Both the position numbers and the translations under genes were made by a program. This document shows, piece after piece, positions 1 through 64,000 of a DNA stretch of 64,000 nucleotides. The number at the start of each line of letters is the position of its first letter. Within the stretch, counting starts at the first letter, position 1. The notes beneath the pieces were generated by a model that saw only the letters and a list, made by a program, of their open reading frames with translations, made no database searches and was not told the DNA's origin. Location of the stretch: IMG/VR virus record IMGVR_UViG_3300042502_001233, positions 1-64,000 of that record; one strand, given 5' to 3'.

Positions 1-83
1 TTCGTGATTTGTTGTGCGGCTTGTCCTAAGACGATTTCAGTGCTCACACTTGCTTTCTTTGCGGTTGTTGTTTTTCCAGCCAT
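1..83 (-). CDS. hypothetical protein, 5' part (runs off window)
   Basis: ATG at 83, open frame MAGKTTTAKKASVSTEIVLGQ, promoter motif at 138-145. Confidence 0.6.
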   Translation of the reverse strand, partial: MAGKTTTAKKASVSTEIVLGQAAQQIT

Positions 84-323
84 TTGATTGTTTTTGTTTG
101 TTTGTTATGTTATGATAATTAATCCATTTTTATAATACAAAGATACTAACTTTTAAGTCAAAAGTCAAGTAAAAATTCGTATTTTTAACAACTTTTTTTG
201 CTGTATAAACAACTGATTGTCAATAAGTTAAAGAACTATTTTTAGAAGTCATGAGCCCAGTATTTTTGACCTGTAATATCGCTGGTTCTGGTTCCAACTT
301 GGCTAAGACTGCTCACTCTTCTG

Positions 324-701
324 TTATTCGATTATGTCCCCATCATGAAGGTTCAAAAACAGGTCTTCATCGATGTCTTTTACAATCGTTAAGTACCCGT
401 TTGGTCTTTTGATTGTAACATAATTGTCTTTTGCTTTTTGTTCTGATGTTCCTCTAGAGGCACAATCAGTGGTGTAAACAACACCTTTAGGTAATTTGGT
501 TTCGGTAGATGACCAGTATCTAACTTCTTTAGCTACTAGTGTTTCTTTAGCTACCTCTTCATCTGTTGGTTCATCCTCATCAATATACATTGAGTCTATG
601 GTGATTGTGTAACTCTCAGTTGAAGTTTCATCAACGCTACTTTGTTTTTTGCAACTAAATAAAGTCACCCCTAACAAAGCAACCAAAATGGTTTTCTTCA
701 T
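324..701 (-). CDS. putative lipoprotein
   Basis: signal peptide with lipobox-like LFSC. Confidence 0.7.
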   Translation of the reverse strand: MKKTILVALLGVTLFSCKKQSSVDETSTESYTITIDSMYIDEDEPTDEEVAKETLVAKEVRYWSSTETKLPKGVVYTTDCASRGTSEQKAKDNYVTIKRPNGYLTIVKDIDEDLFLNLHDGDIIE

Positions 702-715
702 ATTTCAATATTTTA

Positions 716-794
716 GTTGACGGGACGGGAGTCGAACCCATCGGCAACTAGTATTCGCCCTCTCAATGGGCTGCCGCACCGTTTCCACCGCCAA
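716..794 (-). ncRNA. tRNA-like RNA (atypical, possible Ser-TGA loop)
   Basis: acceptor TTGGCGG/CCGTCAA and T-arm GATGGG-TTCGACT-CCCGTC; non-canonical D/anticodon region. Confidence 0.4.
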
Positions 795-954
795 GGTTTG
801 TGATTTTGAACCGTATTCTACTTTCGGTTCGGGTCTCTTTCAAGTTATCACAATCACCCCCTTCCTTGACATTGGAACCCTCGCAATCCGAGTGGTCGGC
901 ATCCAACGTCTATCATAGTTTCCCTTGCGGGTGCCACCTGTGTAGAAGGTCGTG

Positions 955-1027
955 TGGTGCGGGCTGGAATCGAACCAGCGACACAAGGATTTTCAGTCCT
1001 TTGCTCTACCAACTGAGCTACCGCACC
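955..1027 (-). tRNA. tRNA-Phe(GAA)
   Basis: canonical cloverleaf, AAGGA-CTGAAAA-TCCTT. Confidence 0.95.
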
Positions 1028-1252
1028 TTGATTGAGTGAATATATTTCCAAGTATTCACTCATATTAGCTTTTTTTACTAGTATAGGAAAGCCACAAACT
1101 ATTCGTTCTTTTCTCTCTTGGAAGAAGGGTGTGACGACAAAAAACCTAGTTGTTCTGGTACAACCTTCAAACCTTGACCTTCAGTAGTCAACACTGAGTC
1201 GAAAGTTCCTTTATAAAGCGTCCTAGGTCTTTATAATCTCACAGTCTAGTCG

Positions 1253-1329
1253 TGGGGGAAGCTGGACTCGAACCAGCGACCTTTCGCCCTCCTAAGACAG
1301 CGACAATCTGCCAACTGAAATATTCCCCC
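1253..1329 (-). tRNA. atypical tRNA (possible TAG anticodon, bulged anticodon arm)
   Basis: GGGGGAA/TTCCCCC acceptor, canonical T arm, irregular anticodon arm. Confidence 0.55.
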
Positions 1330-1537
1330 ATTTGCCTCGGTTTGTAACCGAGGGCTTTTTCCGTGACATATCTGCCCCAGAGATTTACGTCCTTGTGTTT
1401 GATACCACCGTCAGTACTAAGTTTCATTTATCTTTCGATAAAGAGGAGGAACTTCCATCTGACTATACCTCTCAAACACCCTACGATGGTTTTACTTTGC
1501 AAATATACTAACTATTTTTTTATGTTGCAAGTTTTTT

Positions 1538-2026
1538 TTAAACTTTTTTTGCTAACAAATGATAGTAACTTGATTTTGAACTTGATGCAACATCACTTTT
1601 CTTATTGAATATCAAATCACAATGTTTACTTAACGCAAACTCTTTACCATCATTATCATAAAACTCTATAAGACCATAATCAATATAATCACGTTCATTT
1701 TCCACCCAATAAGAATCTATTTCACCAACGGTTAATCGTTCATCACAAACAACCATAACATTACCAATATCTGAATGTTGTTCAAAAGCTTCTAATTGTT
1801 CGTACAATCCTTTTCCAAGTATAATACCTTCTTCACGCCATATAGTATCTGTCGCTGGTACAATAACCATCATGTCACAGTCTAATAATTGTTTGTGGGA
1901 ATAGGTGCCACCTTTGAATTCGACAACCTCGACATCATACTTAGAAAGGGTTTGGCGAACAGAACTTACCACATCTGGGTTGGCTCTGTTTGATTTCGCC
2001 AAATACACTTTCGTTGTTTCTTCCAT
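1538..2026 (-). CDS. hypothetical protein
   Basis: 162-aa ORF in tandem with 2029..2361. Confidence 0.75.
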   Translation of the reverse strand: MEETTKVYLAKSNRANPDVVSSVRQTLSKYDVEVVEFKGGTYSHKQLLDCDMMVIVPATDTIWREEGIILGKGLYEQLEAFEQHSDIGNVMVVCDERLTVGEIDSYWVENERDYIDYGLIEFYDNDGKEFALSKHCDLIFNKKSDVASSSKSSYYHLLAKKV

Positions 2027-2028
2027 GA

Positions 2029-2361
2029 TTACTTGCTTGGTTCTTCTCCGAAGTACTCGTCGTGGATAGCTTGCGCTTCTGCTAATTCAACATCTTTCAA
2101 CGCTAAATCCATACGACATTGGTGTAACTCAGAAACCCATTTTGCGGCATCAAAATCTGGATGACCAGGTCTCAAGGATGTTGTGTTTTCTGGTGCCAAG
2201 TCAGTTAACTTGTTAACCTTGCTTTTTAATTGAGATTTTTCTCTTTTCAAGTTGTTGATGAAAGAGTTTAACTCCAAAGATACTTCTTCGGCTAAGTCGC
2301 TAGCTCTGCTAGCCAATGTAGTTGAATTACTAGCCGAAACCATTTTTTCAAATTTACTCAT
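2029..2361 (-). CDS. hypothetical coiled-coil protein
   Basis: 110-aa ORF behind TAnnTTTG motif at ~2398-2405. Confidence 0.75.
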   Translation of the reverse strand: MSKFEKMVSASNSTTLASRASDLAEEVSLELNSFINNLKREKSQLKSKVNKLTDLAPENTTSLRPGHPDFDAAKWVSELHQCRMDLALKDVELAEAQAIHDEYFGEEPSK

Positions 2362-2431
2362 TTTATTTAAATGTTTTAATTGTTATTAATTACAATGCAA
2401 ATATACGAACAAATTTCAAACGGTGCAACTT

Positions 2432-4774
2432 TTATTTGATTAATTTTTTAAAATTTTTTAAAACTTCAAATAATTTGTAGTTTTTGAAGTACGAAGGAAT
2501 GTCTTTAATGAACATATAACCGTTGTAGGTACTGTTATCTTCTTTGTGAATAACACTGGTATATATCGACCCGTTTGTTTTTATTTTGCTTCTATCAAAC
2601 ACGATACGCACCAATTCATTTTCAATTTCACTAACGTTTTCATCTTGACCTAACCCTTTAAGAGTTTTTTCAAATGCTGTTAGAATATCATATTTGGTTT
2701 TTTTCAAATTTTCAATTTCACCAGTATCGTAATCAGAATATTCTTCATCATCATCGTATATTTTATCATCAATGATTTCGTAAATACTATCTTTAATTCG
2801 CTGAACAATTTTATCTGTATCAACATTCATATTCCCACCTTCCCTAACACTTTCCGATAAGGAATCGTAGCTGCTAGGTAAATCAGCTTGTTCCATCATA
2901 TCTTCCAACAATGACTCAAACGCTGATTCAAAATCTGTTTTATCTTTCGTTAATATGTCAGAATCTGAAATCAACGCACCAATAAAATTTTTAATTTTTA
3001 TTGTTATTTCTTTAAAATTACTACTATTATAACCACCATAATAACTACGGTTACTATCTTCATATTTTATTATATCAGTAAATTTATCATGATACGCATC
3101 AAAAACTTCATCTTCACCTTCAGTCTTAGCTTCAGTAAACAATTCATCGATAAACTCTTTTATTGGTTCACTAAACTTAAATTTCTCTAATAAAGACGCT
3201 ACAATAGTTAGTGTTGGGTTCACTCCGTTTTTTCTTAAGTCTGAAACCAAAGTTTGGTCTGTAAGCGCAGATTCAATAAAACCATTATATTCCTCATCAA
3301 GACCATCTTTCCAACCTTCAAAATAACTATCATTCCATGATTCCCAACTATTACGAGACAAAGTACTCATCAAATCTTCTAAATCATGGTGAAAGTTAAA
3401 ATTATTAGGTAATTCAAATGTTATTTCATCTGAATATCTGCCATACGTAACAGACACACTATCTGGAAGCATTTCATTTAATTGCTCAATAGTTCCATCA
3501 TCTTCCTTATACCTATGTTCTGCGCTGTGTTTTAAACCATCAATAATCGGTTTAATTTCAGAATAGTTATTAACCAATTTACCTGAAGCATGCTTCTCAA
3601 GCATTTCTAATTTATCGGCACCGTTGATTGCGATGAAGTTTCCAATTTGTCTTTTACTTAAACTGCTCATGTATTCTGATATTCTATTGTCTGGCAAAAC
3701 AATCAACTCAGTATACATCATACGTAGTTGTTTTCTAGTGTATCCGTCAACGTTTAAATATGTATCTAGTTTCCTATCACTAATTTGAGCATAACGTTTA
3801 ACTAATTTAGGGTTATTTTTGATACTTTCAAATTGTTCATCATCCAAACCAATACCAAATGATACGTAAAGATTTTTTAAATCTTCTGGTAACATCAAAA
3901 ATTGTTTGGTTGATATTGGTTTTGCTATTGTTGGGTAAATATCCAAATAAGCTTTTTTATCCTCATAACTAAGGTTTTTAAATTCATTATCATTTAAACC
4001 TTTTTTGAATCTCTCATGTTGAGCTCTTTCTTCTTCTGTAAACGGTTTAGGTTTTAACACTTCTTTTATTCCAGCTAATTTAGGACTTATTTTAATGATT
4101 TGATTCCAACTCATTTGGTTATCACCATCATTGTTTGCTGATGTAACAATATATTGAGGTGTTTCATTGTCATCTGGGTTAAGGTTCTTAGGTACTTGAA
4201 TAACGAAAAAGTGATATCTATTTGTAAACCCACCACTAATACTACCTTTTTTAGCAATTGCAGCCAATTCTTGTTCAGTTGCTTTTACATCTTTGACAAA
4301 ATAAAAAGCTGGTTCATATGGTTTAAATCTATATGTGTAGAACATGTTAGAAGAATCGGACCTAGCAACACACCAACTATATGGCATACTACCCTTGTAT
4401 TTGATACATGCTCTTGGGTTATCAGCATAAAACACTTCTATACCATTTTTATTATATACAGCTTCACCAGTAACTTCAATGTCGTTTTGTTTCGACATAG
4501 TGGTTTTAACTGGTCTTTGACCTGACACATAATCAACTAGAGTTTCAAGAGAATTAAACGTTGGGTAAGCATCAATATCAAATCTTTTTTCAACTGGAAC
4601 GTTGATGTTTAAATCAGGGTTAAGCGCCTCACGGTACTTACCATCTCTAATGTATTTGAATTTTTCAATATACGTTCTAACAATTTCTAAATCATAACCT
4701 TGAGAAACAAATTTCTGAGTTTGAGTTTTGAAATCTTCGTTTAATAAATCCTTGAATATGTGTGATAACTTCAT
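2432..4774 (-). CDS. large hypothetical protein, possibly virion-associated
   Basis: long ORF; likely start MKLSHIFKDLLNE at 4774 behind ATATTTAT motif. Confidence 0.75.
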   Translation of the reverse strand: MKLSHIFKDLLNEDFKTQTQKFVSQGYDLEIVRTYIEKFKYIRDGKYREALNPDLNINVPVEKRFDIDAYPTFNSLETLVDYVSGQRPVKTTMSKQNDIEVTGEAVYNKNGIEVFYADNPRACIKYKGSMPYSWCVARSDSSNMFYTYRFKPYEPAFYFVKDVKATEQELAAIAKKGSISGGFTNRYHFFVIQVPKNLNPDDNETPQYIVTSANNDGDNQMSWNQIIKISPKLAGIKEVLKPKPFTEEERAQHERFKKGLNDNEFKNLSYEDKKAYLDIYPTIAKPISTKQFLMLPEDLKNLYVSFGIGLDDEQFESIKNNPKLVKRYAQISDRKLDTYLNVDGYTRKQLRMMYTELIVLPDNRISEYMSSLSKRQIGNFIAINGADKLEMLEKHASGKLVNNYSEIKPIIDGLKHSAEHRYKEDDGTIEQLNEMLPDSVSVTYGRYSDEITFELPNNFNFHHDLEDLMSTLSRNSWESWNDSYFEGWKDGLDEEYNGFIESALTDQTLVSDLRKNGVNPTLTIVASLLEKFKFSEPIKEFIDELFTEAKTEGEDEVFDAYHDKFTDIIKYEDSNRSYYGGYNSSNFKEITIKIKNFIGALISDSDILTKDKTDFESAFESLLEDMMEQADLPSSYDSLSESVREGGNMNVDTDKIVQRIKDSIYEIIDDKIYDDDEEYSDYDTGEIENLKKTKYDILTAFEKTLKGLGQDENVSEIENELVRIVFDRSKIKTNGSIYTSVIHKEDNSTYNGYMFIKDIPSYFKNYKLFEVLKNFKKLIK

Positions 4775-4805
4775 GTCTTTTTTTAATATAAATATCAACA
4801 AAACC

Positions 4806-5305
4806 TTAAACAGAACACCTTTTAATAATTTTTCTGTATATCCTATCTTCAAAATCTTTCATAAGAGAATCTGGTATCTTTATACCCTTGTTTTCAAATT
4901 CCTCAATGATTTCTCTTTTTAAGAAAGTACCTTCAGCAATCCCATCACCCCATTGGTCACACCACAAACCCCAACTCTTTTTCCCAACAATTACAGCCTT
5001 GACTATGTTGGGGTGTCTAGTTACTATGGGTTTACCACCTGAGTATTGCCCGTTATCAAATTTTCTAAATGTGTTTTTACCCTCAGATTCGTTTACATCA
5101 AACTCAACGTTGACAATTGAACCGCAGAAAGTTAATATTCCTTTCCTATAAGAATTAAGGAAAAAACTGAATATTTCATTGAAGTTATCAGAATATCTAG
5201 TTAGCTTTCTGTCTAAGCGGCCACCAGTTTCCTTTTTGCGTAATTCAATACGCTCTAATTTTGTTAGGCTCCCAAGCGGTCACCCCCATTATGTGTGTTT
5301 TTCAT
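4806..5305 (-). pseudogene. frameshifted hypothetical gene
   Basis: protein-like frames GSLTKLERIELRKK...IFSF and FLNSYRKG...KRCSV* joined by a shift in the T7 run (5161-5167); second shift near the start. Confidence 0.5.
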
Positions 5306-5320
5306 AACATTTATGTTTAG

Positions 5321-5393
5321 TTGAGTAAGAGGGTTTCGAACCCTACGCTACCACCCGTCTAGGTGGTCTTCTAACCAATTAAAGTATTACCCA
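5321..5393 (-). tRNA. degenerate tRNA, anticodon uncertain
   Basis: TGGGTAA/TTACTCA acceptor, D and T arms; anticodon loop not 7 nt. Confidence 0.45.
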
Positions 5394-5401
5394 AATTTTT
5401 G

Positions 5402-5474
5402 TGGAGCTGACGGGAGTTGAACCCGCATCCTCTACCGTGCAAGGGTAGCGCTCAGCCAGTTGAGCTACAGCCCC
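5402..5474 (-). tRNA. tRNA-Ala(TGC)
   Basis: cloverleaf, G3:U70, CTACC-CTTGCAC-GGTAG. Confidence 0.95.
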
Positions 5475-5660
5475 TTCCTATGGCGTTGATGCAACTTAAT
5501 AGATTCGTCAATCCATTAGCGGTTACACCAACTAACCATTTCTGTGCGGATATCAGTGGAATCGAACCACAACCTCTTCAGCGTCGAAGAATACTCTCAT
5601 TTAAAACCTATGGTTTACAACACATAAGTTTAACATAAATGATGGTGTGGCCACACCCCA

Positions 5661-6356
5661 TTATACTAATGATACCCATTTTCTTATAGCGTTATCGCTA
5701 ACACCGTATTTACGACCAGTTGCTGAATAACCTAATTCTTCTATTTCTTTTAACAAAACTTCTTTATCAGGTCTTTCAACTTTTCTTTGATTTATTGAAC
5801 TTAGAATTTGTTTATTTGTTTTACCACCATTTTTAGTTCTTTCTAGTATCAATAAATTTTTATTTTCTTTTATCTTATTATGTTTAATTTCATCTATTTT
5901 GTATTTTACAATATTTTTACCACCATGTGTATCTAATGTTGCGTTACAATTTGGACAAACAATTCTAAGATTTTCTAGTCTATTATCATTATGCGTCCCA
6001 TTTTTATGGTCTAATATCAATGACATTTTTTTACCCATCCATTCTTCACCTTGACCGCATAACTCACAACAACGTTGTTTTAACCCTTCATCATATAACT
6101 TGTTTTTTAGACTAGTTGTATGTATGTAGTTAGAATTTTCTATTAAAATTTCATCTAAAGTAAACTTACTTTTTATTTTAACTTTACTAGGTATATAAAA
6201 ATGGTCAATCTGTAAACCATATTCGTTAACATATTTTTTAATAGTGTCTCGGTTACCTTTACCAGTACCAATATTTAATTTTCTACATGCGTCAGTATAA
6301 TTAATACTATTTTTTATAATCTCACTAAAATACTGTTTTTCATATTTATTTTTCAT
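5661..6356 (-). CDS. HNH homing endonuclease
   Basis: CELC...LDHKNG...NLRIVCPNC. Confidence 0.85.
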   Translation of the reverse strand: MKNKYEKQYFSEIIKNSINYTDACRKLNIGTGKGNRDTIKKYVNEYGLQIDHFYIPSKVKIKSKFTLDEILIENSNYIHTTSLKNKLYDEGLKQRCCELCGQGEEWMGKKMSLILDHKNGTHNDNRLENLRIVCPNCNATLDTHGGKNIVKYKIDEIKHNKIKENKNLLILERTKNGGKTNKQILSSINQRKVERPDKEVLLKEIEELGYSATGRKYGVSDNAIRKWVSLV

Positions 6357-6423
6357 AATTTAACTTTTATATAAATATACATCTATATTTAAAAAAGTCA
6401 AGTGTTCGAACTAAATATTTTTG

Positions 6424-6495
6424 TAGCCCGTATGGGGTTCGAACCCATGCCTCCCGATAGAAAGTCGGACGTGTTAACCACTTCACTAACGGGCC
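6424..6495 (-). tRNA. tRNA-Glu(TTC)
   Basis: cloverleaf, TCCGA-CTTTCTA-TCGGG. Confidence 0.9.
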
Positions 6496-6502
6496 ATTTT
6501 TG

Positions 6503-6588
6503 CAGCTACAACGGGAGTCGAACCCGCTACGTGGATAAATCCACACTAGAGTGACAGTCTAGCACACCAACCGTTATGCGCTGTAGCT
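6503..6588 (-). tRNA. tRNA-Asp(GTC) with long variable arm
   Basis: CTAGA-CTGTCAC-TCTAG followed by hairpin GTGGA-TTTA-TCCAC. Confidence 0.85.
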
Positions 6589-6593
6589 ATTTT

Positions 6594-6668
6594 TGGCGGT
6601 CTATGAGGGAATCGAACCCTCATCACAAGCGTGACAAGCTTGCATCCTAGCCGTTGAACGAATAGACC
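6594..6668 (-). tRNA. tRNA-Asp(GTC)
   Basis: cloverleaf with encoded CCA. Confidence 0.93.
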
Positions 6669-6705
6669 ATTTAGATTTTTGATTACTGGAATCTTAACCA
6701 GATTG

Positions 6706-6780
6706 TAGCCCTGACGGGATTCGAACCCGCATTGCGCACCTTGAAAGGGTGGCTTCCTATTCCGTTTAGAAGACGGGGCC
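6706..6780 (-). tRNA. tRNA-Glu(TTC)
   Basis: cloverleaf, CCACC-CTTTCAA-GGTGC. Confidence 0.9.
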
Positions 6781-6786
6781 ATGTTG

Positions 6787-6859
6787 TGGGGACAGAGGGA
6801 GTCGAACCCTCGACACCTGACTCTTCAGGCCAGTGCTCTACCAACTGAGCTACATCCCC
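6787..6859 (-). tRNA. tRNA-Phe(GAA)
   Basis: canonical cloverleaf. Confidence 0.95.
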
Positions 6860-6869
6860 GATTATGTTG

Positions 6870-6940
6870 TGGAACCAACGGGAGTCGACCCCGTGTCTCT
6901 GCGCCTTCAACGCAGTGCTAAACCCCTCAGCTATGGAACC
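6870..6940 (-). tRNA. atypical tRNA-Phe(GAA)
   Basis: CTGCG-TTGAAGG-CGCAG; two U-U mismatches in acceptor; T-loop GTCGACT. Confidence 0.7.
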
Positions 6941-6960
6941 AATTTTTGCTTAATAAAAAA

Positions 6961-7359
6961 CTACATTTTTAAAACTTGATTATAAATTTCATCAATAGTT
7001 AACCCATTTTTATGTAAATTAACAATAAACTCAATATGTTCTTTAGATGTTAACTTAGGTCTCCTATTTTCTAAATTTTCTTTTCTTGTCACAACCCTTA
7101 GATTTATTAATCTATTATCGTCCTTATCTCGGTTAATATGGTCAACTTCTAAACCATCTAATTTATCAGTAATAAAAACTTCAGCTACTAATCTATAAAC
7201 ACTAAACTGATGTCTTTTTTCATCTATTTTTAATTTTATCCTATGATAACCTTTTTTATTTACAAATGGTTTTAAAATTCTATTCGTTAGAATATTTCTA
7301 ATTCTACCTAAATCTGAAATTTCATAAAATGTTTCTCTAAATTTTTTCCAATTTTCCAT
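6961..7359 (-). CDS. NUMOD4-HNH homing endonuclease
   Basis: ENWK..YEISDLGRIR; VDHINRDKDDNRLINL. Confidence 0.85.
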   Translation of the reverse strand: MENWKKFRETFYEISDLGRIRNILTNRILKPFVNKKGYHRIKLKIDEKRHQFSVYRLVAEVFITDKLDGLEVDHINRDKDDNRLINLRVVTRKENLENRRPKLTSKEHIEFIVNLHKNGLTIDEIYNQVLKM

Positions 7360-7373
7360 TTTAATTTTTTAAT

Positions 7374-7405
7374 AAAAAAAGCCTGACATTTTTACTGTCA
7401 GGCTT
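7374..7405 (-). terminator. attenuator terminator of Phe/Glu/Asp/Ala tRNA operon
   Basis: AAGCCTGACA-GTAAAAA-TGTCAGGCTT followed by U tract. Confidence 0.85.
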
Positions 7406-7430
7406 ATCATTTATATCGTTAATTTAAACG

Positions 7431-7520
7431 TTAACTTATGACAGTGTTTGACCTTCCGTAAGAGTAATCCTCCTCGGCTGCGAAAAATGCAAAATCAAAT
7501 ATGTTAGTTAAAGTTCTCAT
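7431..7520 (-). CDS. attenuator leader peptide MRTLTNIFDFAFFAAEEDYSYGRSNTVIS
   Basis: 29-aa ORF between promoter and terminator; 11 consecutive F/D/A/E codons; 3' ACTGTCA complementary to terminator 5' arm. Confidence 0.8.
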   Translation of the reverse strand: MRTLTNIFDFAFFAAEEDYSYGRSNTVIS

Positions 7521-7601
7521 TGTGTTTTCTTTTTGTATTTGTTTATAAATATGCGACTTTTTTTAAAAAGTCATTTTTTTTCTTTGTTTTTAATTATAGT
7601 G

Positions 7602-7633
7602 CAAAGATACGAACTGTTTTAATACATGTCAAG
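7602..7633 (-). promoter_or_regulatory. Bacteroidetes-type housekeeping promoter
   Basis: CTTGAC...TATCTTTG, matches the TAnnTTTG -7 element; same motif recurs upstream of many units. Confidence 0.7.
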
Positions 7634-7747
7634 TTTTTTTGCAACTTTTTTTTGAAATATTTTATATTTCGTTGTTTCTCAATTGATTAAGATAAGGTTT
7701 CATCTCATCTTTTTCTGTGTATTTGAATACTCAGCAAAACATATTTA

Positions 7748-8668
7748 TTATTTGTTGTTTGTTTTTTTAGACCAGTTTGTGTTAGTATCACCTTTTTTAA
7801 ATCCACCTAATGCACCACCTTTATTTATATTTAAAACTTCCCAACCTTCTAACTTTCTATCATCAATTCTTTTATTTTCAATCACACCTATTTGGTTTTC
7901 TGGATAAAATTTATCATCTTCAAACCACTCAAATTCTTCTTTTTTTTCCATTAAATCTCTAACAAACTTATTTGATGATTTGACCATGTGAGATTTTTTT
8001 CTTGTTGTTGGGTCAAAACTTAAACCGATATATATTTTTTTTACGTTATAAAACCTAATTTCATAAATTTTACGTTTACATTTATTACCAACAACCCTAA
8101 AATGTTTACCAACGTCATCTAATAAATTATATCTAACAGCATGACGATACGCTCTACGATATTTTTTTTGAAATTCCCATTTCGTTTCGCATTTTAACGC
8201 TAAATCTTTTACTTCATCATAAGACCAATAATGTTTTACATCCATATGACTAGTAATTTCATCATAAATTTTATGTCTAATAGCATAATCATAGGCGCCA
8301 GGTGCTTCTTTAATAAAATCATTTTTTTTATTATATTTTAAAGCTATTTTTTTCACACTATCGTGACACCATAAATTATTTCCTTTTAATAACGCATAAC
8401 ATTCATCTAAATAACCATGTTTTTTAGCAAATTGAAAAGCACCGCTTTTTCCATGGAAATCTTTTTTATAGTCACAACTTTTAACATATTCTATTAATAA
8501 TTCATATGTCCATTTAAATTTAGCTAAATCTCTGGTAATTTCATGATAAAAACCATGTCTTCTAGCATATTTAACCGCACCACTATATTTACGTTGAAAA
8601 TCATTTTTGGAATCACATTCTAATACCGCTAATCTGACGTTTGTTTCATTCCATCGTCTTTCTTTCAT
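7748..8668 (-). CDS. GIY-YIG-like homing endonuclease with N-terminal repeats
   Basis: 4 repeats W..E.V...A..C..K..F.K; C-terminal KIY..IYIGLS...R...H. Confidence 0.75.
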   Translation of the reverse strand: MKERRWNETNVRLAVLECDSKNDFQRKYSGAVKYARRHGFYHEITRDLAKFKWTYELLIEYVKSCDYKKDFHGKSGAFQFAKKHGYLDECYALLKGNNLWCHDSVKKIALKYNKKNDFIKEAPGAYDYAIRHKIYDEITSHMDVKHYWSYDEVKDLALKCETKWEFQKKYRRAYRHAVRYNLLDDVGKHFRVVGNKCKRKIYEIRFYNVKKIYIGLSFDPTTRKKSHMVKSSNKFVRDLMEKKEEFEWFEDDKFYPENQIGVIENKRIDDRKLEGWEVLNINKGGALGGFKKGDTNTNWSKKTNNK

Positions 8669-8686
8669 AAAAAACATTTTTTTTCG

Positions 8687-8769
8687 TACCGCTGGCGAGA
8701 CTCGAACTCGCACACCCTCACGGGCACCAGATTCTTAGTCTGGCGTGTCTACCATTCCACCACAGCGGC
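8687..8769 (-). tRNA. tRNA-Leu(AAG)
   Basis: CCAGA-CTAAGAA-TCTGG, class II variable arm. Confidence 0.9.
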
Positions 8770-8774
8770 AGGTA

Positions 8775-8863
8775 CAAGATAGTTAATTTTGTGGATTTGA
8801 ACCACTTCGTTCGCATTTTAAGTGTGAATTTTTAACCAGTTTTTGTTTGCTGAAACTATCTTT
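8775..8863 (-). ncRNA. Y-RNA-like/tRNA-mimic RNA (TTCAGCAA-stem family, copy 1)
   Basis: terminal stem AAGATAGTT/AACTATCTT enclosing TCAGCAAAC, an anticodon-like arm and T arm GTGG-TTCAAAT-CCAC. Confidence 0.5.
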
Positions 8864-8866
8864 TAG

Positions 8867-8949
8867 TACGGATAGTCGGACTCGAACCGACACTCATATT
8901 TCAGAACACGGGTCTAAGCCGTGTGTGTCTACCATTCCACCATATCCGC
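8867..8949 (-). tRNA. tRNA-Leu(TAG)
   Basis: CACGG-CTTAGAC-CCGTG. Confidence 0.9.
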
Positions 8950-8958
8950 AAATCTGAA

Positions 8959-9102
8959 TTAGATTTCTTCTAATTCAATATCTTCCAAGTTTTCTTGTTC
9001 TTTATTCTCTTTATTGGCACATGTAATATGCACAAATTTTTTGTCTACTAGTAAAGCAGCTCCGTGGATAATACCACCGCATTCGCAACAACTAAATTTC
9101 AT
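8959..9102 (-). CDS. small putative zinc-binding protein
   Basis: MKFSCCECGG...HITC, acidic tail, 47 aa. Confidence 0.5.
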   Translation of the reverse strand: MKFSCCECGGIIHGAALLVDKKFVHITCANKENKEQENLEDIELEEI

Positions 9103-9132
9103 ACTTCCATAATTTTAAATAACATGTTATTG

Positions 9133-9216
9133 TAGCCAGAGTGGGAATCGAACCCACACGTCCTTGCGGACACAAGATTTTGAGTCTTGCGCGTCTACCT
9201 GTTTCGCCATCTGGCC
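9133..9216 (-). tRNA. tRNA-Leu(CAA)
   Basis: CAAGA-CTCAAAA-TCTTG. Confidence 0.95.
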
Positions 9217-9285
9217 ATGATGTGATTGGCATTTTAACCATTGCATGAATTTAATCAAGTGTGAGTATACGCCTTTCACATTTTG

Positions 9286-9372
9286 TAGCTAGAGTGGGAC
9301 TCGAACCCACATGGACCTTTCGGTCCGCCAGATTTTAAGTCTGGTGCGTATACCTAATTCCGCCATCTAGCC
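9286..9372 (-). tRNA. tRNA-Leu(TAA)
   Basis: CCAGA-CTTAAAA-TCTGG. Confidence 0.95.
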
Positions 9373-9379
9373 ATTATTT

Positions 9380-9904
9380 TTAATTCATCTTCCTAATTGA
9401 ATGATGTCTTAATCTATGACAATTTGAACATAAAACGTCGCATTTATCAATCTCATTTTTTATTGTTTCCCATTTTTGAAATTTTATCTTATTAAAATTA
9501 GGGTCTTTCTCAGACGGGTTTAAGTGATGAAAATCAAAAATACAATAATTATTATCATTTAATTTTATTTTACAATCATTACATTCACCACCTTTATATT
9601 GAACCATTTTAATTTTAACGTTTTTAACTCTTTCCGAATGATAAATATTACTACATTTTTTGCAATAACCGTTATAATCATCTCTATTTGTACGTTTATA
9701 ATATTCGCTTAATGGTTTTAATTTTTGACATTTTGGACATAATTTATCAACAGATGATTTTTTGTTATGTTGATTAAGTTTAGTTTTTAATTCAAATTTT
9801 TTAAGCCAATATTTTACGTTACTTTGAGAACATTTTAATTCATCAGCAATTTCTCTTTGAGATTTACCTAGATTGATAAACTTTATTAATAAATCTTTTT
9901 CCAT
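9380..9904 (-). CDS. HNH endonuclease
   Basis: CPKC, FDFHH...LCSNCHRLRH. Confidence 0.8.
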   Translation of the reverse strand: MEKDLLIKFINLGKSQREIADELKCSQSNVKYWLKKFELKTKLNQHNKKSSVDKLCPKCQKLKPLSEYYKRTNRDDYNGYCKKCSNIYHSERVKNVKIKMVQYKGGECNDCKIKLNDNNYCIFDFHHLNPSEKDPNFNKIKFQKWETIKNEIDKCDVLCSNCHRLRHHSIRKMN

Positions 9905-9967
9905 TTGTGTTTTATATTAAAAATAACTCACTTTTGAAAAAAGTAAATATTAACCAGTGATTTATTG

Positions 9968-10053
9968 TAGGGCTAGCTGGACTCGAACCAGCGTTATACT
10001 TCTCGTCTCCATCTTGTAAGGATGGGATGTTTAACCAACTACACCATAGCCCC
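9968..10053 (-). tRNA. tRNA-Val(TAC) with long variable region
   Basis: CCATC-CTTACAA-GATGG plus 16-nt variable region. Confidence 0.85.
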
Positions 10054-10067
10054 GTTTTTGGTAGGTT

Positions 10068-10367
10068 TTAACCTACCTTGATGAAGTCTTCGTTTTCAAT
10101 GGCTCTTTCAATCCATCTAATCAATTCAGACCCTTTGATTTCAGCATCGAATGTGGTTGTACCCAAGTCCTCAGCCAAAACAAGTGTTGGAATTTTTTCA
10201 ATTTCTCTAGTGTCCATCACATATGATTTTTGAACCGTTTTGATTGGAAATTGATAAGTTCCGTCTAATACTTCAACTTTATAATATAGGTTCCCACCTA
10301 CATAGTGGCTAAATCTAGCCAGATTCTTTGACTTATATAAGTCTTTTTTGATTTCATTTTTTTCCAT
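10068..10367 (-). CDS. hypothetical protein
   Basis: ORF, start reassigned to MEKNEIKK outside tRNA-Cys. Confidence 0.7.
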   Translation of the reverse strand: MEKNEIKKDLYKSKNLARFSHYVGGNLYYKVEVLDGTYQFPIKTVQKSYVMDTREIEKIPTLVLAEDLGTTTFDAEIKGSELIRWIERAIENEDFIKVG

Positions 10368-10388
10368 CGCTTCCTTCTTTATCATTAG

Positions 10389-10459
10389 AGGCGCCGACTG
10401 GATTCGAACCAGTGTACGGGGATTTGCAGTCCCCTGCCTAGCCACTCGGCCACAGCGCC
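10389..10459 (-). tRNA. tRNA-Cys(GCA)
   Basis: canonical, U73. Confidence 0.95.
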
Positions 10460-10471
10460 ATTGTTATCAAT

Positions 10472-10500
10472 AAAAAAACCCATCTGGTTAGGATGGGCTT
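10472..10500 (-). terminator. attenuator terminator of Cys/Val/Leu tRNA operon
   Basis: AAGCCCATC-CTAACCA-GATGGGTTT-TTTT, 12 nt before tRNA-Cys. Confidence 0.85.
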
Positions 10501-10528
10501 TTTGAGAGAGATACTTATCTTATTCAGA

Positions 10529-10612
10529 TTAGTTAACACACAAGAAGCCCAGCTGTGTTTCCACAAGCAAGCATAAGCTTAAAAGGACTAATATGTTAAA
10601 AGTATTTCTCAT
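10529..10612 (-). CDS. attenuator leader peptide MRNTFNILVLLSLCLLVETQLGFLCVN
   Basis: 27-aa ORF rich in L/V/C; TGGGCTT complementary to terminator 5' arm AAGCCCA. Confidence 0.8.
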   Translation of the reverse strand: MRNTFNILVLLSLCLLVETQLGFLCVN

Positions 10613-10653
10613 TTTGTTTTTTTGTTTTCTGTAAGTTAAACTTTGATACAGTG

Positions 10654-10685
10654 CAAATATACTAACTATTTTAATACAAGTCAAG
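10654..10685 (-). promoter_or_regulatory. Bacteroidetes-type promoter
   Basis: CTTGAC...TATATTTG. Confidence 0.7.
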
Positions 10686-10731
10686 TGTTTTGCAATTTTT
10701 TTTATAATAAATATGTAATTTTTTAAAAAAG

Positions 10732-11313
10732 TTATTTTTTTGACCAATCTTTTTTAGATTGTCTAGCAGCTGCTTTTGATATACCACAACTAGTTGCTTT
10801 AAAACTAGGGCCTTGCATTCCATCTAATGCAACATCATCTTGCTTGTTTTGGTTTTTAATATACTTTTGATATTTTTTTAAATTTATTTTTAATTTGGTA
10901 CCATCTTCTAACTCTCTATAGATAATATCTGGCATTTCAAAAGATGTTCCATCTAAATAATCAGCTTCTTGAGCCATAGTTGTATTACAACTTGATTTAA
11001 ACTCTTCTTCGTCTACGACTTCAACAAAGTTTCTAATGTACGCCCCTTTTATAAAATTTTCATAATTCTTTTTACGTTGAGCTTCTCTTTTTTCTTTGGC
11101 AGCAGCTCTTTGTTCTGGTGTACCAAACATTGGTTTTTGAGTTGTTGTTTGAGTTGTTGGTTCAGTCGTTGTTGGTTGAGTTGTTTGACCTTGCGCACCC
11201 AACGTACCAAGCGTCATTGCGGCACCAGCCGCTAAGCCTTTCCAATTAACTTCGTTTAATTGTTCTTCTTCTAATAAAGATTCTCTAAGTTTTTGTTTTA
11301 TAAACGTTTTCAT
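10732..11313 (-). CDS. hypothetical protein, possibly virion-associated
   Basis: N-terminal MKTFIKQKLRE motif, T/Q/P-rich linker. Confidence 0.7.
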   Translation of the reverse strand: MKTFIKQKLRESLLEEEQLNEVNWKGLAAGAAMTLGTLGAQGQTTQPTTTEPTTQTTTQKPMFGTPEQRAAAKEKREAQRKKNYENFIKGAYIRNFVEVVDEEEFKSSCNTTMAQEADYLDGTSFEMPDIIYRELEDGTKLKINLKKYQKYIKNQNKQDDVALDGMQGPSFKATSCGISKAAARQSKKDWSKK

Positions 11314-11335
11314 CAATATTTTTATTATAAATATC

Positions 11336-11935
11336 TTAAAAATCCAATAATTTCAAAACACCTTTAGAATTATAACCAATATTTTCAGAATGAACATCTA
11401 AATCAGAAGCATTTGGTATTTGTTCTTTTATTTTAAGAAAAAAATCAATATAATTTATTGTTACTGTTTTTTCGGATGGTTCTAAATCTTTATCCGTGAT
11501 AACTAACTCACGTAACTTATGCAATAAATTAGGGTTTTTTGTACCTCTCCAAAACATTTCTTCAATAGCAGAACTTACTGTTGTAGAATCTTTAAATAAA
11601 CTTAAATCGTATTTTGAAACCACATCATATAGAATTTCATCATCGTTTTCGATTTCATCCGTATTTAATTTCTCTATGATAGCATATCTATCATTGTGTT
11701 TGTAAACTTTTGGGAATATGTCTGGATAATCTAACATTTTTTCGATATGACTAGCTTTTAAAACACCACTACCAACTGGTTTACCCCATTCACCAACATA
11801 CGCAATTTTGATTACTTTAGAAGGGTCTTTTTCAAAAGGGTATACGATATGGTCTCTACCCATACCTAAGTCACCCTTTTGTCTGATTTCTTCTTCAATA
11901 CTCTCTCTAACCAAAAATTTTATCAATGATTTCAT
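11336..11935 (-). CDS. protein kinase-like protein
   Basis: G-rich loop GMGRDHIVY, KVIK, DVHSENIG, LLDF. Confidence 0.65.
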   Translation of the reverse strand: MKSLIKFLVRESIEEEIRQKGDLGMGRDHIVYPFEKDPSKVIKIAYVGEWGKPVGSGVLKASHIEKMLDYPDIFPKVYKHNDRYAIIEKLNTDEIENDDEILYDVVSKYDLSLFKDSTTVSSAIEEMFWRGTKNPNLLHKLRELVITDKDLEPSEKTVTINYIDFFLKIKEQIPNASDLDVHSENIGYNSKGVLKLLDF

Positions 11936-11991
11936 AGTGTTTTTTACTATAAATATTGACAAAATCTAAAAACTTTCTTATATTTATGATT

Positions 11992-12099
11992 ATGGGATAT
12001 GTATACCTTTTATTACAAATAGATTTTGATGGGAATGAATCCTACAAAATTGGTATTACCAAAAATGACCCAAATAAACGTGTAAAACAACTGCAAACT
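11992..12099 (+). pseudogene. orphaned 5' end of GIY-YIG/T5orf172-like gene
   Basis: MGYVYLLLQIDFDGNESYKIGITKNDPNKRVKQLQT, homologous to the start of 12948..13271. Confidence 0.85.
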
Positions 12100-12136
12100 T
12101 TTTCACAAATCGATATATTTATAATAAATTAAACAC

Positions 12137-12946
12137 ATGAAAAATTATATTTATATTTTGACAGACCCTATTACTAACGATGTTAGATATGTTGGTAAAA
12201 GTATTAACCCAGAAGTTAGAGTTAGAAAACATATTAGCGAAGCTAAAACTGGAAAAAGTAATAATCACAGAATTAATTGGATTAAATCTTTATTAAATAA
12301 AAACCTTAGACCTAACATAGAAATCATAGATGAAACTAACGACGATTGGGTTTTATTAGAAGAATATTGGATTAGTCAATTTACTACATGGGGTTTTAAT
12401 TTAGTTAACGGTACTGACGGTGGTGAAAACCCACCATCATGGAAAGGTAAAACCCATAGTGATGACTATAAAGAAATTAGACGACAAAAATTTTTAACAG
12501 ATAACCCATCTAAAAATATGAACGATAACTGGCGTAAAAATATTAGTTTATCTCATAAGAAAAATAATTTTTTACCAACAAAAGCTATTGAATCTAACAA
12601 AATTAAAGTAAACCAATTTACTTTGGAGGGTGAGTTTGTAAAAACTTGGAATTCGATAACTGAAGCTTCAAAATCGTTAAACTTAAAAAATATTTCTGGT
12701 ATTATTGACGTTTGTTTAGGGAAAAGGTTTAAATCTGCTAATTTTAGATGGTCATACACCGATAAATTACCTAATTATAGGACTAAAACTTTATCTGTTA
12801 AACAATACGATTTGAATGGTAATTTTATCAAAGAATGGGAATCAATTTCTATTGCTTCTAAAACATTAATAATAGATAGTTCTACTATTAGAAAAATTTG
12901 TAATGGTAGAGGTAAAACCGCTGGTGGTTTCAAATGGTCATATTAA
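12137..12946 (+). CDS. GIY-YIG homing endonuclease with NUMOD repeats
   Basis: YIYIL...RYVGKS...R...H; NUMOD1-like repeats. Confidence 0.9.
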   Translation: MKNYIYILTDPITNDVRYVGKSINPEVRVRKHISEAKTGKSNNHRINWIKSLLNKNLRPNIEIIDETNDDWVLLEEYWISQFTTWGFNLVNGTDGGENPPSWKGKTHSDDYKEIRRQKFLTDNPSKNMNDNWRKNISLSHKKNNFLPTKAIESNKIKVNQFTLEGEFVKTWNSITEASKSLNLKNISGIIDVCLGKRFKSANFRWSYTDKLPNYRTKTLSVKQYDLNGNFIKEWESISIASKTLIIDSSTIRKICNGRGKTAGGFKWSY

Positions 12947-12947
12947 A

Positions 12948-13271
12948 ATGGGATACGTGTATTTATTACTTTCAATCGACCCTAATGGTGAAGAGACTTA
13001 TAAAATAGGTATAACTAAAAGGGATATAAAAATTAGAATATCCGAATTGCAAACTGGTAACCCAAATAAAATTAGTCTACATAGAAAATATGAATCTAAA
13101 AACTATTTGAAAGTTGAACGATGGTTGCATAGAAAATATCAAATCAAAACCGAAGCTAAAAATGAATGGAGAACACTTACTGATGAGCAAGTATTCTCCT
13201 TTCTAGATGACTGTAAAACAGCCGATGATAATATACAATTTTTGTTAGACAACAACAGTTTCTTCGAATAA
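12948..13271 (+). CDS. GIY-YIG/T5orf172-like protein
   Basis: YVYLL..YKIGIT..R...LQTGNP...E..LH...NEW. Confidence 0.8.
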   Translation: MGYVYLLLSIDPNGEETYKIGITKRDIKIRISELQTGNPNKISLHRKYESKNYLKVERWLHRKYQIKTEAKNEWRTLTDEQVFSFLDDCKTADDNIQFLLDNNSFFE

Positions 13272-13763
13272 AACTTTATACATATCCAAGAACTCTTTCT
13301 TGGCTCTTGCATGGTCCCAACATTCAAACTCATCATTTTCATTTACAACTAAATTTTCCCATTCATATAACAACATTTCACGGTCAATTGCATGAACATT
13401 ATCAGACAATGGAAACTCAAATTCAAATTTCTCAGCTATTTTAGTCATTAAATTACCTTCATACATTTTGTAATCTGGTAGTTTGGCTTTTATAGGGGTT
13501 GGAATATCTAACATATACGCTTCGCTACCGTCATGTAGCAATGCAGCTTTTTTGTCTTCTAAACTAGTTGCCCTCATAGCGCACATGACGCTATGTTGAG
13601 CTACTGAATAGTGTTGATTCAAATGTCCCCCGAATCTTGGTAATGAAGCTAGCGCATGGGCTATGTCTTCAATTTGTATCATCTCCAATGTTGGTTCAAA
13701 TACGTTCATATAGATACCAGAATTTGTTCTGATACTATCTTTTGGTGCGTCAAATATATTCAT
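13245..13763 (-). CDS. HD-domain 5'-deoxynucleotidase (YfbR/YfdR-like)
   Basis: IEDIAHALA..RFGGH...YSVAQHS, LLHDGSEAY. Confidence 0.85.
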   Translation of the reverse strand: MNIFDAPKDSIRTNSGIYMNVFEPTLEMIQIEDIAHALASLPRFGGHLNQHYSVAQHSVMCAMRATSLEDKKAALLHDGSEAYMLDIPTPIKAKLPDYKMYEGNLMTKIAEKFEFEFPLSDNVHAIDREMLLYEWENLVVNENDEFECWDHARAKKEFLDMYKVLFEETVVV

Positions 13764-13769
13764 ATTATA

Positions 13770-14393
13770 TTAATTAAAAAGGCCAAAAAAAAAGTTGGAG
13801 TTTTTTTCATTAGGGTTATAAAATTTTGTTCTAATACTAACCAATAAGTTATTTACCAAATTCTTATCTACGTTGTTCGGTAGATTAGATTTTTCAAACA
13901 CTTCATCCATATTTTCAATGGCTTTGTCAGCGATTTCAATGAGCGAATCCAAATCAACTTCACCACGTCTAATCGTAAGAAGTTCTTGAGCATCTGGTCG
14001 TCTTACGATGATACCTTTACCTTCACCAATCTCAGTAGCCATTTTAATAAGACGCATACAGTGCATCATATTTTTACCATCAATTTTTTGGTGTTTGGAA
14101 CCATAAACTATTCCTTTTTGTAAACTAGCAACTATCAATTCGTGTTGTTGGTTTCCCGAAACAATTTCTGGTTTATAACCATAAATATCTTCAAACAAGT
14201 TTTTAGCTAATTGATAAGATTCATAATCTTCGTCAAGAGTTTCTTGCTCAAGGTTTTCTTTTTCTACAATATCAATTACTTTAAAAACTATTTCTTTAGG
14301 TGTAAAAAATGTTTTGTGTTCATTATTTTCTGAAACAGATTCTACCCATTCTAGATATTTTTTAAGTATTAATTCTTTATTAGTGTTTTTCAT
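13770..14393 (-). CDS. chimeric ORF carrying C-terminal part of a nucleotidyltransferase
   Basis: DGKNMMHCMRL...ELLTIRRG...SNLP is typical of the C-terminus of YcgL-like NTases. Confidence 0.6.
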   Translation of the reverse strand: MKNTNKELILKKYLEWVESVSENNEHKTFFTPKEIVFKVIDIVEKENLEQETLDEDYESYQLAKNLFEDIYGYKPEIVSGNQQHELIVASLQKGIVYGSKHQKIDGKNMMHCMRLIKMATEIGEGKGIIVRRPDAQELLTIRRGEVDLDSLIEIADKAIENMDEVFEKSNLPNNVDKNLVNNLLVSIRTKFYNPNEKNSNFFFGLFN

Positions 14394-14574
14394 TTTTGTT
14401 TATGTTTTTTAATTTTTATAACTACCCCAACCTATAAAATAACATAGATTAAATAAGTTTTTTATCCCAAAAATGTATTTTTTAAATCCACCAGAATACA
14501 CCCCATCACTTAAAGAAAATAATCCAAAACAATTATGTTCAGCTTTTTTTCCAAATAATAATTTTATTTTCATA

Positions 14575-14778
14575 CTATTTTGAATTATTTCCAATTTGAA
14601 TAATCCCCACTTTCAACATTCGTATTTGTTGGTCTTTTTGTTCCAATACCAATCTTACTAATTTAGCAGGGGCTGTCCCTAACTGTCCGTGTTCTTCAAT
14701 CATCGCTTCTGATAATTCAAGTTCATTAACTACATCTTCAAGCATATTTTCTAATTCTTCTTTTGTCCAACAACTCAT
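14575..14778 (-). CDS. hypothetical protein
   Basis: 67-aa ORF. Confidence 0.55.
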   Translation of the reverse strand: MSCWTKEELENMLEDVVNELELSEAMIEEHGQLGTAPAKLVRLVLEQKDQQIRMLKVGIIQIGNNSK

Positions 14779-14939
14779 TTTATTTTATTTTTTTAGTTAA
14801 CATTTTGTTTGCTATTTACTACATCTGTCATTGATATTAGTTTCATAATTATTTATCGTTTAATTTTGAATTAGCTTTTGAAAATAAATCTTCCAGATGA
14901 TTATTTTCAGGGTGAATAGTCCCTTCTATGGGATTAATT

Positions 14940-15140
14940 TTACCCCATGTAATCCTTATTTACGTTGATTTGTTCTACATAACCAGTACCCAAGATATAA
15001 TCCTCAGGTAGAATGTAGACAAATTTCTTATCTACGTCACTTGTAGGTGTTTGGGTACCGTATGCTTGAGAACCGATAATGGTTTCAAACAAGATAAGTC
15101 CGTTCTCTACAAGAAACTCGTGTGTTAATTGTTTACTCAT
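14940..15140 (-). pseudogene. truncated N-terminus of pol-beta-family nucleotidyltransferase
   Basis: GSQAYGTQTPTSDVD motif, stop after 66 aa. Confidence 0.7.
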
Positions 15141-15206
15141 TTTAAATAATTTTTGCAAATATACTATTTTTATTTCTATTTACCAAATATTTATAAATAA
15201 AAGATT

Positions 15207-15542
15207 ATGTGGAAAGAAATTAAACAATTTTTTAGAGAGGTATTTAAAGATGAACGTGGTCATTATTCGTCTAAACGTCTTATAGGTATTATTGCTGGTT
15301 TAACCTTGTGTGTTACGCTAGTGTTAAATAGTTTTTATAACAAAGATATAAAGCCATCCGATACACTAGTATACGCTGTTGCCATGTTATCTTTTGGTTG
15401 TTTGGGTCTTGCATCAATTGATAAAATTTGGGGAAGAGTTCAAATGCCTTACACTCCTAAAGAATCTGATTTAATCCCAGATACCGATTATGGTACTAGC
15501 GCTGTTCCAGATAGTGACGAACCTCTAATCACACCAGAATAA
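15207..15542 (+). CDS. membrane protein, holin-like
   Basis: SSKR followed by two transmembrane segments. Confidence 0.6.
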   Translation: MWKEIKQFFREVFKDERGHYSSKRLIGIIAGLTLCVTLVLNSFYNKDIKPSDTLVYAVAMLSFGCLGLASIDKIWGRVQMPYTPKESDLIPDTDYGTSAVPDSDEPLITPE

Positions 15543-15550
15543 TTAAAAGG

Positions 15551-16105
15551 CTACTTTATGTAGCCTTTTTTTAATGAATCATGTAAATACTTTGAATGTT
15601 CAATATTCTTTTCGTTAGCGTATCCAAGGCTCATGTGCATCCCAAAGAATGGTCTACCTAACCCTATTTCATTTCTGATGGCTTGCAATCCATCTCGTTC
15701 TTCGTTTGGGATATTCAACCACCAGCTTCTACCGTCGCTTCTAGGGTCCAAATCCAACACTATCTCGATTTTCTTACCGTGCCATTTCTTTTTAGAGGTT
15801 TCCCACGCATTTAGAGCCTCTTCTACAGACTTTTCTCCGTTTTGTGTTAAATCATTCATACTATCATTAATAAACGAAATATGAGCCCCTCTAAGTGGTT
15901 TATTCAACACCAAGTTGTATCTCTTTTTGATGAACCATGCGTAATATTCGCAAATCTCTCCATCTATAAGAACCATAGCCATTTTTTTCCATGCGGCTTG
16001 ATTCATGTGTTTTTTTGTCTTGTCTTCTGGCTCAAACTCAATCTTGCCAGTAAGTATTATTCTATCCTTCACGTCGTAATCCAAATAAATTGTTAAGTAT
16101 TTCAT
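15551..16105 (-). CDS. hypothetical protein, possible 2H-phosphoesterase fold
   Basis: HIS and HMS motifs. Confidence 0.55.
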   Translation of the reverse strand: MKYLTIYLDYDVKDRIILTGKIEFEPEDKTKKHMNQAAWKKMAMVLIDGEICEYYAWFIKKRYNLVLNKPLRGAHISFINDSMNDLTQNGEKSVEEALNAWETSKKKWHGKKIEIVLDLDPRSDGRSWWLNIPNEERDGLQAIRNEIGLGRPFFGMHMSLGYANEKNIEHSKYLHDSLKKGYIK

Positions 16106-16463
16106 TATCTATCTCGTTGGCGATTTCTTGAGACAACAAAGCTGTTAATTCAGCTTCTGCGTCTATGTTATGGAAAGCTTGTAAATCTTGAATCATTTCT
16201 GGTGACCAAGTCACTCTTAAACCTTTCCAATAAGCATCACCCCATTCTTTTTCAGGTAACCCCTTGTTAAGTGCCCACTTTTTTAAACAGTAATCACAAT
16301 ACCATTTACTATACTGAAAAATTATAATTAAGGATTTCGAAACATAATCACCTTTTACTTCGTGTGGGTCATGTATGTCCCAAATCCTATGGTTTTTTAT
16401 CTCATAGTTTTTCGATATGTATTTTAATACTGATTCATATTTCTCTCTGGTTGTCATATACAA
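16062..16463 (-). CDS. hypothetical protein ending in a major-capsid-like segment
   Basis: WSPEMIQDLQAFHNIDAEAELTALLSQEIANEID resembles a conserved T4-like gp23 region. Confidence 0.6.
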   Translation of the reverse strand: MYMTTREKYESVLKYISKNYEIKNHRIWDIHDPHEVKGDYVSKSLIIIFQYSKWYCDYCLKKWALNKGLPEKEWGDAYWKGLRVTWSPEMIQDLQAFHNIDAEAELTALLSQEIANEIDNEILNNLFGLRREG

Positions 16464-16493
16464 TTATACGAAAACCAGAGGAATATGTAAATG

Positions 16494-17219
16494 TTATGCT
16501 AACCTAAGTGGTTTCAAAAACTCTCTTAAGAAAGCATTCTTTGGGCCACCAATCTTTTCAACCCATTTTTGATAGTTGGCTTCGTTTCTTTCTTCCAACT
16601 CAACCTCAACTTTTTTGGATGGTTTGCGAACACCGTATGGTAGTTTTTCTTCCTGAAAATCTGGATACAATTCTCTGTTGAATACTCTCTCGTCAACCAA
16701 GAAAACAAAAGCTGTTAATTGGTCACCCAAATCTGGTTCAAAAAAGATACCTACTTTAACACCCATTTCAGTAATTTGTTTAAGATGTTTATTTAAAGTA
16801 CCCAATCTTTCTCTATTTCTATTTGTTGTACCACCATTAAGGATGATAAACGTTTTGTCTTCTTTAGCCCACTTATTGTATATTTTTTGCATTGGTTCAA
16901 GACCCAACGTATTTTGTTGATATTCTACAACAGCATGACCAAATTGGATACCAGCGTGTATTGTACCGCATAATTGATATGCAACTAAACCATACATACG
17001 ATACTCTAAATATTTATCTGTTTTTCGTTGTAAAGAATTTGATTTAACTTTACATTTACTTAAATGTTTAATAAACTCATCTTTAGTTATTTTTTTCTCA
17101 AAAAAATATTCTTCGGGGGTTAATTGTAAATCTGAATACCATTCACCCACATCTAAAACTCTAATATTACTATTTATACACCAGTTATACGAAGTATTTA
17201 TATTGTTATCATTTTCCAT
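16494..17219 (-). CDS. peptidyl-tRNA hydrolase 2-like protein with N-terminal extension
   Basis: IQFGHAV..W..TFIIL..FFEPDLGDQLTA; similar to 43940..44290. Confidence 0.6.
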   Translation of the reverse strand: MENDNNINTSYNWCINSNIRVLDVGEWYSDLQLTPEEYFFEKKITKDEFIKHLSKCKVKSNSLQRKTDKYLEYRMYGLVAYQLCGTIHAGIQFGHAVVEYQQNTLGLEPMQKIYNKWAKEDKTFIILNGGTTNRNRERLGTLNKHLKQITEMGVKVGIFFEPDLGDQLTAFVFLVDERVFNRELYPDFQEEKLPYGVRKPSKKVEVELEERNEANYQKWVEKIGGPKNAFLREFLKPLRLA

Positions 17220-17965
17220 CCTATTGTATTTTTTGCGTTTATTCTATTACCAATTATTTCTTTATCACTTATAAAAATATTTTGATTGTTTTTTAATACA
17301 TGGTATTGTAATTTATTAATCTTACAAAATTCTTGTAATTTTTTAGCACCTAATATTTTATATTCATCTTTGTTAGGTGAGATTAATAAATAAGTTTTAA
17401 CGTCAGACCTAATCACTGAATTGTTTGAACCTTTTCTTTTTTTACCATTTTCAATTATCTTTTTACGACCTTCATCTGTTAATTTTATTAAACCATTTTT
17501 ATGTAAAATTTTAACAGATTCTTTTTGTTTTAAACTTGTTGTTTTTCCATACATTGGGTTCTTCTCACCTTTTTTAGCTTCGCTTAATTTTTTTCTTGAT
17601 TGTTCGGTTCTTTTATAACCAGCTTCACCACCTTCAGTCATATTACACAATGTACCAGTTTCAATATCAATTCTACCAATTAAATCGATTAATATTTTTT
17701 CATAAACTAAAGATTCATTTTCTGTTATTGATTCGATTAGTTTATATCTAATAGGTTCAAAACCATCGTTTAAAATTTTTCTTAATTTATTATAAAATAA
17801 ACTATTTTTATTTTTATTAATATTAATTAAATGATGATTTATCCTATTTCTAGTTCCTTTACCAATGTACATTGGTTCATAATTAAACTTATATTTACCA
17901 TACACGTATTCACCCTTTTTTCTTGGGTCTAAATAAACATAAACATAGTATTTCTTTTCTTCCAT
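17198..17965 (-). CDS. GIY-YIG homing endonuclease with NUMOD3
   Basis: YYVYVYLDP...YIGKG..R...H; NMTEGG; GEKNPMYG. Confidence 0.88.
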   Translation of the reverse strand: MEEKKYYVYVYLDPRKKGEYVYGKYKFNYEPMYIGKGTRNRINHHLININKNKNSLFYNKLRKILNDGFEPIRYKLIESITENESLVYEKILIDLIGRIDIETGTLCNMTEGGEAGYKRTEQSRKKLSEAKKGEKNPMYGKTTSLKQKESVKILHKNGLIKLTDEGRKKIIENGKKRKGSNNSVIRSDVKTYLLISPNKDEYKILGAKKLQEFCKINKLQYHVLKNNQNIFISDKEIIGNRINAKNTIGWKMITI

Positions 17966-18006
17966 AATATTCTTTTATTATAAATATCACGGTTTTGGTA
18001 AAAACT

Positions 18007-18288
18007 TTAAATAATACAAAAAAAATGTTGAATTGGACTTAAGTTGTAAGGTACAAGTCCATACATTCTGTATTCCAAATACATTTCAGTTTTTCTTGGC
18101 ATCGAGTTGGCTTTTACTTTACATTGTGACAATGCTTCAAGGAATTCATCCTTCGGCATTGTTGGAAATGTAAAATAATGTTTTTCTTTCGACCCATACC
18201 ACTCTAGTGGCCATTCGTTTAGGTCCAAGACCCTAATATTAAGTTCTACACACCATTGATACGGTGTTTTAAATTCCATTTCTTCCAT
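18007..18288 (-). pseudogene. orphaned 5' part of the Pth2-like gene
   Basis: homologous to residues 1-85 of 16494..17219 (YLEYRMYGLV), truncated at YNLSPIQ. Confidence 0.85.
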
Positions 18289-18299
18289 TTGTTTTTATT

Positions 18300-18509
18300 T
18301 TACCAACTATCGTAGTCGGTTATATCTTTTTTAACTTCAAACAATCCTTTTTCTTTGCTTTTTATAATAACTTCAATGTTATCACCAATACCAGTTGGTG
18401 TAAAGCAAAACGTTCTTGTGTAATATGTCTCATGACCGTATAATGTTTTAACAGCGTCTTCAACTTCTTTTAAGTTTTGTTTTTCTTTTTCGTTTAAACT
18501 AAAATCCAT
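18300..18509 (-). CDS. hypothetical protein
   Basis: MDFSLNEKE...DITDYDSW. Confidence 0.6.
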   Translation of the reverse strand: MDFSLNEKEKQNLKEVEDAVKTLYGHETYYTRTFCFTPTGIGDNIEVIIKSKEKGLFEVKKDITDYDSW

Positions 18510-19798
18510 TAGTGTTCCATTTGTATTAAATGAGAAATTGTACATTGTACTGGATTGTAAATGATAAACTCATCATTTCTCAAGTCAGCACCACCGTGAG
18601 CGTATACGCTATCAAAACCATCCTTTTGGATGTTAGAGTAACTCAAACTATAGCATGATGAATCATGTTTATGAATGTGTTTCTCGTTCCCTAAATGTAC
18701 ATCGAACAATGCCAAGAAACCTATTTGAGAATTCCCTCTAGTCCAATGAGAACCTGATAGAGAACTATACCCTAGCGATTTTTGGCTCTTGTTTGCAAAA
18801 TATACACCATCACCGAACATTGAACCAGTATACACCGCGCCAGAAGGTCTAATCATAAGACCAGTCTGAATAATGTTAAACCAGTTCTCGTTACGCGAAC
18901 CATGCCAGTAAAGTCTTTTCTTTTTAACTTTGGCAGTTTTAAAGTGAGCATCAAACTTAGCTTGTGTAGCCAAGTTAACCACTTTGAAAATCTTTTTAGC
19001 TTTGTTGGCGTTATCACCCAATAATTTGGTGATAAGGTTAAGAGTTTCACTGTCTTTTTCAACTTCAACTTTAAGACCCATTTGAGTAAGAATGTCAATG
19101 TCTGACATTTCTTCACCAGTGGTTTCAACAGTTTGTTTTTGTTGTTTGATAAGTTTAACCTGACCAGACATCGTATCTAACGCGCTTTGTTCTTCACCCA
19201 ACAACCTTTGTGCTTTTTCTAATTCAACATCGTCACCCAACCCTTGAACCAAATGGTTTTTAACGTTGTCCATCTTTCTTGGGATGATTGTGTAAAGCTT
19301 CAACAACTCGTTGTTAACGTCTTTAAGGTCACCACCAACTTTCAACATAGCAGTTACTCTTGATAACACTTCTTGAGCCGATTCCACTTGTTGTTCAGAA
19401 ACTGCATCTTGTGTTACTTTGTAGTTTTTCTGGATAGACTTATTCGCGTATGCCATAAGGTCTTGGACCAATTTCTTAACCATTGCGTCTTTGATTGCTT
19501 CAACGGTATTGTTTTTTGATGCACCGTTTGAATCATCAACAACTGGTTCAGCTAACAATTCAGTTACGTCAGTGTAACCTTTGGTTGATGACGTTTTTTC
19601 GCGTAAGATTTTATCCCACTCGTTTTTACTTTTAAACACAGTAGCCATGTTTTTACCCACTCTACCATACTCACATTTTATTCTACCATCTGAAAGTTCT
19701 TCCATGATGTAGACTTTGTTGCTATTGTCTGTTTTACCATTGTCTACCGACACGTGAATCAGTTTAGCATATCTTAACCCGTTTTCTTTTGTAACCAT
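18509..19798 (-). CDS. PARP-like ADP-ribosyltransferase (WGR + regulatory + catalytic)
   Basis: YGRVG; LYTIIP; YWHGSR, GSMFGDGVYFA, KSLGY, NDEFIIY (H-Y-E triad). Confidence 0.9.
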   Translation of the reverse strand: MVTKENGLRYAKLIHVSVDNGKTDNSNKVYIMEELSDGRIKCEYGRVGKNMATVFKSKNEWDKILREKTSSTKGYTDVTELLAEPVVDDSNGASKNNTVEAIKDAMVKKLVQDLMAYANKSIQKNYKVTQDAVSEQQVESAQEVLSRVTAMLKVGGDLKDVNNELLKLYTIIPRKMDNVKNHLVQGLGDDVELEKAQRLLGEEQSALDTMSGQVKLIKQQKQTVETTGEEMSDIDILTQMGLKVEVEKDSETLNLITKLLGDNANKAKKIFKVVNLATQAKFDAHFKTAKVKKKRLYWHGSRNENWFNIIQTGLMIRPSGAVYTGSMFGDGVYFANKSQKSLGYSSLSGSHWTRGNSQIGFLALFDVHLGNEKHIHKHDSSCYSLSYSNIQKDGFDSVYAHGGADLRNDEFIIYNPVQCTISHLIQMEH

Positions 19799-19852
19799 GT
19801 TAAATAATTTTTGACAAATATACCATTATAATTTTAAACCACCAAATATTTT

Positions 19853-20128
19853 TTAAAAACCTTTAAAATCATCTGGAAGTCTTTGACAAATGTTGTTTTT
19901 CCACCATTCGCTAAATATTATCTTGTTAAAATAATATCTCCATAAATGTGTAGCCCATAAAAACACGCATTCAGCTATTAACTCAAGACGAAATAAATCT
20001 TCCAAATCATCAAAAAATTCTGGGTCATTATCAACCATAAAACTCATTTGCAGACCATACATGATTCCTCCGATTAAAATATACGTTAATAGTAAAATCA
20101 TAATAATACTTACCATAGTTATTTCCAT
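19853..20128 (-). CDS. membrane protein
   Basis: hydrophobic N-terminus. Confidence 0.6.
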   Translation of the reverse strand: MEITMVSIIMILLLTYILIGGIMYGLQMSFMVDNDPEFFDDLEDLFRLELIAECVFLWATHLWRYYFNKIIFSEWWKNNICQRLPDDFKGF

Positions 20129-20325
20129 TTTTTAGTTACATCGTCAAATTTTGACTCATTATTTGTCACATAATCCAAAAACAATTTTTGCATTGCTGGT
20201 GGAACTGGATATCCGTTGACATAAACAACGTCCATCACTATTTCGACTTCTTGACCAGCTGGAAGTGGCATATCTTTTGCCACTTCAACACCCTCTTTAA
20301 GTCTGTAAACTTTATTCTGTATCAT
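20119..20325 (-). CDS. hypothetical protein
   Basis: 68-aa ORF. Confidence 0.65.
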   Translation of the reverse strand: MIQNKVYRLKEGVEVAKDMPLPAGQEVEIVMDVVYVNGYPVPPAMQKLFLDYVTNNESKFDDVTKKWK

Positions 20326-20444
20326 TTGAATTCATTCGTTTTTTATTATTAATATACGTTATTTTCTAAAAAAAATAAATAGTTTTCGCTAAAAAACTTT
20401 AATTATTTTTAACTACTAACTCTTTCTTTATCAAATATTTAAGG

Positions 20445-21521
20445 TTATGACAACCCAACTTTTTCGTTTAATCTTTGGGAGAAAAACTTTTTAGAAATTT
20501 CAGAAACATATTTACCAATATCCTTTATTTCTAACCCTTCATCGCTAATAGTTTGAAGCTCTTCTTTTACTATGTCATTCATAACTGATTTTATATATTT
20601 ACCAGTATCTTTAACATCGAAAGTACCACCATTTAACGTGTCAAATGTTTCATTAAGCATTTGTTCAAGTCTCCAAGCTGGGGTGATTTTTTCAGCTAAG
20701 TCTATGCATTTTTGTACCCTCGCATCATCAACTGGTTTGAGTGTTTTAACTTTTGAAACACCAGCGTGTTTCTCACCTTTAGATTTGAAAAAGATTCTAA
20801 CACCATTTTCATCTAAATTTGAAAAAACAATCCCTTCACCTACAGTATTTGGAAAACCAAAGTGTTTAGCCACTGGACATTCGTCTTCAACACTTAAAGT
20901 CATTTCAATCATTTTGTTTTGACTAAGTTCAGGTCTATTAAAATCAATTTCAATTTCATATGTTTGAAAATCTAACATATTGTAAATTCTTTTTTCGTTA
21001 TCCCTGAAACCTGAATAATCGACCCAATAAGCTGGGTTGTTTTTTAATTCTTCTTCATTTTCTACGATAGGTGAAATCTTTATACCATAGATAAACACCG
21101 ATTTTTCAATATTGGTAATACCAACACCTTTTTGAATATTAGAACCAGCCCACTCTGAATAAACACCAATTGTGTTATTATCCAAATCGATACCGTATTT
21201 ATCAGCTATTTCGTTGATGATTCTCAACCAAGATTCTTTTGTTGATTCTGCAAAAAAAGCAAAACCAGCATTGTCGGATTGAGGGGTGATGATATTACCT
21301 CTACTCTGACACCACATACCTGATTTGTTATTAAACAAAACACCAGCTGAAGTACCGTGTAGTTTAACAGTACCAATAAATTTAATAATTGGTTTTGGTT
21401 TAGATGGGTCGTAAATAGGCTCACCATTTTCATCTAAACCACAGAAGTTATGTTTTCTGTTTACATCACTAACAACCTCTCTAAATTGAGGGGTTGATGG
21501 GTATTTTACCATTTTTTTCAT
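20445..21521 (-). CDS. RNA ligase, Rnl2 family
   Basis: KLHGT motif I, GEGIV, FKSK. Confidence 0.8.
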   Translation of the reverse strand: MKKMVKYPSTPQFREVVSDVNRKHNFCGLDENGEPIYDPSKPKPIIKFIGTVKLHGTSAGVLFNNKSGMWCQSRGNIITPQSDNAGFAFFAESTKESWLRIINEIADKYGIDLDNNTIGVYSEWAGSNIQKGVGITNIEKSVFIYGIKISPIVENEEELKNNPAYWVDYSGFRDNEKRIYNMLDFQTYEIEIDFNRPELSQNKMIEMTLSVEDECPVAKHFGFPNTVGEGIVFSNLDENGVRIFFKSKGEKHAGVSKVKTLKPVDDARVQKCIDLAEKITPAWRLEQMLNETFDTLNGGTFDVKDTGKYIKSVMNDIVKEELQTISDEGLEIKDIGKYVSEISKKFFSQRLNEKVGLS

Positions 21522-21653
21522 AGTATAATTTTTTTAGTAGAAAAAATGGGTGTTATCACACACCCATTTTTGTTTTTAATTTTATTGTTATTGTTTTGAA
21601 GTACAAATATACTACTTTATTTTGTAACCTCCAAATTTTTTATTGTTTTTTGA

Positions 21654-23057
21654 TTAATCTACCAATAAGGTTTTAATCATGTTTTCAATTTCTTTTATAG
21701 ACTCCAAGGAATCACACGTGTCTTTGTCGTCTCTAAACCCAGCAAAAGAAGGGTATAACAATGAGTAATTACCATCAACATCGTTTGATAACCCGTTACA
21801 TTTACATTGGATTACAGTACCCAACAAATTCTCTTGGTTTTCTGTGATATAAGCCATCATATCTTCTTTAAGACCTTGTGGTCTTGTTTTAACCAACCCA
21901 TCAGAAGACTCGCAGTTAAAGCTAGAGATTACATTCTCATTCTTTGTTCCTTTGGTTCCGTAGTTGAACCCTACAATACGTAAATCAACATCCATTTCCA
22001 ATTTCATTTTGATTTGCCACGTTGGTTTTCCGTCTTTCCACTCACCATTCCATGCTTTAAGGATTGTACCTTCTTCACCAGCAGCCAATACTTCTTGGAA
22101 GTGGGTCATAGCTTGTGCATAATTGTGAACAATAAGACTTTCAACGATGTTTACATGTGTTGGACCAACTCTTTCGATAGCTCTTTCCAAATATGCTAAA
22201 CGTTCAGCGTATTTAAGTTTTGATGATTTGTTGAAGTATTCATCTACTGTAAGACGGTCCCATACGGTATAACGAATTTTGTCTAGAGCTTCTTCCATCG
22301 AACCATGTTTGTCAGTGAATGCTTTTAATTTTTTCTCATTTTCTTTGTCACTTCTAGAATCTTTTTTACCCAAGATGTCGATAAGTGACGCGATGATACC
22401 GTTAGACTCGTATCTAGGGGTATCAACCATAGTTAACTCTCCGTTAAGAACACAATCTTCAAATGAAGTTAATTCATCTAAGAATTTAGCGCCAGTTAAG
22501 ATTGTTGGTTCACCTTGACGTGATTCCATTTCAACTTCACCACTACGAATAACAGCGTTGCAGTAACGACCATCCATTTTTATTTGTGATATTCCTTTAC
22601 CACCTTTTTCGAAAATTTTACGAGCTTTCTTCTCGTCGAAAGATACAGCACCCATATAAGGTGTGTCTTCAATAAGGTCTTTGAATACTTTATTCATAAA
22701 AGTAGTTCCCATACCAATCTTACAGTCTTTCTCAATGATACGTTCAATGATGTAAGCATCTTCTGGTTGTAAATTAGACAAAACATTTACTAATAAAGTT
22801 AACGCTTCATTACCCGAAACTTCTCTATTTGATATACTTTCTAATATATTTAAACCCCAATTCAAATCTCTTGATGGTTCAAATATTTGTCTTGTGTATT
22901 CAGGAATTCTTTTAATATAGAATTTAACTCGTTTAGAGTTTGCCATGTATAGCACTTTCTTTAGTAACTCGTTATCCGAGTACTTTCTAAGGATATCAAC
23001 CTTAGCGTTGTTACCGCTCTCAGCAGCAATCTCATCAAAAATTTGTTTGATTGTCAT
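21654..23057 (-). CDS. ATP-dependent DNA ligase
   Basis: KMDGR, LNGEL, EGTILK, KMK, OB-fold end. Confidence 0.92.
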   Translation of the reverse strand: MTIKQIFDEIAAESGNNAKVDILRKYSDNELLKKVLYMANSKRVKFYIKRIPEYTRQIFEPSRDLNWGLNILESISNREVSGNEALTLLVNVLSNLQPEDAYIIERIIEKDCKIGMGTTFMNKVFKDLIEDTPYMGAVSFDEKKARKIFEKGGKGISQIKMDGRYCNAVIRSGEVEMESRQGEPTILTGAKFLDELTSFEDCVLNGELTMVDTPRYESNGIIASLIDILGKKDSRSDKENEKKLKAFTDKHGSMEEALDKIRYTVWDRLTVDEYFNKSSKLKYAERLAYLERAIERVGPTHVNIVESLIVHNYAQAMTHFQEVLAAGEEGTILKAWNGEWKDGKPTWQIKMKLEMDVDLRIVGFNYGTKGTKNENVISSFNCESSDGLVKTRPQGLKEDMMAYITENQENLLGTVIQCKCNGLSNDVDGNYSLLYPSFAGFRDDKDTCDSLESIKEIENMIKTLLVD

Positions 23058-23058
23058 A

Positions 23059-23376
23059 TTAATTATTTAATATTATTGAGTCACCTACTTTTTTGTTAAG
23101 GTATAACTCATGAGTTATTGTATAAACGTCTTCACCTTTTTTGGTTTTAATAACCATTTTGTCGTTGGGTAATTTTTTGGTCACTAGACCTTTAGTAGGT
23201 GGTGTTGGTTCTGCGATAGCGATAGCTATAAAGTATATACCAACACCTATCGCTATTAACGCAATTGTAATCATTAAACACCCAATACCAGATTTTTTGT
23301 TGTTAGAACTACCAGCAGCTTCAATACCAATTTCAGCTACCCCTGCTATTAACTCACCAATTATTTCGCCAGCCAT
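23059..23376 (-). CDS. membrane protein
   Basis: single transmembrane segment. Confidence 0.6.
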   Translation of the reverse strand: MAGEIIGELIAGVAEIGIEAAGSSNNKKSGIGCLMITIALIAIGVGIYFIAIAIAEPTPPTKGLVTKKLPNDKMVIKTKKGEDVYTITHELYLNKKVGDSIILNN

Positions 23377-23414
23377 AATGTTTTTGTTTTAGAGTACAAA
23401 TATACTACTTATTT

Positions 23415-23660
23415 TTAATCCTCCAAACTTTTTCCCAATAATTTTTCCAAATGTTCCCACATTGGTTTGGCAGCGATTGGTGTGTTAAGGTACAAAGCAC
23501 CTTTGAACTCCGCGTATTCCTTGGCATACATGTCAATTTTACCACCGTGTTCGATGTTCGCAATTCTATCACCCAACTTAAGAATAATTGCATCTGGGTT
23601 GCTATGCACTTTGATAGCTACCAACTTTGCTTCTTCGTAAGTTTTATCTGTGTAAGTCAT
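23415..23660 (-). pseudogene. internally deleted HD-domain (Mesh1/SpoT-hydrolase-like) gene
   Basis: A..VAIKVH joined directly to SNPDAIILKLGDRIAN; central HD core missing. Confidence 0.5.
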
Positions 23661-24037
23661 TATTCTTTCTCCTTTTCTTTTACGTGGTCATCACATAGTG
23701 TGTATAACCAACCTTTTATTTTTCTGTTTGTACCTTTTTCACCACATTTCTCACACGTTTCGTAAGATAGTTTTTCGTATTTTATGATAACATCAGCAGC
23801 ACCTTCTGGATACGTTTCGATATAGAATCTTAACCCACCAAATTTTTCTTTAACTTGAACAGGTCTTTTATCCCACCCCAATGCGATTAATTCAGTTATT
23901 AGGTCTTTGATAATAGGATACCAACCTTCACCAACACCAAAAGCATATGCATCAACGATTGGTCCTTTATCTTCTCGATATGTTCTTTCTAACCCACCTA
24001 TGGAAACTAGAAATTCATCCATTTCTTTTTTGGTCAT
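23660..24037 (-). CDS. conserved phage protein
   Basis: QVKEKFGGLRFY, CEKCG. Confidence 0.75.
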   Translation of the reverse strand: MTKKEMDEFLVSIGGLERTYREDKGPIVDAYAFGVGEGWYPIIKDLITELIALGWDKRPVQVKEKFGGLRFYIETYPEGAADVIIKYEKLSYETCEKCGEKGTNRKIKGWLYTLCDDHVKEKEKE

Positions 24038-24222
24038 TATCTTCGAATTAAAACGTATTTATAATCTTTTTTTTCTACTGGTTCTGGATAATCAATCTCA
24101 ACACATGGGTTGTATCTTACTGGTGAGTTAGGGTTATAAAAACAAACTGGTAAACCAGTATTCCATCTCATTTCTTGACCGTATTTGTTAATTACCCTGC
24201 CGTATCTATCTAGTTTGTGCAT
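24037..24222 (-). CDS. hypothetical protein
   Basis: ORF ending YKYVLIRR. Confidence 0.55.
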   Translation of the reverse strand: MHKLDRYGRVINKYGQEMRWNTGLPVCFYNPNSPVRYNPCVEIDYPEPVEKKDYKYVLIRR

Positions 24223-24223
24223 A

Positions 24224-24568
24224 TTATCTTCGTATTAAAAGGTATTTATATTCATTTTTTGTTTCTCTTTTTTGGTTCAATTTACCATTAGTTTCGTGTT
24301 CCCAACCGTAGCGTTCAAAATTATGTGGTGCATATTGTCCATTGCATTTTCTCCAAATTTCTTCTGTTGTCGATGTTAAACTAAATTTATTTAAAGAATT
24401 AATATCGCTAATTGTGGATAAACTACCATCATCTCTTTTATTGATATAAACTTTCCAACGACCACCATCACGATAATAATAATACTGTCTACCATCATGC
24501 ATTAACCTTAATGCAGTGCTATTATCCATCAGCACAAACTGTGGGTATAAGGGTGTTATTTTTGCCAT
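24224..24568 (-). CDS. hypothetical protein
   Basis: ORF ending YKYLLIRR. Confidence 0.65.
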   Translation of the reverse strand: MAKITPLYPQFVLMDNSTALRLMHDGRQYYYYRDGGRWKVYINKRDDGSLSTISDINSLNKFSLTSTTEEIWRKCNGQYAPHNFERYGWEHETNGKLNQKRETKNEYKYLLIRR

Positions 24569-24816
24569 TACCAACTAATTTTTAAATAACCACCATCTCT
24601 AAAATCCCCATCAACATACTTGGTTTTAAAACCACGTTTGTTTAACTCTTTGATTGTTAAATCATCTGGATAACATGAAACATCGCAAGAAAATTGATTT
24701 CTTTTTACTGACATTTCTATGGATTCCAAACAAAGTTTTATTTGTTTTTCAACTTTTTCACCTAAAATTGTTTCTGCTGTTTTTCTAGCCCAATCGGCTG
24801 TAATGTTTTCTTTCAT
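24568..24816 (-). CDS. hypothetical protein
   Basis: 82-aa ORF. Confidence 0.65.
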   Translation of the reverse strand: MKENITADWARKTAETILGEKVEKQIKLCLESIEMSVKRNQFSCDVSCYPDDLTIKELNKRGFKTKYVDGDFRDGGYLKISW

Positions 24817-24854
24817 ATATATTATTTTAAAGGTTATGCTCTAACCCATAAGGA

Positions 24855-25805
24855 TTAGAGCATTTTGTATAACAATTTGTCATCGTAGTTAACTATGAAG
24901 TCTTCTACTGAATCAACTTTACCATCAACCAACCCAAAATACAATCCAGTGAATTGTTTTAAGTCGTGTTTTCCACAAACTTCAAAGACAGCCGCAGCGT
25001 ATCTTTTCTTTTCTTCTTTGGTTATGTTTCTTGGTTTACGAGCGCTTAACTCACCCCACATTTCATTTAACTTTACAGTCAATTTGTCGTAGTTCTCTTT
25101 AAGTCTTAACAATTCGTCTTTTCTTTCTGGGAAAGTTGAGGCGAATTCTTCTATCTCGTTAGATTTAACGATAGTTATGATATTGTGTTCAGCAGTTTTA
25201 CCTTTAAGGTGATGTGCGTGTACGTAAGCTGGGTTTTTTATCTTGATACGATTGAAATTAGCGTCTACAACAACGTAACCTTCTTCTGACCATGGCATAC
25301 CCTCAAATGTACGTAACAACGCACCCACATCTTTAGCGTTCAAGTCAAATCTTTTAACCAATGGTAATCTTAAAGATACGGATACCATTTCTAAGTCTTT
25401 CCAAGACAATTCCACTAAAGTCACTCGGTTTCTAACAGTCAACAAAGTTGCTGATGATTCTCCGTGTGGTGCTACAACGATATTGTATGGAGTAGTTAAC
25501 TCAAAAACGTATACGTGGTCTTTATCCAACATACATGGGTTTAACGCGTATTGTTTTGTTACAGTATCCCAAAATAACGAGTTGAATGTTGTTCCCATTT
25601 TGTTGTTTACTTCACCTTCACCTTCGGCTGTACCAGTTGTACCAGCAAACCATTTATTAGCGTGCCAATCCCAATATACTTGGATTAATGAATTATGTAC
25701 TAGAATACCATTAGCGAAAAAATTATTAGTTATTTTGGTTTGAATGTCGTATCTTTTAGATTCACAAGTAATTGATTTGATACTTTTTATTTTAACTATT
25801 TTCAT
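24855..25805 (-). CDS. split intein C-fragment (38 aa) + RNA ligase 1 C-extein
   Basis: ...NNFFANGILVHN|SLI; FELTTPYN, EGYVV, RIKIK. Confidence 0.9.
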   Translation of the reverse strand: MKIVKIKSIKSITCESKRYDIQTKITNNFFANGILVHNSLIQVYWDWHANKWFAGTTGTAEGEGEVNNKMGTTFNSLFWDTVTKQYALNPCMLDKDHVYVFELTTPYNIVVAPHGESSATLLTVRNRVTLVELSWKDLEMVSVSLRLPLVKRFDLNAKDVGALLRTFEGMPWSEEGYVVVDANFNRIKIKNPAYVHAHHLKGKTAEHNIITIVKSNEIEEFASTFPERKDELLRLKENYDKLTVKLNEMWGELSARKPRNITKEEKKRYAAAVFEVCGKHDLKQFTGLYFGLVDGKVDSVEDFIVNYDDKLLYKML

Positions 25806-26719
25806 TTTAATAAATTTATTTGTTCAACAATAAATAACTCCAACTCAATATCATTAAGCGATGATATATCCATTTCCCATAATGTGATAACTTTGTATTG
25901 ATTTTTATATGCAATATCTATTTTTTTTTCATCTTTCTTCCATATAGTTTCAGCTAAGACATGTTTTTTTGGGAATGGTAATATATCACCAATCTTATAT
26001 TTTCTTGGGTTAGCGTGCCAAAAATCACCATTTACTTCAATAAGAATATTAGTATTGTTAATATAGTAATCAAATACTTTACCTTTTAACGTAAATTGTG
26101 GTTCAAATTTAAGTCCGATATCAATCAAAATCTTACCAACTCTTTTTTCCAAAATAGAAGAACCGCCACTACATAGTCTTTTTATTTGATTTAGTTTTTG
26201 TTCTTCGGTATATGAATACCAACCACTAATTCTTTTTACACCATATTTTTTTAACATTAATTCATTAACATTATCTTTAAATTCATCAAGTTTAAAGATA
26301 TTATCAACACCATAATTTTTGATAAAAGTTTTTTGTTTTTTTTCTTTTATTGATTCGTTGTTTGAGACATTATCAACACCAAAACGTTTAAAACAAGTTG
26401 TTTTATATTTATTTCTAACTGATTTTTGATTACTTATTTCTTTTGATGATTTCAACTTAATATTATTTAATTTTAATAGTGAAGTTAAACTTTTATTAGG
26501 TATTTTATATTCTTTAACCAAACTAAAAACAGAACCGTCATTAATATATTTTTTAATAATTTCACCTATTAACACATCAGTTAAACCAAACCTTGTTTTT
26601 AAAACAAACAATTCTAGTTCAGTTTCATTTTTAAATTCACTATTGTGACTATTTTTAACGTGTAATTTAAACATTTTACTATCAAATTCACACTCACATT
26701 TTATACATTTAATCTTCAT
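25802..26719 (-). CDS. free-standing Vsr/DUF559-like endonuclease
   Basis: FDYY..IEVNGDFWH...D..K...LWE; YGVDN repeats. Confidence 0.8.
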   Translation of the reverse strand: MKIKCIKCECEFDSKMFKLHVKNSHNSEFKNETELELFVLKTRFGLTDVLIGEIIKKYINDGSVFSLVKEYKIPNKSLTSLLKLNNIKLKSSKEISNQKSVRNKYKTTCFKRFGVDNVSNNESIKEKKQKTFIKNYGVDNIFKLDEFKDNVNELMLKKYGVKRISGWYSYTEEQKLNQIKRLCSGGSSILEKRVGKILIDIGLKFEPQFTLKGKVFDYYINNTNILIEVNGDFWHANPRKYKIGDILPFPKKHVLAETIWKKDEKKIDIAYKNQYKVITLWEMDISSLNDIELELFIVEQINLLK

Positions 26720-26776
26720 AACTTTTTTTTATTATAAATATCTAGAAATATTAGAAAAGTTAGATTAGTATCAAAT

Positions 26777-27379
26777 TTATTTAGTAATTAATAAAAATTC
26801 ATCTTCTTCTGTTAATTCGCTGACCATTCTATAACAATTTAGTTTAGGTAACCAAACTTTATGATTTCCAGTTAATTTAACGGTAGTCCCATCTTCTAAT
26901 TCAATTTCAAACCAATCGTTAATATTCTTCTTAACTGAATAATCAATAATCTCGTCATACATTGGTTCATTACTTTCTAAATCTAATGATAAAACTTTAC
27001 CAGAATACTTAGTTTCACATATCTCACGAATCGTCATTTCACCATCTTCAGTTATAAGAACAGTGTCCTCATGACAGCAACCATCAAGTTTCTCTAACAC
27101 ATTGGCTGTGTTCCAATCTATTTTAGCAGCGTTTCCTTCTTCAGCGTTGAAGAATTTACGGAACGCCAACGACATAACTTTCCACGTACCTTTTTCAAGA
27201 ATAAGACCACGACAATCTTGCATCTCTGGCAACCCCATAAGAGTTGGTGACGATAATTGGTCATATTTCAAAAGAATCTTGTTATCGTATTCTCTTGATT
27301 TAAGTTTAAAGTCATTTATAGCTTTATCTAGTCCATATTTTTTTATATATGTAACGATAGCTAATTCATTATTTTTCAT
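26777..27379 (-). CDS. RNA ligase 1 N-extein + split intein N-fragment (100 aa)
   Basis: CRGLIL, KFFN, EKLDG|CCHEDT...LTGNHKV. Confidence 0.9.
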   Translation of the reverse strand: MKNNELAIVTYIKKYGLDKAINDFKLKSREYDNKILLKYDQLSSPTLMGLPEMQDCRGLILEKGTWKVMSLAFRKFFNAEEGNAAKIDWNTANVLEKLDGCCHEDTVLITEDGEMTIREICETKYSGKVLSLDLESNEPMYDEIIDYSVKKNINDWFEIELEDGTTVKLTGNHKVWLPKLNCYRMVSELTEEDEFLLITK

Positions 27380-27397
27380 TTTTTTTTTATTTTTAAA

Positions 27398-28243
27398 TTA
27401 AAAAATATACCTGATAGTTTCTAAAGGAAAATACTTAGAATATAAATCTTTAAACTCTAATATTAAACCATGTTTGAAACGTCTTTCATATCTGATGTTA
27501 TCAGCAGCATACTGAGAATCTTTAGCTTCTTGTAACTCAGGAATACTAAGTAGATTATTTACTTCTAAAGTATTTCTTTTAAGTTGAATATTATTGTAAG
27601 TTAAAAAGATACATTCTGATTTAAACTCAATACCTTTCAACATTTCAAACAACTCTTTATAATCATCTAACCAATTTGGATAATATACAATAGGACTAAA
27701 GTTAATATGAACTTCCATTTTTTCTTGAAGAATAGGAATCATTGCAATTCTATCAGCGATACTATCCGTTTTAGGTTCTAAAACATCTGATATTTTTTGA
27801 GGTATTAAACTAATTCTTATTCTATGCTTATTTGCAGCTAAATTATAGTCTTGTATATTAAACTTTGTTGGGTATTTGGTTGCAAAAGTAGTTTTTACTT
27901 TGTCATGTGTGTTGAAAAAATCAAATACTTGTTGCCACTCATAGTGTTTACCATGTAAAGGCACATCAGTACTACACCCTATATCTATACAATAGTAAGT
28001 GTCATCAACTTGATTTGACACTTTAGGCCATGGCTTGGATTCAACCCATTTATTAACGGAAGCTAAGATTTGCTCTGTGTTTTCGTTGATATAAACCTTG
28101 TCAGCATTATATCTACCTACATAACAATATGACTTCATACACCCACCAAGACAACCATATATAAAATTAGGTGAAATAGCGTCACTACTTCTATCATTAT
28201 CTCTGGTTATTAAGGTTTTAGTTTTTTGTTTCTTAATTTCCAT
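27398..28243 (-). CDS. spore photoproduct lyase-like radical SAM protein
   Basis: GCLGGCMKSYCYV, FATKY, RIRISL, NFSP. Confidence 0.75.
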   Translation of the reverse strand: MEIKKQKTKTLITRDNDRSSDAISPNFIYGCLGGCMKSYCYVGRYNADKVYINENTEQILASVNKWVESKPWPKVSNQVDDTYYCIDIGCSTDVPLHGKHYEWQQVFDFFNTHDKVKTTFATKYPTKFNIQDYNLAANKHRIRISLIPQKISDVLEPKTDSIADRIAMIPILQEKMEVHINFSPIVYYPNWLDDYKELFEMLKGIEFKSECIFLTYNNIQLKRNTLEVNNLLSIPELQEAKDSQYAADNIRYERRFKHGLILEFKDLYSKYFPLETIRYIF

Positions 28244-28262
28244 TTTAAATATTAAAGTTTAA

Positions 28263-28622
28263 TTATTGTTCGTCGTCTTCTTCGTTATCATCGTTATCAT
28301 CGAAGCCATCTTCTCTCATGTCTTCAATTGCTCTGATGATATCATCATAAGTTCCGCTGTCTGCTCTCTGTTTCATATCCCTAAGGAAAGATGAATCCGA
28401 TTCATCCAAATTATCAAATAATTTTTTAGCAGAGAACATGGAAACTAGTTCGCTAAATTTGTTTACGTCATTTTCATCGAAAGCTAAACCCCCTAAGAAA
28501 ATTAACATTGTTCCTAATTGTGATATGGTTACATCACCAGTTTCAGAACCTTCGTGCATCAGAGCTTGACCCATTTTCATGAATTTAGTCGTCAGCTCTA
28601 ATCGTCTTTCTACGTTTGCCAT
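28263..28622 (-). CDS. hypothetical protein
   Basis: ORF with acidic tail. Confidence 0.7.
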   Translation of the reverse strand: MANVERRLELTTKFMKMGQALMHEGSETGDVTISQLGTMLIFLGGLAFDENDVNKFSELVSMFSAKKLFDNLDESDSSFLRDMKQRADSGTYDDIIRAIEDMREDGFDDNDDNEEDDEQ

Positions 28623-28669
28623 AATTTTGTGTTTTTTACAAAGATACTATTTTAAACAATACCAAGCAA

Positions 28670-29311
28670 TTATTTTGAATAATAATAACTTGGGATTCTT
28701 ATTTTAACACCGTGTCTAGCACCCAAAGCATCAACACCTTCTGTAAATCTAGTATCAAAACCACAAGTTTCTTCAACGACACCCGTAAGATAAAGAGTAT
28801 ACTGAGCTTTACCCAACCAATCTTTTTCTTTTCTAATATCACTAACACTTACTATTAAACCGTTGAATGTATGGTCTTTCATAAACTCATTCAATTCTTC
28901 TTTAAGGGTTTCTTCATCAATATCCATTTGAAATGGAACACCCATAGATGTTAGTGATTCGCTAACCATTTCGTTGTATCTTCCGAAACTTCCGTTTATT
29001 AAAACTTGGAATGGAACCCATTTAACCACATGTGGTTCATTATGGTTTATTTTACCAGAATACTTGGCTAAATAAGTATAACCCATGTTACCACTTTTAT
29101 GTATCGCAAATACCAATTGTAAATCAGAAATATCCAAACCAGTTTCTTCTTTACATTCTCTTATGGCTGTTACCATAGGGTTTCCGATGTCTTCTATTTC
29201 ACCTTTGCCGCCGATTAACCCAAAATCATTATGATTATCTTTTCTAGAAACACCAAGTATTAACCCGTCTTCATTTATTAATACAACTTGTGACGTATAT
29301 TTTATTTCCAT
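28670..29311 (-). CDS. Nudix hydrolase
   Basis: GGKGE...TAIRECKEETGL Nudix box. Confidence 0.9.
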   Translation of the reverse strand: MEIKYTSQVVLINEDGLILGVSRKDNHNDFGLIGGKGEIEDIGNPMVTAIRECKEETGLDISDLQLVFAIHKSGNMGYTYLAKYSGKINHNEPHVVKWVPFQVLINGSFGRYNEMVSESLTSMGVPFQMDIDEETLKEELNEFMKDHTFNGLIVSVSDIRKEKDWLGKAQYTLYLTGVVEETCGFDTRFTEGVDALGARHGVKIRIPSYYYSK

Positions 29312-29391
29312 TATTTTATTTTTTTACAAAAATACGAATTAATTTTAAACAAAACAAGAACTTTAAAAAATATCTTCATATTTATAGATAT

Positions 29392-29544
29392 ATGAAGAAT
29401 AAATATAAAACGAAAACAAAAGTAAATTATTCTATTAATTCCGAAATAGTTAATAGTTTTAATGATTTAGCTGATAAAAAATCAGTTAATAAATCAAAAT
29501 TAATAGGTCAATTAATACAAAAATGGATAAATGAAAACTTATAA
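29392..29544 (+). CDS. small ribbon-helix-helix-like protein
   Basis: KVNYSI...NKSKLI..LI; similar to ORFs at 49280, 49493, 54207, 54421. Confidence 0.65.
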   Translation: MKNKYKTKTKVNYSINSEIVNSFNDLADKKSVNKSKLIGQLIQKWINENL

Positions 29545-30169
29545 AATTTACACTTTAAACCATCCAATTACTAATGAAATACGTTATGTTGGACAAACTG
29601 TTTATGAACTTAAAATAAGGTTAAGAAAACATTTAGTTTCTAAAGATAAATCATATAGGACAAACTGGATACAATCATTGTTAAAACAAGATTTAAAACC
29701 GATAATAAATTTAGTTTTAGATAATTTATCAAAAGAAGAAAGTAATTACTATGAACAATATTATATACAAAAATATAAAGAAAACGGTGTTAACTTAGTC
29801 AATTTAACAAACGGTGGTGAAGGTAGTAATGGGTTTCGTCATAGTGAAGAGACTAAAAAATTATTATCCAATATTAGAAAAGAACAAAAAGAAAAAAATA
29901 TACTAAAATTTAACTCTATAAATAATAAAATTAGTAAAACTAAAACACCTAAAATTGATATTGAGGTTTATTCCGCTAACGTGATAAATCAAAAAGGTAG
30001 AAGAAATATTAAGCAATTTACATTAGATGGTGAATTTATCCGAGAATTTATCTCATTACGAGAAATAGAACGAGAATTAGGTTATTTTAGAGCAAATATA
30101 ACACCTTGTTTAAAAGGTGAGTTTAAACAGGCTTATAATTTTATATGGAAATACTCTGATGAAACTTAA
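29531..30169 (+). CDS. GIY-YIG homing endonuclease
   Basis: KIYTL..RYVGQT..R..H; NLTNGGEG, HSEETKK. Confidence 0.9.
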   Translation: MKTYKIYTLNHPITNEIRYVGQTVYELKIRLRKHLVSKDKSYRTNWIQSLLKQDLKPIINLVLDNLSKEESNYYEQYYIQKYKENGVNLVNLTNGGEGSNGFRHSEETKKLLSNIRKEQKEKNILKFNSINNKISKTKTPKIDIEVYSANVINQKGRRNIKQFTLDGEFIREFISLREIERELGYFRANITPCLKGEFKQAYNFIWKYSDET

Positions 30170-30420
30170 ATGATTCTATGTTTAATCATTGACGTATCTA
30201 TCCCAGCTTTATTTGCCTTTTCGATAAGTTCTTTAAGCACACATTTACCAACCTCAGTTATTTCTTTAGCTTTATCCATATCATATAACGTATAACCACG
30301 TTCTAATGCGGAAATTTTAACTTTTTCACTAATTGTTAGTTTATCATTGTGGTTATCCTTTCTAGACACCCCAAGTATTAAACCTTCTTCGTTAATCAAT
30401 ACTACTTGTGCTGTTATCAT
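30166..30420 (-). pseudogene. orphaned 5' end of Nudix gene fused to unrelated tail
   Basis: QVVLINEEGLILGVSRKDNHND nearly identical to start of 28670..29311. Confidence 0.8.
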
Positions 30421-30734
30421 TTTTTTCTATTTTTTTTAGGGGTTAAAGTTGTTTTCCTTTTTTGCCATATTTTAAACTTTGTAGCTAACACATTTTGAGT
30501 ATAAGTGTTAAGCGGTTCTTCAAAAGTTTCACATTTTTCATATGATTCTTTATATAATAAATGCATAAGATGAATAGCAGATGTTACATCAACGTGATTT
30601 ATATCGTTTACTATTTTATCAAACCTATTTAATAACCTAGCTGGTTTTCTGGAATCTAAACCCCTTTCATTTATTATATTAACCATGGTTATGGCTGCTG
30701 GTGAATCACCAAATGTTCTTTCATCTAATTTCAT
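30417..30734 (-). CDS. hypothetical protein
   Basis: 105-aa ORF. Confidence 0.65.
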   Translation of the reverse strand: MKLDERTFGDSPAAITMVNIINERGLDSRKPARLLNRFDKIVNDINHVDVTSAIHLMHLLYKESYEKCETFEEPLNTYTQNVLATKFKIWQKRKTTLTPKKNRKK

Positions 30735-30735
30735 G

Positions 30736-31257
30736 TTATATAATTTTAAAATTAATAGCTTGATGGATACTGAGCCTATCCTCTTTTATCGCATCTTCAA
30801 TTGTTTCGTGACCAATGTACCAAAAAGAATCAAATTTACAAAATTTTTCTTTACCCTTTATGTTTCGTTTATAAACCCCATTTGTTTCTGGGAAAATACT
30901 GGACTCAATTTTCATTGTAGGGTGTTTTTTAAGTGACCATTTAATTGGAGTTTTCCAAGTTATAAACAAAGTTTTCGTAACCCCATTTATTGATTTAATT
31001 CTGTGGAAGTCTGTTGGTTTCCTGAATATTACTGAACCAACACTATGTTTTTTAACCTTTATTTTATCACCATCTAAAAATTCTTCAACATAACCATTTT
31101 TAAGGATTACGGATATGAAATAAAAAGGATGGTTATGTAAAAAAGGCGTTTTGTCTTCACTTAAAATTGTGTGAAAACGAACATGTAGTTTTTTATAAGA
31201 CATCAAAGTCTTTCTAATCATATAATTAGGTAAACTATTATACTCCTTAAGTAACAT
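30736..31257 (-). CDS. cupin-fold protein
   Basis: LHNHPF..S.IL..GY.E...FHRI. Confidence 0.65.
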   Translation of the reverse strand: MLLKEYNSLPNYMIRKTLMSYKKLHVRFHTILSEDKTPFLHNHPFYFISVILKNGYVEEFLDGDKIKVKKHSVGSVIFRKPTDFHRIKSINGVTKTLFITWKTPIKWSLKKHPTMKIESSIFPETNGVYKRNIKGKEKFCKFDSFWYIGHETIEDAIKEDRLSIHQAINFKII

Positions 31258-31313
31258 AACTATTTTTTACAAAGATACGATATGTTTTTAATATATGCAA
31301 ATAAAAAGGGGTC

Positions 31314-32252
31314 TTAGGACCCCTTTTTTATTTCAGTTACTATACCTTTAATAGCAAAGTTTTTTATTTTTTGCCATTTGGTGATGTTGTTTGACATCAC
31401 TGGTTTACCACCATCTGGATTTATTGCAATCGTAATGTGTGGTATTGCATTGGCTGATGGATAACCTTCTACTTTGACCGCCATGGCCATATCGCTAAGA
31501 CCTATGGCTTCAACATACAACGTTACCTCTTTACCTAAGTCTTCTTTGTTTGGAACACCTTTACCGAATACAATTGTCATGTGGTGAGCAAATACTTTCC
31601 AACCTTCTGGGATATAATCATCAAGTCTAGATAACAACGCTGCTTTAGAACCATTATCCAATACAACAGCTGAATATAACACATCAGATTCTTTGTACAT
31701 GTCTTTAGACTCCAAAACACTTTTCAATGTTAGCAATCCTTGACCTTTGTGAGATTCAATCAATGATTGAATTTTTTCCAATGGTACACCGTGAGTATTT
31801 CTCTCAGCAAGTATTTCCGCTGGTAACCCGTTGGTACCTATATCAACAAATTTTATGTTGTTATCAGACAAACCTAATTCTAACGCTGCTTTCACATACG
31901 CTTTGGATTCGTTTTGTTTGATGTTCGTGTTATCCACAATAACTGGTGATAATCCTTCTTTCAAAGATTTTATCGCATTTTTCAAGTTTGTTGAGTGCGC
32001 TCTTGACAATGGTGTGAAATCTTTCGACTCAAACATTGCTGCAAAGAATTTGTTGTAATCACCTTGTGACTCAATAACATCGTCTGTGGAGTGTATGATA
32101 CCTTCACCTACTAGTTCTTTAGCTTTTGTGGATTTACCAGAACCTGGTATACCGCGCATAACTATCAGTTCTTGTGTTGGTCTTGTAACTACAACACCCA
32201 ACGCATTTTTTTTCATGTCTTCTCTTAATATTGTTCTTATTTCTTTTTTCAT
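31314..32252 (-). CDS. polynucleotide kinase-like P-loop + 2H cyclic phosphodiesterase (RNA end healing)
   Basis: GIPGSGKS, VDNTN, RNTHGVP; HHMT and HIT motifs. Confidence 0.8.
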   Translation of the reverse strand: MKKEIRTILREDMKKNALGVVVTRPTQELIVMRGIPGSGKSTKAKELVGEGIIHSTDDVIESQGDYNKFFAAMFESKDFTPLSRAHSTNLKNAIKSLKEGLSPVIVDNTNIKQNESKAYVKAALELGLSDNNIKFVDIGTNGLPAEILAERNTHGVPLEKIQSLIESHKGQGLLTLKSVLESKDMYKESDVLYSAVVLDNGSKAALLSRLDDYIPEGWKVFAHHMTIVFGKGVPNKEDLGKEVTLYVEAIGLSDMAMAVKVEGYPSANAIPHITIAINPDGGKPVMSNNITKWQKIKNFAIKGIVTEIKKGS

Positions 32253-32276
32253 TGTGCAAATGTATATATTAGTTTT

Positions 32277-33038
32277 TTAACTAGCAACTTTTTTATATAA
32301 TAATTTTTTAACGTTTGGTGTCAAAGAGAAATTTGGAATTTCTTTTAAACACCATTTAAGATAATGCGGTGCTGTTTTGGCAATCTCTCCAACTGTTTTA
32401 CCTTTGTTCTTACCAAAATTAATCACATCATCTTCATCCAACGCTTTTGATACTTTGGTTGTGGCTGGTTTCTTTTTATCTTCCATTAACATAAGTTTAG
32501 AATCTTTTAAATCAACCATGTGAAGCATAATCTTAGCCTCATCTTTAGCATCAGCGCCAGCTCTATGTTCTTCAACATATACCTCACCGTCCTTCATAAA
32601 GAATTGGTTATAAATCTCTTCCACCGATGGTCTTTTGGTTTTACCATTCTTATCTTTGTATTGTGAGTATTGTGTGGCTGTTTGCATAAGACACTTAACG
32701 TCTTTCATTTCAAACCCAGCAGCTTTCAAGAATCTAAGGTCAAATGATTTGTTATATGCGGTCATTTTGTATTTGTCAAACAATTCTTGGAGTTCTTCTC
32801 TGTAATCATCCAAAGATTTCGCATTTTCAACGTCTTCAACCGTAAGTGTTGTGTTTTGGAATATCCAAGAGTTCTTATGTCTTTTTGAGTTAAACTTATC
32901 GTGTTTAATTACGTTATCGAAAACTATTTCGATTTTTTTGGTTACGGTATCCACTAAGGCAATACCTATTTCTACGATAGCATCAGACTGCGCGTAAAAA
33001 CCTGTTGTTTCAATATCTACTACTAATAATTTCATGTA
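32277..33038 (-). CDS. DEDDh 3'-5' exonuclease
   Basis: DIETTG, YNKSFD, HRAGADA; C-terminal FGKNKG domain. Confidence 0.85.
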   Translation of the reverse strand, partial: YMKLLVVDIETTGFYAQSDAIVEIGIALVDTVTKKIEIVFDNVIKHDKFNSKRHKNSWIFQNTTLTVEDVENAKSLDDYREELQELFDKYKMTAYNKSFDLRFLKAAGFEMKDVKCLMQTATQYSQYKDKNGKTKRPSVEEIYNQFFMKDGEVYVEEHRAGADAKDEAKIMLHMVDLKDSKLMLMEDKKKPATTKVSKALDEDDVINFGKNKGKTVGEIAKTAPHYLKWCLKEIPNFSLTPNVKKLLYKKVAS

Positions 33039-33066
33039 TTTTGTTGTTATAAACAAATATACTAAA

Positions 33067-33999
33067 TTAAGTTTGATTTATCAAGTGAATAATTGAAGGG
33101 TTGTAAACTATTATGTGTTTTATATTTTCATAGTCTTTATTTACTATGATTCCGTCAATACCTAAAGAAACACAATTTCTAACAAATTCAACTGGGTTAT
33201 ATCTGTAAAAATCAATCCATACTTGAAGAATGCAGTCTTTTTCGTTATCATTGAAGTTCATACAACCTTCAACAAATTCTTGCATACCTCTTATTGGATT
33301 TTCGTCCCAATTTTGTGCACTACCTTCCCAATCTTCAGCCATCATAGCTAATTTTTTGATATAAGGTCTTAATTTATTTTTGTTTATTGGAACTTGGTCA
33401 AATAAAACTCTTGGTGTTAGTTTTACACTATAGATATTTTCACCATAACGACCAGCTTCTTCTTTTGATGTGGTGAAGTAAATACCTGGACCTTCTAGGT
33501 CATTGGCTTCTTTACCACCAACAAAATCATCCATAAATTTAGTTATTTTGGTTGGGCTACCGTGAAATACGTAGTATTCACCACCATCGATTGATTCTGG
33601 TAATAAATTTTCCCTAAGCAAAGTCTTAATCAAAAACTTATTCTCGTTTAACGAATTTAACATAAAATTACAGTTTGGAAATAAAATAATTTCATTGGTT
33701 TCACCATCTTTCATTGTGATAATCGCATCATAACCCAAACCCATTAATTTTTTTGTTAATTGTTTACCCTTGGCTTTATATTCTTTAGCCAATTCGTATT
33801 TGTAAGAAATTTGGGTGTCATCGTCAACCTCTATTGTAAGTGGATTTTTTATTACAGCCAAACCAGAAACCCATGGTTCTTTAACTGGTCTATCAGTATC
33901 TTTTTCAATCACATATGTACCAGATGGTTCAACATCTTGACCGAACATAGAACCGTAGTATTGTGCTGGTTCCATGTTTTTCATTATCCTTAATATCAT
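33067..33999 (-). CDS. ADP-ribosyltransferase-like (ART-PolyVal-type) protein
   Basis: FHGS, GPGIYFT..A..Y, GIDGII; second degenerate N-terminal copy (GYDAII). Confidence 0.6.
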   Translation of the reverse strand: MILRIMKNMEPAQYYGSMFGQDVEPSGTYVIEKDTDRPVKEPWVSGLAVIKNPLTIEVDDDTQISYKYELAKEYKAKGKQLTKKLMGLGYDAIITMKDGETNEIILFPNCNFMLNSLNENKFLIKTLLRENLLPESIDGGEYYVFHGSPTKITKFMDDFVGGKEANDLEGPGIYFTTSKEEAGRYGENIYSVKLTPRVLFDQVPINKNKLRPYIKKLAMMAEDWEGSAQNWDENPIRGMQEFVEGCMNFNDNEKDCILQVWIDFYRYNPVEFVRNCVSLGIDGIIVNKDYENIKHIIVYNPSIIHLINQT

Positions 34000-34039
34000 A
34001 TTTTCTTTTTATATAAATATCATGATTCAAGGGAAAATC

Positions 34040-34127
34040 TGGAGGAGAATATGGGATTCGAACCCATGGGCCGAACTAACGGCCACGGTTTAGCAAACCG
34101 CTCCAATAACCACTCTGGCAATTCTCC
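34040..34127 (-). tRNA. tRNA-Ser(GCT)
   Basis: class II cloverleaf with CCA. Confidence 0.93.
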
Positions 34128-34134
34128 AAATTTG

Positions 34135-34170
34135 TACCCCTACAGGGACTCGAACCCCGATTCTAGCCTT
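34135..34170 (-). pseudogene. orphan 3' half of a tRNA
   Basis: GGCTAG-AAT-CGGGG-TTCGAGT-CCCTG-TAGGGGT-A directly after the HNH stop codon; no 5' half. Confidence 0.7.
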
Positions 34171-34771
34171 AATTTTTGTAATTTTTTAAATATCGGTCTT
34201 TTCTAGCTGAGTTTTTATTTTTAGATTTATATGTATCTAATTGTGAATCACAATTATGACATATTAACCTTAAATTATTTCTCATATTATTAGACGCATT
34301 TCCGTTAATATGGTCTAAAATAAAATTCATAGGTTTACCATTCCAAACATTTTTAATATTACATATATCACATTCACAATTTTGTTCTATTAATATATGT
34401 TTTTTCAATGGTGCTAAATCTTTATTAGCGTTACAAAAATCTTCTTGATTACTCAAATAATTTTTATAGTATTCTTCAGTTTTATGTTTTACCCAACATT
34501 CTTTATTACAATATAATTGTTTATCATAAGAAGTGTTAACTTCTTTACCACAACACAAACAATTTATTTTCTTACCCTTACCAGTGTTAACTGGTTTGAA
34601 ATTTTCACCAAATTTTGCTCTGATTGGTAATTCAATTCCTAATCGTTTACATACTTTTTTTATATATGTATCAGAAACACCGTATTTTTCACCAATTTTT
34701 CTATAAGAAATTTTTTGAACAAAAATTAAATCTTCTAGGTCTACTTTTTTATATTTTTCATTATAATCCAT
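34169..34771 (-). CDS. HNH homing endonuclease
   Basis: LDHINGN...NLRLICHNC. Confidence 0.85.
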   Translation of the reverse strand: MDYNEKYKKVDLEDLIFVQKISYRKIGEKYGVSDTYIKKVCKRLGIELPIRAKFGENFKPVNTGKGKKINCLCCGKEVNTSYDKQLYCNKECWVKHKTEEYYKNYLSNQEDFCNANKDLAPLKKHILIEQNCECDICNIKNVWNGKPMNFILDHINGNASNNMRNNLRLICHNCDSQLDTYKSKNKNSARKDRYLKNYKN

Positions 34772-34849
34772 AATATTTTTTTATTATAAATATAATGAAT
34801 TCGAACCAAAAGTCAACTATTTTTAAATTTAATTTTATGTTCAGATTTG

Positions 34850-34922
34850 TGACCTTATCGGGATTCGAACCCAAACGACAAATTTAGAAGATTTGTATGC
34901 TAATCCGTTACATCATAAGGCC
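34850..34922 (-). tRNA. tRNA-Arg(TCT)
   Basis: CAAAT-CTTCTAA-ATTTG. Confidence 0.88.
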
Positions 34923-34940
34923 AGTTATTATTTAATGTTG

Positions 34941-35014
34941 TGGCTCCGACAGGGCTCGAACCTGTGACCCACAGATTAGAAATCTGTTGCTCTGTCCATC
35001 TGAGCTACGGAGCC
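34941..35014 (-). tRNA. tRNA-Arg(TCT)
   Basis: ACAGA-TTTCTAA-TCTGT. Confidence 0.93.
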
Positions 35015-35021
35015 AATTTTT

Positions 35022-35098
35022 TGGTGACCACGGTAGGATTCGAACCTACAACCTCCGCAGTCGTAATGCGGTGCGCTATCCAGTTGCGCCACGTGGCC
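35022..35098 (-). tRNA. tRNA-Arg(ACG)
   Basis: CCGCA-TTACGAC-TGCGG, CCA. Confidence 0.93.
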
Positions 35099-35104
35099 AG
35101 TATT

Positions 35105-35177
35105 TGGTACCGAGTATGGGAGTCGAACCCATGTATTCATCTTTATGAGGGATGAACGTTTTCCTATAACCCTCGGC
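35105..35177 (-). tRNA. atypical tRNA with CAT anticodon (Met/Ile2)
   Basis: short D arm, extended anticodon stem TTCATC/GATGAA, CCA. Confidence 0.65.
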
Positions 35178-35183
35178 ATTTTG

Positions 35184-35257
35184 CGGCCTCGACAGGATTC
35201 GAACCTGTAACCCTTGAGTTAACAACTCACCGCTCTAACCATTATAGCTACGAGGCC
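35184..35257 (-). tRNA. tRNA-Asn(GTT)
   Basis: cloverleaf, G73. Confidence 0.9.
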
Positions 35258-35264
35258 TTTTTTT

Positions 35265-35340
35265 TGGCGGCCTAGGTAGGATTCGAACCTACACGCCTCA
35301 CCTTAACAGGGTGCCGCTCTACCGTTGGAGCTACTAGGCC
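35265..35340 (-). tRNA. tRNA-Asn(GTT)
   Basis: cloverleaf, CCA. Confidence 0.92.
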
Positions 35341-35446
35341 AATTTTATATTTTTATCAATACACCGAGTACCACAATTACGGTGCGCCTCTGGCCTACTC
35401 GCCAGCAATGCTGTTTTTACCCGTGGTTACACCATTTGATAGGGTG

Positions 35447-35520
35447 TGGTCCCCTCGGGACTCGAACCCGAAACCGTCGCGTTATGAGCGCGCTGCGCTA
35501 ACCAATTGCGCCAGAGGACC
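35447..35520 (-). tRNA. tRNA-CAT (Ile2 or elongator Met)
   Basis: GCGCG-CTCATAA-CGCGA. Confidence 0.88.
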
Positions 35521-35763
35521 TTATTTACGTTTTTCAACAAGATAGTTAATGTAATCTTCGTAGCCATCATCATCATCATCATCATCATCATAATCATCAT
35601 CTTCTGGTTCAAAGTCTTCATCTAACATTTTATCCAGAACTTCAAAAGCTATTTTCATTACTTCGTTTTCTTTACCCTTTAATTGTGGGTTAGGAAGCAA
35701 AATGAACAATCCAACTATGGCTTCTACCAATCCTTTTTCATTTTCACTATATTGTCTTTTCAT
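35521..35763 (-). CDS. acidic hypothetical protein
   Basis: poly-Asp encoded by GAT repeat. Confidence 0.6.
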   Translation of the reverse strand: MKRQYSENEKGLVEAIVGLFILLPNPQLKGKENEVMKIAFEVLDKMLDEDFEPEDDDYDDDDDDDDGYEDYINYLVEKRK

Positions 35764-35765
35764 AG

Positions 35766-35849
35766 TTGTGACGGTGGGGCTCGAACCCACATTGTGTTAT
35801 AAACACCCAGCGTATCAGGCTGGTGACTAAACCATTCATCCACATCACA
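35766..35849 (-). tRNA. tRNA-Ile(GAT) with long variable arm
   Basis: CCAGC-CTGATAC-GCTGG + GTGTT-TAT-AACAC hairpin. Confidence 0.8.
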
Positions 35850-35856
35850 GTTTTCG

Positions 35857-35930
35857 TGGGTAACACGGGAGTCGAACCCATAACCTCTCGCGTATCAGGC
35901 GAGTGCTCTAACCAGTTGAGCTAGCTACCC
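35857..35930 (-). tRNA. tRNA-Ile(GAT)
   Basis: canonical. Confidence 0.93.
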
Positions 35931-35938
35931 ATTATTTG

Positions 35939-36011
35939 CACGGACCAAGAGAATCGAACTCTTTCCATTCGAGGTTTTGGAGACCTGATGCATGCCATTA
36001 TGCTGGCCCGT
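35939..36011 (-). tRNA. tRNA-Trp(CCA), slightly atypical
   Basis: AGGT-CTCCAAA-ACCT, G73. Confidence 0.8.
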
Positions 36012-36019
36012 ATTTAATT

Positions 36020-36113
36020 TATCACCAAAGGATTCGAACCTTTACACCCTTCTCGGGTTACCGTTTTCACTACAGCAGTCAGTACCCAGTTTACTCTTTT
36101 GACTCACGTGATA
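36020..36113 (-). tRNA. degenerate tRNA-Ser(TGA)-like
   Basis: acceptor, long variable arm, T arm; enlarged D loop, G33. Confidence 0.45.
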
Positions 36114-36120
36114 AATTTAG

Positions 36121-36207
36121 GGTGAAAAGACGGGACTCGAACCCGCAAGGACATTTCTGTCATCTGGCTCACAACCAGACTCGCTACCGTTACGTACTAC
36201 AATCACC
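36121..36207 (-). tRNA. tRNA-His(GTG) with long variable arm
   Basis: TCTGG-TTGTGAG-CCAGA + GACA-GAAA-TGTC; imperfect acceptor. Confidence 0.75.
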
Positions 36208-36216
36208 ATGTATTTC

Positions 36217-36849
36217 TTATACTCGACCTAATCTCCAATTATCTGGAATTAAATCATCTTTTTTAATCTTTTTATTTTCACTACCATTTGTTACCCATCG
36301 ACTACCAAATTGTGAATTTGTTTCACCAACACCAGTACCTTTTTTTACTTTAGACATTAATTGTTTAGATTCATGACTATGGGTTTCACCTTCCCAATTT
36401 TTAATCCAATTTTTATCTCTAGTACCAGTTAAATATTCTAGTGTTCTAGCTGTTGATATTTTATTACTTTTCTTTTCTACCCATTCTGGGTCTTGTCTTA
36501 AAAGCTTTTGTTTTTCGTTTGATTTAATCGCATTCAATTTTTGTTGTTCCGAGCTAAACCCACCAGTACCACCTTCTCTAAGATTCATACACATAGGGTT
36601 TTCCACCAACTCTTTAGTAACAATTTCAATCTCTCTAAGAACCATTTCTTCTCTTGTAGGTAAAAATTCAAGTATTTCTTTTGTATGGTTTTCCACACCA
36701 TGTTTTCTAATTGAATACCTAAGTCTTTTACCACTCCCCATATAACCATCTTCCAGGTTATATGCACTATGCATTCCTACATAATATCTTCCCGTTACAT
36801 TACATGTTGTTTTATATATGTAATGTATGTTTCTTTGTTTTCTTGCCAT
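36217..36849 (-). CDS. GIY-YIG (Seg-like) homing endonuclease
   Basis: YIYKTT..YYVGMH..DGYMGSG; paralog of 57153..57812. Confidence 0.88.
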   Translation of the reverse strand: MARKQRNIHYIYKTTCNVTGRYYVGMHSAYNLEDGYMGSGKRLRYSIRKHGVENHTKEILEFLPTREEMVLREIEIVTKELVENPMCMNLREGGTGGFSSEQQKLNAIKSNEKQKLLRQDPEWVEKKSNKISTARTLEYLTGTRDKNWIKNWEGETHSHESKQLMSKVKKGTGVGETNSQFGSRWVTNGSENKKIKKDDLIPDNWRLGRV

Positions 36850-36908
36850 TTCTCTTTCTTTCTAAATAAATATCTTAAGAAAGAGAAAAGTACAAAAAAG
36901 TTTAAGAG

Positions 36909-36983
36909 GGTGGTATATCGGGTTCGAACCGATGACCCTCGACACCACAAGCCGATGCTCTAACCAACTGAGCTAATACCACC
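36909..36983 (-). tRNA. tRNA-His(GTG)
   Basis: canonical, G-1:C73. Confidence 0.93.
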
Positions 36984-37076
36984 ATGTTTAATTTACATTC
37001 ACCGCATTTTTGCGGCGATTATCACCGTTAACTTTAAAAATTATAAACTATGCGGTGATAATATTGTCTATTCGCC

Positions 37077-37511
37077 TTATTTTTGCGGTGAATATTTTTC
37101 TATATAATTTATTAAATTATTCAAATAATTAATATCTTCTTTTACATTACCCAACAATTTATTACATTTGTCACATAAAATATCTCTAACAACACCAGTT
37201 AAATGACAATGGTCCACATGTGTGTTTTTATCATTTTTTAGAACATCACTACAGATAGAACATTTATTATCTTGTTTATCTAATTTTAAAAAATATTCTT
37301 CTTTTGTAAGACCATAATTTCTTAAAATTGAATTATATTTTATTTTTTCTTTCTGAATAGGGTTTTGATATCTAATCTTAGTCCTATTATTTTCACACTC
37401 TTTACAATAATGATTTAAACCATCTTTATTATAATTCTTAATACCAAATAAATCAATACTTTTTACTTCTTGACATTTGGAACATCTTTTTACGTTCGTA
37501 TTTATTTCCAT
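37077..37511 (-). CDS. endonuclease VII-like HNH protein
   Basis: YGLT...QDNKCSIC..VDHCH..G.VR.ILC..CN. Confidence 0.85.
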   Translation of the reverse strand: MEINTNVKRCSKCQEVKSIDLFGIKNYNKDGLNHYCKECENNRTKIRYQNPIQKEKIKYNSILRNYGLTKEEYFLKLDKQDNKCSICSDVLKNDKNTHVDHCHLTGVVRDILCDKCNKLLGNVKEDINYLNNLINYIEKYSPQK

Positions 37512-37580
37512 ACTAATAAATATCTAACATTTTGTAAAAGTGCGGATAATTTTTAATATTCACCGCATTTGTAAACTTTG

Positions 37581-37668
37581 CGGAGATAGTAGGATTCGAA
37601 CCCACAAGCCGTTTCCGACCACAGTTTTCAAGACCGCCAAGCTTAGTCCACACTGCTCTTATTCTTCC
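37581..37668 (-). tRNA. tRNA-Ser(TGA)
   Basis: GCGGT-CTTGAAA-ACTGT, long variable arm, G73. Confidence 0.8.
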
Positions 37669-37850
37669 AATTCATCGTCCTTTTTAATCTCTACAAAGAT
37701 TACGGTGAACCCACCTTCTTTATGAAATCTTAGCTCTCCGTGATATCCACTGGCATCAGCTATCTTTCTGTACTTATCGACTATCAGGTCGAAATCTTTT
37801 GTAAGGTTTACAGTTTTCTCTGTTCCTAATTTTCTCACCAACTCACCCAT
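37659..37850 (-). CDS. hypothetical protein
   Basis: 63-aa ORF, first cistron after attenuator. Confidence 0.6.
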   Translation of the reverse strand: MGELVRKLGTEKTVNLTKDFDLIVDKYRKIADASGYHGELRFHKEGGFTVIFVEIKKDDELEE

Positions 37851-37861
37851 AGTCTTAAAAT

Positions 37862-37896
37862 AAAAAAACCCGATTAAGTTTTCACTCATCGGGTTG
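37862..37896 (-). terminator. attenuator terminator of Ser/His/Trp/Ile/Met/Asn/Arg tRNA operon
   Basis: AACCCGAT-GAG...CTTA-ATCGGGTT + U tract. Confidence 0.85.
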
Positions 37897-37921
37897 TATA
37901 TTGTTATCTTTTGAATTCTTA

Positions 37922-38020
37922 CTAGAACTCTATGATGTCACAATTAGACATACCCGACACTTGGTGACTATTGCGTCTCCAATTCGAAATCGAAATCATA
38001 TGTATGTTAATTGTTCTCAT
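37922..38020 (-). CDS. attenuator leader peptide MRTINIHMISISNWRRNSHQVSGMSNCDIIEF
   Basis: 16 consecutive I/N/H/M/S/W/R codons; GTCGGGT complementary to terminator arm ACCCGAT. Confidence 0.8.
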   Translation of the reverse strand: MRTINIHMISISNWRRNSHQVSGMSNCDIIEF

Positions 38021-38056
38021 TTTGTTTTATTTTTAATGTTGTTTTTAAATTCTTTG

Positions 38057-38088
38057 CAAATATACGAACTTATTTAATACAAGTCAAG
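38057..38088 (-). promoter_or_regulatory. Bacteroidetes-type promoter
   Basis: CTTGAC...TATATTTG. Confidence 0.7.
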
Positions 38089-38108
38089 TTTTTTGCAACT
38101 TTTTTTTT

Positions 38109-38222
38109 CTATTTTTTTCTTTTTACTGTTGTTCTTGATACTTGGACTGTTTTTCTACTGTTTGTAGTACCTTTTCTTGTTTCAATAACTCTAGAATGTG
38201 CTTTCCTTTTATGTGATGGCAT
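38109..38222 (-). CDS. small basic peptide
   Basis: MPSHKRKAHSRVIETRKG...VKRKK, 37 aa. Confidence 0.5.
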   Translation of the reverse strand: MPSHKRKAHSRVIETRKGTTNSRKTVQVSRTTVKRKK

Positions 38223-38282
38223 ATCTTTTATTATTAAATATGTGCAAAGATACAAAAAGTTAAAATACTGTGCAAGTTTTTT

Positions 38283-38723
38283 TTAAAAAATTTCAGCTGT
38301 TATATAAACTTCTGATGTTGTAGCTACCAATTCTCTGCGTTTTAACCAATCGTCAAGATTTTTTAAACCTTTGAATTGTTGACCCCAAATATAGTCAACA
38401 CCTAGTGTTTTTGGATAATCTTTTAATTTGTTTCCGTAACCCATACCTCTTATACTAGAGTCTGTCGCCAACAGCACACCTTCAACACCTACTAGGTCAT
38501 CATATTTTGATGCTGTTACAAAATCTGTTATTTGATGGTTACCTAATAAATAAACACCTAATATTTTTCCATCTTCATTAAGCAGCAAAGCTGATATATC
38601 CCAATTAGTTACTGACTTCAAATATTCTTCGAAGCTGTATTTGCTCATAAGATGGTTAAAGTATGAGTATGGAAACTCCAATACGTTATCTCTTAATTCT
38701 TGTGGTATTCCTTTTTTAATCTG
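38283..38723 (-). CDS. GNAT-like acetyltransferase
   Basis: L...SSIRGMGYG motif A. Confidence 0.65.
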   Translation of the reverse strand, partial: QIKKGIPQELRDNVLEFPYSYFNHLMSKYSFEEYLKSVTNWDISALLLNEDGKILGVYLLGNHQITDFVTASKYDDLVGVEGVLLATDSSIRGMGYGNKLKDYPKTLGVDYIWGQQFKGLKNLDDWLKRRELVATTSEVYITAEIF

Positions 38724-39192
38724 CATCTGTAATAATTTCAAAAAATTGATAGTCTCTGACCATCCAAATATCGTTAAGTTGTTTTGGTGTATATTTGATT
38801 ATTCCTTGCCATGGGTCTAATATGTCGAAGTGTTGTTCACTGTATCCGTTTACTATTATCCAATGTGGGACACCGTGTGTTATTGTTCTAACAATTGGTA
38901 TGTTATCTGAGTCGATAACTTGTTTAAGTAAATCAAAAGGTCTTGGAGAGTGAATGTATTCAATGTATTTTAAGTTACACGCTTCGAATCCTTTAATCAT
39001 TTTATCTGGTGGTGTTCCTACCACCCAATCGGTGCCGCATGCTTCAGCAATTTTCTCTACTGTGTCTGAAATTTCAACATCAAACGGTAAATCGTTTGGT
39101 TTGTTCATAACATATCTTAAAGCCATGTATATACAAGTTGGACCGCATGTATTTCCAGTAGGTTGTTGTTTATAACTAATAGTTATCATCAT
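38716..39192 (-). CDS. C39-like cysteine peptidase
   Basis: QQ...TCGPTC, HWIIV.G, DPW. Confidence 0.8.
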   Translation of the reverse strand: MMITISYKQQPTGNTCGPTCIYMALRYVMNKPNDLPFDVEISDTVEKIAEACGTDWVVGTPPDKMIKGFEACNLKYIEYIHSPRPFDLLKQVIDSDNIPIVRTITHGVPHWIIVNGYSEQHFDILDPWQGIIKYTPKQLNDIWMVRDYQFFEIITDAD

Positions 39193-39562
39193 CGTCTTCG
39201 TCCCCGTAGTTGTCGTATAAGTTGTCTATATCTTCATCATCATCATCAAAATCTATTTCGTCTTCGTCCCCGATAACTTCTTCTAAGAAAGATTCTGTGA
39301 TAAAAATACCAAATTCGTTGTTAAATAATCTTTTAAATGTTTTTGCTTCTTCGTTTGTGATTTCTTTGAATTCGATTCTACCTAATAAATCTTCACCGCT
39401 TGAGTATTCTAATTCATCAGCACCCATCTTGTAAACAAATGGCCAATTGATGCTGGCGGCTAATTCTTCGAAGTTTTCAACTTCTTTGTCGCTCATTACT
39501 GTAAAACCGTTGATTTCAATTTCGTCCAACGTATCTGTGAACGTTACTAAAAATTTTGCCAT
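39176..39562 (-). CDS. acidic hypothetical protein
   Basis: 128-aa ORF. Confidence 0.7.
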   Translation of the reverse strand: MAKFLVTFTDTLDEIEINGFTVMSDKEVENFEELAASINWPFVYKMGADELEYSSGEDLLGRIEFKEITNEEAKTFKRLFNNEFGIFITESFLEEVIGDEDEIDFDDDDEDIDNLYDNYGDEDDDDNY

Positions 39563-39607
39563 AATATAAAGTATTTTTACATAAATATATTATGGCAAAG
39601 TAATAAA

Positions 39608-40801
39608 TCAAGATAATCCTAATAATTTTTTAAATTTATCAGTTTCCATTTTTTGAATGGCTTTTCCAAGTTCAGGTCCAGGACCTATATTGAATTTTTC
39701 CATCGCTTCTGGACCAGTAACTGTTAGTCTGAACTCTTCAAAAGCATCTAGCAATTGTGATGATATACCTTCGTTGCTACCAAAATTTCTAATTTGGTCG
39801 TTGGATACTCCAGAAGTTTGTTGTACTTTCTTTAATAAGTAAGCAGTGTCAACATCTAACTTCAATAATGAAATTAAAAACACAATGGCTTTAATCTCAT
39901 CCGATGAGTATTTTAAATCATTTAGTTTTTTTCTCAATACATCAACGTTGTTACCTTTTAACAACCTAGCTAACAATACTATGTAATCATCAGCTTTGTA
40001 ATCAGAGTTTCTTCTAAATACTCTTGTGTCTACATCCAAATTAGGAAATATCCAATCAAACAATTTGTATTTGTCTAACATCAACAAGTAAGCGTCGGTT
40101 GATTTAGCTGATATAAGCCCTTTGATAAATTCATCTCTAATACGTTCACCAGAAATACCTTCAAGACTAGCATCTTGTTGTAACGCAGCATCTACGTCAG
40201 GGTCCAACCCACTACCAAATCTACCAGCCAGTCTTATACCTCTAAGTTTACGTAATTTATCTTCACTAAACCTGTCTTCTGATTTACCAACAGTGCGTAT
40301 AACAGAATTTTTTAAATCAACGATACCACCTACTAAATCTACTACTTCTTGGGTGTCCATATCATAAAACAAAGCATTTACACTAAAATCTCTTCTTAAA
40401 ACATCAGATTTTATATCTGAAAATTCAACGTAATCTGGTCGTCTACCATCACTACTACCGATATCTTTACGCATAGTAGCTATCTCATATTCACCATCTG
40501 TAGTTATAACATTAACCACACCAAACGCTTTACCTGTTTCCAATATATTTGTAACAAATTCTTGATTTTTTAATAAATTTATTACGTTATCTGGTGTGGC
40601 ATTTGTTACTAAATCAAAATCTTTTGGTGTTACATTAAGTAACATATCACGAACTGACCCACCAATAGGGTATAATTCAAAACCATTTTTTTTAAAAATT
40701 GAATGAATTTTATTAACATTTGTCGGAAATTTAAAATAAATTTTTAATCTCTTCTCTGATGTTAAATTTTTTTTTAAAATTTCCTTTATAATTGTTTTCA
40801 T
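39608..40801 (-). CDS. cca: CCA-adding tRNA nucleotidyltransferase (class II)
   Basis: GGSVRD..DFD, EIAT.R, RRDFSVNA, EDKLR.LR; most tRNAs here lack an encoded CCA. Confidence 0.88.
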   Translation of the reverse strand: MKTIIKEILKKNLTSEKRLKIYFKFPTNVNKIHSIFKKNGFELYPIGGSVRDMLLNVTPKDFDLVTNATPDNVINLLKNQEFVTNILETGKAFGVVNVITTDGEYEIATMRKDIGSSDGRRPDYVEFSDIKSDVLRRDFSVNALFYDMDTQEVVDLVGGIVDLKNSVIRTVGKSEDRFSEDKLRKLRGIRLAGRFGSGLDPDVDAALQQDASLEGISGERIRDEFIKGLISAKSTDAYLLMLDKYKLFDWIFPNLDVDTRVFRRNSDYKADDYIVLLARLLKGNNVDVLRKKLNDLKYSSDEIKAIVFLISLLKLDVDTAYLLKKVQQTSGVSNDQIRNFGSNEGISSQLLDAFEEFRLTVTGPEAMEKFNIGPGPELGKAIQKMETDKFKKLLGLS

Positions 40802-41673
40802 ATTTTATTATCATTTAAAATGTTTAATAACATTTTTTTAACAACATCAAATTTATTTTTAATATCAAATTCCCAAAATCTAATTATTTTAATATTATTG
40901 TCTTTTAACATTATTTCTTTTCTTTTATCTCTATCTATATTTTTAAGTTGAATGGAATCTAGGGTTTTATCTTTATAGACCAATGGGTTTGCATGCCAAT
41001 AATCACCATCACATTCCACCACTAAGTTATACTTAGGTAAATAAAAATCAACTAAAAAATTATTTATTCTATGATTTTTAATAAAATCTATTGATTCATC
41101 AATTAATAAATCTTTAATTTTTAATTCAATAATAGTTGGTTTTCTATTTTGAATCATCGCTTTATTTAAACGATTAATTATTATTTGTTTTTCTTCATCT
41201 GTTTTTTTAGACCAATTTAACTTAGCCTTTTCCGATAATTTCTCAGAATATTTTAAAATTCTTTCATCATTAAATTTAGTTTTCCCATTATTCCAAGCTG
41301 TTGAACCATACATAGGGTTATTTTCGCCACTTAAGCTTGGTAAGGTACCAGATTTAAACATATCAATTCTAGTTTTAGCTAACTTCTCAGATTTTATTCT
41401 AACTATTTGTGAATTTTCTTTAGTTTTACCTTTTAACGGTGAAACTTTACCAAACATTGCATTGTTTTCACCACTATTTAATCTAGATTTTATTTGATAT
41501 GTTTGTTCTTTAGAGTGTTTCAATTTTAATTTACCTATTTTAACACTAATCGCTTCTAATGTTCTATTATATTTCGAATTAAACAATGGATATATCTCAC
41601 TTACAGAAAAACCGTTATTTTCATATAATTCTCTTAAATACCTAACTTCTTCTTCAGACCAATATTTTCTCAT
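40798..41673 (-). CDS. Vsr/DUF559-like homing endonuclease with NUMOD3
   Basis: GENNPMYG; VDFY..VECDGDYWH..RFWE. Confidence 0.8.
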   Translation of the reverse strand: MRKYWSEEEVRYLRELYENNGFSVSEIYPLFNSKYNRTLEAISVKIGKLKLKHSKEQTYQIKSRLNSGENNAMFGKVSPLKGKTKENSQIVRIKSEKLAKTRIDMFKSGTLPSLSGENNPMYGSTAWNNGKTKFNDERILKYSEKLSEKAKLNWSKKTDEEKQIIINRLNKAMIQNRKPTIIELKIKDLLIDESIDFIKNHRINNFLVDFYLPKYNLVVECDGDYWHANPLVYKDKTLDSIQLKNIDRDKRKEIMLKDNNIKIIRFWEFDIKNKFDVVKKMLLNILNDNKI

Positions 41674-41747
41674 AAATTTAATTTTATAATAAATATCTCT
41701 TAATATCCTAAAAGTGTCTTGTTATTTTGCAAAGATACTACTATTTT

Positions 41748-42974
41748 TTAATTAAACAAATTAGTTCTTAATATTTTTTTTATTTCGTTTAAATCCAAGG
41801 CTAATTGATTAGGGTCAACAAATTTTTGTTTCTTCTTTTTCTCTTTTGGTGGTTGAATACCAAAATTCATCACTTTCATTGCTGTTGGTAAATCTAAGTA
41901 AGTTTCAATCATTCTATTAATATAACTACCATAAATTTCATCTTCATCATCACCAGAATCGCCCATATCTCTGTTGGCCATATTGTATAATCTTTCAGAA
42001 TCGCCTCTATAATCTGAATAATCATATAATAATGGTTTTGTAAGTACGTGCATGAAATCTTCAGAATCTGAAGCTTGCGAAAAATCTATAATTATGTAAC
42101 AATACCCGTTAGTAGAATTGTTGTACCAATCATTCCAATTTGTATCACCACCTTTTCTATTATAAGTAAAACACCACAATGAATTACAACCAATTAGTTT
42201 AATACCTTCTGGACCAGAAACTTCAATAATCATTATGTTACCTTTATTATATTTAACCTTTAACTCATCATAATTTTCTTTATCGTATTTAAGTATTTGC
42301 CCTACTTGTTTTCTGGTCATATCGACACCACCCAAAAGACTTTCTTTGTCGTAAAGAAAATCCATAACGTTATCCAAGGTTGTATTTTTTGTAAAAATTT
42401 TAGCTAGAATACTACGTTTAGCTTCTTCGTTTCTATTGTTTAACATGGACATATAAGCGTCAGCATTTTCTAATGAATCTCTATAATGATTCATTTCACT
42501 ACTATCTCTTTCTCTTCTAATATCATCCTTCATATTTCGTTTTGCTATTGAAGGCCATTCGTTAAATATGTTAAGTATTTTTTCACGCTGAGTCAAAGCT
42601 CTGATTAAGTCATTTACGTTTTCAACACCGTTGATATTAAAACCTTTGATTGGGAATACGTTTTTGTTGTATTCTTTTAATTGATTGTATAATGGTCTTA
42701 GTTTTTTCAAATCATCCATACCCATAACGTCATTCTCAGGTTTTTCAGTTTCTTGATGTTCTGGGTCTATTTGTTTTAACACCCAATTACCTGTTCTATG
42801 ACCATCCATTAACATAATGTAGTATATGTCAGTCATAATTTTGGTATATGGGTCACCATTGGTGACATGTGTGATTATTTCTCTAACTCTAGGTGATAAT
42901 TTTCCAGAATTGAAATAAACTTTGTCAGCCAATTGTAGGTTTTCTCTAAGTAATTGTTTTATAAAATCCTTCAT
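41748..42974 (-). CDS. hypothetical protein, possibly virion-associated
   Basis: MKDFIKQLLRE start; SLWC region resembles 2432..4774. Confidence 0.7.
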   Translation of the reverse strand: MKDFIKQLLRENLQLADKVYFNSGKLSPRVREIITHVTNGDPYTKIMTDIYYIMLMDGHRTGNWVLKQIDPEHQETEKPENDVMGMDDLKKLRPLYNQLKEYNKNVFPIKGFNINGVENVNDLIRALTQREKILNIFNEWPSIAKRNMKDDIRRERDSSEMNHYRDSLENADAYMSMLNNRNEEAKRSILAKIFTKNTTLDNVMDFLYDKESLLGGVDMTRKQVGQILKYDKENYDELKVKYNKGNIMIIEVSGPEGIKLIGCNSLWCFTYNRKGGDTNWNDWYNNSTNGYCYIIIDFSQASDSEDFMHVLTKPLLYDYSDYRGDSERLYNMANRDMGDSGDDEDEIYGSYINRMIETYLDLPTAMKVMNFGIQPPKEKKKKQKFVDPNQLALDLNEIKKILRTNLFN

Positions 42975-43025
42975 ACCTATAAATATCCTATAAAATAAAA
43001 AAGGGCCTCAGTGGGCCCTAATTTA

Positions 43026-43439
43026 TTATACTACATGTAGCTTTTCAATCAAATCTTTTTTGTATTGTTCCATAACTTTGTAATTTACGTCTGGAGCATC
43101 CATTGAAGCTATGATTTCTTTCAAACCATCAATTATAGGTTGTGTTTTTCTTTTAAGTCTAACACTCATGTAACCTTGGTCCAAAAACATAAGATGTTTA
43201 AGACCATTCTTAGCGTTAGGGCTTGACCAACCGTCAATGTTGAATTGGATGTTGATTCTGTTGGGTGTTAAATCTTCATTTAACAATATTCCCATCCAAT
43301 ATGTTTTACCATCTTTGGTTTTAGCGTCAAAAAGTCTAAAAGCTACTTTTTTATCGTTGATTGTTTTTACAAATACATGTTCTGATGTTTTGTTTAAATA
43401 TGTGTTCAATTCTTGTTGAACTTGTTCTAATGTTTTCAT
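43026..43439 (-). CDS. hypothetical protein
   Basis: 137-aa ORF downstream of RAPP minigene. Confidence 0.7.
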   Translation of the reverse strand: MKTLEQVQQELNTYLNKTSEHVFVKTINDKKVAFRLFDAKTKDGKTYWMGILLNEDLTPNRINIQFNIDGWSSPNAKNGLKHLMFLDQGYMSVRLKRKTQPIIDGLKEIIASMDAPDVNYKVMEQYKKDLIEKLHVV

Positions 43440-43556
43440 TTTTTTTTCTTTTTAAGTTTATTATTTTTATGTTTTGTCCAAGAACATAGACACGATGTCT
43501 ATGTTGATGTCTATGTTGGACATGTTGTCCAAGATAGTGTCCAAGTTATAATAAAC

Positions 43557-43586
43557 TTAAGGCGGTGCTCTGATAATCTATTTCAT
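43557..43586 (-). promoter_or_regulatory. amber-containing leader minigene M-K-(TAG)-I-I-R-A-P-P-stop
   Basis: ATG AAA TAG ATT ATC AGA GCA CCG CCT TAA. Confidence 0.55.
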
Positions 43587-43608
43587 AGTTTCTATTATTT
43601 AAAGTTTG

Positions 43609-43683
43609 AGGTCGGAGAGAGATTTGAACTCCCACCGTAAAGGTTCTTGCGGAACCAGTGCCTTACCATTCGACCATCCGACC
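43609..43683 (-). tRNA. atypical tRNA-Cys(GCA)-like
   Basis: GGTCGGA/TCCGACC, U73, GGTT-CCGCAAG-AACC. Confidence 0.6.
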
Positions 43684-43689
43684 CTGTTA

Positions 43690-43947
43690 TTACGGATAAA
43701 TCCTTGCGGTTATACCTTCATCCGTAGTTGTTATTTGTATCTTGCCTTTGAATTTCAACGACCCTTTGGTACTTGGGTTATCTGGCGTTTCTTTGGTTGA
43801 AAATCCTATACCAGAATCCATAACCAAGTGGTCCACATAATAGGTTTGACCTTTGGCTTTTATTACCCACATCGGAATGCTAGGTTCTTGCAAATGCATT
43901 TTGTTGAAATGAAATATAATCTCGGTTCTTTTATCTATGTTAAGCAT
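43690..43947 (-). CDS. hypothetical protein
   Basis: 85-aa ORF coupled to Pth2-like gene. Confidence 0.7.
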   Translation of the reverse strand: MLNIDKRTEIIFHFNKMHLQEPSIPMWVIKAKGQTYYVDHLVMDSGIGFSTKETPDNPSTKGSLKFKGKIQITTTDEGITARIYP

Positions 43948-44290
43948 ATTGAACCTCCTTTCCCATTAACGGACATGAGCTCGTTAATTTTTTGGCAGCA
44001 TCGGTTGGCTCAAAAGCAACAGCCGTTATTTCGTTACCCAAGTCAGGTTCACGGAAAATTGTGTGTTTGATACCCATAAAGATAGCTTTGGTAATCAATT
44101 TGATTAGCGCTTCTTCATCAGCGACAGTTAATAATGCTAAATAGTTTGATTTTGTTTGCCATTCGGTAGCTTCAACAGGGTGTTGATATTGGAAATCTAC
44201 CAAGGCATGAGCTGATTGAACAGCTTGTTGTGAAGGTGTTAAGTCACGTCTTGTGACAACTCTTAATTTTTGATTGTTAATCTAAGTCAT
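43940..44290 (-). CDS. peptidyl-tRNA hydrolase 2-like protein with in-frame TAG at codon 3
   Basis: ATG ACT TAG ATT... continues in frame: KLRVVTRRDL..QQAVQSAHA...FREPDLGNEITA. Confidence 0.75.
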
Positions 44291-44350
44291 AATTTCTAAT
44301 TTTTTGTTTATTATAAATATACCACACTTTTAAAAAATGTAAAGTGTTTG

Positions 44351-44423
44351 TAGTTCTAATCGGACTCGAACCGATATCTCTCCGTTTTAGAGGCGGGTGT
44401 ATTCACGTTAATACTATAGAACC
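44351..44423 (-). tRNA. amber suppressor tRNA (anticodon CTA)
   Basis: GGTTCTA/TAGAACT acceptor, loop CT-CTA-AA, canonical T arm; weak anticodon stem. Confidence 0.8.
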
Positions 44424-44473
44424 TTATTGTGGTACAAAGATACCACAAGTTTTTTAATTGTACAACTTTTTTT

Positions 44474-44686
44474 CTAACTTTTTTTCAAAAATTTTCCAAG
44501 TCTTAAAACTTTCTCTTTAAATTCCTCAAAAGTTCCGTTGTTTTCAATGATGATATCAGCACATGTTTTGTCAATATCAAACGATGATGGGTCTTCCAAC
44601 GGAAGTCTTTCAGACGCATCAACCCAAATGATTATATCAAATAAACCTTGTCTCATACACTCGTTGATTTCAGCTCTATCTCGCAT
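44474..44686 (-). pseudogene. 3' half of interrupted dNMP kinase-like gene
   Basis: continues 50297..50590 at YVG|MRD; IIWVDA, ADIIIENNG. Confidence 0.75.
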
Positions 44687-45302
44687 CTAAAGATAATTCA
44701 ATAATTAAATCGTTAACAACTTTTTTTAACGCTTTAATGTCTTTTTTATCATTATAAATAACTTTACTAAAGTTAGTATAATCATCTAGATTAGTTTCTG
44801 AGATATGGTTTAAATCACGTAAGCTGTTCTCTCTAACACCCATTGGGTCGCCTTCCAGTCGAATTAAATAACCACCTTCTTTAAGGATATAGTCAGCTTC
44901 ATTAACAAATCTAACATCTGGTATCACAATAATTTTACCATTATTTAACTTAGTATCTAATTCTTCATTAAAGAATGATTTAACCCAAATATCAGTATCA
45001 TAATTATCTCTAAATAAATCAGTACCAACTAATTGTAATGTTTCACCAATAGTTTTATCAAATTGTTTAATAACTATATTTTTTTGGTCTTGAGTATAAT
45101 TACGAATCTCATTGCAGAATGGTTTATTAGCTTCATGAGTTGTCGTCATACGTATACCACTAATTATTTCCGTAATTAACCTTAATTTATCAGCCAATGC
45201 ATGTCTTTCTACTTTACCATGTAATTGCTCAGCTAATAATTCAGCAAAGGTATCTTTACCACTACCTATTTTTCCACTAATACCTATAATTTTTTTTTTC
45301 AT
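44676..45302 (-). CDS. deoxynucleoside monophosphate kinase (element-borne replacement)
   Basis: GISGKIGSGKDT, LQ.VGT..R, DVRF.NE, HISE. Confidence 0.85.
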   Translation of the reverse strand: MKKKIIGISGKIGSGKDTFAELLAEQLHGKVERHALADKLRLITEIISGIRMTTTHEANKPFCNEIRNYTQDQKNIVIKQFDKTIGETLQLVGTDLFRDNYDTDIWVKSFFNEELDTKLNNGKIIVIPDVRFVNEADYILKEGGYLIRLEGDPMGVRENSLRDLNHISETNLDDYTNFSKVIYNDKKDIKALKKVVNDLIIELSLDAR

Positions 45303-45305
45303 ATT

Positions 45306-48300
45306 TTACATTTTAAATGCTGTAACATAAATAAATTTATCACTTTCTCTTAAAACCAAGTTATCAAAACCTATTTCTAAAAGTATTCTTTTAAATTCAT
45401 CTTCATTATCTTTCCATTGATTGGCTGTTTCTGCAATCATGATTGGTTGCATAGTTCTCAATACTCTGTAAGCTTCTTTTAAATAATCTTCATAATTGCT
45501 ACCCATAAGTGATAAACTAAAAACAACAACATCTATAGATTCATCGTCTAAAGGTAATTTTGAAATATCACAAGCTATTACTGAATCATCAATGGCTACG
45601 TGGTCAAATGATAACACTTTGTTGGGTATTTCAGTTTTTAAAAGGTTTTCACCACATCCAAAATCACCAACAATATAATCTTTACGTTTAATTTGTTTAG
45701 CGATTTCTTTATATGGTATTTCTGACCAAGTTTTTCTAGCTTCACGATACAAAGTATGATACTGATACCACTCAGTTGGGTCCTCGGTTAATCGTTTGTT
45801 AGTTGTAATAGAATTTGATACACCCCAGCGTTTATTCATTTGACTGAACTCACCATATTTAGGTAGGTTATGATTAACATAATTTGGATTCAAAGGTATT
45901 TTAAATTCTTCTCTATCAAACGTGATAATCTCACCGTTGTTTAAACGATTAACCCATTCGGCCAACTCTTGTTGTGCTTCAAACACTAATCGTTCTCTTG
46001 AAGGTAGGAGATTTCTAGGAACACGCCCATCAATTGCTAAATCACCCAAAGTTGCTTTAAATCTAATTATATTATGTCTACGTCTGTCCCAACTCCAAAT
46101 ATGTTCGCCAGCTGGTATAATAACTTGTGGAATATAAATGTTAACTTTATCAAATTTAGAACCTTGTCTATTAACACGACCAACTAATTGGTCATATTCA
46201 GAACTGGTCCATGGAAGTACTATTGGTATCAATGTGTCACACACATATTGAATACCGTCTACACCAGTACCAACTGGTGCCGAACCAATTAAAACATCTA
46301 ATTTACCCTTTTTAAAAGCTTCTAAACCACTTTTATCGTCACCAGTATAAAATCCTATACTAAAACCTAAATCTTTTACGAATTTACCTATAATATCGGT
46401 TAATTCAGTAACATAATATGTGTATATTAAAGTCCCCCTTTTTATTTTATCTTTAACAGAATCAAGTTTAGTATTAATTAAAACTTTTTCGAACTCGCTA
46501 ACAGCACCTTTAGGTATTGCTATGATTTCATTAAACAAATGACTACCATCAGATTCTATGATTTCTTCGTTAACTGAAATACCATAATTAGGTTTATAAC
46601 GAAGACCATATCTTGTTAATGCTTTATACATTTCAATACCATTTACAATGTTTTCTTTGGTTTCTAATTCGTTATGAGATTCACCTGTTAACAATTCAAT
46701 TAATTTTTTAGGTTCTGTTAAATTGTTAATAATTGGTGTTGCCGACATAGCCATAACTAATAAATTTTCATTATCTTCTTTAGAGTTTATTATTAGTTTT
46801 TTAACAACATTCCTTCTAATAGATTCTTCGTTATCACGCTGCTTAACATTTTGAACTTCATCTAAAATTATGTAATCAATCTGATTATATTTTAACAATT
46901 CAGAAACAATATATTCACCATCTTCTAACTGAAACGTTTCATAATTTAATACTAAATAATTATAAACATTTTCTTTTAATTTTATGTTATGTTTATGAAC
47001 TAAATTATAATTAGAATTAACACCTTCTAATTCTTTCTTAACGTAAATCTGATTGTTAGTGAAATATTCATTTATGGACTCAACCCAGCCCTCAACAGTT
47101 GCATTATTACAAATTATTATAGTGTTTTTAGCACCAGCTAACCTACCAGCAAATATTGCAGATAAAGTTTTACCAGCACCAGTTCCAGACCAGTTACCGT
47201 ATTTTTTCTCTTTAATTAAACGATAACTAATTAGTTTTTGCATTAAGTTTGGCTGATGTTGAAAAATGTAATCACTTGGGGCGACTATTTTACAAACTTC
47301 TTCGTATTCACTAAAAAACCAGTCTTTAATTATTGTAAACCTTTCACCACCAGTTTCACCTCTTAAAGTATCAACATCTATTTGATTGTTAAGAACTTTA
47401 TTCCACAATTTTTTTAATTGATTCTTTAACAAGAAATCAATATTTTCATCATCCAAAGAAGCGGTAACCATTGTATTATCATACATATGTAATTCTTTAA
47501 TTGGGTCTAAAGGTGCTAATGACTCTGGTTCTTCTTCAGTAATTTCATCAACATTACCCTCAACTAAATCAACTTCTAAATTAGTTGGTTCGTTTAGAAT
47601 AGAATCATTGTTGGTGTCATCGTCAGACTCATCGTTTTCTAACGTATCTAATATATCGTGAATTAATCTTTCTCTTTCCTCCGAACCAGCTTCAGAAGAA
47701 GTTAAAGAATCTAATGACCCTATTTGTTGTATTTTTTTAGCGAGATTGTTTGAATTTATTATGGTTATTAGTTCAACTGAGTCCATATAAATTAAATCTT
47801 TTTCTAAAGATTTAATAAAGTCTAACATATAACGTTTATTCCAATAGTGACCATCACCTAAAGAACCTAACCAATCACCCATAGAAACCCACCCAGAATA
47901 TTTGTATGTTTTTTCTGGCATTGCTGGGATGTTGTCTGGTTTTTTTATGTTTTTCCATTCACTATAAGATTTAAGACCTAAAGTTCTAGCATATTCTCTA
48001 GCTTCTTCAAATGGTAAAAACTCCCTAAAATTTGATAACTTACCATGACCTAACCAATCACTCCAAGATACCCAACCAGATTCTTTATAAACTTGAGATG
48101 GTGATGCTGGAATTTCATCTGGTTTAGCTGAAGATTTAGAAAACAACCTCCATTCTTTTTCACCAGTTAATTTTAAACTTCTAGCATATTCTCTAGCTTC
48201 TTCAAATGGTAGATAATCTCTTTTGTTACATGATATGTAATTAGTTCCTAACCAATCACCCAGCGACACCCAACCAGAATCTTTATAAACCCTATCTGGG

Positions 48301-49202
48301 GCACTAGGTATATTATTTGGTCTTAATTCAGATTTAATAAATTCAACCCATTCCTTTTGTCGGGTTATATTTAATTTTCTAACATATTCTCTAGCCTCTT
48401 CAAACTGTAAAAATTTTTTATCAAAATTTGATAACTTACCGTGACCTAACCAATCAACCCAAGATACCCAACCAGAATCTTTATATGTTTTATTTGGTGA
48501 TTTAGGAATTTTAACATCATAATCGGTAGATTTTAAATATGTTCTAAACTCATTAGTGTTATTTAATTTTAAATTATGTATTATTTTCCTAGCTTCTTTA
48601 AAATCATAAAACTCATCAAAATCTTTTTTATAACCTAAAAAATCACCCCAAGATTTCCACCCATAATTTTTATACATTACGTGAGGTGAATAAGGTAAAC
48701 CATTCACATTTGTTTTGTTTAAATATTCATGATATTTAGTTTGTGATGTTAAACCTAAAATTTTAACTACGTTTTTGGCCTCTTCAAAGGATAAATAATT
48801 TCTATTTTTTAAAGCAACGTAATTAGTTCCTAACCAATCACCCAGCGACACCCAACCAGAATCTTTATATATTTTATCTGGCGATGTAGGTATGTTGTGA
48901 GGCCTTAATTCAGACTTATAAAAATTTTTCCAATCTTGTTGTGTTTTTAATCCTAAACTCTTAACAAAATTTTTAGCAATTTCAAAAGGTAGGTAACCGT
49001 CTTTTAGATTCACCGATGAACATTTAGTTTTATTTAACAAAGCATATGGTGTTATTAAATGTTCTGTATTAAACTTTTTATCAATAACCACCACTTTTTG
49101 GTTAGTATTGACATATTCGACTTTGGAATAATCATAATTATCGTTCCAATTACCACTATCTCTTAATTTTTGTAAAAACTCTTTTGTTTTATCAGTCATC
49201 AT
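45306..49202 (-). CDS. repeat-containing SF2 helicase fused to SAM methyltransferase
   Basis: 6 repeats PFEEAR...GWVSWGDWLG; GTGAGKT, DEVQ, SAT; DFGCGE, FSLSLMG. Confidence 0.8.
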   Translation of the reverse strand: MMTDKTKEFLQKLRDSGNWNDNYDYSKVEYVNTNQKVVVIDKKFNTEHLITPYALLNKTKCSSVNLKDGYLPFEIAKNFVKSLGLKTQQDWKNFYKSELRPHNIPTSPDKIYKDSGWVSLGDWLGTNYVALKNRNYLSFEEAKNVVKILGLTSQTKYHEYLNKTNVNGLPYSPHVMYKNYGWKSWGDFLGYKKDFDEFYDFKEARKIIHNLKLNNTNEFRTYLKSTDYDVKIPKSPNKTYKDSGWVSWVDWLGHGKLSNFDKKFLQFEEAREYVRKLNITRQKEWVEFIKSELRPNNIPSAPDRVYKDSGWVSLGDWLGTNYISCNKRDYLPFEEAREYARSLKLTGEKEWRLFSKSSAKPDEIPASPSQVYKESGWVSWSDWLGHGKLSNFREFLPFEEAREYARTLGLKSYSEWKNIKKPDNIPAMPEKTYKYSGWVSMGDWLGSLGDGHYWNKRYMLDFIKSLEKDLIYMDSVELITIINSNNLAKKIQQIGSLDSLTSSEAGSEERERLIHDILDTLENDESDDDTNNDSILNEPTNLEVDLVEGNVDEITEEEPESLAPLDPIKELHMYDNTMVTASLDDENIDFLLKNQLKKLWNKVLNNQIDVDTLRGETGGERFTIIKDWFFSEYEEVCKIVAPSDYIFQHQPNLMQKLISYRLIKEKKYGNWSGTGAGKTLSAIFAGRLAGAKNTIIICNNATVEGWVESINEYFTNNQIYVKKELEGVNSNYNLVHKHNIKLKENVYNYLVLNYETFQLEDGEYIVSELLKYNQIDYIILDEVQNVKQRDNEESIRRNVVKKLIINSKEDNENLLVMAMSATPIINNLTEPKKLIELLTGESHNELETKENIVNGIEMYKALTRYGLRYKPNYGISVNEEIIESDGSHLFNEIIAIPKGAVSEFEKVLINTKLDSVKDKIKRGTLIYTYYVTELTDIIGKFVKDLGFSIGFYTGDDKSGLEAFKKGKLDVLIGSAPVGTGVDGIQYVCDTLIPIVLPWTSSEYDQLVGRVNRQGSKFDKVNIYIPQVIIPAGEHIWSWDRRRHNIIRFKATLGDLAIDGRVPRNLLPSRERLVFEAQQELAEWVNRLNNGEIITFDREEFKIPLNPNYVNHNLPKYGEFSQMNKRWGVSNSITTNKRLTEDPTEWYQYHTLYREARKTWSEIPYKEIAKQIKRKDYIVGDFGCGENLLKTEIPNKVLSFDHVAIDDSVIACDISKLPLDDESIDVVVFSLSLMGSNYEDYLKEAYRVLRTMQPIMIAETANQWKDNEDEFKRILLEIGFDNLVLRESDKFIYVTAFKM

Positions 49203-49279
49203 TTATAAAATTTCTACAAAGATACGAATTAAAATTTACTTATTAAAGAAAAAGTCATATATTTATAATAAAAATTATT

Positions 49280-49420
49280 ATGAAGAAAGAAAATAAAATT
49301 ATTGGAATTGCTGTTGATAAAGAATTACTTAAAAAAGTTGACGCTGGAAACTATAACCGTTCTAAACTTATCGATGATTTGTTGACCAAACACTACGAAG
49401 AAAAAAAAGTTAAAAAATAA
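49280..49420 (+). CDS. small RHH-like protein
   Basis: MKKENKIIGIAV...NRSKLIDDLL; paralog of 54207..54347. Confidence 0.7.
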   Translation: MKKENKIIGIAVDKELLKKVDAGNYNRSKLIDDLLTKHYEEKKVKK

Positions 49421-49492
49421 TTCATAAATTTATGACTTTTTTAAATTTCCACGATATTTATAAGTATATAACATTTATTAATACTCATTATC

Positions 49493-49654
49493 ATGGGAAG
49501 AAAAGCAAAAATACAAGAAGAAAAGAAAGATAAAATTAGTATCTCTATCTCAAAAGAAAACTACGAAGCAATGGCTTCAGAAGGTATCAATAAGTCACAA
49601 CTAATCAATTGGTTGTTAGAACAACACTTTAATTTATTAAATTATGGAAAGTAA
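49493..49654 (+). CDS. small RHH-like protein
   Basis: MGRKAKIQEEKK...NKSQLINWLLEQHF; paralog of 54421..54588. Confidence 0.7.
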   Translation: MGRKAKIQEEKKDKISISISKENYEAMASEGINKSQLINWLLEQHFNLLNYGK

Positions 49655-50309
49655 AATTTGTAATACGTGTAATACTGAATTACCATTAGATAATTTTTCT
49701 AAAGACAATGCAACTAAAGATAAATTAAAAAATACATGTAAAAAATGTTCCTCAATTAAAAACGCTGAATGGAGAAAAAATAATAAAGAAAAAAGAAAAC
49801 AATACCATAAAGAATATCATAATAAAAATAAAGAAAAATTAAAAGAGTATAATAAAAAGATTAACAATGAATTTAAAAAAACACATGGTATATCTAGACA
49901 TACTTTATGGGATAGAGAGAATAAAGATAGACGTAAAGAATTATTGAAAATTAGACTAAAAAATCCAGTAGAGGCTTTAAAGTATAAATTAAGGAGTTCT
50001 TTAAATGCAATTTTTAGATATAACGGTTATACTAAAAAACATAAATCACACGATATTATAGGTTGTTCATATGAAGAATTTAAACAACACCTTGAATCTC
50101 AATTTGAACCTTGGATGAATTGGGATAATCGTGGGTTATATAATGGTGAGTTTAACTATGGTTGGGATATTGACCATATGGTACCATTATCAACGGCAAC
50201 AACTGAAGAAGAGTTAATTAATTTATGTCACTACACAAACACACAACCATTATGTAGTAAAGTTAATAGGGATATAAAGAAAAATAAAGTTGATTTTTAT
50301 CCAACATAA
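49644..50309 (+). CDS. HNH homing endonuclease
   Basis: WDIDHMVP...HYTNTQPLC..N. Confidence 0.85.
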   Translation: MESKICNTCNTELPLDNFSKDNATKDKLKNTCKKCSSIKNAEWRKNNKEKRKQYHKEYHNKNKEKLKEYNKKINNEFKKTHGISRHTLWDRENKDRRKELLKIRLKNPVEALKYKLRSSLNAIFRYNGYTKKHKSHDIIGCSYEEFKQHLESQFEPWMNWDNRGLYNGEFNYGWDIDHMVPLSTATTEEELINLCHYTNTQPLCSKVNRDIKKNKVDFYPT

Positions 50310-50590
50310 CAGTCAGAATGTTCCAAGATACCTTTGGCTAGTTTGGCTCTGTCATCTTTGTTGTAATCACAAATAAGTTCTTTCCATTCAGCTCTGTGGT
50401 TAACTCTATCCTCAAAACATTCTTCTGGTGTTGTATAACCATATTTGTCTTTAAGTGTGTTGTATAGAAATATATCAGCAGCGGCTTGTGATGATGATTT
50501 GAATGTTAACCCATAATTATCTCGCCATATTTCAGCTAACGTATCTTTCGCGTGGCGAGCGTGTCCGATTACCAGAATTTTTTTAAGCAT
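50297..50590 (-). pseudogene. 5' half of interrupted dNMP kinase-like gene
   Basis: P-loop GHARHAKDT; ends at the insertion junction. Confidence 0.75.
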
Positions 50591-50644
50591 AATTTTATTT
50601 TTTATTAGAAGAAACCCTACCTTTTACAGTAGAGTTCCTTGGTT

Positions 50645-51583
50645 TTATTTAAGTTGGTTTAGCACTGCTGTGCTACCCACAACTTGTGGAACCCTTGGTG
50701 TGTTAGGGTCAACATCAATCCATTTTAAATATTCAATATACAACGGAGTGATTTCTCTTTTTCTAATTTGCATCGCTTCAGCTTGCGCTTTAGCTTCGAT
50801 AATTGTTTGTTGTGCGTTACCGTTAGCAATTGCCACTTTCTTTCTAGCTTCGGCCTCAGCTGTAAGCGCTTTTTGGTCTTCCGCTTGTGCTTGTTGAATG
50901 GCTTTGGTTTTTGCAATAATGGTTTCTTGTAACGATTGTGGTGGAACGATGTTAGTCCTTAACTGTGACACAGTAAACCACTTGGATAAACGTTTGTTAC
51001 ATTCTGTTTTGATAGCAGCTTCAAATAATTCACGTTCGTTGAAGATTTTGTCAACTTCCCATTTGTTAGCTACGTCATTTATAGCACCTACTATGGCTGT
51101 TTGTAACCAACCTTGTTCTACCGATTTAATATCCAATCTTAAGTTTTGGAACATATCACCAACAGCACCAGCTTTTAATGAATAGTTAAAACTAGGGTGA
51201 ATCGTAGCTGGGAAACCACCTTTGGTTATGACTTGTTGTTTTTCGTAACCAATTGTTTGTTGGAAGGTTGGGAATTCATAAAGCTGTTCAGCCCATGTGT
51301 TGAATACAACCCAACCAGTTTTGTATTCATACTTTGACACACCACGTGCATCTCCAGTTAAGTTTACTTTGATACCTACGTTACCAGCGTCAACTCTACT
51401 TAATTTGTAAGGTTGTATAAACCCTACTACAAGGCCAATTACAAAAATGCTTATTGGTTTGATTAACCAACCGCTGTTGAACTCTGGTCCCCATTGTGTT
51501 TGTTTTGTGCTATTTTCCCTCGTGGAAAGAGCAATTACTATCGCTACTATTAGCGATAAGACAATAATAATTGTTGAAATCAT
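50645..51583 (-). CDS. SPFH/band 7 membrane protein
   Basis: TM segments, VDAGNVGIKV, A/E-rich coiled coil. Confidence 0.85.
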   Translation of the reverse strand: MISTIIIVLSLIVAIVIALSTRENSTKQTQWGPEFNSGWLIKPISIFVIGLVVGFIQPYKLSRVDAGNVGIKVNLTGDARGVSKYEYKTGWVVFNTWAEQLYEFPTFQQTIGYEKQQVITKGGFPATIHPSFNYSLKAGAVGDMFQNLRLDIKSVEQGWLQTAIVGAINDVANKWEVDKIFNERELFEAAIKTECNKRLSKWFTVSQLRTNIVPPQSLQETIIAKTKAIQQAQAEDQKALTAEAEARKKVAIANGNAQQTIIEAKAQAEAMQIRKREITPLYIEYLKWIDVDPNTPRVPQVVGSTAVLNQLK

Positions 51584-51588
51584 AAAAT

Positions 51589-51783
51589 TTATTTGTTTAA
51601 GTTATTAATTACGTATTTGTGTGTTTTGCTAATCATGTAAACCGTTGCTATTAGCGCTCCAATTGTGGTTATAAATTGGGTAGTTTCATTCATTGGTCTG
51701 GAGATTATGTATTCGGCAAGAATATTCATACCTATTACCCATAATACCCAACCTAGAATCAATGTTAAAGGTGTTGTTTTCAT
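51589..51783 (-). CDS. small membrane protein
   Basis: two transmembrane segments. Confidence 0.6.
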   Translation of the reverse strand: MKTTPLTLILGWVLWVIGMNILAEYIISRPMNETTQFITTIGALIATVYMISKTHKYVINNLNK

Positions 51784-51859
51784 ATTTTTAAGTTTTTTTT
51801 ACAAATATACTAAATCTTTTTCATATATGCAAATAAAAAAGGGGCAAATGCCCCTCTTA

Positions 51860-52183
51860 TTATGATAGAAGTTCGATTCTTCCTCTGGATATATCTTTAA
51901 GACTTGCAGTCTTGTTGGTTATGTGGTCAACTACCACCCCATCCTTGACTCTGTACGTTCTTCGTTTGTCGCTTCTGTCACCTTTACCGATTTGTTCACG
52001 TCTCTCGTCAACGCTTTCTTGTATGTGACCAGTTCTGTAATATTCGTTCACACGCTTTTTAAGCTCTTTTAAGGCATCTTCTTTGTTCTGGTGTTGATTC
52101 CTTCCATCTCGAACTACTTTGAGCCCTGTGGCCGCGTGTGTGACTACTACACATGAATCTGTGGTATTTTTGTGCTGACCACC
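51860..52183 (-). pseudogene. orphaned 3' part of release factor gene starting at GGQ
   Basis: GGQHKNTTDSCVVVTH...KRRTYRVKD...IELLS homologous to the end of 55208..55891. Confidence 0.88.
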
Positions 52184-52186
52184 AAA

Positions 52187-52510
52187 TTAAACGGCACGAT
52201 ATTCATTAAGCATTTTTTTAATATATTCCCAACAAATATTTGCGTTTTTAAATTCAACATCACCAAATTGACATAATCTCGTGTATTCTTCATCAATTTC
52301 ATTGGAAAATTTAGTGCTATATTTTTTCACATCATCTTTTGATAATTCGTAAAAACTAGGTAAACCATTTTTAACTAAAATATTAGAAAACGCTTCAATT
52401 CTAGTATCTTTATCACCACTATAAAAATGGTCAATCATCTGACAACGACTAGAAATAAGTTCTTCAACTACTTCTAAAGCTTTTATTTTATTTTTAATAT
52501 CTTTTTTCAC
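52187..52510 (-). CDS. hypothetical cargo protein
   Basis: 107-aa ORF following the GHKL gene. Confidence 0.6.
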   Translation of the reverse strand: MKKDIKNKIKALEVVEELISSRCQMIDHFYSGDKDTRIEAFSNILVKNGLPSFYELSKDDVKKYSTKFSNEIDEEYTRLCQFGDVEFKNANICWEYIKKMLNEYRAV

Positions 52511-52512
52511 GA

Positions 52513-54051
52513 TTAATAAATTATAAATTTTCGTAACCTTTCACTAACTTTAATGAAATATTCGGTTAACATTATTTCTTTTTCAGTATCATTATAATAC
52601 TCAATATCAGCTAAAGCCAACCCTAATGAAGCTAATAACTTAAAAGCTACATCTTTAGTTTCAAAGTTAGTTTTACTCATAAATTTAGACCAAAAAGGAT
52701 GTTCTTGATTTATTTCTAAAATATATAGACCTTGTTCTTTAACCGTTTTAAACATCAAACCATTTTCACCTAATTTAATAAATCTATAATCAAAAAATTT
52801 ATCATCTCTGACTCTAGTTTGATTTGGTTTACTTCCTGGTTTAACCGTTTCTTTCTTTTCAACTGGTGTCTCACGTTTTGTGTTCATACCCCTTTCTTTT
52901 TTAATATCAATAAAACGGTTATTATTGATACTTTTAGTTGACTCATCTAACTCTTTTTTAACATCCTCAGTCAACTCTATATTCAATGTTTGGTCTTCTC
53001 TACTTCTGATTGTTTTAATATAAGGTTGGATAGCATTTCTACAAATATCTTTAAACCCTTGGTCAATATCATTTTTATCCTTTTCATGTATCATTTTATT
53101 GAAAGTTGACCCGAATAAGTCATCACCACTACCATTAACAAATAATTCAATTCTAACACCATTAGAATACCCATCACCTATTTTACCCACAATACCTAAA
53201 TCCAAACCAGCCCCAACTAAACGTTTATTTCTATAAATATAAAGGCCAGCATTACTACTATTTCTACCAATTTTTGTTGATAATGAAGTACTAACACCTT
53301 CTAAATTATAAACACTAAATTTAATTTCATTCTCACCATAAACTATTTTTTCATTTGATGTGAGACATTTGGAGTAAAATTCTTTACGAAACATTGGGTC
53401 GAAAGATTCAACTAACTCATCGTTAACAAATAATTTAACATTTAATTCATCAATAAAATATTTGAAATATAAACTAAGTTTACTTTTTAAAATATCTTTA
53501 AAAATAGAAGGGTTTGAATTTGATACTTTATCAAGTTTATATAATTTAATAATAGTACCTGTATCAGAACCAACGTCTTCTTTAAACGATTCTAATTCTT
53601 CTGGAGTACCAGTTCTAATAGGAATAATAAAAGTATTTTGGTCTAACAAAACCTCTAAATCATAAGTGGCAATATATAATGAACCATTTTCACTTTTTGT
53701 TATCACATCAAAAGCTTTACCGATAGATAAGGCAGCAGCTTTAAGACCAGTACCATATGAACCTAAATCGAACTCTCTGTTTTTACCAGTTAAAGCACCA
53801 AGTTTAAATGCTTCTTTTAACGTTTCTAAATCCATACCACAACCATCATCACAAATTTTAATGTGGTCATACTCATCTTTGATTTTCTTAATTGTAATTT
53901 TAACGTTTTTTGAGTTAACGTTTGTGTCTAGTGAATTATCAATAATATCAGCAATTGCCGCATAATTATTGTAACCAGAATTTCTTAAAGTCGCTAAGAA
54001 ATTGACATTTGGAGTTACATCCAAACCATTTGTTTCGTTTAATTTTTCCAT
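52513..54051 (-). CDS. MORC-like GHKL ATPase
   Basis: AIADIIDNSLD, DDGCGM, GSYGTGLK, GT. Confidence 0.85.
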   Translation of the reverse strand: MEKLNETNGLDVTPNVNFLATLRNSGYNNYAAIADIIDNSLDTNVNSKNVKITIKKIKDEYDHIKICDDGCGMDLETLKEAFKLGALTGKNREFDLGSYGTGLKAAALSIGKAFDVITKSENGSLYIATYDLEVLLDQNTFIIPIRTGTPEELESFKEDVGSDTGTIIKLYKLDKVSNSNPSIFKDILKSKLSLYFKYFIDELNVKLFVNDELVESFDPMFRKEFYSKCLTSNEKIVYGENEIKFSVYNLEGVSTSLSTKIGRNSSNAGLYIYRNKRLVGAGLDLGIVGKIGDGYSNGVRIELFVNGSGDDLFGSTFNKMIHEKDKNDIDQGFKDICRNAIQPYIKTIRSREDQTLNIELTEDVKKELDESTKSINNNRFIDIKKERGMNTKRETPVEKKETVKPGSKPNQTRVRDDKFFDYRFIKLGENGLMFKTVKEQGLYILEINQEHPFWSKFMSKTNFETKDVAFKLLASLGLALADIEYYNDTEKEIMLTEYFIKVSERLRKFIIY

Positions 54052-54206
54052 AAATAAAAATTATTTTATATTTAATCGTATTATTTTACGCATTCTAAAT
54101 TTTTCAATTTAAAATACATGCAAAGATACTAACAATATCATCGCTTGTCAAGTTTTTTTCTATTTATTTTTAATTAATTTTCAATATATTTATTAAAAAC
54201 AAAACT

Positions 54207-54347
54207 ATGGACCAGAAAAAAATAAGCGTAGCATTATCACCAGAAGTTCTAAAACAATTAGAAGATAGTAACTATAATAAATCAAAATTAATCGATTCTT
54301 TATTAACTGAACACTTTAAAAAAGAAAATGAAAAAAAGTTAAAATAA
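54207..54347 (+). CDS. small RHH-like protein
   Basis: MDQKKISVAL...NKSKLIDSLL. Confidence 0.7.
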   Translation: MDQKKISVALSPEVLKQLEDSNYNKSKLIDSLLTEHFKKENEKKLK

Positions 54348-54420
54348 AAATCGCACTGGTACGACTTTTTTCTAATTTCTAGATATTTATAGATATAACA
54401 ATTATCTAACACAAAATATC

Positions 54421-54588
54421 ATGGGAAGAAAAGCAAAACTACAAGAAGAGAAAAAAGGTAAACTATCAATCACCATCTCATCCGATAACTATGAAATACT
54501 AGTTAATGAAAACATCAATAAATCTAAATTAATCGATTGGTTATTAGAACAACATTTTAACTCTTTAAACAATGGGAAGGGTGCTTAA
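54421..54588 (+). CDS. small RHH-like protein
   Basis: MGRKAKLQEEKK...NKSKLIDWLLEQHF. Confidence 0.7.
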   Translation: MGRKAKLQEEKKGKLSITISSDNYEILVNENINKSKLIDWLLEQHFNSLNNGKGA

Positions 54589-55195
54589 TGATGAACAGAA
54601 AAAAGCTAGAGCTGAATACCAAAAAGCTTGGCGAGAAGCTAATAAAGAACGTTTAGCTGAATGGCATAGAGAATATAGAAAGAATAACCCAGAAAAGAAC
54701 AAAACCAACACTAAAGCGTATAGAGAGCGTCACCCAGAAAAAGCAAAAGAATCAACTAAAAAATATAAAGCGAATAATCAAGACAAAATTAAAGCTGCAT
54801 CAATAGTGTATAGAGGTAGAAAACTTGAATTACATAATATCAAAAAAGCTAATGACCCAGTGTATAATTTAAAATGTACTGTTAGAAGCGGTATATTAAA
54901 ATCTTTCTCCAGAATCAACGCTAAGAAAAACAATAAAACAGTTGAAATTCTAGGATGTTCTTATGAGTTTTTAAAAGAACATATTGAATCAAAATTTGAA
55001 CCATGGATGACTTGGGGCAACAAAGGTCTTTATAATGGTGAATTAAACTACGGTTGGGATGTAGACCACATCATACCACTGGATACAGCGGTGACCGAAG
55101 AAGATGTGATTAGACTTAACCATTATACCAACCTACAACCACTTTGTAGTAAAATCAATCGAGATATTAAAAAAAATAACCCTAGTTACTACTAG
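54572..55195 (+). CDS. HNH homing endonuclease
   Basis: WDVDHIIP...HYTNLQPLC; close paralog of 49644..50309. Confidence 0.85.
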   Translation: MGRVLNDEQKKARAEYQKAWREANKERLAEWHREYRKNNPEKNKTNTKAYRERHPEKAKESTKKYKANNQDKIKAASIVYRGRKLELHNIKKANDPVYNLKCTVRSGILKSFSRINAKKNNKTVEILGCSYEFLKEHIESKFEPWMTWGNKGLYNGELNYGWDVDHIIPLDTAVTEEDVIRLNHYTNLQPLCSKINRDIKKNNPSYY

Positions 55196-55207
55196 GGTTA
55201 TTTATTA

Positions 55208-55891
55208 TTATGAAAGAAGCTCTATTTTACCTCTTAATATGTCTTTTAGACTAGCAGTCTTATTAGTGATATGGTCTACAACCATATCATCCTTTACACG
55301 ATAAGTCCTTCTTTTATCGGCACGACCACCTTCACCAATTTGTTCATTACGGTTTTCAATGGTTAATGAATCATGACCTGTTTTATAAAAGTTATTAACC
55401 CTTTGAGTTAATTCAGCAATCGCTGCTTCTTTATTTTGGTGTTGACTTCGACTATCACGTCTAACTTTAATCCCAGTTGCTATATGAGTTACAACAACAC
55501 ATGATTCAGTTTTATTCCTTTTTTGCCCACCGTTCCCAGTTCCTCTGGTTGTTTCCAAACGATATTCACTAGGATGTAATTCTACTTCCTTATAATCGTT
55601 TTCTTCCATAAGTGCTACGGTGATTGAACTTGTATGAACCCTACCTTTTCTTTCGGTTGGTGGTACTCTTTGCCACCTATGTGAACCTACATGGTTTAAG
55701 AACACATTTTTAACATTATATCCAGATATTCAGATAGTTATCATACCATCTTTCTCATCAATAACTTTAGCTTCAAATGAATAATTTTTGCAAGCTTTTA
55801 AAAAAATATCTCGCATATCTTTAATTAATAATTTTGAATCATCACCGCCTTCTGACGCTCTTAATTCTAATAAAATTTTATTTGTTTTCAT
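55208..55891 (-). CDS. class I peptide chain release factor-like protein (no domain 1) with in-frame TGA at codon 54
   Basis: LELRASEGG..., HRWQRVPPTERKGRVHTS, GGQ; frame continuous across TGA 55730-55732. Confidence 0.85.
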
Positions 55892-56669
55892 TGTATTTTG
55901 GTCTATTTAAATTGCCTTCATATATAACACCGTTTATTTCCCTTGTTGTTCCCCACATTGGTCTAAGATTCGATAAAGCGTTTACCACACTGGCTGGAGT
56001 TTCTGGTGGAAAACTAATAATTTGTTTTATATGGTCTATGTGCCATTCTCCATAATTATCCCATGTCATTCCGTCAGTAAATAAGTTTGTGATATGTTCT
56101 TTAAATTCTAAAGCTGAATAGCCTAACATATCTATGGTCTTACCAGTTTTTTTGTTATGTAAATCACGTAGCGAATTTTTTAATATTCGCCTCCAAGCTA
56201 TTACGTGTGGGTTTTTTTGATTATATAATTTAGCGTTTTCTTTTATTTTTTCTTTATTATTTTTTCTATATTCTTTACCGTAAGCTGATTTTTTTTCACG
56301 ATTATCTATTAAATATTGTTTGTCATACGCTTTTTTCTTTTCTTTATTTAACGCAACGTATTCTTTATTTTTTTGTTTAACATATTCAATATTTTCTTTA
56401 CGATATTCTTTTTGATAATTATTTCGTTTATCTTTATTTTCCAAACGGTGGTTAATAAAATACTCATTTAACTTTTCTTTATTCTTTTCCCTATACTTTG
56501 CATCGAGTAACTTCTTTTTTTGTAAAGAAACATCACTATGGATTTTCACATCAGGATATAACTCCCTTAACTGTTTAACCGTTAAATTGTGTGATTTTAA
56601 ATGTTTGGTCGATAATGAAGATAAATCTTTTCCACATACTGGACAAGTTACAAATGAAGATGGTTCCAT
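55878..56669 (-). CDS. HNH homing endonuclease
   Basis: CPVC..HL..H, K/E repeats, WHIDHI...NLRPMW..N. Confidence 0.85.
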   Translation of the reverse strand: MEPSSFVTCPVCGKDLSSLSTKHLKSHNLTVKQLRELYPDVKIHSDVSLQKKKLLDAKYREKNKEKLNEYFINHRLENKDKRNNYQKEYRKENIEYVKQKNKEYVALNKEKKKAYDKQYLIDNREKKSAYGKEYRKNNKEKIKENAKLYNQKNPHVIAWRRILKNSLRDLHNKKTGKTIDMLGYSALEFKEHITNLFTDGMTWDNYGEWHIDHIKQIISFPPETPASVVNALSNLRPMWGTTREINGVIYEGNLNRPKYNENK

Positions 56670-56731
56670 AATATTCTTTTATAATAAATATCACAAATAA
56701 TTAAAAAAACCACAAATGGCAAAGAATTCCA

Positions 56732-56926
56732 TTCGTTCTTAAAGATTTCTTTTGCGTTTTTACCCGTTAGTCAGATGCTAACAAATCCTAACCTATCTTC
56801 GGTTATTATTCAGTCGATGTTATTGTTCTTCGCTGTTTTAATGTAAATGTCGCGCATTTCACAAACCAACAGCTTCGCATCGGTTCCACCTTCTGCGTCT
56901 CGGATTTCTAAATTAATTTTTCCCAT
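56732..56926 (-). pseudogene. orphaned original 5' part of release factor gene (two in-frame TGA)
   Basis: MGKINLEIRDAEGGTDAK...ID*II...FVSI*LTGKNAKEIFKNE. Confidence 0.85.
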
Positions 56927-56962
56927 TGGTTTTGTTTTTTGTTGTTTGTTATTAGTTTTAAT

Positions 56963-56989
56963 AAAAAACCCCATATTGCTATGGGGTTT
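56963..56989 (-). terminator. intrinsic terminator
   Basis: CCCCAT-AGCAAT-ATGGGG-TTTTTT. Confidence 0.75.
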
Positions 56990-56998
56990 AGTATTTTA

Positions 56999-57053
56999 CA
57001 GAATAGTTTTTGTTTTTTTTTCCTTAAAAATTTCAATTGCTGAATCTATTCTT
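56999..57053 (-). ncRNA. TTCAGCAA-stem RNA, copy 2
   Basis: AGAATAG-ATTCAGCAA...CTATTCTG. Confidence 0.45.
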
Positions 57054-57057
57054 CTAG

Positions 57058-57145
57058 TTGCGGAAGTAGGACTCGAACCTACAACACAGTGTTACTGCTC
57101 CTCTAGGTTATGAGCCTAGCATGTTTCCATTTCCACCATTCCGCG
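57058..57145 (-). tRNA. tRNA-Met(CAT), initiator-like C1:A72, long variable arm
   Basis: CTAGG-CTCATAA-CCTAG + 20-nt variable arm. Confidence 0.8.
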
Positions 57146-57152
57146 ATGTATT

Positions 57153-57812
57153 TTATTTTCTACCCTTAACCCAACCTTCGTTCAGATAAGTTTCAAGGTT
57201 TTCTTTTTTTATCTTTTTGTTAGCACCGTCTCTGGTTATCCAACACGTACCGTATTGACTATTTGTTTCACCAATACCAGTACCTTTTCTTTTTTCAGAG
57301 ATTAAACGTTTAGATTCTTCAGCATGATTTTTACCAGTCCAATCTAGATTTTTTAATTTATTCTGTCTGTATTCTTCATTTTCCCAAGCTATTTTATTAA
57401 CATGAGAATTGAATCTACTTAACCAGTTTTCATCACCACCGAACTTTTCTTTTAAAACTTCGTCAGTTTTTTTTCTACCAGCTTTAACACATTTAAACAT
57501 ATGTTCTTCATTGATAAAACCACCACCTTCACCACCAAGAGCCAAATTCATACATTTGGAATCTGAAATTAATTCTTTATTAACAATTTCTTTTTCTCTT
57601 TTAGCTAATTCTTCTCTATTTTCTAAAAATTCTAGAATCTCTTTTGTGTGATTTTCTTTACCGTATTTTCTAATAGAACGTCTTAATGTTTTACCACTAC
57701 CTATATAACCATCTTCTAAGTTATACGTGCTATGCATTCCGATGTACCATCGTCCTGTTATATTACACGTTGTTTTATAAATGTAGTGTATGTTTTTTTC
57801 TTTTCTTGCCAT
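57153..57812 (-). CDS. GIY-YIG (Seg-like) homing endonuclease
   Basis: paralog of 36217..36849. Confidence 0.88.
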   Translation of the reverse strand: MARKEKNIHYIYKTTCNITGRWYIGMHSTYNLEDGYIGSGKTLRRSIRKYGKENHTKEILEFLENREELAKREKEIVNKELISDSKCMNLALGGEGGGFINEEHMFKCVKAGRKKTDEVLKEKFGGDENWLSRFNSHVNKIAWENEEYRQNKLKNLDWTGKNHAEESKRLISEKRKGTGIGETNSQYGTCWITRDGANKKIKKENLETYLNEGWVKGRK

Positions 57813-57870
57813 TTCAATTTCTTTAATAATAAATATCTCAGAAAACTGAAAAGTACAAAAAAGTCTCCAG

Positions 57871-57943
57871 TTGCGGGGGCACGACTCGAACGTGCGACCT
57901 CAAGGTTATGAGCCTTGCGAGCTACCTACTGCTCTACCCCGCG
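57871..57943 (-). tRNA. tRNA-fMet(CAT)
   Basis: CGCGGGG start, C1:A72. Confidence 0.92.
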
Positions 57944-57950
57944 ATGTTAG

Positions 57951-58030
57951 TGCGGTAGGCTGGAGTGACCCAGCTATCTTAGTGAATGCTGTGAAGCAAT
58001 CGTTCAGATAAAAACTTAATTTCTACCGCG
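57951..58030 (-). ncRNA. tRNA-like RNA, possible TCA loop
   Basis: GCGGTAG/CTACCGC stem, GCTGG-GTCACT-CCAGC arm, central CTTCACA. Confidence 0.35.
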
Positions 58031-58036
58031 TGTGGC

Positions 58037-58105
58037 CAGAATCTCTGTTTTGCTTGTTTTTTCTCAAATGTAAAATTGCTTTTTTATTTGCTGAAAAGAT
58101 TCTTT
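58037..58105 (-). ncRNA. TTCAGCAA-stem RNA, copy 3
   Basis: AGAATCT-TTTCAGCAAAT...AGAGATTCTG. Confidence 0.45.
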
Positions 58106-58122
58106 AACCATATAATGTATCT

Positions 58123-58323
58123 CAAGATGATAGTTCGCCTTGTTTTACGTTACTAACGTGCTCACGGCAGTGGATTTAAAGTGCCCTCACAACACTTCCA
58201 GTTTTATTCACTTTCGTGTGACTTTAAGAACTCATGATATTTCAATGTGGTTATTAAAATCTATGGGAGACCAGTTACTCCCTCTCTTAAATTTGTAGTT
58301 TTCTGTTTGCAGAAATCATCTTT
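58123..58323 (-). ncRNA. TTC(T)GCAA-stem RNA, copy 4 (multi-hairpin)
   Basis: AAGATGAT-TTCTGCAAAC...ATCATCTTG enclosing 4 hairpins. Confidence 0.5.
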
Positions 58324-58436
58324 CTAGATATAATGTCTATGAACGTATTGTAATAAATATATGCAAAGATACTAATATTTCACTCTCATGTCAAGTTTTT
58401 TTTTAACTTTTTTAAATTTTTTTTATAAACCCTTGA

Positions 58437-58646
58437 TTATGAGGGTAATTTGTCACCAAATTGTTCTACAATTAGATACGTACCTTGTTTATTATCTGTA
58501 GAATGTACCACGTTAAGAACTCTATAATAAACATTTATATGCCAAACGTATTCATCGCGTCTTGGTATTGATGATAATTTTATGTTGGATTTTATAATAT
58601 TCCATTTACTATCTAACAGACTTACTGTATATTTTTTACTAAACAT
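58437..58646 (-). CDS. hypothetical protein
   Basis: 69-aa ORF. Confidence 0.6.
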   Translation of the reverse strand: MFSKKYTVSLLDSKWNIIKSNIKLSSIPRRDEYVWHINVYYRVLNVVHSTDNKQGTYLIVEQFGDKLPS

Positions 58647-58772
58647 ATTAATAATTTATTTTTATTGATATTTATATTTGTTATAACACTTTAAATAATT
58701 CTACAAAATCATGAAAAACAAAGGATGCGGTTGCAAACCACCTAAAAGATAATCAAATTATCTTAAAAAATT

Positions 58773-58807
58773 AAACCCCACGTAAAGCGATTTACAGTGG
58801 GGTTTTT
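58773..58807. terminator. bidirectional intrinsic terminator
   Basis: AAACCCCAC...GTGGGGTTT between a convergent small ORF and tmRNA. Confidence 0.7.
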
Positions 58808-58849
58808 ATTTCTCACTCATTGGTTTATTTTGAGCAGAATCATTACTGA

Positions 58850-59227
58850 TGGTGGAGTTATGGGGAATCGAACCCCAGTGTTGCATATTCTTCAAAAGCT
58901 TTCTACATGTTTATCTAGTTTCTAATTCTAGCAAAGTTGTGCTGCGTTATTTATCCCGATGGAAGTGCAGCGACCATCGTTCCTTTTTTTACAACTAGGA
59001 AGTTGGTTCTTGGTGATTTATCACCATCAAGTGGAATTACCACTATTAGCTATAATTAGGCTACAGCTACCTCTCCTGCGAAACTGAATGCAGCTTCGTT
59101 AAGGAAATTTTCAGAAACGATGAAATCGTTGTCAATTCAATTTTTTAATAGACAGATTAAAGTGCTTCCAATCTAGCACTACATGCTTACGATTTACGAC
59201 TATATCCAGTCAATACCGTTTAACCCC
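58850..59227 (-). ncRNA. ssrA: tmRNA
   Basis: GGGGTTA/TAACTCC-A-CCA acceptor with G3:U70, T arm, tag ORF DNDFIVSENFLNEAAFSFAGEVAVA*. Confidence 0.9.
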
Positions 59228-59325
59228 AATAATTTAAAGAACTTATGTATATAAATATACGTATTTTTTATTTTTTACAAATATACTACATATTTTATCA
59301 AAATGCAAGTTTATTTTAAAATATT

Positions 59326-59637
59326 TTATTTTTCTTTTTCTTGAAACGAAGATGGTAATATGTACTTGTTAAGTTTTAAATACTTGGTAAGTATAAAGAA
59401 TATCGTACCACCAGGCAACAATGCAATACCAACCAACCCCGTAGTCTTCAACACATCTTTCAGTTGCTCACCAACCTTGTTCTTTTCCTCTTGAGTCAAT
59501 TTTTTACCTTCTTTGACCGAGTCAACAATCAACATGAAAGCCTCTTTGGTTTCGAGGCTTTCTTGTTCAGTGTTTTTTATAAAGTCTTTGGCGTTAACCT
59601 TAAGTTCTTTATAATATTTTTGAATGGTTGAAAACAT
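59326..59637 (-). CDS. hypothetical protein
   Basis: 103-aa ORF, ALLPGG. Confidence 0.65.
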   Translation of the reverse strand: MFSTIQKYYKELKVNAKDFIKNTEQESLETKEAFMLIVDSVKEGKKLTQEEKNKVGEQLKDVLKTTGLVGIALLPGGTIFFILTKYLKLNKYILPSSFQEKEK

Positions 59638-60356
59638 TATTTCTTTCTGTTTATGATTATATCATCAACAATACCGTAAGCTTTAGCTTCTTCTGCATTT
59701 AACCATAAATCTCTGTCAGCATCTATTTTAACTTGTGCTGGGTCTTTGTCAGTATATTGACCTAACAAACCAAACAAAAGTTCGTTGTATTTCCTAGCTT
59801 CTGCCAATGAGATTTCAATGTCTTGAATAGTACCTTGTGCACCACTTGATACTTGGTGTAACATTACTCGACTGAAATTCAATGTAAATCTCTTGCCTTT
59901 GGTTCCAGCACCCAAAAGGATACTACCCATACTAGCAGCCATACCAGTGTTGATTGTGATGATATCGGACTTAACGTAGTTCATAATGTCTACGATTGAC
60001 AAACCTGATTTAACGGAACCACCTGGACTGTCTACGTGCAAGGTGATGTCTTTCAATTCTAAATTGTCCAAGAACAATAACTGTGCTTGTACTACAGTGC
60101 TCATTCTATCGTTAACTGGACCAGCCAACCAAATGATTCTATCCATCATCATTCTGGAAAAGATATCCATTTGAGTTACCCTCAATTCTCTTTCTTCAAG
60201 GATATATGGTGTCAAAGATGCTGACGGACCAGTTGTAATCAAAGGAGCTTGCGCACCATAGATTTTTTCTTGAAGTTGTTCCCAATTGTGGAAATCTATC
60301 CCAGATATCCCCATATGCTTAATAGCATAGTCTTTAAATTCTTGCGTGTAATTCAT
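59637..60356 (-). CDS. clpP: ATP-dependent Clp protease proteolytic subunit
   Basis: DIFSR..DRII, SPGGSV, GMAASMG, MLHQ, DRD. Confidence 0.95.
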   Translation of the reverse strand: MNYTQEFKDYAIKHMGISGIDFHNWEQLQEKIYGAQAPLITTGPSASLTPYILEERELRVTQMDIFSRMMMDRIIWLAGPVNDRMSTVVQAQLLFLDNLELKDITLHVDSPGGSVKSGLSIVDIMNYVKSDIITINTGMAASMGSILLGAGTKGKRFTLNFSRVMLHQVSSGAQGTIQDIEISLAEARKYNELLFGLLGQYTDKDPAQVKIDADRDLWLNAEEAKAYGIVDDIIINRKK

Positions 60357-60373
60357 ATTTTTGTTTTGTTATT

Positions 60374-60796
60374 TTATTCTGTTTCTTCTATAAACAAATG
60401 CAACGGTGTGTAATCTCCAACAAATGCTCCAGCCACATTATAACCGAAATACTCCAAAGCCATCATATAAGCAGCGTCATCTCGTGTCATACCATCTTCA
60501 ACATCGTCGTCAGATACTTCCATGTCGTTCATTAATATTTTAATCGCTTTTTCAACATCGTAAGCTACTAGACCTTCAAAACTTGGTCTATCCCAATTAT
60601 CTATTGAGTCAAATTCATCATATTCTTCAAAACCCTCATAAAAGTTTGGGTCTAATTTAATATTTACAATACCGTTAGAATTATAGATAACTAGGGGACC
60701 AAAATCTTCTTTTTTGGCCAAACCTATGATTGCCTCATCTAAACCATCCCACACAATAGCGTTTGGACTTAATAAAGCTATTTCATCCCTAGTCAT
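60374..60796 (-). CDS. conserved phage protein
   Basis: DGLDEAIIG, EYFGYNV.GA.VG..TP. Confidence 0.7.
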   Translation of the reverse strand: MTRDEIALLSPNAIVWDGLDEAIIGLAKKEDFGPLVIYNSNGIVNIKLDPNFYEGFEEYDEFDSIDNWDRPSFEGLVAYDVEKAIKILMNDMEVSDDDVEDGMTRDDAAYMMALEYFGYNVAGAFVGDYTPLHLFIEETE

Positions 60797-61230
60797 TATT
60801 TTATTATAGCTTCTGTTTCATCTTCTTGTTGCTTCTCAGCTTGTTGAAGAGTTATGATTGACTCTCTCATCACATTCCATTTATCGAAACCGTATTTAGC
60901 CAAGACACCACTGTATGTGATTACATCTGGGTTAGTCATTTCTAATTTGTCTTTTTCGGTGTTGTAATGGATACCAGCCAAGGATTCTTCCATTACGATT
61001 TGAATTTGGTCTGGTTGTAATTGGTCCAAAATAGTTTGGTTGATGATAATGTTTACATCATCACCCGTTTTGAACTTTTCAAGTTCTGTACATTTTTTAA
61101 CAACAAAGATTTTCTTTTGTTTGTTGTCAGATAAGATTGTGATGTTTAAGTAGTTTGATAACCCAGCTCTATCGATTAATTGGTTATACAAATCTAGTGT
61201 GTCGTCATACGGAGCTTCGTATTTTGCCAT
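60796..61230 (-). CDS. hypothetical protein
   Basis: 144-aa ORF. Confidence 0.7.
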   Translation of the reverse strand: MAKYEAPYDDTLDLYNQLIDRAGLSNYLNITILSDNKQKKIFVVKKCTELEKFKTGDDVNIIINQTILDQLQPDQIQIVMEESLAGIHYNTEKDKLEMTNPDVITYSGVLAKYGFDKWNVMRESIITLQQAEKQQEDETEAIIK

Positions 61231-61280
61231 TCGTTTAATGTTTTTATTTTTGTTATGTTATTTTTACAAATATACTAATA

Positions 61281-62300
61281 TTATCCTTTATTTGCAAGTT
61301 TTTCTTTAAGATTTATCACAGCTTCTTTAGCTTCATCATCCAAAACTTTAGGTATTTCAATACCTAACGTAACTATAAGGTCACCTCTACCATCTTTACC
61401 GTATACACTAACACCTTTAAACGGAACTCTAAGGTTAGTACCAACGTCGCTATACTCTGGAACACTCATTCTTATTTTGTTACCTTCAATTGTGTCTATT
61501 TCTACTTTGTCACCCAAAACCAATTGTGGATAAGATAGTTTAAGATTCATCTTTAAATCAGGACCTATTCTAGTAAAGACTTTATGTGGTAACTCAATAA
61601 TTTTTATGTGTAAATCACCATTGTTTCCTGATTTAACACCTTGACCTTTACCCTCCATTACAAATGTCATCCCATTTTGAATACCAGCTGGAACTGTAAC
61701 TTGTACAGTTTCTTTTATGTTTGTTAACCCACTACCACTACATGTGTTACAAGGAGTTCTATGTTTGGTCCCAGTAGCGTCACATGAAGGGCAAGGTTGT
61801 GTTGTTTGAAAAACACCCATTGGAGTTCTGGTAAGACTTGTTACCATACCGCTACCATTACAAGATGGACAATCATATGGGTCAGTACCACCGTGACCTT
61901 CGCAGTCTGTACAACTAACATTTCTGTTGTAGTTATAGGTTTTATTCACCCCAGAGAATATTTCTTCAAGGGTTAATTTAACAGTTAAGCTAAGAGTTTC
62001 ACCAACCCTAACTTGTTTATGACCTTGGTTGAAATGACGACCAAAGATATCATGAAAACCTCTAAACATATCATCTGGGTTGCCTCTGTTATCTGAATTG
62101 TGTCCAAATCTGTCATATTTTGCTTTTTTATCATCATCGGACAAAACTTCATAAGCTTCAGACACTTCTTTGAACTTATCTTCATCACCACCCTTATCTG
62201 GGTGTAACTCTTTGGCTAGCTTTCTATAAGCTTTCTTGATTTCATCTTGTGAAGCGCCTTTGGCTAACCCTAAAACCTCATAATAATCTCTTTTACTCAT
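61281..62300 (-). CDS. dnaJ: DnaJ chaperone
   Basis: J domain HPD, four CxxCxGxG repeats. Confidence 0.95.
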
Positions 62301-62358
62301 GTGTAATCTTTATTTTTATGCAAATATACTTAAATTTATAATATAAAACAAATAATTT

Positions 62359-63012
62359 ATGAAATACCGCGTAATTTTAACATCCAATGGTGAATACAAG
62401 AAAACTCTACATATAAGTAAGACCAGAGAAACAGCCTTTAAGAACTTTCACAAGATAAAAGATGAAAACAAAGTGTATTTTCCTAAAAAATTCATAAATA
62501 GCCATGGTATTAGACCAGTTAAATATGAAATATGTATCACTAAACCAACTGAAGAAGGTGATGTGTTTAGAACGCGTAGAGATGACTATGGAAAATTGTA
62601 TACTGAACCACCATTGGGTGATTGGACTATTCTACATTCTGATAATTTTGAAATAGAAGAAACATTTTACATATATGGTTACGAAGAAAAAGAAAGACCT
62701 ACTATTACTGAAATAGTTAAACGTCTTATGGTTAACGCTCACTCGAAAAAGATTGTGAAACAAGTTATCGTGGTTTATAATAAGTTAATCATATACAATG
62801 AAGAACAATTTGATTTGGTTTTGTGTAAAAACCTAGAAGAAGCTCAAAGATTGCACCATACACTAGCCAAAATAGTAAAAAAGCAAAAGATTAAAAGTTT
62901 ATTGTTTATGGGCACCGCTTCAAAAGCGAATATAGGGCGTTTATACGATTTAATTCACGATGAAACAGGTTGGTCGTACAGAAAGATAAGAAGAACCAGT
63001 ACAAAACCTTAA
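62359..63012 (+). CDS. hypothetical protein
   Basis: 217-aa ORF. Confidence 0.75.
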   Translation: MKYRVILTSNGEYKKTLHISKTRETAFKNFHKIKDENKVYFPKKFINSHGIRPVKYEICITKPTEEGDVFRTRRDDYGKLYTEPPLGDWTILHSDNFEIEETFYIYGYEEKERPTITEIVKRLMVNAHSKKIVKQVIVVYNKLIIYNEEQFDLVLCKNLEEAQRLHHTLAKIVKKQKIKSLLFMGTASKANIGRLYDLIHDETGWSYRKIRRTSTKP

Positions 63013-63638
63013 AAAAGTAAAATACAACTAGTTGGTCTAATGGTTAGTTTTATATCCATCAATTCATCTGATGAGTAATCTAACTCACCAAAATCTATTC
63101 GACTAACAAAACCTCTGATAACCCATTCTTCAACCAAGTCACCAACTGGACCCAATAATTGTATTCTATATTCAAATTCTCTATTGGTGTAAGAACTACC
63201 AACTCTCAAAAATAGTTCGTGCATTCTTTCAGCCATTGATGGTCCGATTGGGTCTCTAAAAATTATTTCGATATCTTCCCATTCCACTCTACCATTATTA
63301 AACGTAACACTAGGCCTAACAGTTGTTTTTACAACTTGATGAGGAATTTCAAATTCGTCTGGGAATAACAACATAAATCTATTAGGTCTTTTAGGTTCAT
63401 AAAAACTAGCTAGGTTAGGTTTGCTCCAAAATTTATCTAGGTTTTCTAAATCATCAATTTTGTTTGAAATCCATTGTTTAACTACTTGTTCAGAAATAGA
63501 TAATTCTACAGAAAAAATAAGTGTAATCTCTTCTGCAATATGTCTACCATAATCTTTACCACCAAAATGAGTGTGAACTATGTTTGAATCACCCAACACA
63601 TAGTTCATATCCATATAATCAAACAATCTTTTTTCCAT
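63009..63638 (-). CDS. N-terminal domain fused to tail-tube (gp19)-like domain
   Basis: YEPKRPNRF...WEDI.I.FRDPI...EEW.I.G...DFGELDYS. Confidence 0.65.
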   Translation of the reverse strand: MEKRLFDYMDMNYVLGDSNIVHTHFGGKDYGRHIAEEITLIFSVELSISEQVVKQWISNKIDDLENLDKFWSKPNLASFYEPKRPNRFMLLFPDEFEIPHQVVKTTVRPSVTFNNGRVEWEDIEIIFRDPIGPSMAERMHELFLRVGSSYTNREFEYRIQLLGPVGDLVEEWVIRGFVSRIDFGELDYSSDELMDIKLTIRPTSCILLF

Positions 63639-63826
63639 TATTTAAACAAACCTTCAAGTTTTCCAACTAGTACCGAAATCCTAGCATCATTTTTTCTTAT
63701 TTGTTCTTCTAAGTGTGGTGGTATGTTACCAGCAAATTCAGATTTTATTTTAGAGTTTTGTCTTTGAAGCGCATCGCTTTCTCTAAGACATTCTTCATAT
63801 ATCGCAGCTTTTTGGTCGTTATTCAT
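63638..63826 (-). CDS. hypothetical protein
   Basis: MNNDQKAAIYEE... ORF. Confidence 0.6.
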   Translation of the reverse strand: MNNDQKAAIYEECLRESDALQRQNSKIKSEFAGNIPPHLEEQIRKNDARISVLVGKLEGLFK

Positions 63827-64000
63827 TTTTATCACATTTACAGTTACCACCGCATTCGCATGGTTTATTTTCAGTTTCTTCGTCTTCAACATCGATATCA
63901 GTATCTATTGAAAATTGTTCTTTTATATCTTCAACCATTTGGTTAATTTTTGCCATATCAGCCTCAGCTATGATTGATGGGTTGATACATTCTACTCTTT

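What the first reader, a model, noticed from the sequence alone, without database searches (positions are those of the whole stretch)
55208..56926. Release factor gene with a conserved in-frame UGA, retained in two diverged copies of its 5' end
The functional ORF 55891-55208 has TGA at codon 54 (MITI*ISG) with no frameshift needed. The orphaned, clearly diverged original 5' end has TGA at the homologous position (FVSI*LTG), in the same ATC-TGA context, plus a second TGA. Conservation between diverged copies argues for programmed readthrough rather than decay. Established: prfB is autoregulated at an internal UGA, but through a +1 frameshift. Inference: this phage RF is made only when UGA termination fails (RF2 depleted or inhibited). 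It lacks domain 1 and has an RF1-type PxT motif (PPT), so its specificity is open.
Basis: partly seen in the sequence, partly recalled or inferred. Interest (0 to 1): 0.88.

Follow-up and report, generated by a model that had tools for sequence, protein, structure and literature searches.

The report
Phage release factor gated by stop codon
A lake-water giant phage carries a short RF1-like translation termination factor whose gene contains a deliberately kept in-frame UGA stop, and nearly every relative of this gene carries a similar premature stop or a prfB-style frameshift site, so the factor appears to be made only when normal termination is leaky.

Summary
The gene 55891..55208 (-) encodes RF1 domains 2-4 (GGQ, PPT, no domain 1) with an in-frame TGA at 55732-55730. 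It is identical in at least five lake metagenomes.

In 156 of 157 related loci from phage, metagenome and bacterial contigs, the first ~55 codons hold a premature stop. It is either in-frame (TGA, sometimes TAG) or sits in a +1 frameshift cassette (CTT TGA C, CTT TAG C or CTT TAA C).

Internal TGAs are followed by A or C, never T. Terminal TGAs are mostly followed by T. Codons between and after the stops are under purifying selection. No other gene in 92 kb of this phage has an in-frame TGA (267 TGG codons).

The "W" that database homologs show at this site is TGA translated with code 4.

The orphan 5' end is genuine. There is also an orphan 3' end (52213..51863). Two paralogous HNH-like endonuclease cassettes each displaced one gene end with a diverged replacement copy.

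Best reading: a selected sentinel stop makes synthesis depend on readthrough, analogous to prfB control. The trigger and the inserted residue are untested. I found no description of this in the literature.

The parts
55208..55891 (-). Intact short release-factor gene (227 codons with the TGA counted; RF1 domains 2-4; GGQ; PPT). It is a three-part mosaic: a new 5' end (55891-55682), the original middle (55681-55527) and a new 3' end (55526-55208).
   Evidence: Pfam PCRF + RF-1. NCBIfam best match is prfA at 158 bits, below its cutoff. PDB sequence matches are to RF1. An AF2 model of the close homolog P0003 matches RF1 over its full length. The mosaic was shown by 30-nt identity windows against L014 and by the joints in run X8.
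55730..55732 (-). In-frame sentinel TGA (codon 54), context ATC TGA ATA, with A as the +4 base.
   Evidence: Identical in L001/L002 and in runs X3, X5 and X6. Family-wide +4 bias: A 44, C 30, G 2, T 0.
56729..56926 (-). Orphaned original 5' end of the RF gene (codons 1-66). It has TGAs at 56812-56810 and 56773-56771.
   Evidence: HMM hit over positions 1-66 at 82.8 bits. 193/195 nt identical to the intact gene of L014. Its homology to L014 ends at 56732.
55878..56669 (-). HNH-like homing endonuclease 1 (263 aa). It is part of cassette 1 (56731-55682), which brought the new 5' end. Its stop overlaps the RF start.
   Evidence: It carries a WHIDHI...NLRP motif and is a paralog of ORF 54572-55195 (E 4e-18). 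The same ORF end precedes the same RF allele in another metagenome (L245). Cassette 1 is absent from L014 and from the X8 contig.
54572..55195 (+). HNH-like endonuclease 2 (207 aa), convergent with the RF gene. It lies in cassette 2 (55526-52179), which brought the new 3' end.
   Evidence: phrog_1035 'endonuclease VII'. Paralog of HNH-1. Cassette 2 is absent from L014 and from the X8 contig.
55174..55203 (-). Terminator-like hairpin just after the intact RF gene (it reads as a hairpin on both strands).
51863..52213 (-). Orphaned original 3' end of the RF gene (HMM positions 109-225). It is followed by the original terminator at 51858-51837.
   Evidence: HMM hit at 195 bits. About 94% nt identity to L014 from 52183 onward. 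Terminator.
52513..54051 (-). GHKL/HATPase_c_3 ATPase (512 aa) carried inside cassette 2. It is cargo, not part of the RF.
   Evidence: Pfam HATPase_c_3. PADLOC MzaB-like at 70.9 bits.

Best explanation
What it is. The gene encodes a mobile-element-borne, domain-1-less paralog of release factor RF1. Its mRNA carries a selected sentinel stop codon.

How it most likely works. Ribosomes that terminate at UGA-54 make only a 53-residue peptide. The full factor is made only by ribosomes that decode the UGA in frame. It needs the upstream helix that recognises U1 of the stop codon plus the downstream PPT and GGQ parts. In-frame decoding is most simply by a near-cognate tRNA, classically tRNA-Trp. Output is therefore kept low and rises when termination at that codon is inefficient. 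This is functionally analogous to prfB autoregulation.

Family context. The same requirement is met interchangeably by one or two in-frame UGAs, by an in-frame UAG, or by a +1 frameshift cassette (CUU UGA C, CUU UAG C or CUU UAA C).

Local history. In this phage the gene was invaded twice by HNH-like homing-endonuclease cassettes. Each cassette carries a diverged replacement copy of the gene end it displaced. Both the old and the new 5' ends keep the sentinel UGA.

Shown: the anatomy, the conservation, purifying selection across the stops, the weak-context bias, the absence of genome-wide TGA recoding in 92 kb, and the mosaic history.

Inferred: that readthrough occurs, which residue is inserted, that RF2 activity is the sensed variable, and what the factor does for the phage.
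For: 1. 156 of 157 loci with a visible 5' part carry a premature stop in the first ~55 codons: 62 in-frame and 94 with a +1 shift. Only L126 lacks one.
2. The same holds in bacterial genomes. Archangium, Minicystis, Thiobacillus and Pyxidicoccus carry cassettes. Standard-code Variovorax megaplasmids carry GGC TGA CTC, and RefSeq splits the gene into a 56-aa and a 172-aa CDS.
3. On the tree of 132 distinct body sequences the nine labels need at least 39 changes. TGA and TAG swap between near relatives, and TAA intermediates exist. Only one sequence lacks a stop.
4. pN/pS is 0.43 between the two TGAs and 0.18 after the second one, before any start codon.
5. Internal TGA +4 base: A 44, C 30, G 2, T 0. 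Terminal TGA-T: 16 of 23 (Fisher p = 2e-13). Leu after an internal TGA is always CTN, although 75% of this phage's Leu codons are TTR.
6. In 92 kb of this phage, which includes GH19 and Amidase_2 lysis-type genes, there is no other in-frame TGA against 267 TGG. No tRNA(UCA) is among the window's 32 tRNAs.
7. Piece 1 aligns to T. thermophilus RF1 residues 107-147, which include G116 and E119. The modelled full-length homolog matches RF1.
8. From the literature: UGA-C is a weak stop in prfB (PMC12421855). UGA readthrough inserts Trp. In B. subtilis it rises from 6% to 19-54% in prfB mutants (PMC7918605).
Against: - No expression or protein data exist, so readthrough is not demonstrated.
- Many alleles, including the orphan copy, carry two UGAs. 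Their joint near-cognate readthrough would be very inefficient unless RF2 is strongly impaired or a dedicated decoder exists.
- The decoding motifs are RF1-type. The product should not recognise UGA, so the loop is not a closed prfB-style feedback in this phage.
- The sentinel's identity changes freely with the same PPT motif. A simple RF2-sensor model does not explain this.
- About 270 kb of the genome was not examined.
- The loci are phylogenetically non-independent, so the p-values overstate significance.
Confidence: 0.6

Rival explanations
1. Code switch or dedicated suppressor. The phage turns UGA into a sense codon (Trp or Cys) at some stage of infection. The RF1-like gene, like late genes, is simply written in that code, so the TGA acts as a timing device rather than a sensor of termination capacity.
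For: - Public gene callers chose code 4 for many short contigs of this family.
- Many alleles need two UGAs decoded.
- TGA-recoded phages are reported to carry RF1 (bioRxiv 10.1101/2021.08.26.457843).
- The gene lies in a translation cluster with a tmRNA, two tRNA-Met, an amber-suppressor tRNA(CUA) and a tRNA-Cys(GCA) with an unusual C33 loop.
- Frameshift-type alleles have Cys codons where in-frame alleles have TGA.
Against: - No tRNA(UCA) in the window or in 60 related loci.
- No other in-frame TGA in 92 kb, which includes lysis-type genes, against 267 TGG codons.
- No interrupted neighbouring genes in about 150 kb of flanks of TGA+TGA alleles.
- Family members with in-frame TGA or cassettes occur in standard-code bacteria.
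- Sister phages with the same synteny use a UAG frameshift instead.
- In the published model the code-change module itself is written in standard code.
Confidence: 0.2
2. Split or alternative products. The functional products are the 53-residue N-terminal peptide and/or a C-terminal protein started internally (GTG 55705, or ATG 55609 as JGI called it), not a readthrough fusion.
For: JGI and RefSeq annotate two separate ORFs. GGQ-domain-only rescue factors such as ArfB exist. A weak ArfB-model hit was seen at 25 bits.
Against: - No conserved internal start exists. The segment between the two TGAs has no start codon yet is under purifying selection.
- Frameshift alleles can only yield a fusion.
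- An internal start would remove the U1-recognition helix. The JGI start would also remove PPT.
- The ArfB score is far below its cutoff of 100 bits.
Confidence: 0.07
3. Decay. The TGAs are nonsense mutations in a dying gene.
For: TGA is one mutation away from TGG or TGY. The locus has been disrupted by mobile elements, and two fragments are certainly dead.
Against: - The stop is conserved in 156 of 157 loci and is the only lesion in each gene.
- pN/pS is below 1, there is a strong +4 context bias, and GGQ and PPT are intact.
- The sequence is identical in several lakes.
Confidence: 0.03
4. Selenocysteine insertion at UGA, suggested by the UGA/Cys pairing between alleles.
For: Cys codons align with the TGAs in frameshift-type alleles.
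Against: - The stop occurs at four or more different sites and is sometimes TAG or TAA.
- There is no tRNA-Sec.
- No Rfam hit lies near the gene.
- There is no convincing hairpin downstream of the TGA (z = -2.1, and the small stem lies upstream of and over the TGA).
Confidence: 0.02

Closest known systems
prfB (RF2) autoregulatory +1 programmed frameshift (CUU UGA C with an upstream SD-like element)
   Same: It is a release-factor gene with a premature in-frame stop in a weak context. Full-length product requires failure to terminate. Many family members carry the very cassette: GGAGG-type element, ~3 nt spacer, CTT TGA C.
   Different: - The window's allele needs in-frame readthrough, not a shift.
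- The site lies in domain 2 (RF1 residues ~140-155), not in domain 1.
- The protein is RF1-type.
- UAG and UAA also serve as the sentinel. PMC12421855 states TAG is not found at the prfB site and that prfA shows no programmed frameshift.
Bacterial RF1 (prfA)
   Same: Best sequence and fold match. GGQ, a PxT-type tripeptide (PPT), and the Gln and His-Thr of the RF1 decoding pocket are present.
   Different: It has no domain 1 (~105 residues missing). It scores 158 bits against cutoffs of 400 and 423. It is carried by phages and megaplasmids. It has an obligatory premature stop.
PrfH/RFH (domain-1-less RF paired with an RtcB-like gene; PMC1586002)
   Same: Both are short class-I RF paralogs that lack domain 1 and keep GGQ.
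   Different: RFH has an SxY tripeptide and an obligatory upstream partner gene. Here the tripeptide is PPT and there is no partner. The TIGR03072 score is 66 bits against a cutoff of 166.65.
Code-change modules of stop-codon-recoded phages (Borges et al., bioRxiv 10.1101/2021.08.26.457843)
   Same: A phage-encoded RF lies next to a suppressor tRNA and other translation genes. RF1 is the factor expected to accompany a UGA reassignment.
   Different: No UGA suppressor tRNA and no other recoded gene were found in 92 kb. Here the RF gene itself carries the stop, whereas the published modules are written in standard code.
Free-standing homing endonuclease insertions that split or partly duplicate a phage gene (for example mobE in Aeromonas phage Aeh1 nrdA; recalled from memory)
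   Same: An HNH-type ORF sits inside a conserved gene, is absent from close relatives, and gene function is preserved.
   Different: Here two paralogous cassettes each bring a diverged replacement end. This leaves orphan 5' and 3' fragments, not a gene in pieces.

Membership tests
RF1 (prfA) equivalog | Whole-protein score above the curated NCBIfam cutoff | tested here: not met
   NF001859 scored 158.2 bits against a cutoff of 400. TIGR00019 scored 153.1 against 423.25. Both are for the 173-aa piece; the 53-aa piece adds about 22 bits.
RF1 (prfA) equivalog | GGQ motif, PxT tripeptide and the RF1-type third-base pocket (Gln before PxT; His-Thr after) | tested here: met
   GNGGQ and WQRVPPTERKGRVHTS align to RF1 VQRVPxTE..GRIHTS.
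RF1 (prfA) equivalog | N-terminal domain 1 | tested here: not met
   The protein starts at Pfam PCRF profile position 99 of 194 and at T. thermophilus RF1 residue ~103-107. Upstream lies an HNH-like ORF, or a tRNA in relatives.
prfB-type autoregulatory recoding | Premature in-frame stop in a weak context early in an RF gene | tested here: met
   TGA-A at codon 54. Family-wide, the base after an internal TGA is A or C in 74 of 76 cases.
prfB-type autoregulatory recoding | CUU-stop-C slippery site with the downstream frame at +1 | tested here: not met
   The window reads ATC TGA ATA and homology continues in frame 0. The feature is met in 94 related loci and in bacterial genomes.
prfB-type autoregulatory recoding | The product recognises the sentinel stop (closed feedback loop) | not testable with these tools
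   The RF1-type motifs predict UAA/UAG recognition, not UGA. Release assays are needed.
PrfH/RFH | SxY tripeptide, an upstream RtcB-like partner gene, and the TIGR03072 cutoff | tested here: not met
   The tripeptide is PPT. The neighbours are an HNH-like ORF and tRNAs. The score is 66 bits against 166.65.
ArfB | GGQ domain plus a C-terminal tail, ~140 aa, above the NF006718 cutoff | tested here: not met
   25.2 bits against a cutoff of 100, and only residues 47-80 match.
Stop-codon-recoded phage (TGA to Trp) | In-frame TGAs in other (late or lysis) genes, and a UGA suppressor tRNA | tested here: not met
   No such gene in 92 kb, against 267 TGG codons. No tRNA(UCA) among the window's 32 tRNAs. 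About 270 kb remain unexamined.
HNH homing endonuclease cassette | HNH-type nuclease motif | tested here: inconclusive
   A DH..N..N-type motif is seen by eye. phrog_1035 'endonuclease VII' matches only the 207-aa ORF. There is no Pfam HNH hit.
HNH homing endonuclease cassette | Insertion polymorphism inside a conserved target gene | tested here: met
   L014 and a contig in run X8 carry the uninterrupted gene. The joints are 56732>55681 and 55527>52178.

The most novel reading that the evidence does not exclude
A widespread family of short RF1-type factors is carried by giant phages, megaplasmids and some bacterial chromosomes. Under this reading it is a fail-safe release factor whose synthesis is universally gated by a sentinel stop codon. 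The sentinel can be UGA, UAG or UAA. It can be read through in frame or bypassed by a prfB-like +1 shift. This would be the first RF1-type gene with recoding control and the first release factor gated by readthrough.

Because the sentinel's identity drifts freely under one PPT motif, the factor may act on all three stops or independently of the codon.

A bolder sub-case: the conserved neighbouring tRNA-Cys(GCA), which has C33 in its anticodon loop, decodes the UGA as Cys.
Probability: 0.4. Interest if true: 0.9.

Novelty: new variant of a known kind. Interest (0 to 1): 0.85.

Why it matters
Recoding control of release-factor genes has been a textbook case confined to prfB. A 2025 survey states that prfA shows no programmed frameshift and that TAG never occupies the prfB site (PMC12421855).

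Here an RF1-type family shows the same logic in several interchangeable forms, including plain in-frame stops.

- **Regulation.** This points to strong, general selection for coupling RF dosage to termination capacity.
- **Phage biology.** Giant phages may monitor or buffer the host's termination machinery. The gene sits beside a tmRNA, tRNAs, a CCA-adding enzyme and an RNA ligase.
- **Annotation.** Pipelines mis-handle the family in two ways. Some split it into two ORFs. Others choose code 4, which yields a spurious Trp at the site and could suggest genetic-code reassignment where there is none.
- **Testability.** Cultured carriers (Variovorax, Archangium, Thiobacillus) make it directly testable.

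Tried and rejected
1. **Trp in homologs.** I first read the W in 225-aa database homologs as a Trp codon. This is rejected. Those proteins come from loci with TGA and do not translate to the query in code 11.
2. **Genome-wide TGA or TAG recoding.** ORF-length comparison under codes 4, 15 and 11, and a search for same-frame segment pairs, gave only spurious antisense or intergenic cases.
3. **Motif against sentinel.** The tripeptide motif does not correlate with the sentinel stop type. PPT dominates every class.
4. **Readthrough-stimulating RNA structure.** Only a weak fold was found (z = -2.1), with a small hairpin lying upstream of and over the TGA. It is not convincing.
5. **Promoters.** The promoter scan is no better than shuffled sequence.
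6. **Hirsh-type feature in the phage tRNA-Trp(CCA).** Inspected by eye; nothing diagnostic.
7. **Annotated cultured phages.** None carries the family. Only unannotated huge-phage records (LR7565xx) and host-contaminant prfA hits were found.
8. **Literature.** Seven searches found no description of this family or its recoding.
9. **Genome walk.** I walked from 64 kb to 92 kb without reaching structural genes and stopped there.
Full report
**1. The observation**

On the minus strand, ATG 55891 to TAA 55210-55208 is one reading frame with homology to class-I release factors on both sides of a single TGA. The TGA is at 55732-55730 (codon 54...GMITI*ISGYNV...).

- The 53-codon piece matches Pfam PCRF profile positions 99-144.
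- The 173-codon piece matches PCRF 168-194 plus the whole RF-1 domain.
- NCBIfam ranks prfA first (158 bits), then prfB (89), prfH (66) and ArfB (25). All are below their cutoffs.

The upstream fragment starts at ATG 56926. It matches the family profile over positions 1-66 and has TGAs at codons 39 and 52.

The sequence, including the TGA and both insertion junctions, is identical in two IMG/VR contigs. It is also identical in contigs from three further lake-water runs. The window equals positions 1-64000 of a 362,018-bp JGI contig.

**2. What the protein is**

- Piece 1 aligns to T. thermophilus RF1 residues 107-147. This is the strand and helix whose tip (G116, E119) reads U1 of the stop codon (the role of these residues is from my own knowledge of the RF1-ribosome structures).
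- Piece 2 aligns to RF1 from the SG motif to the C-terminus. It keeps WQRVPPTE..GRVHTS and GGQ.
- An AlphaFold model was built for P0003, a close database homolog (89% identical over the body, with W written at the stop). It has mean pLDDT 78. Its best PDB matches are ribosome-bound RF1 chains over about 230 columns at 33-35% identity.
- There is no domain 1. The gene starts 14 nt inside the end of the preceding ORF. In uninterrupted relatives a tRNA-Met and a terminator lie upstream.

**3. The family**

I fetched 164 related loci from viral and metagenome contigs, then 80 from bacterial genome records. I searched three-frame translations, with stops masked, using an HMM of the family.

Of 157 loci whose 5' part is on the contig, 156 have a premature stop within the first ~55 codons. 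The forms are:

- **In-frame TGA** at one or two sites. There are four or more distinct sites in different subgroups. One of them aligns with the conserved Trp of RF1 'RRW'.
- **In-frame TAG** at the same sites in a few lineages. Examples are TGA-44 plus TAG-52 in L036, L037, L039, L097 and L099.
- **+1 frameshift cassettes**: CTT TAG C, CTT TGA C, and twice CTT TAA C. In the GC-rich group they are preceded by a GGAGG-like element about 3 nt upstream, which is the canonical prfB arrangement.

Close relatives of the window (73-76% identical protein, same synteny) have TGY CTT TAG CGG one codon downstream of the position of the window's TGA.

A caution applies to database proteins. Those of 225-228 aa that show W at these sites are translations of TGA under code 4:

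- They are letter-for-letter the loci that carry TGA.
- The stored genes do not translate to the query in code 11.
- No locus has TGG at a sentinel site.

**4. Evidence for selection**

- A maximum-likelihood tree of 132 distinct body sequences needs at least 39 changes of recoding type. TGA and TAG cassettes alternate between near relatives. Only one sequence lacks a stop. Because 5' modules recombine (section 6), some of these changes are exchanges of modules. Every module nevertheless carries a stop.
- Among eight distinct two-TGA alleles, pN/pS is 0.23 before the first TGA, 0.43 between the TGAs, 0.18 after the second TGA, and 0.16 further on.
- Of 76 internal TGAs in distinct genes, the next base is A in 44, C in 30, G in 2 and T in 0. 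The true terminators of the same genes are TAA-T (64 of 106) or TGA-T (16 of 23) (Fisher p = 2e-13).
- Leu after an internal TGA is always CTN, although 75% of this phage's Leu codons are TTA or TTG.
- These statistics are inflated by shared ancestry, but the direction is uniform across independent sites.

**5. Not a change of genetic code, as far as sampled**

- In the window plus 28 kb reached by walking along the contig (92 kb in all), the RF gene is the only real gene with an in-frame TGA. The other same-frame pairs are an antisense artefact and a lipoprotein gene that starts just after a TGA.
- Long ORFs on the coding strand hold 267 TGG codons.
- The 92 kb includes GH19 and Amidase_2 lysis-type genes that are intact in code 11.
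- The window's 32 tRNAs include an amber suppressor, tRNA(CUA), but no tRNA(UCA). None was found in 60 related loci either.
- Flanks of two-TGA alleles (~150 kb) show no interrupted neighbouring genes.
- Family members also occur in standard-code bacteria. Archangium gephyra and Pyxidicoccus carry CTT TAG C. Minicystis rosea and Thiobacillus denitrificans carry CTT TGA C. Four Variovorax megaplasmids carry an in-frame GGC TGA CTC. RefSeq annotates that gene as a 56-aa hypothetical protein followed by a 172-aa 'peptide chain release factor-like protein'.

**6. Local history**

Relative L014 is 92-95% identical in the flanks and carries the uninterrupted gene. Thirty-nucleotide identity windows give the following:

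| Segment | Identity to L014 |
|---|---|
| Intact gene, nt 1-205 | ~55% |
| Intact gene, nt 211-355 | 96% |
| Intact gene, nt 361-684 | ~65% |
| Orphan 5' fragment | 99% |
| Orphan fragment 52213..51863 | ~94% |

A contig in run X8 joins 56732 to 55681 (with 9 nt between) and 55527 to 52178. This is the uninterrupted form.

So two cassettes invaded the gene:

- **Cassette 1 (56731-55682)** is an HNH-like ORF plus a diverged 5' end. The same pairing occurs in another metagenome.
- **Cassette 2 (55526-52179)** is a diverged 3' end, a terminator, a paralogous HNH-like ORF on the other strand (E 4e-18; phrog 'endonuclease VII'), two small ORFs, a GHKL ATPase (MzaB-like) and a 116-aa ORF.

Each cassette keeps the gene whole while leaving the displaced end as an orphan. 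Both the old and the new 5' modules carry the sentinel TGA at the homologous codon.

**7. Mechanism**

The simplest reading is that the stop is a selected attenuator or sensor. Termination at UGA-A yields a 53-residue peptide. In-frame decoding yields the factor.

Supporting literature:

- UGA is the leakiest stop, and Trp is the residue inserted in enterobacteria (PMC7918605).
- In B. subtilis, readthrough rose from 6% to 19-54% in prfB mutants (PMC7918605).
- prfB itself uses a weak UGA-C (PMC12421855).

Output should therefore rise when RF2 is limiting.

Two facts complicate it. The product looks RF1-specific, so it would not close a feedback loop on UGA. The family also swaps UGA, UAG and UAA freely under the same PPT motif. 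There are three possible resolutions:

- The device mainly caps dosage. Excess RF is toxic according to PMC12421855.
- It reports general termination capacity.
- The factor acts on all three stops.

Alleles with two UGAs would need either strong loss of RF2 activity or a dedicated decoder.

One lead concerns the inserted residue. Frameshift-type alleles have Cys codons exactly where in-frame alleles have TGA. The gene is also linked in the whole clade to a tRNA-Cys(GCA) with an unusual CCGCAAG anticodon loop, with C at position 33. Decoding of UGA by tRNA-Cys(GCA) has a precedent in Euplotes (from memory). This lead is weak. The Cys at the second site may instead belong to the frameshift signal, and the tRNA is present in both allele classes.

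**8. Comparison with the known, and novelty**

- The control logic is that of prfB. The membership test for a prfB-type site fails in this allele (no slippery site, frame 0) and is met in sister alleles.
- The protein is an RF1 paralog, not prfA (below cutoffs, no domain 1). It is not PrfH (PPT rather than SxY, no RtcB-like partner; PMC1586002). It is not ArfB.
- The published code-change modules of recoded phages differ in the ways listed in section 5.
- I found no paper describing the family or its recoding in seven full-text searches. The library is incomplete, so prior description cannot be excluded.

**9. Verdict**

I rate the finding a new variant of a known kind, of high interest, and directly testable in cultured carriers.

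Noticed in passing
window 51863-52213 (-): A second dead fragment of the release-factor gene: the original 3' end (HMM positions 109-225), followed by its own terminator at 51858-51837.
   Followed up: yes
window 58850-59227 (-): A phage-encoded tmRNA (Rfam RF00023, 63 bits) lies upstream of the RF gene. ARAGORN missed it in the window but finds tmRNAs at the same place in relatives (L003, L027, L029-31, L035, L040, L089). The conserved gene order is tmRNA, two tRNA-Met, RF, tRNA(CUA), tRNA-Cys.
   Followed up: partly
window 44350-44423 (-): An amber-suppressor-type tRNA with anticodon CTA (ARAGORN labels it 'Pyl'), conserved ~2 kb downstream of the RF gene in most close relatives. No gene with a convincing in-frame TAG was found in 92 kb. 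The discriminator base is A in some relatives and U in others.
   Followed up: partly
window 43608-43683 (-): A tRNA-Cys(GCA) with an unusual anticodon loop, CCGCAAG (C instead of the near-universal U at position 33), and discriminator U73. The loop is conserved in relatives (L012, L013, L020, L025, L029). The window's other tRNA-Cys (10388-10459) has a canonical CTGCAAA loop.
   Followed up: partly
window 5320-5393 (-): A tRNA-like gene that ARAGORN reports with a four-base anticodon (agac). Related loci L033 and L104 have one with (ccta).
   Followed up: no
window 57153-57812 (-): A GIY-YIG homing endonuclease (PADLOC HEase, 77 bits; weak Pfam SegE hit) sits between the two tRNA-Met genes. 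The segment is different in L014 and present in L020, so it is a third mobile endonuclease within 6 kb.
   Followed up: partly
window 52513-54051 (-) and 52190-52540 (-): Cargo of the second cassette: a 512-aa GHKL ATPase (HATPase_c_3) resembling MzaB of a candidate defence system, followed by a 116-aa ORF with a faint methyltransferase-like hit.
   Followed up: partly
window 57057-57145 (-): The tRNA-Met next to the RF gene is 89 nt long (83-89 nt in relatives). This is much longer than a normal elongator or initiator tRNA-Met.
   Followed up: no
window 18509-19798, 20445-21521, 33067-33999, 39608-40801, 61281-62300 (all -): The window is rich in RNA-repair and host-takeover functions: a PARP-like protein, an RNA ligase, an ADP-ribosyltransferase, a CCA-adding enzyme and DnaJ, alongside 32 tRNA genes. 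This fits a translation-maintenance region.
   Followed up: no
L247 3779-4483 (Variovorax sp. WDL1 plasmid 2, NZ_LR594690.1 61340-62044): RefSeq annotates this family member as two genes: a 56-aa hypothetical protein and a 172-aa 'peptide chain release factor-like protein'. They are separated only by an in-frame TGA. JGI likewise-aa and 133-aa ORFs in the window's contig.
   Followed up: yes
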